Assembly: GCA_910592345.1 (NCBI GenBank)
Contig: CAJVPI010000367.1
Span: 1 to 32,903, forward strand
Direction: 5' to 3'
Origin: Paraglomus brasilianum
Taxonomy: Eukaryota
Length of the DNA stretch: 32,903 bases
Shown here: positions 1 to 32,903 of the stretch, piece after piece
How positions within the stretch are numbered: position 1 is the stretch's first letter
Layout of the letters: every line of letters starts with the position of its first letter
Program-made: the position numbers and the translations under genes
Notes under the pieces: model-generated
Databases searched by the model: none
Seen by the model: only the letters and a program-made list of their open reading frames with translations
What the model was told of the DNA's origin: nothing

Positions 1-129
1 GTTTGAATCGCTCCTACAAGAACCGAATAATGTCGCCCTAAGGTAAGCCCTATTATATCTGAGTGTTTGAATCTTTCTACAAAAATTGAATGATGTTGTT
101 ACCATAAGGTAAACCTTATTATATCTGAG
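1..129. repeat. Two diverged copies of a ~65-bp tandem unit, possibly continuing off the window edge
   Basis: gtttgaatc...aaggtaa..c.tattatatctgag starts at 1 and again at 65. Confidence 0.75.
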
Positions 130-159
130 GAATTGTTATTGCTGAATTAACATAACATA

Positions 160-770
160 TTTTCTTTTCTTGTTTGCGATTTTTTTGATATTAGTATTCA
201 TCCACGTTTCTTATTAATATGAAACGATATTATATTACTATCGCTCATTCAGGAAGAGAAGTGATTTATTATTTATGTGATGAAACAGAGTAACGATGTC
301 AGAAGTGAGTGTTATTTCTTCCTTGTTTGTGCTTTTAATATTAGTATTCATCCACGTTTCCTATTAATATGAAATGATATTCTATTACTATTACTCATTC
401 AGGAAGAGATGTGATTTTATTATTCATGTGATAAAACAGAATAAACAGTGAGTGTTATTTCTTCCTTGTTTGCACTTTTTAATATTAGTATTCTTCCACG
501 TTTCCTGTTAATACGAAATGATATTCTATTACTATCACTCATTCAGGAAGAGAAGTGATTTTATTATTCATGTGATAAACAGAGTAACGATGTCAGAAGT
601 GAGTGTTATTCTTTTCTTGTTTGCACTTTTTTGATATTATAATTAGTAATCATCATGTTTCTTAAATATGAACTGATATTCTATTACTATCGCTCATTCA
701 GGAAGAGTGGTGATTTGTTTATTCACGTGATGAAGCAGAGTAGCCAGTGTTATATGTGAGTGTTCTTTAT
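160..770. repeat. Four diverged copies of a ~150-bp tandem repeat
   Basis: Anchor ctcattcaggaagag at 244, 394, 538, 693 (spacings 150, 144, 155); shared tattagtattc.tccacgtttc and gtgagtgtt blocks. Confidence 0.9.
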
Positions 771-1427
771 CTTTCTATTACTATTTACCTTCTATATTAG
801 AGCCAAGAACATAGTAAACTGCCTTAATACAAAACTTTAATTTGTCAATCATACATAATTCGGGTAGAAATTAAAAGCCGATTTATTATAAATTTTGCTA
901 AATAAAGTCAAATTTTAAGTTTAATTTTATTGAAATTATAACTAATCCCACTGAAAACTGTACATAATCCCACTAGAAATTAAAAGTCAAATTTTACTAA
1001 ATGAAGTTAGTTTTTAAGTTTAATGTAATTGAAATTATAATAAATCCTGCCAGAAATTATTGTCCATAGAAATAAACCTGCTGGCATTAAGGTGAAACGT
1101 TGGTAAATTATACCAGAATTATGTCAAAGTTTATTTAAATTATCAGAAATTAGGCCATCATTCACTGGCAATTCTCCATAAATTAAGACTGAATTCATCC
1201 TTGATTTATCTCATAAATTCCATTTAAAATAAGCTGACACTCATCTACAAATCAGCTTTCTGATTTATGGGCTAGTGGCAGCGATTGGCACCATTCCATA
1301 CCTAATCAGAAAACTTCTGAATTGTGGTTGAGTGACAGCTGAAATCAGGCTAATGCAGACAAATGAGAACCAAATCAGACACTGAATTGAAGCTTAATTT
1401 ATGCTGATTTTTCAGACTTTGACCAGT

Positions 1428-2372
1428 GTTGCTTTGTGCACAAATGCTGATGGATCTCACAAGTTAAATCCATTAATTATTGGGAAATTTGCAAAGCTGT
1501 GATGCTTTAATAATGTCAATCTCAGCTATTTACCAATGACATATCGCAACAACTCAAAGGCATGGATGTTAACTACATTGTTTCAAAATTGGCTCCAAGA
1601 ATTCGACAAAGAAATTGCTCAAAAATATGGAAACCAGCATGTATTGCTGTTATTTGACAATTGCCTAAGTCACAAAACGGATGGTATGGTCATCTCAAAT
1701 ACTGATGTCCACTTTCTCCCTCCAAACACCACTTCAAAAATTATGCCGGAATTATTATGTCATTCAAAGGGCATTATCGTAACTTGCATATTCGATGGAT
1801 CTTAACCCAAGTTGAAGAAGGAAACGACATAAAAGTTTAAAAATGGATGTATTGCAAACAATACGTTTTATTATTAGAAGCTGGGATGAAATCACACCAG
1901 AAACAATCCGAAACTGTTGGAATCATACGAAAATTCTTCCAACTACAACTACCACCACTGACTCTGATACAACCAATATGCCAATGCTAGGAGAGCTCTC
2001 TCTGATACTTACATCTCTCAACCTTCCTGATACTGTCAATTGAAAAATTTTTGAGTAACCCAGAAGAAGACTAAGTTTATGTAGTTCCTGACAATGAAGA
2101 ACTATTATATAGAAAACAGTCAGATTTAGCAATAGTGAAGAAGCTGATGACAGCATTGAGTCCAAAATAATTAGTGTTAACAAGGCTTCAAAAAGCTTAG
2201 AAATGCAATGAAACAGACTACGATGGATCAATTTTTTAAATAATAAATAACCAATGGTATTTCCTAATTTCACGTGCAATCAATCAAATTCTTACCCTTC
2301 ATAAATGCACACCCTCCATAAATGCACGCCTTCCTCCATTCCCAAGGGTGTGCATTTATGGAGGGTTCACTG
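1428..2372 (+). mobile_element. 5'-truncated pogo/Tigger-type (Tc1/mariner superfamily, DDE_1) transposon remnant with its right TIR
   Basis: VALCTNADGSHKLNPLIIGK, NSKAWM, LLLFDNCLSH, HFLPPNTTSK and SWDEITPETIRNCWNH motifs with stops and frameshifts; the end ...ggtgtgcatttatggagggttcactg|TA is a CAGT-type TIR plus TA target. Confidence 0.9.
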
Positions 2373-2374
2373 TA
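2296..2374. repeat. Right TIR and subterminal inverted repeats of the pogo-like element, followed by TA
   Basis: ccct(t/c)cataaatgcac occurs twice (about 2296-2330) and is the reverse complement of gtgcatttatggaggg in the terminal TIR ending at 2372. Confidence 0.8.
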
Positions 2375-3249
2375 TTGTTGTTTGTCTTAGTCTTTTCTTT
2401 GTATTCCTCAACTGCTTTTGTGAAGTCTTCATCTTTGAGGTTGGAGACAGTTATTTTTACGGTGGATATTTTCTTCTTGAATTTTTTCATTAGTTTTGTA
2501 AGCAGGCAAAATGTAGGCTTTATCTGATTATTTCTAAAAAATTATCTGGTTTTGGTAAGTACTGAGGCATTATCATCAATGAAAATATCATTAAACTTGG
2601 AAGATTTTTCGTTCACAACTTCTTATCTATATTAATATGGAAAATACTTTCCTCTCTCATTTTCACCAGGAGTTACTTATATTGAATAAAGTTTACAGTT
2701 AGGAAATTTACCAAATGTTTTTTCAAAATTTTTTCTTTTGTTAACATTTCCACCAGGAGGATGTTTACCTTTTCTGTAAGAAGTCATTATAATTAGTTCA
2801 CTAATTAACTTTTCCTTTAAGCATTATAATAATTCTTCTGCAATAGATAAAAGGAACTTTATTATAGAAATCAGCAGACTTGTAAATTACATTTTGCCTT
2901 CTTGTTGCTTCATCGAGTTGGTTCTTACAATTAATTTTTTATTGGGGTTCTCTGGATCTATATATATATATATAGGAGAAGTTAGCTGCTCCAAAGTGTT
3001 CTCTTGTGCCAAAACCATGGTCATAATAAGTAAACTTTGCTTTACTTCAAAATTTCGAAAAGTATTCTGAAGAAGTTAAATTTTTTGGTGAAAGCTCTCA
3101 GAGAATAAATGATTTAGGTGATTGTAAACATTTATCTCAGTCAGAAATTACTTTTAAAGATCTGCCCTTTTCTAAGAATTTTTGCTTGATTAATTCATAA
3201 AAAGAGTCAATTTTATTTTGATTCATAGTAATTTATTTTAATAATTTTT

Positions 3250-4968
3250 TTACCCAACATTAGCATAAACTGGCTTTGGGCAAGTAATGTCTTTATATTC
3301 ATTCCTGACAAATGGGTGAATGTTCTGGTAAAGATACTCCTGCCTTTTGTAATTTAGAGGAGGGGTTAATATTAAAATGGATAATGATTTAATTTGTTTG
3401 GTAATTTCAGAAATACTTGCTTTTTTAGTTTTAACAAACTGAATTCAGTAAAAGCACCATTAACAACCAGCTGAGCTTTGACAACTCCAGGGTTGGCTGC
3501 TTCAAACAGAAAATGCTGGTATTTTTGCAAACCATTTAACTTTTTAAAAAAAAATTCCCAACACAGAATTAAGGTCTAAGTACTGAAAACCTTTGCCGCT
3601 TTCATAGCACTGAGCCTTGTTTAATCCCGCTGTACTAGTACTTGATTTTTTCACAATCTCAACAATATGTTTTACACAATCTCAACAATATGTTTTACAC
3701 AATCTACCGTTGTTTTTCGGTATAGTTTCTTAATCAATCCAAAACTACCATCACACTTAAATTTAGTATGTCTCGGTATCATAAAATTTAATTCGATACT
3801 TTCATAATAACCGCAAATTACTAAATATAGGTAAAATCAAATGGTAACATTATTTTTATTCTGACCACCAGCGTTATCACAGGTAATTTTTAAATGTTTT
3901 CACCTTTATTCAGTTTCTTTATTCCATCGAATGCTCAGTGTACCATTAGGGCCTTTCCCTATAATTTCGTCTTCATCAAGAACGTAATTAATTTGTTGCG
4001 CATTGCTTCATTTTGAATACCAAACAATGCACTGAGATAATAAATTTTACTTACCTGTTGATCGGAATGGGGTCGTGAACATTTTGTGGCTGTAATGAGC
4101 AGTAGCGTCAACGCTGCAATATTCAGCTTTACCTCTTGAGCTTTTTTCTTACCGGCCACGGCTACTTTTTTCCGAATAGAAGCACACCGCTCGTCTATCA
4201 ATTTTCTCTGCTGTTCAGCTAATTTCGTAATAATTTAGCCTTAACTAAATGTTCTTTATATTTTTTCAATAAATCTTTTGCTTCTTCTTCCTTGCGAGCA
4301 TTATACTGAGCCGTTCCGAAAACGCTGACATGTGTCACATAAATCCGTTCTTGGACTCATAATTTGATTATACGGCATTAATTGGTGCCATAACTTGCAG
4401 AACGCATCATATTTTAACAATTTCAACGTGCTTTGTTTTCAAGACATGCAATAAAATCACGATAAACCGATTTGTAACTTGTTTCAGCTGGCAAGAGTGT
4501 AAGCAGTTGAGTAATTCGGTTGACATTTCTACCGGGACTTGGTAGACCATGAATTTCAGCATAAATTTTCGAGAAAATTCTTCACGGCAGTAGCAATGGT
4601 TATATCAATGGTTAGTTTGTTTTTCATCGTGGCATTCGTTTTATGTTACCATGAATACGTGGTATTATACCATTCGCCGCTAGGTGATTTCGAAGTGCGT
4701 GCGGCCAATTCCTAACATATTGAGATACGTTTTCTGACAAGTGGCGTATTGCGATCTCAATAGTAAAATGTTCTCTTATTAGTGCGCGTTTTCTTTTTAA
4801 GACGTCGGCTGGCAGTTATTTTATTGCTTTCAACTGGGCCATTAAAAATATATCTTGTTCGGATCTAGCGAGAGCTTGAAACGCCTCACAAAATTTTCTT
4901 TCGAAATCTTTTTTGAACAACCGCAATTGCAACCTACTGCCGAGAAACGCATGGCCTTTCATATTCAT
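3250..4968 (-). mobile_element. Degenerate DDD transposase pseudogene, Sola-like (DUF7869-type); superfamily assignment inferred
   Basis: Minus-strand motifs in order: PRIHGN, HGLPSPGR, SPRTDLCDTC, QINYVLDEDEIIGKGPN, CDNAGGQNKNN, FMIPRHTKFKCDGSFGLIK, LQKYQHFLF..NPGVV, RQEYLYQNIHPFV..KDITCPKP; stop at 3252-3250; many frameshifts. Confidence 0.75.
3652..3705. repeat. 23-bp tandem duplication that frameshifts the Sola-like transposase
   Basis: cacaatctcaacaatatgtttta at 3652 and 3675, partial copy at 3698. Confidence 0.9.
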
Positions 4969-5318
4969 TATAATTATAAATTTCCATATACGGGTATTCC
5001 TATATATAGATTTTAATACTTTATTAAGAAGAGTTACTGCTACTCTAACTGCAGAAGAATTTTTATTATGTCTATGAGTCCTAAGATTACATCAGTTTTT
5101 CATCCCATCCAAAAAAAGAGCAAAAAACCAGTGATTAATTTTTGAATTAGGTGAATTTAGCAGAGAATTCATTACAATTAAGATTTCTTCTCACTCAAAA
5201 TGCATTCAATTTATTTAATAATCATCACAATCCATTTACATTAGTAAATCTCATTACAAATTCAGAAATTATAATTAATTGTCTAGCAGAATAGATCTGA
5301 CAAGACCTTTACTTAGTA

Positions 5319-6985
5319 TTACATAGTCTTTTCCTGAGCATCACATTCTTTCCCTCCAATAAGTCTAACTTCCTGTTTCATACCTCTATACTCTATTATT
5401 ACTGATTCCCATTCTTTCTGGCAATATACATTCATCCACTTACCACCACTCTTCACTGGAGGACTGTTGCAAAGGTCAGGATTTCAAATATCAATTATTA
5501 CTGATTCCTTGGAACTCTTCAGGATATTAGCATAAATACCATCTGATTCAAAATGCTTCTCATGCTCTTCCACCCTTTCCCCATCTCTTAGTAACTCAAT
5601 CACCCAGTTTTGGTCATCATCCACATAGAAGTCTACAAATCCATGTGAACCAAAATCTGCTCCAACATCAGGAGAAATATAGACAGTATAAGTATTAGGG
5701 AGGACTTGAGTGGCAGCCTGGTAGAATTCCATCTGCCAAGTGCATTCTAGAAGCTGTTTGTCTTTGCTGACACCAAATGATTTCTGTATTGTCTTGGGTC
5801 CATAACAGTGAAGGTATCAATTAGAAAGCTTTTTAAATCCTTGGGAGCTTCCATCACCCTGTTGGTAGATCCCCAGCATTCCTGCATGTAAAGTATACAC
5901 AAGTAAGGTGCAGAAAACTTGAGTCTTTCATTTTTTTTTGACAAGCATGTTTGTTTTGATCAAACGCTTTGATTCACTTGTGACATCTCTGATATGAATG
6001 GAATATCAAAACACATTATTGCAAAGCAATTTCTCATCATCACTCAGATGTGTGAGTTTTGTGTATGCACAGACACCCTGAAGAACAAAAACAATGAGTA
6101 GAATGATACAATATTAATATTTGTCATTATGCAACCTTAAAGCTGAAAAAAACCCCACTCACATCCATTACTGTAGTCCAGAAATTATATGACTTCAAAT
6201 ACTTGAAAACCTTGTCCCATGTCAGCATCTCACTCTCTCTAGTTGCTGGTTAAATTGATTTCTAATACTGCCCATGAAGAATGCAACTCAACTCTTTCCC
6301 TCTTCTCCAACGACCAAAGTGTCAAACTAACTCCTATGGAGAATACCACTTACATATTCAGTGTTTCAGTTTCAGCTTCGGCCCTCTGAACACTTTCCAC
6401 CTGTCTCTCATCCACTGTAGTAGTAGTGGCTCTGGTTGCAGTTTCTGTCTCCTTAGACTTCCACTTCACCAGAAGGTCCATGGTTGTCATAAATGAAAGG
6501 GTTCCTCAAACCTACCTAAAATATCCACTTTTCTTCTTCCATTCTCCTCTCGGTGGTCTTGGAAAGATGGGAGGTCCTCTCTCCACCTCCAACTGTTTTC
6601 TCCTTCGCTCGGTTTTACTGCGCCTCAGGTTTTCGGCTTCCGTTTTTCCTCCGTTGTGTCCCGTTTTACTGATGGCCTCAGGAATACAACACTAACCTTT
6701 CTGCTCCCTGTCCTGCTTGCAAGTGTGGGACATAGCCTCTCACTTACTTTCTCCCTTGCTAAATTAGTTTTTCCTCTGTGGTTTTCTAATTTAGCTTCTT
6801 ACATTGTGTTTACACCAGGCATTAGGCCAAGTTTCTTTATTGATTCAGTTAGTAATGTAGTTAGCATATGCTTCCTCATGTACTAGCTGTCTAAAAACAG
6901 CTTTAGCAGTTTCTCTGTAGTTGTCAATAAAGATCCTATAAAATCGAAGAATGCAACTAGTCCAGGATGACGTTCAGTCATAATG
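5319..6985 (-). pseudogene. Crinkler(CRN)-like NTPase-linker + restriction-endonuclease-fold pseudogene, interrupted by an insertion
   Basis: MTERHPGLVAFF|MGSIRNQ...LTWDKVFKYLKS; WQMEFYQAATQVLP...ISPDVG..FGS.GFVDFYVDD..NWVIELLRDG..EH..F..DG.Y is the typical CRN C-terminal PD-(D/E)xK signature; in-frame TGA and frameshifts present. Confidence 0.75.
6289..6945. mobile_element. 657-bp insertion flanked by a 13-bp direct repeat (target-site duplication)
   Basis: gaagaatgcaact at 6276-6288 and 6946-6958; removing the insert and one copy restores ...HPGLVAFFMGS... in the CRN-like frame. Confidence 0.8.
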
Positions 6986-7501
6986 GTTTGCTAAAGAGCC
7001 ATATTTGTTTAAAGTTGAGCACTTTTAACTTTGAGGTGACATTCTTTTATAGCAGGTACTATGTAAGCAATTTAAATCTATGTAGTTTGTGGTGACGAAC
7101 GTATATTCTAATGCTTTAGTATATTCCTCCTCACATTTCTGCGTAGCTCCGATGGTGCCACAAACATTTCAGGATCGACACGTTCCCTCTGTATTACTAT
7201 TACATGTTAAAAAACTAACTTTAGGTAGCTTAGTACAAACTGGCACCTGAACGCCGCACCGATAAACTACCCAGCCCCAAGTTTTGTTGCGGGAGCGTGA
7301 CTTCTGTATTACCGCTTCGCAGTATAAAGCGAAAGTCGTCTCACACACTATATTCGCATTCCGATCGTATCAATTGACTAACAATGCGCATGATGAACAT
7401 TATAATTGGCCGCCGCCAGAGGTACCATAATCACGTGCGAATAAACGCTCATCTAATTTCTCGAAAACTAAAAATATAATAATAATAATATAATAACAAT
7501 A

Positions 7502-10475
7502 ATGCTTCCGATCAGAAAACCGAAAGCTAGAAACTTACGCAAGAAAGTCACCGTTGATAACGAAGACGCTGATCCCATATCTGGTATACCTTTCTTTCTC
7601 AGCGTTATCCCTACTCTGCACCACTTGTACTGATTACTCTCCCATTTAACCAGATCAATCTTTGCCACTGTCAACTCCAACAACCCCAGCGACCCCAGCG
7701 ACCCCAGCGACCCCAGCAACCCCAACAAAGAAAACAAAAAAGTCTAAATCACATGTAAAGTTAAGCTTTGGGATTGAAGAGGTAGGATCTTTGCCTCTTT
7801 GTGAATGGTAGATGTTATGTGGTAGGATACATGTCTCGAACGCAAGGAGCGTTGGGATTTTCTGAGGTAGGAGAGGATGTACTGGCTGTTGTCTTAGACG
7901 AAGGGAGTACCATTAAGTGAGAGAGCATAGTGTTGCGATAGATACTTGATCAAGTCACCTTGTTTGGTTCTTCATTGAGAAAGAGACATAGCCTGCATGT
8001 CCCATCAATAATAGGAGTAAATCAAATTAATATATTCTTATTCGGATACTTGCAGGACGAAGGTAGGGAGGTCTATGTATCAAAGGTCCAAGCAAATAGA
8101 CGAACGCCCGATACAAAGTCACGGAAGTTATATCTGGATGTGTGAGTATTTTACTACTCTATTGTGCCAGACTATATACTATGTCTAAATCGCACTAATT
8201 TATTTGATTTACTTAGGCGCTCCTTACCTAAGAATTTGGAGAGTACTACTGAAGCACCAACATATACAAAGGAAATATTGTTTCAATTAAAAGAAAGCAC
8301 ACCAAATACGCCTCCATCATTTACCGAAGATGCTTTGGTTGCAGAGAAATTTCCTTCAAGTATGGGAACAGGTGTGTTTAATGATTTCTGTACTAAATCG
8401 TCAGTCATTTACATTTCGGCGTTTATGCAGAACATATTTCATACAATTATTCACATTACGTACGGATATTTGTGTTTACGTAGGTCCCATAACAGGTATT
8501 CCTGATCCTGCTACAATTCATGCGGCTAAGAAGAAAAGAGAAATGCTGCGACAACGGGCAGCGGGTGGTGCTCCAGAATACATTTCATTATCAGATGAGA
8601 CGGACGTAGGTTTCATGTTCAACTGCGTAAATGTGATATCGCGTTATATTTATTAATAATCTGATTGTCATTTAACATCTTACAGGTTATATCCAGTTCT
8701 GGGAAAAAGTTAGAGTCAAGGTTGGTACGTGAGGAAGATGAAGCAGATGACGTTGACGCTGGTGGGTGTCTTATTATCTCTGTGCAAGTCATATTCGAGT
8801 GTTTTTATAATAGACTGATAGGATCGTTATTAATTAAAAAGACTTTGAAAAGTACGTGTCTGAGAGGTTGCCACTTGGCAAAAAAGCGATGAAAGAGGAA
8901 GAGCAACAACGAAAGGCAGGAATTGAAGAAGCGGTTCAAGAGTTGTAAGTGGGTCTGAATTGGGTTACATCGATTCATCTGGCTTGACAGTTTTATGTCA
9001 ATCGTTTTATTTATAACATCAATATTTTGATTCCCAATTAGCGAATATCAGGGAGAGGAAGATGAGGAGGTATTACAGTGGGAAATGGAAGCCATTAAAA
9101 AGGGTGGTAATGTCAGCAAGATAAAGACACCCAAGAAGTCCCAAGATACACAATTGTACATTCCTGCTCCGAGTATGTAGCGCATAATTGTTCGTAAAAT
9201 CTTTTTTAATACAATATACGACCATACTTACCTGAACATGTTCAACGACTTCAGTACCAGCAATCACACCAATACCGAATATAGCCGATTCCATTGCACG
9301 TCTATCCCAACAGATGGACGATTTCCAAGATGTTCACAAAAATCAACAGTCTGAACTGATACAAATACAAAAGGATTTACAAAACTTGAAATCCTCCAGG
9401 GAAGAATTAGCTAGCCAAATAGAAACAGCAAAAAGAAGCTACAATTATTACCAAGAAATGAAGACATTTGTTGAAAATCTGGCAGAGTTCCTAGACGTTA
9501 AGGTGAGTTTTATTACCAAAGAACGAGTCTAAGTACTAGGCACACCTGTGATGCTAATATTTTCTTTCTTTGGAATGTAATAGCTCCCTTATTTGGAGGA
9601 ACTGGAAAATAAGTTTCACAATTTGTTGATGGATAGATTACAAAGTTTGGCTAAAATACAGACAGATGGCGAGTCTTTTGACTCCGCAATGGAATGTAAA
9701 GGATCCAGTATGTTATACTATGGCATGAATGTCGCAGCGTACAAACAACAGGGGGTAGACATATTGAATGCTATCAATTAATCATTACACTGTTTCTATT
9801 TGTTCTCGGAATCCCTTATGCAAAGCATTTCAGACCAATGATATCTTGCAAAAATTCAAGCACGTAGTTGGTAAGTATGTGCGCTGTGTGAATGATGTGA
9901 ATGCAGATGAGCTTGTGTAATGACGAGATATTCGCCATTGTTCTAACTAGGTGAGATAGAAGTCTCGAAACAGAAGCTGTTTGATGACGTGAGCGATGAT
10001 TTCCGGTCACTTGATAATGTAATGTCCAAGTTCGACGTATGGCGGAGGGAGTTCGAAGAAGACTATGGAAATGCATATGGTGACCTTAGTTTAACGGGAG
10101 TGTTTGAACTTTACGTGAGATATGAATTAATATCGTGGGATCCATTTGACGTACGTATTCGTGGCACATATTTCATATGTTATGAGTAAATGGTGTAATA
10201 CTTATCATGTGCTGTCTATTCATTTGTTTTCCTATCAGCAAACAACTGTTGATCCGATAACTTCTACTAATTGGTATCGGGTTCTTTCTGAATACGGAAC
10301 AACTAATTCTAACAATGCCGACTCAAATGATAGAAAAAGCATTATAATCGGAAAAGTAATAGATAAAATTCTAATTCCAAAAATTAATAGATTAACTGAA
10401 GTATATAAGCCTTATAACCCGGATGTGGCGAACCGCGCTATTGGCCTGACTGACTTGATTAAGTCTATCGTGTAG
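7502..10475 (+). CDS. NTR2: Ntr2 / GCFC2-PAXBP1-like spliceosome-disassembly factor, about 13 exons
   Basis: Manual GT-AG splicing gives MLPIRKPKARNLRKK, KLSFG, IPDPATIHAAKKKREMLRQ, SRLVREEDE, QWEMEAIKKG, YYQEMKTFVENLAEFLDVK and the GCFC core FDDVSDDFRSL..F..WR.....Y..AY.DLSL..VFELYVRYELISWDP; 3' end uncertain. Confidence 0.85.
7676..7726 (+). repeat. Coding 9-bp tandem repeat encoding (T-P-A/T)n in exon 2 of the Ntr2/GCFC gene
   Basis: accccagcg repeats translate as STPTTPATPATPATPATPTKK. Confidence 0.85.
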
Positions 10476-11373
10476 ACATCAAGGCTCCGGTACATGCGTT
10501 CACTTTTGTGGGGGTGTGAAGTTGACAGAGTAAATACAGTTAGATAAAAGGTTATTTTCTTGAATAAATAAGAAAATCAAGAGTATTCTAGATTCCCTTT
10601 CAATTTGTGTGATATTCCGAACTAACAATATGGTTTACTATTAAAAGAGCCATCATAATCTATTATTACATGTTTACTCCTGAACTTTCTAACAGTCTTG
10701 GTTATTAAATTCACCATCTGAACGAACAAGGACTTCATCTCTTTGTGTTATACTCAACAACCGTGTCGTCGACACGCTTTTGTTGACCGTTAAACCGTGA
10801 ATACCAGTGTTTGATAAGAAATCCATTTCCTTAATATCGTTATATAGATGTCTGAACCTCAATCATATCCTTCATACGACTTTCCGTAATGTTTCTTCCG
10901 TTCTAGGCGTTGTTGCATTCGTACAATTTGATTTTTAAAGTCCGTTATCAACTGGAGTTTCTGATAGCTTTCCCGCCGAGTAAACTGCAAAAGTCCTCAA
11001 GTTCGACCGCCAGAATGATTAACACGAGCTATTAAATCATCTTTTTAGTATCGAATCAGATCCTTTGTTTTTAAAAGACGTTGGTAAAAGTGATCATTAG
11101 CAGCGATTTGAATGTAGTGTATTCGCAAGCTGAAATGAAGGTTAGTAAGCTCAAGTTGCTTAGCAGTTAAATCACAATAAAAAAAAGGAAATAAATTTAA
11201 TATATTTTTCAACTAGATAATTCACTAGAATAGTCAAACAAACACTAATTTTAACCTAGTAACACAGGATCAAATTTAGTATACGCTAATACCCCATATG
11301 AAGTAAAGGAGCGAAAATGTAAACCTCGTGCTTCAACGAGTCACCTATTAGAAGAAAAAAAGAATGACGATAG

Positions 11374-11490
11374 CGTCCGGACCGTAATTGGGCTATTGAA
11401 CTATTGCGGGATGGAGATAAATTGGAACAACATCAAAAAAGGTTTCAAGAAGGTGGTATATACGTCCCTATTCTCAAATATGCAAGCCGG
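11374..11490 (+). pseudogene. Isolated fragment of a second CRN-like REase domain
   Basis: RPDRNWAIELLRDGDKLEQHQKRFQEGGIYVPILKYA aligns by eye with DQNWVIELLRDGERVEEHEKHFESDGIYANILKSS at 5484-5732; in-frame TAG immediately upstream. Confidence 0.75.
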
Positions 11491-13065
11491 AGAAGTCCTG
11501 TTATTCATGCAAGCACGGCAATTGCTAGCTTGGAAACTCGTGCATTTCTTCTGCAACAGGACAATACAGAGAAATACAGAAGAAATTGATGTATTGTTGA
11601 CTTGGATGGAAAATAATCAAGCAATCGATTCTCCAATTATTTTGTAAAACTGTTTACATTTTATTTCGTTTTTTCGTTTTTTCGTTTTTTCGTTTTTTCG
11701 TCCTTATCAACTGGTTTATTGTCATTTAGATTATTAACAACTTGATAAGGAATAGATTCAGCTTTTTGCTGGATCAAATTTAGTATTAATATACTAATAC
11801 GCAAGCATGTCAAAAAATGCAATAGGCAATAGCAAAGTGATGGACAGTACAAACTCCAGTAGCTAATTTAATTATTCTTCAAACAAGCGTTTCACTTTTT
11901 CTGCGACGCTAAAGATATATAAGCAGCTCATTTTCCATCGTCAAAACTTCATGTTAAATGTTGTTGTTAAGATCATAACATTGCAATTCTTCATGTGGTA
12001 GTTGATATAACATACACTTCGCGCCACACATGTATCTTCATCTACTGATTGAATGGCAAACTATTTTTATCTTGGTCAAATTTCTTACAACGATAAGATG
12101 CCTCTTCCAAGATTAATTAACTTCCTCTCGTTATTATTCCTATACTTTGTTTCTATTACCCTATCGATAACAAAATTGTCGGAAAAGTGACCGGAGGATA
12201 GTGATCATACAAATCAATGATTTCAAGGCGAAAGCCTCCTCACTCCGCGAGTCATTCATTATTCAACTGATGAAGCGTGTCCTATTTTGTGCCTACATGC
12301 CCAGCAGTTGTCTCAAATGTCGACGACAGGAATCTGGAAGCGTGATTGGCTCCTATTTTCCGTGACATGAGCTAACGCTAAGAAGTTATTAATAGGATAA
12401 ACATTAAGTACCCTTTAACAAGAATGGAAATCTTTTTTATTTTTAGAGAGAAAAAAAATTTTTTCTTCGATCTCTATGCTTGTACGCTACAGCTACAGTT
12501 GCACAGAAAAATGCCTAATATAATACTAGTGCTTATTATAATTCTATGTGCGAGGTATAAATTTAACAACGATGTTGGAATAATCATCATCATTGGATAG
12601 CTATGTATATAGAATTTGGGTTGGGCATTAGCTAAAGGATTGAATAACACACAGTTTCTTCGAATTCAACCACATGTATCTCGCAAGCACCAATAAATTC
12701 GGGAGTCGATGGTGATAATAACTATGTCGGTATGCTATTTCATTTTTTGATTTAAATATTCAAATATTTGTTATTCAATTCCAAACTTGTGTTAACGACA
12801 ATGAAGGTCTTCAATCATTTGAATTGTTAATATCAATGGGCTCCACGAAATAGGGTGAATTAAAACTACTGTAGTCTACACAAATAATGGTACAACAATA
12901 GAATGCTTATCTTATCAGTCAGCACAGAAACAATAGTAAAGTATTTTTAGATTTAATATAGAAAAGGAAAAAGTGTTGTCAATCAGTATTAGCAACATTA
13001 TTATATAAACGACGCAAATTAATTCTAGGCGTCGCTATAAACAAACAATATAATAAACACTTGAG

Positions 13066-13826
13066 ATGTCAGTTTCGAGTGGCAAGCCAACCTCTGACGA
13101 AGCACACTTTAATAAAGACCCGACATATTGGAAGGCGATTACATTCTTTAAAAGAAAGAGACCAGCTGGGTCGCTAATAAACCTTCCCTACTCAGAAGAA
13201 TATGGCATTTACGAGTCCAGAATCAAGCAGTTGTGGGTATGTATATTAATATGGATATCTTGTTGTAATCCACTGCCATAGCACTAGAATAAACTAAAAT
13301 AATAATAATTCTTTGCAAATATAGGCCATGTCTTGCGCAATAACACACAACATTCCCCAGACATGTAACAAACAAGAAGAGCGTGGAATTACTGTTCTTG
13401 GAGTGCTCACGCCCTGTAGCAGATATTCCAAAGTATATCAGGGATTGGATAAAGTTGGTGCGCATGTGTAAGGATGCACATGATGTAATAACTGAGTCGA
13501 GAAATGAATTAGTCAAGTCCGCTCGTGGTAAAGAGATTCTGCAAAAATTGTCGGCGATACCAATTATCATGATACATATTCATTGTCTTGAGGTGAGAAT
13601 TGCAGTCTTAGACAGGCCACATTGTGTATATTATCGAGTACGCATGCTAGAGATTTTTCAAATACCTTTAAAGCCTCCAGAAAGTCTGGATTCATTGAAG
13701 AAATTTGTACATCGCTGGCTGCGTCTTCATTCATACATCAATAAGATTGCTAGTCAACTGCAGATACTTCAGCCTGAAATAGATAAATTGGTGAACCCGA
13801 TAAATGTTTACTGCAGCACACCATGA
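13066..13826 (+). pseudogene. Probable CRN-type / Mucoromycota-expanded REase-fold domain gene whose exons do not join in frame
   Basis: ELLFLECS...K...DWIKLVRMCKD..D...IPIIMIHI....RIAVLD......YRV...FQIP pattern; the exon 1 donor at 13237 and acceptors at 13324/13360 do not give a continuous frame. Confidence 0.45.
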
Positions 13827-14178
13827 GTGTGAGTGGCTTGTCCACTATTCAAACTCCACTTTGCGCTTTTATGACATTTCCCGACATCGGCTATGAATGA
13901 ATAATAAAATATAGCTTAGATCATAGTAAATGTTGCATTGATATGTATTAGTAGTATTATTATTATACAATAAAGATGACAGGTATCTCTTAATTTCATG
14001 AATTAACCGATATTTTCAGTGATTACTTGAATACAGAAACAAGATATACTTTTTTTAAAAAAACGTACTGTTGCCAGACGTTGGCGATATTAATGATTAT
14101 TGGATTCGGGGCTAAAGACAATAAACTTATTAGTTATTATTATTGATTATACAGGTCTCTTGATAATTACAAGTAGTC

Positions 14179-15146
14179 TCAAAATGGCTATATAGAATTA
14201 CGCAATTTAATATGATGTTAAGTAAACCTATCTTACCTTTTTAGACCTGGTATCTGGTGCAATAAAAGGAATTATACCAATATTAATATTTGTTATGTAC
14301 AAAGAGCACTTGAAATAACTAAAACAAGGATTTACCATTCTTCAGATCGAACGGAAATGGAGACTGCCCGGTTTCTTTATCTTTATATATATAGCTGACG
14401 CTATAATATTGAAATATTGCCCCCAGCGCCAATAATTCATTCGGGGCCCAGTCGATCTCGCAGAGGGACAGGGAATTATTCTTCCCTGCGGGAAGACCGA
14501 CGACAATATCCGACAACTCCGTACCTGCCTACAAAAAAAAACAGTGGTAAGAAAAATATTATAAAAAAGAAAATTTCTAGTGTGCTACTCAATACATACT
14601 GCAACCCTCTCCCCGTGCTGCTGAAGCAGCTCGCGAGACTCCTCGTCTTTCTGTCGTCCTAGGTATGAGCCGTAACGGCGCATAACCTGGTCGACAGAGC
14701 GATCAGCTTCCTCTGCTAAAAGTCTATATATTTTGATTCCTTTTATTGACTCGTTCTCCGCTTGCTTTTTCAGAGTATGATGTCTTTTCCAGTGCTGCCG
14801 TTTGGCTGGTGAACCGTGTAGCTGTAAGAGGGACTCGATTATGTCTAACGGTACGAGGACGAAATGACGTGTTTCTCTCCTAACAAGCTTGTTGTTCGCT
14901 ACTCGTTGTTTGCATACATGTAGAATACCTTGGCGAAAGGGTTTAGGCTAGTTGATAAAGAGAGTTTTTATTATCGTTATTATTATGTATTACAGGTTCA
15001 CCGAAATGGGCGTTCATAACCAAGCATACCTGTGTCGGGTTAATGATTTCGACCGCATCAAAGAAAACTCTTGCTTTTATATAAGTAAGATTTACGAGTT
15101 TTAAATGGGTGTTACAGAGGGTGGGATTCTGTCGCTTCACCAACAA
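14179..15146 (-). CDS. Hypothetical multi-exon protein with an unresolved start; the main exon is absent from the ORF track
   Basis: Exons ?-15030, 14947-14600 (116 open codons), 14528-14336, 14253-14237 and 14187-14179 join in frame through canonical GT..AG introns of about 50-82 nt. Confidence 0.55.
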
Positions 15147-15474
15147 TTCTGGTTCGAAATTCCCACATTTAAGAATGTCATATTACTGAATCGAGGTTGG
15201 TGGTACAGCCGTTCAGATAAATACGCGCATAACGTGCTTTTTTTTTAGCTCAAATTGATCCACCAATTTGGAAGTGCTCCAGCTGAATTAGATCAGACTA
15301 CCATTTAGAATTGACCGTGTCGCATCGTTATAGGGGGAATCAATTGACATTAATGAATGCTTATTTATTGCTATATCAAGTTCCTGGAATATACTATTGA
15401 CAAATAGCATATGCTCTATTCTATTGGGTGATAAATAGAAGACACCAAGTCTTTTAATCGAAAACATTAGAGAC

Positions 15475-17071
<1,597 letters not shown>

Positions 17072-17347
17072 ATTTAGTACATGCGAAGCCATTGATCGAA
17101 ATAATCACCCCCACATTCTTTTTTCCCTAGTTTGGTGGTACAGTCAATTTGAGTCGATCGCGTCAGTTTGCATTTTCCCAATAAGTACTCTATGGTCTTG
17201 TTCAGGAAAGCATTTAAATTCGTTTCAACGAAGATACCCCAGTCAGTATTACGAAATTTAGTCACCAATAGTTTCAAGAGCTCGAGGAATCAGAACACCC
17301 AACTTTTATTTACCTGTTATAAAAGACAATTGCATTACACTCTACCC
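17072..17347. promoter_or_regulatory. Probable bidirectional promoter between divergent DPM1 and PCMT1
   Basis: Only 276 bp separate the two predicted start codons (17071 minus, 17348 plus). Confidence 0.55.
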
Positions 17348-18737
17348 ATGGCTTGGTTCTGTTCTGGTACGGAAACCTTGACAAACAAGCAGAAATGCGC
17401 AGTGCTACTTGCTCTCTCCTCATTCTATCTGTCAAATCACTTTCTCCGCCTCTTTCTATAACAGCCAAGGATAACGATGGCCTTATTTCCAACCTCAAGA
17501 GAGCCGGAATAATCGAGTCTGACCGTATCGAAAGGGCAATGAAATCGATTGACCGAGGAAAATACGTCCGCAAGGATCCGTACAGAGACACGCCTCAAAT
17601 ACTGGGGTTTAACGCTACTATATCCGCTCCGTAAATGTTTGATTTCTACTTTTTGCTTTCGTTCGTTTTGCATAGTTTTGATAAATGATGAGTTTTTTTT
17701 GAACAAACTGAATCATACATATCATTGGGAAGACATATGCACGCACATGCCTTGCAGCATTTAGAACCGTTCTTGAAGGAAGGAATGAAAGGTGAGTAGT
17801 TTATATATGGCGTATTTAGATTGTTGTAATTTGGATTATTAACGAAAGTCGCGTGTTTGATCGAAAACTTTTAACTATATAGTGGCACTTGTTTTGATAT
17901 AGTACTAAAATTCATCCTCAACTACTCGCTTTAAATCTAGTTCTCGATGTTGGATCTGGATCAGGGTACTTGACCGCGTGCTTTGCTGAAATGGTAACTA
18001 TTGCTTTTGTATTTTCGTTTGGTAACAATCTTTTTTTCCTTTTTTACTATTGTAATCACTCATAATATCTGATACAAGGTTGGGACGAGTGGCAAAGTAG
18101 TCGGAATAGAGCATATTCCTGAGCTCGTTCAACTTGGTGAACAGAACGTCCGCAATGATAGGCCAGAATTTTTAGATTCTAAGAGACTTAGTTTTGTCTT
18201 GGGTGATGGCAGACAAGGATATCCTGACGAGGCTCCGTACGATTGCATGTACTGTCTCTAACTACATTTCATTGCTTTATTGCATGTGTGTGTGTCGTCT
18301 CGGTGAAGATGGGCGTTATGCTTTCCCAATGTTTACTGAATGTGATACTTCGTTAAGACATGTCGGCGCCGCTGCTCCCACTACACCCAAGGCATTGATC
18401 GATCAATTGAAAGCTCCTGGACGGTATGAGGATCGCGTTATTTGGAGGGAGGGAAGAGAGGAACACTGTTTGATACCCGAGGCACGTATGTAAACTTGTT
18501 TGAAATGATCCACATAGGCTTTTTATCCCTGTCGGAACAGACCATCAAAGTATCCATCAGATCGATAAGGATAAAGACGGCAACATAACAGACAAAGACG
18601 TAATGGGTGTTATGGTAAGGGTTAGGTTCAAGTGTTTTCTTGCTTGGTTGGAGATTTTACAATGATGACTGACCATCTGCACGTATTTTTAGTATGTTCC
18701 ACTTACCGATGCATCTAGCCAACTGCGGACGTTCTGA
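17348..18737 (+). CDS. PCMT1: Protein-L-isoaspartate(D-aspartate) O-methyltransferase, 8 exons
   Basis: MAWFCS, DTPQILGFNATISAPHMHA, VLDVGSGSGYLTACFA, VVGIEHIPEL, GDGRQGYPDEAPYDCIHVGAAA, LIDQLKAPGRLFIPVG, GVMYVPLTD. Confidence 0.96.
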
Positions 18738-19269
18738 ACATGCGAAATAGTAACGATGAAATATTAGATAGCGTATCATTCGTTGAAATGAATCGCACCT
18801 CATTTATTAGGTGTGTAAATGTCTTTGATCCTCCCAGGTCAATGCTCTTTACACGTGTTAGAACCATGTCGTCTTCTTCTTGAACACAGTATATCACTGT
18901 TAAGTTGCATGATAACTAGTCACATTTCGCTTATTCTTTGTTTTATAATTTGCATTTGGATTCACTTAGCTTAAACAGGCTAATCTCATACAGTTATCAG
19001 TCCATGAATAATTATTTCAAACAGGTTAATATTAAACTCAACATGTTGGAGGAATGCACAAGTTATCAATGAAATAAGTCATGTTACAGGATTATCACAT
19101 CCCCTGACAGAGAAGATTATCATGGAAATTTTAGACGGGGACTGTAGTAGGCATATTATTGGGAGCTGTCGAGTCGGAATATAGTGAACTGGCAAACAAC
19201 CATTATCAGTACAGGCTATTGGCACTCATACTAATAAATGCCATAGTAATTGTAATATTACGGCGCGTG

Positions 19270-20200
19270 ATGTAATAATCGAGAACCTGTTTATCAATTT
19301 GATTTTTTTTATTCAACAATTGGTATTGACAAGAATGTTGTTTAAATTTCTACTTAATACACTTCGAAGACATTTCTCCTGTGTATCGTTTTTACGAGGT
19401 AGAAAGGACAAAGGAAACTTAATGGTATCGCCAGAGAGGATATTGGTATCGGTGTTGTTGGTGTTGTCGTTAGCGTTGGGGTTGATGTTTAGGATATCAT
19501 CTATTCTAGAACTTATATCGTCGATCTTTGTTGTTATGGAATCATCTCTTGTCGTATTATCCTCGACGGTCCTGGCATAGTAAACTGCCTAACACTTACA
19601 ATGGCCTGCAAACGTCTGGCTTTCCAACACATTGATGTGTTGCAAAGTGTATATATGGCCATATCTGTAATCTGGTATTTTTGAAGACCGGTTAGTTTAC
19701 TAGGTACGAGAACAGGAGAATACAACAAAAACTTCAAAAGGAATACTGTACTTTGGGTAGTTTCATTAATCCGACCCCGTTGATGATGCGGTTAAATCAA
19801 CTCCACCATCTCCACCGTAGGATTAGGGTTAGGGTTAGGGTTAGGGCTATCTAAAATTATTTCGAGATTTTTCTCTTGGATTTGGCCCCAGGTTTGGCTC
19901 CAACTTTCTTCTTGTTCCTGTTTCGTAGGGATTGAAGAAATTTGGAAGTTTGCTCCTAGATTTAGTACTTCTGTAACATAACCAGGTAATTTAACTGAAG
20001 AGATATTGTTTACTCCTATAATTACCTTTGGACGGAAGCTTTTTTGTTTGAAACCTTCTTTGAATTCTTTTTCGGAGGACTCTTCTTTGATGGTTTCTGT
20101 TGCTTTGGCTTTTTCTTTGCCTTTGGAGGTGAGTTTTGCGGGGTGCTTGCCCAGACCTAAAGCCAAGTAATATTTTGAGTAAATATTTTAAAGATTAATG
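19270..20200 (-). mobile_element. Heavily deleted Penelope-like retroelement remnant; boundaries approximate
   Basis: GVNNISSVKLPGYVTEVLNLGANF matches the V.N.S...L......L.LG.NF motif that precedes the RT in Penelope-like ORFs; weak thumb-like remnants downstream; no RT core visible. Confidence 0.5.
19823..19846 (+). repeat. Interstitial telomeric repeat (TTAGGG)4
   Basis: ttagggttagggttagggttaggg read directly. Confidence 0.95.
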
Positions 20201-23071
20201 AAAAACCTTGGTTAAATAATTGATTAGTAACCTTGGGTCCTTCTACAGCGAGTGCTGTTCGTGTGGTTAATTCATTAATAAACGTAACCAGCTCAGCCAG
20301 ATTCCTATCGATTATGTTCTGGGCTGTTACTAATGCTGCATAGCCGTTGCTAATAACATCAAAAAAATAATAAAATAAGTATTTGTATCATAAAAGTCAA
20401 GAACGTTCACAACAAGCTGTGGCCACTATACGCTTTCAATTCTTCAATTTACACCTATGGGCAGCGTACGTTCGACCATTCTACAAATACTCAGTGAGAT
20501 ACTCACCCGCGTCGCCTGTAGGTGAGGATTCCTGCTTCCTCCCTACACGTCGCTCAAAAGCGATAACCGTCATTGCAATTCTGCGTCGCTCGCGGGTGAT
20601 CACCGCCTCGGCAACGGTGGCGATTATGGCCTGAACTATGTCAGGGCCTATTTTAAAAAAAACCCCAAGTCGATTTACAGTATGTTGATATTAATGTTGA
20701 GGTTTGCAAAACCAATAAGAAAATACGTAACAATGTCTAATTTTTTAGTCTTCGTAATAATGTTATTAAATAAACATATTATACTAACCGATCCCGTCGA
20801 TGCACGTTTAGTATGCTTGACGCCTGAATTGAGAATCGAAATTGGTGTATGTATGAGTCGGCCAGGTAAATCTAATCAAATGGGAGGCATTTATTTCATC
20901 GATAGTCATTTCACGTGACACATTGTTTATCGCTGAAATTTATGTCGGTGAAACGTACTGTCGGTGAAAGTAGTTAGTGTGCGAGCAGGCTGGGGATTTG
21001 TTTCGGTTGGCGATTCCAGTCACACTATACGTATGCCAGTAGGAATATCAGCTCTTTGAATGAAAGTCCTGTTGTTGTCGTACACATATTAGGAACCCTT
21101 GAGTGCAGTAACACTTTTGGGGCATACTGGACTTTCGAGTATTGACTGCCGCCAAATACCCTCTCTTACCATGGTGATAATACAGAGGGTCGCCAAGTCT
21201 CCGAACGATTTAACACATCGGTCAAGTTCAGCAATATTGGAAGGGTGTTTTTTCCTTTCACGAATGCTTTTCTTAAATTTTTCGCGAAATCAATCTCCGT
21301 CACTAAAATCACTAATACTAAATCGGCAACCAAGAATCAAATGCTTATTTCAAAAACGTGTGCTCACCGTTTGCCAGAATAATATGGCGAACAGTAAGCA
21401 AGTGGGCCAATGTATGGGAGGCCTATTCTCCCGTGCACGGGAGATGCACACAAGGAAGAATGGGACTGGACCTTGTCAATTTTGTAAAGATATTTTTTGC
21501 TGGCAATGCAAAGTGATGTAATCACTCAGCTAAAATCAACCAAAGGAACTCTTCTGCGTGCGAGTTGCTTGAGAAGGAGCTGGACTGTTTCCCGCATCCT
21601 AATTATCGTATTGATAGGAGCTTTGTGGCGCTGCCGTGAATTTCAGAGTTTATAAGGTATTCATTACTTGAATTAATCTCCAGCTTGTTCATTATTAACA
21701 CATATTTGGTGGAATAGGACGTCTATTCACGGGGAATAAATATCTAATCGAAAATGATGGGGATGTGGCGACAGAAAATGGTCGCTCGGGCTTGCGTGTT
21801 AAGAAATTCTTCATTTTTATTAGTACCGACAATCACGTGATGAAAAAATAAAGTCTTTCAACTTCTCAAAGTTCTTGGTTAAAATTGGTAGATCGAACTA
21901 ATTTTTGCTTATCATATTACAATATTATTGGTCAATTAAAATTGAAAAAAATCACTTGATTGTCGAGTATAGATGCACCATATTTCCGACGATAAGGCAT
22001 AATCACTCGGCAGCTTTATTTATCCTAAATCTAAGCGGTTGTCAAAATTTGACGCCGACATTATGCACAATGAATTGTGTCCTAGTTTCACAAAAGCGTT
22101 ATGAATTTGCATATTGATAACACAAATTTTTAGTTCGTGACAAGGTCCAAAAATTGCGCCCCCACATACTTTATAAACGCTTGCTAAATTCATCGTTGAG
22201 GTGTGTTGGAAAGTGTTAAAAATTGTTGCAGTTGTTGAGCAGTAATAAATCGTCATAATCATATTAAATTATCGGTAGTCGTCTACGATTGTTAATTAGA
22301 CTCATTCACTAGAAAACGAGTATAAGGAACTCCTTAAATAGACGCGTCGAAATTTATCTCCCTTTTATAATCAAGACTAGAGATTATTAGTTGTTGTTCC
22401 AATAATAGGTCAATAGGTCTATTCTTACGCGTCTTTGTTGCTATAAAGCCAACTGAAAGAAGTTAGATTAATATCTAGCTATAGATAAGCGGATGCTGGA
22501 GTATTAGACCAGACAGGAAAGAATAGTTCGATTATCAGTGTAATATTTTTATTTAATGGCAGAGATTTTGCATATTGACCATGAAAAACATTTCACTATT
22601 GATTACATAAAATATTCTAATAAGTCTGGTGAGTACTGTTTGATGGCAAGGCAAACTTTAGGGGGTTGGAATTATAATCGCGTTTTTAGTTTACCTTGCA
22701 TAATGGTAACATTGCTATGTTGTTCTATAAGTGGAAATTCACAAAGCATACTATGGTAGTGGAACAAACAGTTGCCTATATTTCATATTACTCATAATCG
22801 TCAACAGAGAAAAACTCTGGCTGCCATCTACGATTTATATTAATATTACATAAATCTTTTCGCCGCATAGATCTCTCAGACCATGACAAAAATGAAAGCA
22901 TGTAAAAAATATTTAAACCAGCCAATTTTTATGGTATGATTGATAGAAGAAGCCATTATCCACAAGCTCACAATAAATAAATACAATCCCACTCGCTCAT
23001 AAATTCTGTTAATATTAAAGTGGTCTACATTAACAACATTGTCATCATATCAGATGTTGTATATAGTACAA

Positions 23072-26000
23072 CTAAAAATCCGGAAGGCTAAGATCAAGTT
23101 GTTTTGAATCTGTTTCAAAATAAATGATAATTTTAATTTTAGCGAGTTAGTAATAAAACCGAGCACAAAATACATACCATAAGTCATATCTACATCTGGA
23201 ACCTCAAGATTGACTTGATTAGAGTCTACGCAACAGATATTGTAAAGGTGTCAGGTTAATAATCGAATTATGTTGCCGACAGTACTAAATTTAAAATAGA
23301 GAGAGAAGTTTACCATACCGTGAACACTTGTAGGTGTTGGGAAATTGTCAAAGTCAAATATTCTACTGGTATAAACAGCTCCAGAATGCGCTGGTTTCTC
23401 TGCGAAATTGGCGCGATTTATCTTTAGTGCAACCCGAGCTCTCTCAAGAGATGGAATGTATTCTTGATCGCGATCTTCATTCCATTTGCTGATAGTACTA
23501 AAAAGTTTGTAAGCGGATGGACGCTTGTCCGGGTCGGCGTCGACGCATTCTTTGTACACGCCAGCATAGAAATCCGGTGTCCAAGGGCTCATTTCCGGTC
23601 TAGCACCTTGGCAAATGTTTCGGGCCAGAGTTATGTTGTGAGCACTGTTCTTGAAAGGGACGTCGATCATTTCAAGCATCCACATTAAGAGACCAAACGC
23701 ATAAATATCTGATTTCTGAAAAAAATAATATAAAATTTAATTTAAAAAAAGGTATAATAAATCGTACGACATAATCCCTGTCGTATTTACTATGCAAATA
23801 TGAACCTAATTGATTGTACTTTTTGAAATACATTATTACAACAACGCGATAGAATGCTATGCGTATGTAATTATATACTGTGACTTCCGTTTTATAGAAA
23901 TACTGCCCTTTCACACACCCGTCATTATATTTGACAAGTACAATCAATTAGCTTCAAAACGATTGCTTACTTGCATAGTAAATACGGATGATAACGACTT
24001 TCGAAATAAAGATTTTTTCCGGCAGGGGAGTGTATATAAAGAATTGTTTTAATATACCTGCGAATATGGCATACCGCGAAGAACCTCTGGGGCAACATAT
24101 GGCATCACACCAAATACTCCCTTATGTTTCTCTGCATCATTTTCGTGAATCGAAAGCCCGTAATCGGTGAGATCTGCATTGTTTTCTCTACTCTCAATAA
24201 GGACATTTCCTCCATGGATATCCCGGTGAATCATTCCCGTTTCGTGGAAATCATACAAACTCTCGACTAGTTGCAAGAGAATCTGCATTTTGCGAGTCCA
24301 TGAAAGGTCTGGATTTTTGCGCAAGTAGGTTGTCAAATCACCGAGATCGGCATAGTCCATAACCAGAACGTGCTTTCCCGTGCTTTTCAAGCGTGATACA
24401 CCCAAAACATGCATCTTTTGCAACCTCAACTTCTGCAGTTCTGAAACCATCGCAGCGCCTACTGTCAACTGTAAGAAAAAAATAATTGAGGATTGTTTCA
24501 TTAACCTGGAATACCGAGATTAAAATTACCTCTTGTAAAAAATCCTGCTCACTATCCTTGATATCAAAAAGAAGTTTGACTGCGACTTTGAGAGGCTCTC
24601 TTCGCACGACACGTTTACCACTGTCATCAAAATCTACGCCCAAATATTTTCCATTTCTCCAGACACCAGAATATACCATCCCGAATCCTCCTTTTCCAAT
24701 CTCGACTAGATCGTCAAGATCGTTTGGTGGAATCCATTGAAGGCAGATATAGTCGTGCCCATCCGCGTCTTTCTGGGTACTTTGGATAACTTGGTCATAC
24801 TTGTCGTTTCCAGTTGTCCAACCTTCCATTAGCTGCTTTCGATCACACTGATTGCACCAAAAGTCTTTATTTGGGTAAGTTGATCCGCAAGTAGAACAGA
24901 AACCATGTGACACGAACGCGTATGCGCCAGTGGATTCAATTCGCGATATCCCATAGAGCGTCAGTTCCTCTAGTGTTCTATAATCCATTTGACAGACGTA
25001 TAACGCTCCTTCCTGCAGCTATTTATCGACAAATGGAAAACATCAATACCTAACAAGAAAACATATAAACTGCGTTCTTTACCAATGTTTAATTACCTCG
25101 CGCAAAAAGTCATCTTCAGATCGATCACTCTTAGCAAGAACTTTGAGAAAAACTTTTGTAGGTTCCCAAATCTCCCGACTTTCACCAGATTCATCATTAC
25201 AAAATCCCTTAAACGATCCATCAAGCCAAGTGGCATAATACAAGGTTCCGAACTCTCTACTGATAATTTCGTTCACATTCTGAATGCGATCGGGGGCAAT
25301 CCATTTGAGACAAGGAAACGGGGTCTTTTCATCCACGTCTTTTTGCGTCTCTTTAAGCAATTCATCATACTTTTCATGCCCACTTGTCCACCCTTCCATT
25401 AATGCTTTTCTCTTACATTCTCTGCACCAGTTCTCATCGCTCAAAAACCAACCACAAGTGTTGCAAACTCCCCCTGACACTATTCCCAATTTATTGGTTT
25501 CAGGTTGTCGTGTAATACCAAAAATACGAAAGATGGTATTACCATATATTCCGGCCCAATCCTTTAGCTAAAAAAAAAATTGAAGTCATAAATAGTGACA
25601 TTGAATTTTCTGCATCTTAATATCTTCGTCTTACCTCTCCGATGCAAGCAACTTCATCTTCAACGATTTTAACCGTGATATTCTGTGGTGTCCACTGAAG
25701 AACGATTCGCTGATTTTCATCAAATTTCCAGTCTTTATATTGCCACTCCAACCATTCCCCAGTATATAGCGTACCAAACGTACGCGTTTCCGTCTCTACC
25801 AAGCTTGCAAGACTATCCCAAGGAATCCATTTGAGACACGCGGTCCTGAAGTCATCAACATCGTTTTGTGATTCTCGGATGATGGCGTTGATTTCCTCAT
25901 TACCGCTGGTCCAACTGAACATTAACCGCTTCGGATCGCATTCTTTACACCATACGTCCTTGGAATCGCCACTGGCACCGTAAAAAATGCCACCACAATT

Positions 26001-28393
26001 TAAACACGCTCCAGAAACTATTAGTGCATACTCTCCGCTTGAATCTGACTTGGAAACGCCCCAAGGTTTCAATTTTGGTTGCCAGTTTGGTAACTTCATT
26101 TGAATACCCCATTCGCTTGTTTTGATAGCTGCAGCAGCACATTCTTTAAGCTAATTAAAAGTCATTTATTATATGTCTACAATATTTAACATGCGCATGA
26201 GATTAAAATACCTCTTTCAAAAATGTCGCTTCATTATTTGCAAAAACTTTTATTATTACACGACAGGTAACCCAGTTGTGGATGATGTAAGAACCGTCGG
26301 TATCTTCACCATTATCGATAGTAAATTTGTATCGGCCATCAACAAAATCGGCTGCGAAAATGCTACCGAAAGAACCTTTTGAGATTTCCATCATGTTCTG
26401 AAGTCGTTTCCAGGGGATCCATCGAAGGCAATGGTATCCATGCCAGTTTTTGTGACGTCCTTTTTCTTGGGACTCCCGTATGACCTTATCGTAGTCGGCA
26501 TTTCCGCTTGTCCAACCCTCTGTCAATTGTTTCCAGTCACAAGTTTTGCACCAAGCATTGTCGTCTGGGTAAAAGACACCACAGGTAGGGCAAGCACGAC
26601 GAGTTATAAGGGCTAATTCTCCCGTAAGTCGTGATACGCCAAAAATCCTTATTTTCGTGACCTGAGGTTTCCGCATACTTTGCGCAAGCTTACGATCATC
26701 CTTCATCCACTTTTCTTTAGAAGCATTCACTCTTTTCAAGGAAAACGCTTCCTGAACTTTACGAACGGCTTCCGCACCATCCTTCAACTGTTATTTAACA
26801 AAAAAAAATGAATGAATAAATAAATAAATAAATAAAACAAATATGTAGACAAGATTTAGAGCACAATTGATATATATTACTTCTTGCAAGATGGTCTTAT
26901 CTGCTTCATTTTGATCGGTCGCAATTGGAACCTTAACTGATACTTTCAATGCTTTTCTGTGGTTGACAATTTTATGCTCGTTATCGAATTCAGTTTTGAA
27001 CCGGACCCAGTCAGCTGTATAGAGCTTGCCAAACTCGCCAGTGCTAATTTCGACAAGATTTTCAAGATGTGCAGGCGATATCCATTGAAGACTTGGGTAA
27101 TAATACGCTGAGTTGTCTTTTCTCTGGGTTTCCTCGATAAGTTTATCGTATTCAGCATTGCCACTAGTCCAACCGTTATAAAGTCCATTGCGTTCGCACT
27201 CATCACACCACTCTGCCGTTTCAGGAAGAGCCTGGCCACATTTAGCGCAAAAATTGCTTGCTACCAATGCCAAAGTTCCCGTAGATTCGACGAGTGTCAT
27301 ACCGTATATAGGCAACCGCAAAGGATTCATAAATTCCGTGCCAGCTTTCAACTACAATCAGTCCAAAAATGAGCATATTTAAATAACCCGTTTTAACAAA
27401 AAAAGCTTATATTACTATCGATCTGAATTAAACTGTATACCTGCCAAAGAAATGAAGAAGTACTAGCCCGGAGTAAGACTCTGATCGTTTTCCAATGCAG
27501 AATGATATCGCGATTCTCGCCTTCAAAATCCCACCCGTCATATTCTCCCTCCGTCCAATCCGCCGCGTAGATGGTCCCAAATTCACCCTTAGATAATTCT
27601 TTGACATTTTCTAGCCGGTAGGAGGGAATCCACCGCAAACAAGGGAACGAGTAAGAGTCTGCACCTTGCTGTGTTTCTCGGATAATGGTATCATATTCGG
27701 CATTTCCGGTAGTCCAATCTTGGTTTACATTACACTTGTCGCACCATGGACCATGGCGCAAGATGCGAGGGTACAACCCGCCACAGGTTTTGCAAAACTT
27801 TTCGGCCACTAGCGCGAGTCGGCCAGTGGATTCTTGGCAGGATACTCCCAAGAGTCGAATGCGCTTTTTACGGTCATTACTACCCATATAAAACCGATCT
27901 GCATTCAATTCTGCATCACCTGTTTTTAGCTAAGGATGGGAGTGTTGATGTTAATTCTGAGACAAGATTGATCATCATCATGCCACGTCGCAAAATTACT
28001 CACCTCATGAAAGAATTCTTCCTCTGCATTGCTTCCCGAGTTCATGAACTTAACTTCAACCCTTAGAGGCTTCCAATTAATCACTCGCTTCCCACTCGGT
28101 TCGAAATGCACACTTTCAAATTGGCCGTCCTTGAAGCTGGCCTTGTAAACCACGCAGAATTCTCCTTTTATGATTTCAACGAGATTCTCTAAGCGATTCC
28201 ACGGAATCCATCGAAGATAGGAGTCGTCATATTCACGTCCGATTTCGTTGCGTTTTATGATTTTATCATAATCCGCGTTTCCAGTCGTCCATCCCTCCAT
28301 GAGCTGTTTGTAGTCACATCCATTTCTGCACCAACCTTTTTTTGAATATATCTTATCACCGCAGGAGTAACAATTAAATTCCTCGTCATCCAT
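23072..28393 (-). CDS. Tyrosine-kinase-like (AMF WTSGN-type) protein kinase, about 1431 aa, with seven tandem Cys4-finger/N-lobe modules and one C-lobe
   Basis: 11 exons: 28393-28004, 27929-27441, 27351-26881, 26787-26212, 26150-25635, 25567-25097, 25018-24530, 24468-24058, 23715-23319, 23225-23178, 23109-23072 = 4296 nt, open to TAG; GKGGFG, VAVK, FLQE, HRDIHGGN, DYG, YVAPE, SDIYAFG and CVDADPDKRP motifs. Confidence 0.9.
24530..25018 (-). repeat. Kinase module exon 7 (phase 0-0), carrying the canonical N-lobe
   Basis: AG|LQEGAL..LYGIS..STGAYAFV..CSTC..WCNQC..GWTTGN..LQWIP..IGKGGFGMVYSG..VAVK..FLQE|GT; 163 codons. Confidence 0.9.
25097..25567 (-). repeat. Kinase module exon 6 (phase 0-0)
   Basis: AG|LKDWAG..IFGIT..TNKLGIV..CNTC..WCREC..GWTSGH..LKWIA..ISREFGTLYYA..VFLK..FLRE|GT; 157 codons. 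Confidence 0.9.
25635..26150 (-). repeat. Kinase module exon 5 (phase 0-0)
   Basis: AG|LKECAA..PWGVS..SGEYALI..CLNC..WCKEC..SWTSGN..LKWIP..ETRTFGTLYTG..ITVK..CIGE|GT; 172 codons. Confidence 0.9.
26212..26787 (-). repeat. Kinase module exon 4 (phase 0-0)
   Basis: AG|LKDGAE..IFGVS..TGELALI..CPTC..WCKTC..GWTSGN..LRWIP..SKGSFGSIFAA..VIIK..FLKE|GT; 192 codons. Confidence 0.9.
26881..27351 (-). repeat. Kinase module exon 3 (phase 0-0)
   Basis: AG|LKAGTE..IYGMT..STGTLALV..CAKC..WCDEC..GWTSGN..LQWIS..STGEFGKLYTA..VSVK..ILQE|GT; 157 codons. Confidence 0.9.
27441..27929 (-). repeat. Kinase module exon 2 (phase 0-0)
   Basis: AG|LKTGDAE..LLGVS..STGRLALV..CKTC..WCDKC..WTTGN..LRWIP..SKGEFGTIYAA..VLLR..FLWQ|GT; 163 codons. 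Confidence 0.9.
28004..28393 (-). repeat. Kinase module exon 1 (Cys4 + WTTGN + degenerate N-lobe)
   Basis: CYSC..WCRNGC..GWTTGN..LRWIP..IIKGEFCVVYKA..VEVK..FFHE|GT; 130 codons. Confidence 0.9.
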
Positions 28394-29170
28394 TTTGAAG
28401 CGACCGTGTCAGCACATTCATGTGTCTTGGAAACATGGTTTAAATATATGCTGCCAGCTTTAATAATATTCAAGTTACCTGAGTGTTACAAATAAAAGAC
28501 GCAAATCACAAAAGAGAAGCATAATAATAAATGTTCTTCAATTCCCAATTTGGTTACGAACGACAGACAGTGTATGTACAGTATTTATCGTAAGGCCGTC
28601 AAAGTTTACTACTCCAAATGATAAGTGTTATGTAATATTTATTCTAAACTCCTATGCCCATTTCAGGCATGTGGTATACCAGGATGCATGGACCCCATTT
28701 CGCTGAGTAAACCAGCCTACTTTCTTCATATTACTTGCTAGAGACAATATAACTTCTAGTTGAGTTGGGATCTGATAACCCTTCGTGCGTTTAAAGTTAT
28801 CACATTCATACAATATTATATCTAATTACTCGAATTATTTCCCATTATTATTATGGCTACCAGTCCATTATTTTTCTTTATCCAATATGCACGAGTTCTA
28901 ATACAGTATTAAATTACGAAAATCGATGGTTTAAGAAGTATGAGAATAAATAAGCGCGTTTATTAATTGTCTTAATAAGCCGATGCTTATATGGGGACTA
29001 CATATTAGTATCCAGCATGCTTATACGATAACATTGGGATTTGTTTTTAAGCTCTTGCGTGTTCTGTATTTTATAAATTCAGCGGCACGCGCGAACGTAA
29101 AATTCTCTAAATGATCACATGACTTAGATTGCTAAATTTGATTTGTTCTTCTTTCCGTTTCCTCAAAAAA

Positions 29171-29967
29171 ATGGAAGAAACATCCAAACAACGTAAAGCA
29201 CGTTTGGAAGCCTTTCGCAAAAGAAAAGCGGAAACCATAACTAACACCGGTGAAGAAAATGAATCAAATGAGAATAGGTACGTTAGCGTAACAGCTATAA
29301 TTCAAGTACGGATGCCTTCGAACTATGCTTTATTCTGAAGATTTCTTCCCTCACTTTTCTCTCTCCACTGATCAACAGTAAAACACTCAGTTTTCGTAAT
29401 TATACACCTTTAAATGAAGATGTAAGAGCAAATTCGATAGTCAAAATAACAAAACCAGAAGACATTGGGGACGATACTGTGGAGAAGACTGCCCAGCAAA
29501 TAGTAATGGAAGTTGAAGTTGAAGAGGAAGCTAAGCAGAAGGAGGATGTGGTATGTTGTGAAGTTGGGACGCGGGGCGGGAACAGGTATCATATCGCGGC
29601 GTTGAATGACATATGCACAGATCAACGATAGTTGTCTACTGCATACGTTAACCACTCTTTTGTCGTCTATAGGATCTATTCAATCTTGCTCCAAGAAAAC
29701 CAAACTGGGACCTAAAACGAGATGTTGAGAAAAAGCTACAAAAGCTCGAGCGTAGAACTCAAGCTAGTATTGCTCAGTTAATACGTGAGTTATTTTGTAC
29801 ACTCTCTTACTTGATTTTATTATAGTTATTCCTTTTTCCCACTTCCTAACTCTAATTTATTTATATTAGGAATGCGTCTACAGGGTGAGTCAGAGTCAAC
29901 GACTGATCTAGCTGATGCTGTTAGAGCTACTGAGAAAGGGGCCGAATCTGAAAACGAATCGGATTAG
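29171..29967 (+). CDS. cwf18: Cwf18 / CCDC12 pre-mRNA splicing factor, 4 exons
   Basis: RKARLEAFRKRK, LSFRNYTP, DLFNLAPRKPNWDLKRDVEKKLQKLERRTQ..IAQLIR.RL; GT-AG introns; TAG at 29965-29967. Confidence 0.93.
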
Positions 29968-30124
29968 TTGTTTACTGATATGAAATGAAGTTAAAATAAT
30001 AGATGGGCTTGGCGGAAGGTGAGGCGAATCAGGAATGGGTACCAAAGATTACCCTATGAAGTTAATGAATTAGTTAACAGTTTCTGCGACATGTGATAAG
30101 TCAGAATGATGACTGATTCTCGTT

Positions 30125-30597
30125 GAAAATTCTTCTCCATATTTCTATGTTTTTTTCTCATTAACAAATCTTATCTCTAACTTTCGAACACAGGAATCCA
30201 TTGACCTCTTTATCTTCCAAGATTTAAGTTAGGCGAAGATTTATATTGGAAGAAATATCAGAGGGTTTATAGGTAATAGAATTTTCTAATATATCTACGG
30301 TGTTGTTTTGCAACTGCTTCTGTTTCGACTTAGCAACTCTGGATCTTAGTTATGTGTTGAGCATTCCGAATCAACATCTCTTTTCCTAATTCCATAATTC
30401 TGGCATTGAGTTCAGCATCCCTTAACTTCGCATTCTCGGCATTTTCTTTTAATTCCACGATTCTAACCATAAGCCCTGCTTCCTTAGCCAGGAGTTTGGC
30501 GTTTTTATATATGAGCAAATCTTTCTCCCTTCCAAGTTCAGTTATCCCGACTATAAGCTTGTAATTTCTTCTTCTACTAATTGATTTAGATTGCTAT
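30125..30597 (-). pseudogene. Degenerate copy of an AMF-expanded coiled-coil family (possibly TE-associated)
   Basis: ITEL..EKDLL..KNAKLLAKEAGL..RIVEL..NAKLRDAELNARIMEL and downstream EDKEVNGFL..K segments, broken by stops and frameshifts; family recognised from memory only. Confidence 0.5.
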
Positions 30598-31399
30598 ATT
30601 CGAAAGTTTGTTATTAACATAGGTACATACAAATTTCTGAAATTTTCGAATTCTGTATAACTCTCGACCGGCGTCTCGTGATTCTATCGCTCAGGCCAAA
30701 TAAGCAAATAGATAAACGATCAGATAAATATATAGATAAATCGAACGGTCCGATAAGCCAATTATGATCCAAGTGAATTATTTGGGGCGCGAAATATGAA
30801 ACCTCCGTGATCATTGTCACGAAAAATCTGGTAAATGATACTACCTAATCTTCGATGCGCCATAAAGGATACCAAGGTCGATTTTTCCAATCAGGTGCCC
30901 TCAAACCATACGCAGAGTGCGCCTTTGGACGGAAAACTCAACCCACAAGAAGGGTCTAATTTAATTGTACTAGCGATGTGTAGGAAACATTTAAAGTCTC
31001 TCGCAACAACCATTCTCTCCTTTCATAGCATACATCCTGGCTCTCGCATAAGACAATTATATAGATATTTGGATTAGCACATTAATATCACCCACCCTCT
31101 GAACTTGGAATATTACTCATCTGATTCATCAAGAAATAGTATTTGTTTAGGAGATGGATTATCACCAAAGTTATCTTAGTATGGGTTTGCAGCAGGTATA
31201 TAATTACAATGACACAAATAGGAGGATGGCGGAGTAGAATGTGACCTGATTCTTGCAATTACATTGGTCAAATTTGTATGTCAACCAATGAAATTGCTCC
31301 GCTTTAGCCTCCCCAAAATAGGCATACATTCTACACTAATAATTTGAACAAATAATAACTTAAAAGTTACTTCTCATGTCAACTTTTTTCGCGATAATA

Positions 31400-31747
31400 C
31401 TAATATTAATCCTTGCGATTGAGAGTAAGTGTCGTGCAAAAGCAGAACCTCTCACTTCTGCATATTTCAACATGCATAAGAAGAAGGTAAATGTCATCCC
31501 TTCATTAATATGATGCACTATCTATTCAGGCTTTGTAACTTCTGGTACTTTTCATGGTTTAATTTTAGGTGGAAACCGGCCATTTGTTTATATGATGGTA
31601 GCAGATATGCTTGGTGATAATATTGAAACAGAAGATGACGAGATAATAGTTGTCAAACATAATATGAATAGTTTGTATGGAGAGTGGCTAGCAAACCGTC
31701 GTCAATTCGCACTTATTCGCTATGAAACAATTAATCCTACATATTGA
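31400..31747 (+). pseudogene. Possible further CRN-like REase C-terminal remnant
   Basis: ILAIESK (ExK-like motif)..KKK|GT, then PFVYMMVAD...IIVVKHNMNSLYGEWLANRR; the exons do not join in frame. Confidence 0.35.
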
Positions 31748-32903
31748 AATGCATCTTTGATTATATACACTGTGTAACAAAAATAATGGCAGTGACAAGA
31801 AATTGCACATTTCAACAATTCCAAGGAATAATTAAAAGCAACCAGTCTTGTTAGATAGCATATTAGGCACTTACTTGATATAAAAATTTTTTAATACATA
31901 ATCTTATTATCATTTCCCGTTATACTTGTTTGTATCAGTTTTTCGTTGCACACAAAAATTCATTGTCTATTTTTCCGAAATTTTCTGAGAAATATCCCCC
32001 TATTCCCAACTAATAATGCAGATGCAAATATCACTGTAAATGTTTTACATAGTAGTCATCAGTTGAATTTGTAATATGTTTACATAAAACAGCCAGTTTA
32101 TTACAAGATAATCTTTGTTTCTCCCACAGTTTATTCTTTGGTATGTTACATAAAACTTTTGATCAAACAGAAGTTTTCCTGTCATGCTCTAAAATGATTG
32201 TATCTTTTGGTTTTTTGAGATTGTTTACAATGGAACAAAGATAAACACTCATTTTTGAATGTAATTTTATTTGACGAATAAGCATTGTTGGGGTATAATC
32301 TGAAAGTAGAGTAAAATGTTGTGAATTTCAACCTTTATGCATTGTGTAACATGGTTTATAAAGTTCTCAAAATTAAAGCAGAAGTCAACAAAGCCTTTTC
32401 TTAGTATAGGATCGAATACGTACTGCAAGTTTGTTATCATGCATATTGATTAGTGTACCAACAAATACTCCTATTATGTCATTGGGAGAGAATATAGCCA
32501 ATCAGGATAACTAAACCTCCACTTGGACGTACGTGACGTACGTGAATAGCTTTATTGGCAAAATTTGGGAATATTCTGTTCACTCTGAAAATTTTGTTTC
32601 CGTTCTATTCTCTTTTACGTCATACGCGTGAATAACAGTAGAGTCGATGTGTATGAATATTGTAGAATATTTAGTTTTATGTTTAAGCGGAATCTTTGAA
32701 TTGAATTTGGTAGCAGGTGAAACATTTCTTTAAACAAATCAGGAAAGCTGATAATAGACGCTGCGTAGGAATATACGGTATGGACATTGTGCATGAAAGA
32801 TGAATGATTCAATCGAGTGACAAAGTGAGTGACAAAGTGATGGCGAAAAAAAATGTGCGCCACGTGATAATCGAGGCAGCCGATGCTACTCTCGGGTAGG
32901 GAT

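What the first reader, a model, noticed from the sequence alone, without database searches (positions are those of the whole stretch)
23072..28393. Seven kinase N-lobes on one C-lobe: a tandem half-kinase array in a single intact gene
Seen: nine separate ORF-track entries plus two micro-exons splice through canonical GT-AG introns into one 4296-nt frame. Seven ~130-190 aa modules each carry CxxC-WCxxC, W-T-[ST]-G-[NH], LxWI, a Gly-loop-like strand, a beta3 K/R, an alphaC E/Q and beta4-beta5 (G[VI][ST]...ALV). In modules 1-6, beta5 runs into the next Cys4 finger instead of a hinge and C-lobe. Only module 7 continues into MDYA..GDL, HRDIHGGN, DYG and APE. Known: ordinary kinases have one N-lobe per C-lobe, plant tandem kinases repeat whole domains, and AMF have greatly expanded TKL kinases. 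Inference: orphan N-lobes stabilised by a zinc finger serve as a repeat sensor or scaffold domain. I recall WTSGN-repeat predicted proteins in AMF annotations, so the architecture may be present in databases but unexplained.
Basis: partly seen in the sequence, partly recalled or inferred. Interest (0 to 1): 0.88.

Follow-up and report, generated by a model that had tools for sequence, protein, structure and literature searches.

The report
Repeated half-kinase array in mycorrhizal fungi
A mycorrhizal-fungus gene places six repeats, each predicted to fold as the front half (N-lobe) of a protein kinase but lacking the ATP-binding signature, ahead of one complete and likely active kinase; the same apparently undescribed repeat occurs in many mycorrhizal fungi and likely serves as a protein-binding platform that steers the kinase.

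Summary
Confirmed. Eleven GT-AG exons give an open 4,296-nt frame (1,431 aa): seven Cys4-finger/WTSGN/N-lobe modules, only the last followed by a C-lobe. The repeat unit is one phase-0 exon cut at an αC intron that is ancestral in the family (45 of 45 matches in relatives). Intron 5, inside the array, is spliced in contigs of two runs. Diverged collinear copies keep module order; dN/dS is 0.13-0.23 in exons 1-7 against 0.16-0.25 in the kinase exons, though 6 of 9 copies carry lesions. Models of Rhizophagus homologues fold each orphan module as a kinase N-lobe (Z 7-8, rmsd about 2.5 Å). The ATP-site signature is in 34 of 41 kinase-attached and 3 of 364 orphan modules. The gene is not unique: 28 of the top 150 hits have three or more modules on one kinase, across Glomeromycota. 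No Pfam family or paper found describes the repeat. Closest precedents: wheat RWT4 KDup/PKF (one orphan N-lobe that binds an effector) and KIND (orphan C-lobe). The finger is not orphan-specific. A binding/sensing role is inferred, untested. The scan noted a decayed fungal look-alike elsewhere (e1-9917726).

The parts
28004..28393 (-). Exon 1: ATG, Cys4 finger, WTTGN helices, beta1-beta3 and first half of alphaC of module 1
   Evidence: RNA-library contig of run X1 matches 28134-28474 with 0 differences; 65-69% aa identical collinear copies L003, L010
27441..27929 (-). Exon 2: repeat exon (end of alphaC, beta4-beta5 of module 1; finger to alphaC of module 2), phase 0-0
   Evidence: own clade 100/99; dN/dS 0.23
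26881..27351 (-). Exon 3: repeat exon (module 2 end, module 3 front), phase 0-0
   Evidence: dN/dS 0.17; X5 contig 26898-27082 with 1 difference
26212..26787 (-). Exon 4: repeat exon (module 3 end with a long basic alphaC-beta4 insert, module 4 front), phase 0-0
   Evidence: dN/dS 0.13
25635..26150 (-). Exon 5: repeat exon (module 4 end, module 5 front), phase 0-0
   Evidence: dN/dS 0.22
25568..25634 (-). Intron 5 (67 nt, GT..AG), the one array intron seen spliced
   Evidence: joint 25567/25635 in contigs of runs X1 (RNA library, 60 nt on the short side) and X2 (RNA by guess, 109 nt)
25097..25567 (-). Exon 6: repeat exon (module 5 end, module 6 front), phase 0-0
   Evidence: dN/dS 0.13
24530..25018 (-). 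Exon 7: module 6 end, then finger and front of the catalytic N-lobe (GKGGFG at 24697-24680, VAVK at 24586-24575, alphaC Glu)
   Evidence: PF07714 positions 6-65 at E 4.9e-4, below the curated cut-off; dN/dS 0.15
24058..24468 (-). Exon 8: beta4-beta5, hinge (MDYA 24360-24349), HRDIHGGN (24228-24205), DYG, APE
   Evidence: PF00069 E 2.5e-19, PF07714 E 5.3e-16
23319..23715 (-). Exon 9: rest of the C-lobe and start of the tail
   Evidence: PF07714 positions 181-256, E 8.5e-8
23178..23225 (-). Exon 10 (48 nt), tail
   Evidence: joint 23225/23319 in one X6 contig with only 22 nt on the short side
23072..23109 (-). Exon 11 (38 nt), tail and TAG stop
   Evidence: predicted from splice signals; junction not seen in reads

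Best explanation
This is one intact, conserved gene for a likely cytoplasmic, likely active tyrosine-kinase-like kinase whose N-terminal two thirds is an array of six modules predicted to fold as kinase N-lobes that have lost the ATP-site signature and likely act as a protein-binding platform that targets or switches the terminal kinase. Origin (inferred): the family's single-module gene has a phase-0 intron at alphaC; a fusion between tandem gene copies that joined beta5 of one copy to the finger of the next and removed the C-lobe between them would create a symmetric 0-0 exon, which can then be duplicated in frame any number of times. Function (inferred): each orphan lobe keeps its core and presents N-lobe surfaces (beta-sheet, beta2-beta3 hairpin insert, alphaC, alphaC-beta4 loop) that would bind proteins which normally engage kinase N-lobes; because each position keeps its own sequence, each likely has its own partner or its own packing role. 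Shown: frame, motifs, intron geometry, conservation, loss of ATP motifs. Predicted: fold. Inferred: activity, binding, regulation.
For: Frame and motifs; no 19-residue window above hydropathy 1.4. One array intron spliced in two runs. Seven position-specific clades, each 100/99-100; dN/dS 0.13-0.23 in exons 1-7, with the degenerate Gly-loops themselves at 0.17. Second Gly-loop Gly 39/41 in kinase-attached versus 29/353 in orphan modules, VAxK Ala 37/41 versus 68/351, while core residues stay (LxWI Trp 33/34 versus 336/347; beta4 Gly 40/40 versus 323/326). AF2 models of P0055 (pLDDT 85.6, pTM 0.80) and of the C-lobe-less array P0016 (88.6, 0.71); all 50 listed best matches among 48,161 PDB representatives are kinases or kinase-containing entries, matched mainly over the N-lobe, for each of four modules; ACK1 117-211 onto residues 64-167, Z 7.9, rmsd 2.3 Å, 86 residues. 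GT follows the alphaC Glu position in 45 of 45 matches in relatives; tandem single-module genes occur (L035, L038, L043, L061); 140 of 249 beta5-to-finger junctions have a 4-6 residue spacer. Precedents for kinase half-domains as binders: RWT4 KDup/PKF and KIND.
Against: No partner, activity or phenotype is known. No read or contig spans the whole transcript; only 1 of the 7 alphaC introns was seen spliced. The window's own protein was not folded, only Rhizophagus homologues. Z 7-8 is middling on its own. The Atlas model of P0016 has pTM 0.55, so rigid packing of modules is uncertain. 6 of 9 diverged collinear copies carry a stop or frameshift. Module counts across related proteins are not independent observations.
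Confidence: 0.55

Rival explanations
1. Purely structural or autoregulatory role: the array is a rod or spacer that positions, oligomerises or self-inhibits the kinase (for instance an orphan lobe packing on the C-lobe), with no outside ligand.
For: Uniform purifying selection over all sub-regions of the orphan modules, highest dN/dS 0.33 in the alphaC-beta4 loop; pTM 0.71-0.80 suggests defined module-to-module packing.
Against: Module number runs from 1 to 11 among the top 150 hits, which a fixed ruler would not be expected to tolerate; 16 of 56 arrays of four or more modules hold a pair at least 70% identical, i.e. recent expansion; Atlas pTM 0.55.
Confidence: 0.2
2. Cassette system: exons 2-7 are all phase 0-0, so skipping any of them keeps the frame; the gene would give isoforms with different numbers of modules or with hybrid catalytic N-lobes, and the array would be a repertoire rather than one long protein.
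For: Symmetric exons make every skip in-frame.
Against: The only array junction seen joins consecutive exons 5 and 6, in two runs; the other listed joints fall inside exons without GT-AG on the gene's strand; skipping exon 7 would put a lobe without the ATP signature on the C-lobe. Contigs drop rare isoforms, so minor skipping is not excluded.
Confidence: 0.12
3. Tolerated by-product: in-frame exon duplication is easy in this family and the orphan modules are kept only because they must fold so as not to spoil the kinase.
For: The intron geometry makes duplications in-frame; 6 of 9 diverged copies are damaged; AMF kinases are high-copy, often methylated and transposon-adjacent (PMC8647823, passages).
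Against: Precise in-frame loss of a module would be equally easy, yet order and identity of modules are kept in every overlapping copy at dS about 1; dN/dS equals that of the catalytic exons; loss of the ATP motifs is systematic while neighbouring core residues are kept.
Confidence: 0.1
4. Gene-model artefact: seven separate genes or fragments wrongly joined.
For: Searches with exons 7 and 8 did not retrieve a long protein from this gene, while the neighbouring gene's product was retrieved.
Against: Introns of 61-93 nt leave no room for separate genes; AG/GT ends are kept in diverged copies; exon 5-6 joint in reads; 28 of 150 hits have the same architecture.
Confidence: 0.03

Closest known systems
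Wheat tandem kinase RWT4/WTK3, KDup or pseudo-kinase fragment (bioRxiv 10.1101/2024.04.30.591956; 10.1101/2024.08.30.610185; passages read)
   Same: An N-terminal partial duplication of the protein's own kinase, modelled as a short helix plus beta-sheet like the kinase N-terminus, placed before an active kinase; there it binds the fungal effector and is needed for activation.
   Different: One recent copy (about 64% similar to its kinase, dN/dS 0.96) in a two-kinase plant protein paired with an NLR; here six old copies (30-43% identical, dN/dS about 0.2), each with a Cys4/WTSGN extension, one kinase, a fungus, and no NLR seen among the window ORFs scanned. No homology beyond the kinase fold was tested.
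[quoted passage not shown]
   Same: Half of the kinase fold freed as an independent protein-interaction module.
   Different: KIND is the C-lobe, in one or two copies; this is the N-lobe, in up to 11 tandem copies.
Expanded PF07714 tyrosine-kinase-like family of arbuscular mycorrhizal fungi (PMC6123716, PMC8647823, PMC11736945; passages)
   Same: The catalytic domain belongs here; single-module members carry the same finger-WTSGN extension and the same alphaC intron.
   Different: The passages read count kinase genes and say nothing on repeated N-lobes; Pfam sees only the terminal kinase.
Tandem kinase-pseudokinase proteins (JAK JH2-JH1, plant TKPs)
   Same: Non-catalytic kinase-derived domains upstream of an active kinase; JAK entries top the Foldseek lists.
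   Different: They repeat whole two-lobed domains; here no C-lobe follows modules 1-6.

Membership tests
Protein kinase (PF07714/PF00069), terminal domain | Profile match above curated cut-off | tested here: met
   Exon 8: PF00069 70.2 bits (cut-off 31.7), PF07714 59.1 (23.1); exon 9: PF07714 32.3
Protein kinase (PF07714/PF00069), terminal domain | Catalytic motifs: Gly-loop, beta3 Lys, alphaC Glu, HRD..N, DxG, APE | tested here: met
   GKGGFG, VAVK, FLQE, HRDIHGGN, DYG, APE in order
Protein kinase (PF07714/PF00069), terminal domain | Phosphotransfer activity | not testable with these tools
   needs an assay
Kinase N-lobe fold (modules 1-6) | Five-stranded sheet plus alphaC superposing on solved N-lobes | tested here: met
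   Tested on homologues P0016 and P0055, not on the window's own protein: Z 7.2-8.2, rmsd mostly 2.2-3.1 Å, 78-92 residues, mostly ending at the hinge; window modules score 90-128 bits to the same profile
Pseudokinase / tandem kinase protein (whole domains repeated) | Each repeat has both lobes | tested here: not met
   One C-lobe match only, residues 1171-1370; beta5 runs into the next finger
RWT4 KDup/PKF-type integrated decoy | Partial duplication of the protein's own N-lobe upstream of the kinase | tested here: met
RWT4 KDup/PKF-type integrated decoy | Raised dN/dS in the duplicated piece | tested here: not met
   0.11-0.33 by sub-region against 0.964 reported for PKF; pairwise averages at dS about 1 would hide a few selected sites
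RWT4 KDup/PKF-type integrated decoy | Direct binding of a foreign effector | not testable with these tools
   no candidate ligand known
KIND domain | Derived from the C-lobe (helical) | tested here: not met
   modules are N-lobe-like

The most novel reading that the evidence does not exclude
Glomeromycota turned the kinase N-lobe into a repeat domain that works as an array of integrated decoys: each orphan lobe baits a different kinase-targeting protein from endobacteria, mycoparasites or the plant, and capture switches on the terminal kinase, making this family a candidate immune or non-self receptor class and a partial reason for the unexplained kinase expansion in these fungi.
Probability: 0.25. 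Interest if true: 0.92.

Novelty: new variant of a known kind. Interest (0 to 1): 0.76.

Why it matters
The kinase N-lobe is normally treated as an obligate half-domain. Here it is predicted to fold alone and is used as a tandem repeat, up to 11 times per protein, across arbuscular mycorrhizal fungi, with no Pfam model and no description found in the library searched. It gives a concrete handle on the long-noted, unexplained expansion of tyrosine-kinase-like genes in these symbionts: many 'kinase-like' or 'hypothetical' proteins are N-lobe arrays. It also offers a clean case of exon duplication made possible by one ancestral intron, and a fungal parallel to the N-lobe decoy of wheat RWT4.

Tried and rejected
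No whole genome is held for the window, so paralogues in the same assembly were not counted. Word-indexed searches with exon 7 (0 hits among 274 candidates) and exon 8 (7 hits among 537 candidates, none from this gene) did not retrieve the gene's product; weak evidence that it is unannotated. Sequence search of solved structures with the module profile gave nothing under E 0.1. Pfam has no family for the repeat; BCS1_N, NOB1 and Glyco_hydro_11 scores on arrays are summed short hits and were rejected as repeat artefacts. Other joints (25731/25805, 27095/27224, 27105/27187, 27592/27730, 28217/26545) lie inside exons and were taken as paralogue matches. A second laying of reads could not be had, so runs X3, X4 and X7 were not examined. 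The idea that the exon-encoded circular permutant is the folding unit was considered: the structural matches run beta1 to beta5 continuously within one native module (64-167), so the native N-lobe is preferred. C-lobe-less arrays were not taken at face value: 30 of 91 last modules without a C-lobe keep the ATP signature and P0006 shares a cluster with longer, kinase-bearing P0154, so many are split gene models. No complex prediction was run, as no candidate partner exists. Paper searches: WTSGN 4 unrelated hits; 0 hits (six phrasings of repeated or duplicated N-lobe); some searches gave listings with no title or abstract on this repeat. Subscription papers and supplements of AMF genome papers were not seen and could mention it.
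Full report
Observation. Seven modules each hold a Cys4 finger, WT[ST]G[NH], LxWI, a Gly-loop-like strand, beta3, alphaC and beta4-beta5; only module 7 goes on to hinge, HRDIHGGN, DYG and APE. Pfam finds the kinase in exons 8-9, a weak N-lobe match in exon 7 and no kinase match in exons 1-6 at E up to 1. The host is a Glomeromycota fungus: a neighbouring gene's product is 99% identical to a record named Paraglomus brasilianum. The gene lies among housekeeping genes (cwf18 head to head, PCMT, NTR2-like).

Expression. Seven runs held 5-10% of the sampled words; four were laid, all as contigs. Intron 5, between two orphan-module exons, is skipped precisely in X1 (RNA library) and X2 (RNA by guess); intron 9 in X6 with only 22 nt on one side. 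Near-identical pieces also cover parts of exons 1, 3, 4, 7 and 8. Nothing spans the whole transcript, many pieces run on into unlike sequence (paralogues), and three runs were not examined. So one of seven array introns is directly supported.

Conservation. A scan of metagenome contigs gave 69 loci from 129 pattern matches. Nine (L002-L010) are collinear copies at about 70-76% nucleotide identity that keep neighbouring exons in the same order with AG/GT ends; L001 is 98.8% identical and intact over exons 5-8. In a tree of 38 exon sequences each of the seven positions forms its own clade (100/99-100): the array is old and not homogenised. Pooled pairwise Nei-Gojobori dN/dS is 0.20, 0.23, 0.17, 0.13, 0.22, 0.13, 0.15 for exons 1-7 and 0.16, 0.25 for exons 8-9, at dS 0.8-1.4 (one paralogous row and two pieces under 54% identity dropped; comparisons share branches). 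Using only the three copies without visible lesions gives 0.13-0.25. Against the simple reading: 6 of the 9 copies carry a stop or frameshift (L004, L005, L006, L008, L009, L010), in exon 7 as well as in orphan exons. They are 78-97% alike among themselves where they overlap, which suggests several paralogues in a related lineage, many decaying, or assembly errors; the contigs need not be independent samples.

Origin of the repeat. Introns 1-7 are all phase 0 and all follow the alphaC Glu position. In more distant relatives, mostly single-module kinases, 45 of 45 matches that reach this position are followed by GT (44 of the 58 loci examined gave such a match). The repeated exon is thus [end of alphaC, beta4, beta5] fused to [finger ... 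start of alphaC], which is what a fusion between two tandem gene copies would leave (inference; tandem single-module genes are seen in L035, L038, L043, L061). Of 249 beta5-to-finger junctions, 140 have a 4-6 residue spacer and 50 have 9, compatible with one or few origins.

Spread. A profile of exons 1-7 hits 2,274 cluster representatives at E up to 0.001. Of the best 150, 28 have three or more modules and exactly one attached C-lobe, and module number runs up to 11; ranking by score favours long arrays, so these are not family-wide frequencies. Of 30 looked up, 26 carry names, all Glomeromycota: Rhizophagus, Acaulospora, Gigaspora, Scutellospora, Diversispora, Ambispora, Geosiphon. P0005 (R. 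irregularis) has the same seven-to-one count. The Atlas lists unnamed Mucoromycota clusters as nearest and Pfam has no family for the repeat. The window's array is among the most diverged internally (mean 37% against a median of 51%); 16 of 56 other arrays of four or more modules hold a pair at least 70% identical.

What the orphan modules lost. Over 41 kinase-attached and 364 internal orphan modules (91 last modules without a C-lobe set aside), the joint signature Gly-loop G and F plus AxK is in 34 of 41 against 3 of 364. Beta3 Lys (261/350) and alphaC Glu (218/348) are partly kept and core residues fully kept. In the window only module 7 has the signature. The Cys4 finger is complete in 181 of 364 orphan and 23 of 41 attached modules (lower bounds), so it is an ancestral N-terminal extension, not an orphan-specific stabiliser.

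Fold. The spliced protein could not be folded; two Rhizophagus homologues were, each with a 50-sequence alignment. P0055 (two and a half modules plus C-lobe): pLDDT 85.6, pTM 0.80, with the orphan module repeating the secondary structure of the catalytic N-lobe. P0016 (four modules, no C-lobe): pLDDT 88.6, pTM 0.71. For P0016 Foldseek returns nearly only kinases, over about 100-130 columns; VIA-align places residues 64-167 on ACK1 117-211 (Z 7.9, 2.3 Å, 86 residues) and RIPK2 9-101; in the unbiased search of 48,161 chains all 50 listed rows are kinases or kinase-containing entries, covering each of the four modules, best Z 8.0. Z of 7-8 is middling alone, but agrees with the sequence homology.

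Mechanism. Most likely (0.55) the array is a non-catalytic binding platform that targets or switches a likely active kinase in cis. Shown: architecture, conservation, selective loss of ATP motifs. Predicted: fold. Inferred: activity and binding. The decoy form of this idea (0.25) has a precedent in wheat RWT4, where a partial N-terminal kinase duplication binds the effector (passages of two preprints), and fits variable module number and gene turnover, but the window's gene shows no raised dN/dS in any sub-region (0.11-0.33) whereas the wheat piece is reported at 0.96. Rivals: structural spacer or autoregulator (0.2), in-frame cassette splicing (0.12), tolerated by-product (0.1), artefact (0.03).

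Literature. KIND shows that a kinase half can be freed as a binding module (PMC3415841, passages). AMF papers report the kinase expansion without architecture in the passages read (PMC6123716, PMC8647823, PMC11736945); a fungal-immunity review's passages on kinases and mycorrhizae do not mention it (PMC10197012). Searches found no paper on WTSGN or repeated N-lobes; subscription papers and supplements were not seen. The placing of the named genera in orders, and general kinase motif knowledge, are recalled.

Verdict. A real, conserved gene and a good example of an apparently undescribed repeat domain made from the kinase N-lobe that is common in Glomeromycota. New variant of a known kind (kinase-derived non-catalytic modules); interest 0.76.

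Noticed in passing
window 29123-29631 (+): cwf18/CCDC12 splicing-factor exons, head to head with the kinase start about 0.8 kb away (weak PF08315 hits).
   Followed up: no
window 8291-10475 (+) and 17323-18490 (+): NTR2/GCFC-like gene (product P0165) and a PCMT gene: the kinase sits among core genes rather than in an obvious repeat island.
   Followed up: partly
window 1503-1802 (+): DDE_1 transposase fragment, E 6e-16.
   Followed up: no
L025 (match to window 28124-28449): 98.5% identical to the 5' part of exon 1, then diverges: a partial or recombined paralogue of the gene's front end.
   Followed up: partly
window 26690-26787 (start of exon 4): Module 3 has a long Lys/Arg-rich insert in the alphaC-beta4 loop; this loop is the fastest-changing part of the orphan modules (dN/dS 0.33).
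   Followed up: partly
P0008, P0018, P0020, P0022, P0031, P0042: Long arrays in Rhizophagus with no Cys4 motif by pattern count: a finger-less subtype of the repeat.
   Followed up: partly
P0121 (Geosiphon pyriformis): Two complete module-plus-C-lobe kinases in one protein, a true tandem kinase of the same family and a possible intermediate state.
   Followed up: no

What the first reader, a model, noticed from the sequence alone, without database searches (positions are those of the whole stretch)
24058..28003. All module exons are symmetric phase 0-0 cassettes cut at the alphaC glutamate, a potential N-lobe-swapping splice system
Seen: seven introns (74, 89, 93, 61, 67, 78, 61 nt) sit at the identical homologous position. 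Every donor follows E/Q (FFHE, FLWQ, ILQE, FLKE, CIGE, FLRE, FLQE) and every acceptor precedes L (LKTG, LKAG, LKDG, LKEC, LKDW, LQEG, LTVG). Any donor joined to any downstream acceptor is therefore in frame and structurally in register. Splicing exon k to the exon 8 acceptor (24468) would put N-lobe k on the catalytic lobe, and six skippable exons allow up to 64 isoforms. Inference: combinatorial isoform diversity, or at least easy module gain and loss by unequal crossover. Caveat: such short introns usually favour constitutive splicing in fungi.
Basis: partly seen in the sequence, partly recalled or inferred. Interest (0 to 1): 0.75.

Follow-up and report, generated by a model that had tools for sequence, protein, structure and literature searches.

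The report
Fungal kinase with seven tandem N-lobes
A gene from a likely mycorrhizal fungus encodes a protein kinase whose front half is repeated seven times, and its matching in-frame exons are most likely a by-product of copying a segment that already held an intron, not a splice-swapping system.

Summary
In detail: seven GT-AG introns (74, 89, 93, 61, 67, 78, 61 nt), all phase 0, at the same alphaC position. The splice-system reading is not supported. The same phase-0 donor follows 78 of 79 module ends in related contigs and 23 of 25 single-module kinases, so it is a family-wide intron copied along with each repeat. It cuts alphaC mid-helix, so each cassette holds halves of two N-lobes; skipping would give chimeric lobes, not whole swapped ones. 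Shallow RNA contigs gave 6 records bridging a module intron, all between adjacent exons, which is weak evidence against rare skipping. The seven modules are old (46-54% nucleotide identity), position-specific and under purifying selection, and 9 of 9 close relatives keep the order. Gain and loss is real elsewhere in the family: up to 11 repeats, some recent. What is unusual is the protein: six predicted N-lobe/zinc-knuckle repeats with degenerate glycine loops ahead of one intact kinase. This repeat is widespread in Glomeromycota, has no Pfam model, and was not found in ten literature searches.

The parts
28004..28393 (-). Exon 1: predicted start codon, zinc knuckle 1, WTTGN helix, beta1-beta3 and first half of alphaC of N-lobe 1
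   Evidence: RNA contig in X1 covers 28134-28474 with no differences
27930..28003 (-). Intron 1, 74 nt, phase 0
   Evidence: same donor in L001 and L003; not bridged by RNA
27441..27929 (-). Exon 2 (489 nt): end of N-lobe 1, zinc knuckle 2, start of N-lobe 2 (beta3 Lys is Arg, alphaC Glu is Gln)
27352..27440 (-). Intron 2, 89 nt, phase 0
   Evidence: joint in X3 with a short side of 30 nt
26881..27351 (-). Exon 3 (471 nt): end of N-lobe 2, zinc knuckle 3, start of N-lobe 3
26788..26880 (-). Intron 3, 93 nt, phase 0
   Evidence: same donor in L010; not bridged by RNA
26212..26787 (-). Exon 4 (576 nt): end of N-lobe 3 with a long insertion after alphaC, zinc knuckle 4, start of N-lobe 4 (best-kept upstream glycine loop, SKGSFG)
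26151..26211 (-). Intron 4, 61 nt, phase 0
   Evidence: joint in X3 (side 22 nt) and, in a variant copy, X5
25635..26150 (-). Exon 5 (516 nt): end of N-lobe 4, zinc knuckle 5, start of N-lobe 5
25568..25634 (-). Intron 5, 67 nt, phase 0
   Evidence: joints in X1 (side 60) and X2 (side 109), two studies
25097..25567 (-). Exon 6 (471 nt): end of N-lobe 5, zinc knuckle 6, start of N-lobe 6
25019..25096 (-). Intron 6, 78 nt, phase 0
   Evidence: same donor in L004-L007 and L014; not bridged by RNA
24530..25018 (-). Exon 7 (489 nt): end of N-lobe 6, zinc knuckle 7, catalytic N-lobe start with intact GKGGFG, VAVK and alphaC Glu
24469..24529 (-). Intron 7, 61 nt, phase 0; a second AG lies 7 nt downstream (24463-24462)
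   Evidence: one X6 contig joins 24530 to 24461
24058..24468 (-). Exon 8: end of catalytic N-lobe, hinge, C-lobe with HRD, DYG and APE motifs
   Evidence: Pfam Pkinase 2.3e-19 and PK_Tyr_Ser-Thr 4.7e-16
23716..24057 (-). Intron 8, 342 nt, phase 0, holding a roughly 205-nt inverted-repeat insertion (23782-23986)
23319..23715 (-). Exon 9: rest of the C-lobe and tail
   Evidence: Pfam PK_Tyr_Ser-Thr 3.9e-7
23178..23225 (-). Exon 10, predicted tail exon
   Evidence: open frame in gene model; no RNA joint seen
23072..23109 (-). Exon 11, predicted last coding exon with stop
   Evidence: open frame in gene model; no RNA joint seen

Best explanation
This is a tyrosine-kinase-like gene of a likely Glomeromycota fungus in which a segment holding one ancestral phase-0 intron was most likely duplicated in tandem long ago, giving a probably constitutively spliced mRNA for one intact kinase preceded by six predicted N-lobe/zinc-knuckle repeats that likely cannot bind ATP. 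Shown: the exon layout; the same intron in single-module relatives; position-specific modules under purifying selection; adjacent splicing at four introns; loss of the glycine loop in non-terminal repeats across the family. Inferred: (1) the first duplication had breakpoints inside exons, because the beta5-to-zinc-knuckle junction inside each cassette does not exist in single-module genes; later copies arose by unequal exchange, and in this gene the array then stopped changing; (2) splicing is mostly constitutive; (3) the repeats work as a non-catalytic regulatory arm, a binding or decoy surface that controls the terminal kinase (about 0.45 for this functional step; a purely structural spacer or an autoinhibitory arm are the alternatives).
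For: GT follows the module end in phase 0 in 78 of 79 testable module ends among 80 loci and in 23 of 25 single-module kinases. In an AlphaFold model of an R. irregularis relative (pLDDT 87, pTM 0.81) the internal repeat has the same order of strands and helix as the terminal N-lobe, and the Glu before the intron lies inside the helix (residue 194 in 188-199, 352 in 346-357). Modules share 46-54% nucleotides and no exact run above 15 nt. They form seven clades by position, and dN/dS is 0.10-0.22 at dS 0.8-2.1 in 17 comparisons. 9 of 9 close multi-exon loci keep the order. 6 of 6 bridging RNA records join adjacent exons. GxGxF is present in 20 of 29 terminal and 2 of 92 internal modules. A preprint states that intron retention is the commonest and exon skipping the rarest splice variant in fungi (10.64898/2026.05.18.725946, passages).
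Against: The RNA data are low-depth contigs (depth 2-14 at the joints), three runs are only guessed to be RNA, two joints have short sides (22 and 30 nt), and contigs drop rare forms, so rare or conditional skipping is untested. One X6 contig uses an acceptor 7 nt downstream of the predicted one at intron 7, so acceptor choice there may be loose. No relative's contig spans all seven modules. The fold is of a relative, not of this protein. L017 has two modules and no intron at this site. Nothing here tests the function of the repeats.
Confidence: 0.72

Rival explanations
1. Regulated exon skipping makes isoforms with different repeat arrays and chimeric catalytic N-lobes.
For: All joins are in frame and in register. 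Most upstream modules keep the beta3 Lys (5 of 6) and the alphaC Glu (5 of 6), and module 4 keeps SKGSFG. The RNA data are too shallow to exclude it.
Against: 0 of 6 bridging records skip. The intron is family-wide. The cut is mid-helix, so products are chimeras of lobes 32-44% identical whose alphaC-to-beta4 stretch ranges from 17 to 50 residues. All six upstream glycine loops lack the first Gly. Introns are 61-93 nt, and no strong paired inverted repeat links module introns.
Confidence: 0.07
2. The array is an actively expanding and contracting repeat (unequal crossover), so isolates or nuclei differ in module number.
For: In the wider family, repeat number runs from 1 to 11; 16 of 108 multi-repeat proteins have a repeat pair at least 80% identical, and L065 holds a 575-nt tandem unit 93% identical. 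L002 carries a decayed partial duplicate in front of an exon 1 that is 98.5% identical to the window's (that contig is chimeric).
Against: In this gene the modules are about 50% identical with no long exact tract, cluster by position and keep their order in 9 of 9 relatives, including a 98.8% identical copy across exons 5-8.
Confidence: 0.1
3. The upstream N-lobes take turns completing the single C-lobe at the protein level (domain swapping in cis or trans), with no alternative splicing.
For: The internal repeat is predicted to be a complete N-lobe and most window repeats keep the Lys/Glu pair.
Against: Glycine loops are degenerate in 90 of 92 internal modules; the hinge of each internal lobe runs straight into a zinc knuckle; the high pTM suggests a fixed arrangement.
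Confidence: 0.04
4. The repeats are non-functional leftovers of duplication or a mis-joined gene model.
For: Several relatives carry stops or frameshifts (L001, L008, L014), and three module introns have no RNA bridge.
Against: Open frame over 1,431 codons, dN/dS 0.10-0.22 in every module, spliced transcripts in several studies.
Confidence: 0.04

Closest known systems
Expanded PF07714 (protein tyrosine kinase-like) family of arbuscular mycorrhizal fungi (PMC6123716, passages read)
   Same: PF07714/PF00069 catalytic domain; named relatives are from Rhizophagus, Acaulospora, Gigaspora, Scutellospora and Ambispora; same alphaC intron.
   Different: The passages read mention the expansion only, not tandem N-lobe repeats; Pfam gives no consistent family for the repeat. 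This seven-module subfamily was found only as metagenome fragments.
[quoted passage not shown]
   Same: An array of same-phase exons explained by clonal duplication of one exon/intron unit and unequal crossing over.
   Different: Here the unit is 471-576 nt, variable in length, old and position-specific, and is made of kinase N-lobe halves rather than LRRs.
Symmetric-exon modules and exon shuffling (PMC3632108, passages read)
   Same: Successive symmetric exons that are homologous and arose by internal tandem duplication.
   Different: The intron sits inside a folded domain (mid-alphaC), so the exon is not a self-contained module.
Tandem kinase arrangements: JAK pseudokinase-kinase and EGFR kinase-domain duplication (both among the structure hits); plant tandem kinase proteins (recalled)
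   Same: A catalytically impaired kinase-derived part lies in front of an active kinase and is likely regulatory.
   Different: Those repeat whole two-lobed domains; here only the N-lobe plus a zinc knuckle is repeated, six extra times.
Dscam-type combinatorial splicing of duplicated exons (recalled)
   Same: Tandem homologous exons with compatible phase.
   Different: There the duplicates are alternatives; here adjacent duplicates are seen joined together, the introns are tiny and no skipping was seen.

Membership tests
Eukaryotic protein kinase, PF07714/PF00069 (TK/TKL-like) | Profile match above the curated cut-off | tested here: met
   Exon 8 scores 70.2 bits (cut-off 31.7) and 59.3 bits (cut-off 23.1)
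Eukaryotic protein kinase, PF07714/PF00069 (TK/TKL-like) | Catalytic motifs: glycine loop, beta3 Lys, alphaC Glu, HRD..N, DxG, APE | tested here: met
   GKGGFG, VAVK, FLQE, HRDIHGGN, DYG and APE in exons 7-8; activity itself not tested
Glomeromycota expanded kinases | Closest named relatives are Glomeromycota and share the zinc knuckle/WTSGN/N-lobe head and the alphaC intron | tested here: met
   the host species is not identified
Symmetric-exon (shuffled) modules | Flanking introns of the same phase | tested here: met
Symmetric-exon (shuffled) modules | Exon borders coincide with domain borders | tested here: not met
   The border falls inside alphaC and beta4-beta5 lie in the next exon
Symmetric-exon (shuffled) modules | Module inserted into unrelated proteins | not tested
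   Only kinase-family contexts were examined
Combinatorial or mutually exclusive splicing systems (Dscam type) | Non-adjacent junctions in mRNA | tested here: inconclusive
   0 of 6 bridging records, but shallow contigs only
Combinatorial or mutually exclusive splicing systems (Dscam type) | Duplicated exons exclude one another | tested here: not met
   Exons 4-5 and 5-6 are joined to each other in several runs, 2-3 in one
Tandem kinase / pseudokinase-kinase proteins | Two complete two-lobed kinase domains | tested here: not met
   One C-lobe only; exons 1-6 give no kinase profile hit
Actively turning-over exon arrays (Tetrahymena LRR type) | Near-identical units of uniform length with variable copy number | tested here: not met
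   Units 471-576 nt, 46-54% identical, order kept in 9 of 9 relatives; met by some distant relatives

The most novel reading that the evidence does not exclude
The kinase N-lobe has become a free-standing repeat unit in mycorrhizal fungi, and in this gene condition-dependent exon skipping also rewrites the array and builds chimeric catalytic N-lobes (for example exon 4 to exon 8), giving a tunable sensor kinase from one locus.
Probability: 0.07. Interest if true: 0.8.

Novelty: new variant of a known kind. Interest (0 to 1): 0.4.

Why it matters
The splice pattern itself is ordinary: it is what tandem duplication of an intron-bearing segment produces. The architecture it exposes is less so. 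Kinase N-lobes normally come paired with a C-lobe; here they are a repeat unit, with up to 11 copies, in one of the most expanded gene families of arbuscular mycorrhizal fungi, and they are invisible to Pfam. Repeats that keep the fold but lose the ATP loop are a concrete, testable candidate for the input side of these poorly understood kinases. This subfamily adds a stable seven-module array with each position separately conserved.

Tried and rejected
No whole genome is held for the window, so paralogs in the same assembly were not counted. A word-based search with exon 7 for longer proteins found none among 346 candidates, and exon 8 found one distant hit; weak negatives, since the profile search found 2,277 clusters. 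The module profile found nothing significant among solved structures by sequence (best E 0.12). A single-sequence fold of L017 failed (pLDDT 34) and was not used. Fold searches with the good model were filled by the catalytic domain, so the internal repeat was not independently matched to a solved N-lobe; that assignment rests on sequence homology to the terminal lobe and on the model's secondary structure. BLASTP of exon 6 against exon 8 gave no alignment; the short beta4-beta5 match was shown by local alignment with shuffles instead. Five other RNA joints (25731-25805, 27095-27224, 27592-27730, 27894-28358, 28217-26545) do not use module splice sites and were set aside as paralog matches. 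A first glycine-loop count misclassified some last modules and was redone (13 ambiguous last modules left out). L044 was counted as two modules by profile but reads as two tandem single-module genes. Absence of RNA cover on introns 1, 3 and 6 is not taken as evidence. Look-ups of earlier findings by place and by sequence returned nothing.
Full report
Observation. The finding lies in a minus-strand gene from 28393 to 23072. With three predicted tail exons the frame gives 1,431 aa. Exons 8-9 match Pkinase and PK_Tyr_Ser-Thr; exons 1-6 give only weak zinc-ribbon scores below cut-off. The gene is expressed and spliced: in seven runs laid (all assembled contigs, three only guessed to be RNA), joints fall on intron 5 in X1 and X2, intron 4 in X3, intron 2 in X3 and intron 7 in X6. 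The X5 joint with 37 letters between reads, by my inspection, as the exon 4-5 junction of a variant copy with three extra codons.

Host. Named relatives of the repeat come from Rhizophagus, Acaulospora, Gigaspora, Scutellospora and Ambispora. The best of two hits of a neighbouring methyltransferase exon is Entrophospora, 63%, and atlas clusters are mostly Mucoromycota. A Glomeromycota fungus is therefore likely; the species is not identified, and the closest homologs of this subfamily are unnamed metagenome fragments.

What the repeat is. Each unit is a CxxC..CxxC knuckle, a WT[ST]GN-led helix, and then the strands and helix of a kinase N-lobe (element names from general kinase knowledge). A 58-row AlphaFold model of an R. 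irregularis relative (pLDDT 87, pTM 0.81) gives the internal repeat the same order of elements as the terminal N-lobe, the two align in sequence, and the terminal domain matches receptor tyrosine kinases (Z 29.6, rmsd 2.5, 280 aligned). The window protein thus has seven N-lobes and one C-lobe. Only the seventh has GxGGFG; the six others lack the first glycine, though five keep the beta3 Lys and five the alphaC Glu. Across 44 relatives with a C-lobe, GxGxF is in 20 of 29 terminal and 2 of 92 internal modules, with 13 ambiguous last modules and 2 proteins without a countable module left out. The profile finds 2,277 clusters at E up to 0.001; 108 of the best 150 have two or more well-covered repeats, up to 11. 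This ranking favours repeat-rich proteins, so it is not a family-wide frequency. Pfam has no consistent model for the repeat.

Why the exons are symmetric. In 80 related loci, 79 module ends could be placed by alignment, and 78 are followed directly by GT in phase 0; the exception, L017, has no intron there. Among 25 loci that read as single-module kinases, the donor was found after the alphaC Glu in 23 and not located in 2. The intron is therefore ancestral to the family. Any tandem copy of a segment that spans it puts one same-phase intron at the same position in every repeat. The intron cuts alphaC in the middle, and the first 17-50 residues of each cassette up to beta4 belong to the previous N-lobe. 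The junction from beta5 into a zinc knuckle lies inside the exon and is absent from single-module genes, so the first duplication cannot have been an intron-to-intron exon copy (inference). L002 shows such an event in small: remnants of the exon 1 end and exon 2 start sit in front of an exon 1 that is 98.5% identical to the window's, with an exon-internal breakpoint, although the contig is chimeric beyond base 526.

Splicing. All 6 records that bridge a module intron join adjacent exons; none skips. This is weak: depth at the joints is 2-14, two sides are 22 and 30 nt, introns 1, 3 and 6 are unbridged, and contigs drop rare forms. It does rule out mutual exclusion of exons 4, 5 and 6. One result runs against a tidy picture: the only intron-7 record (X6, depth 2.15) uses an AG 7 nt downstream, which in the window sequence puts a stop directly after exon 7; that record has 11 differences on the exon 8 side and 1 on the exon 7 side, so it may be a paralog, and the +7 AG is not kept in L005-L007. 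I cannot explain it further. A fungal gene-prediction preprint lists exon skipping last among splice variants in fungi (10.64898/2026.05.18.725946, passages). If skipping did occur, it would join halves of lobes 32-44% identical and usually put a degenerate glycine loop on the C-lobe; module 4 is the least damaged.

Gain and loss. The window's modules share 46-54% of nucleotides and no exact run above 15 nt, a poor substrate for unequal crossover now (inference). Nine close loci with two or more exons all keep the order, and together they cover all seven neighbour pairs, but none spans the array. In a tree of 26 rows the modules group into seven clades by position with bootstrap 100. dN/dS is 0.10-0.22 at dS 0.8-2.1 in 17 of 20 comparisons; the three left out are two near-identical exons and the chimeric L002, and dS is near saturation, so the ratios are rough. 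In other branches the array is still turning over: 16 of 108 proteins have a repeat pair at least 80% identical and L065 holds a 93% identical 575-nt unit.

Mechanism. Most likely one main mRNA encodes an intact kinase with an N-terminal arm of six zinc-knuckle/N-lobe units that cannot bind ATP. Position-specific conservation says each unit matters in its place. I favour a regulatory binding or decoy arm, by analogy with pseudokinase-kinase tandems such as JAK (analogy recalled; JAK structures appear among the hits). This functional step is untested.

Comparison with what is known. The kinase family and its expansion are known (PMC6123716, passages). Same-phase exon arrays from tandem duplication are known (PMC6564038 and PMC3632108, passages). 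An earlier unchecked note on a different fungal gene reached the same kind of conclusion for LRR exons. I found no description of tandem N-lobe repeats in ten searches (listings only, apart from the four papers named). The library lacks most subscription papers, and no supplements were read; the AM fungal genome papers' supplements could describe the repeat.

Verdict. Observation confirmed; splice-swapping not supported; the exon symmetry is explained. The remaining interest is the N-lobe repeat architecture: a new variant of a known kind, interest 0.4.

Noticed in passing
window 23782-23986 (inside intron 8): Two nested inverted repeats, each 95% complementary, form a long hairpin (z -5.9). 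It looks like a MITE-type insertion and would explain why this intron is 342 nt while the relative L007 has about 88 nt.
   Followed up: partly
window 24461-24468: Second AG 7 nt after the intron 7 acceptor, used by one X6 contig; in the window sequence it gives an immediate stop and a product without a C-lobe.
   Followed up: partly
L002:1-526: Decayed partial tandem duplicate (exon 1 end, exon 2 start) in front of a near-identical exon 1; the contig turns to GC-rich, unrelated sequence after base 526.
   Followed up: partly
L017:30-1919: Two-module kinase in one open frame with no intron at alphaC: either a transcript contig or an intron-less gene.
   Followed up: partly
P0001 (Acaulospora protein, not in the window): Near-identical repeats that differ most in the segment between beta5 and the zinc knuckle, as a diversifying recognition repeat might (by eye).
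   Followed up: no
P0154 / P0155 (R. irregularis proteins): The only internal modules with an intact GxGxF (module 3 of 5), suggesting a former terminal lobe left inside the array.
   Followed up: no
window 1503-1805 +: DDE_1 transposase fragment (Pfam 6.2e-16).
   Followed up: no
window 9236-10475 +: Ntr2/GCFC-type splicing factor gene (NTR2 1.2e-5, GCFC 1.7e-4, both under cut-off); a weak cwf18 match lies at 29287-29631 + (8.6e-4).
   Followed up: no
window 17347-18500 +: Protein-L-isoaspartate O-methyltransferase gene (PCMT 1.5e-11), used to place the lineage.
   Followed up: partly
L001, L006, L008, L014: Close relatives of the gene with stops or frame breaks in module exons; pseudogenes or assembly errors.
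   Followed up: no
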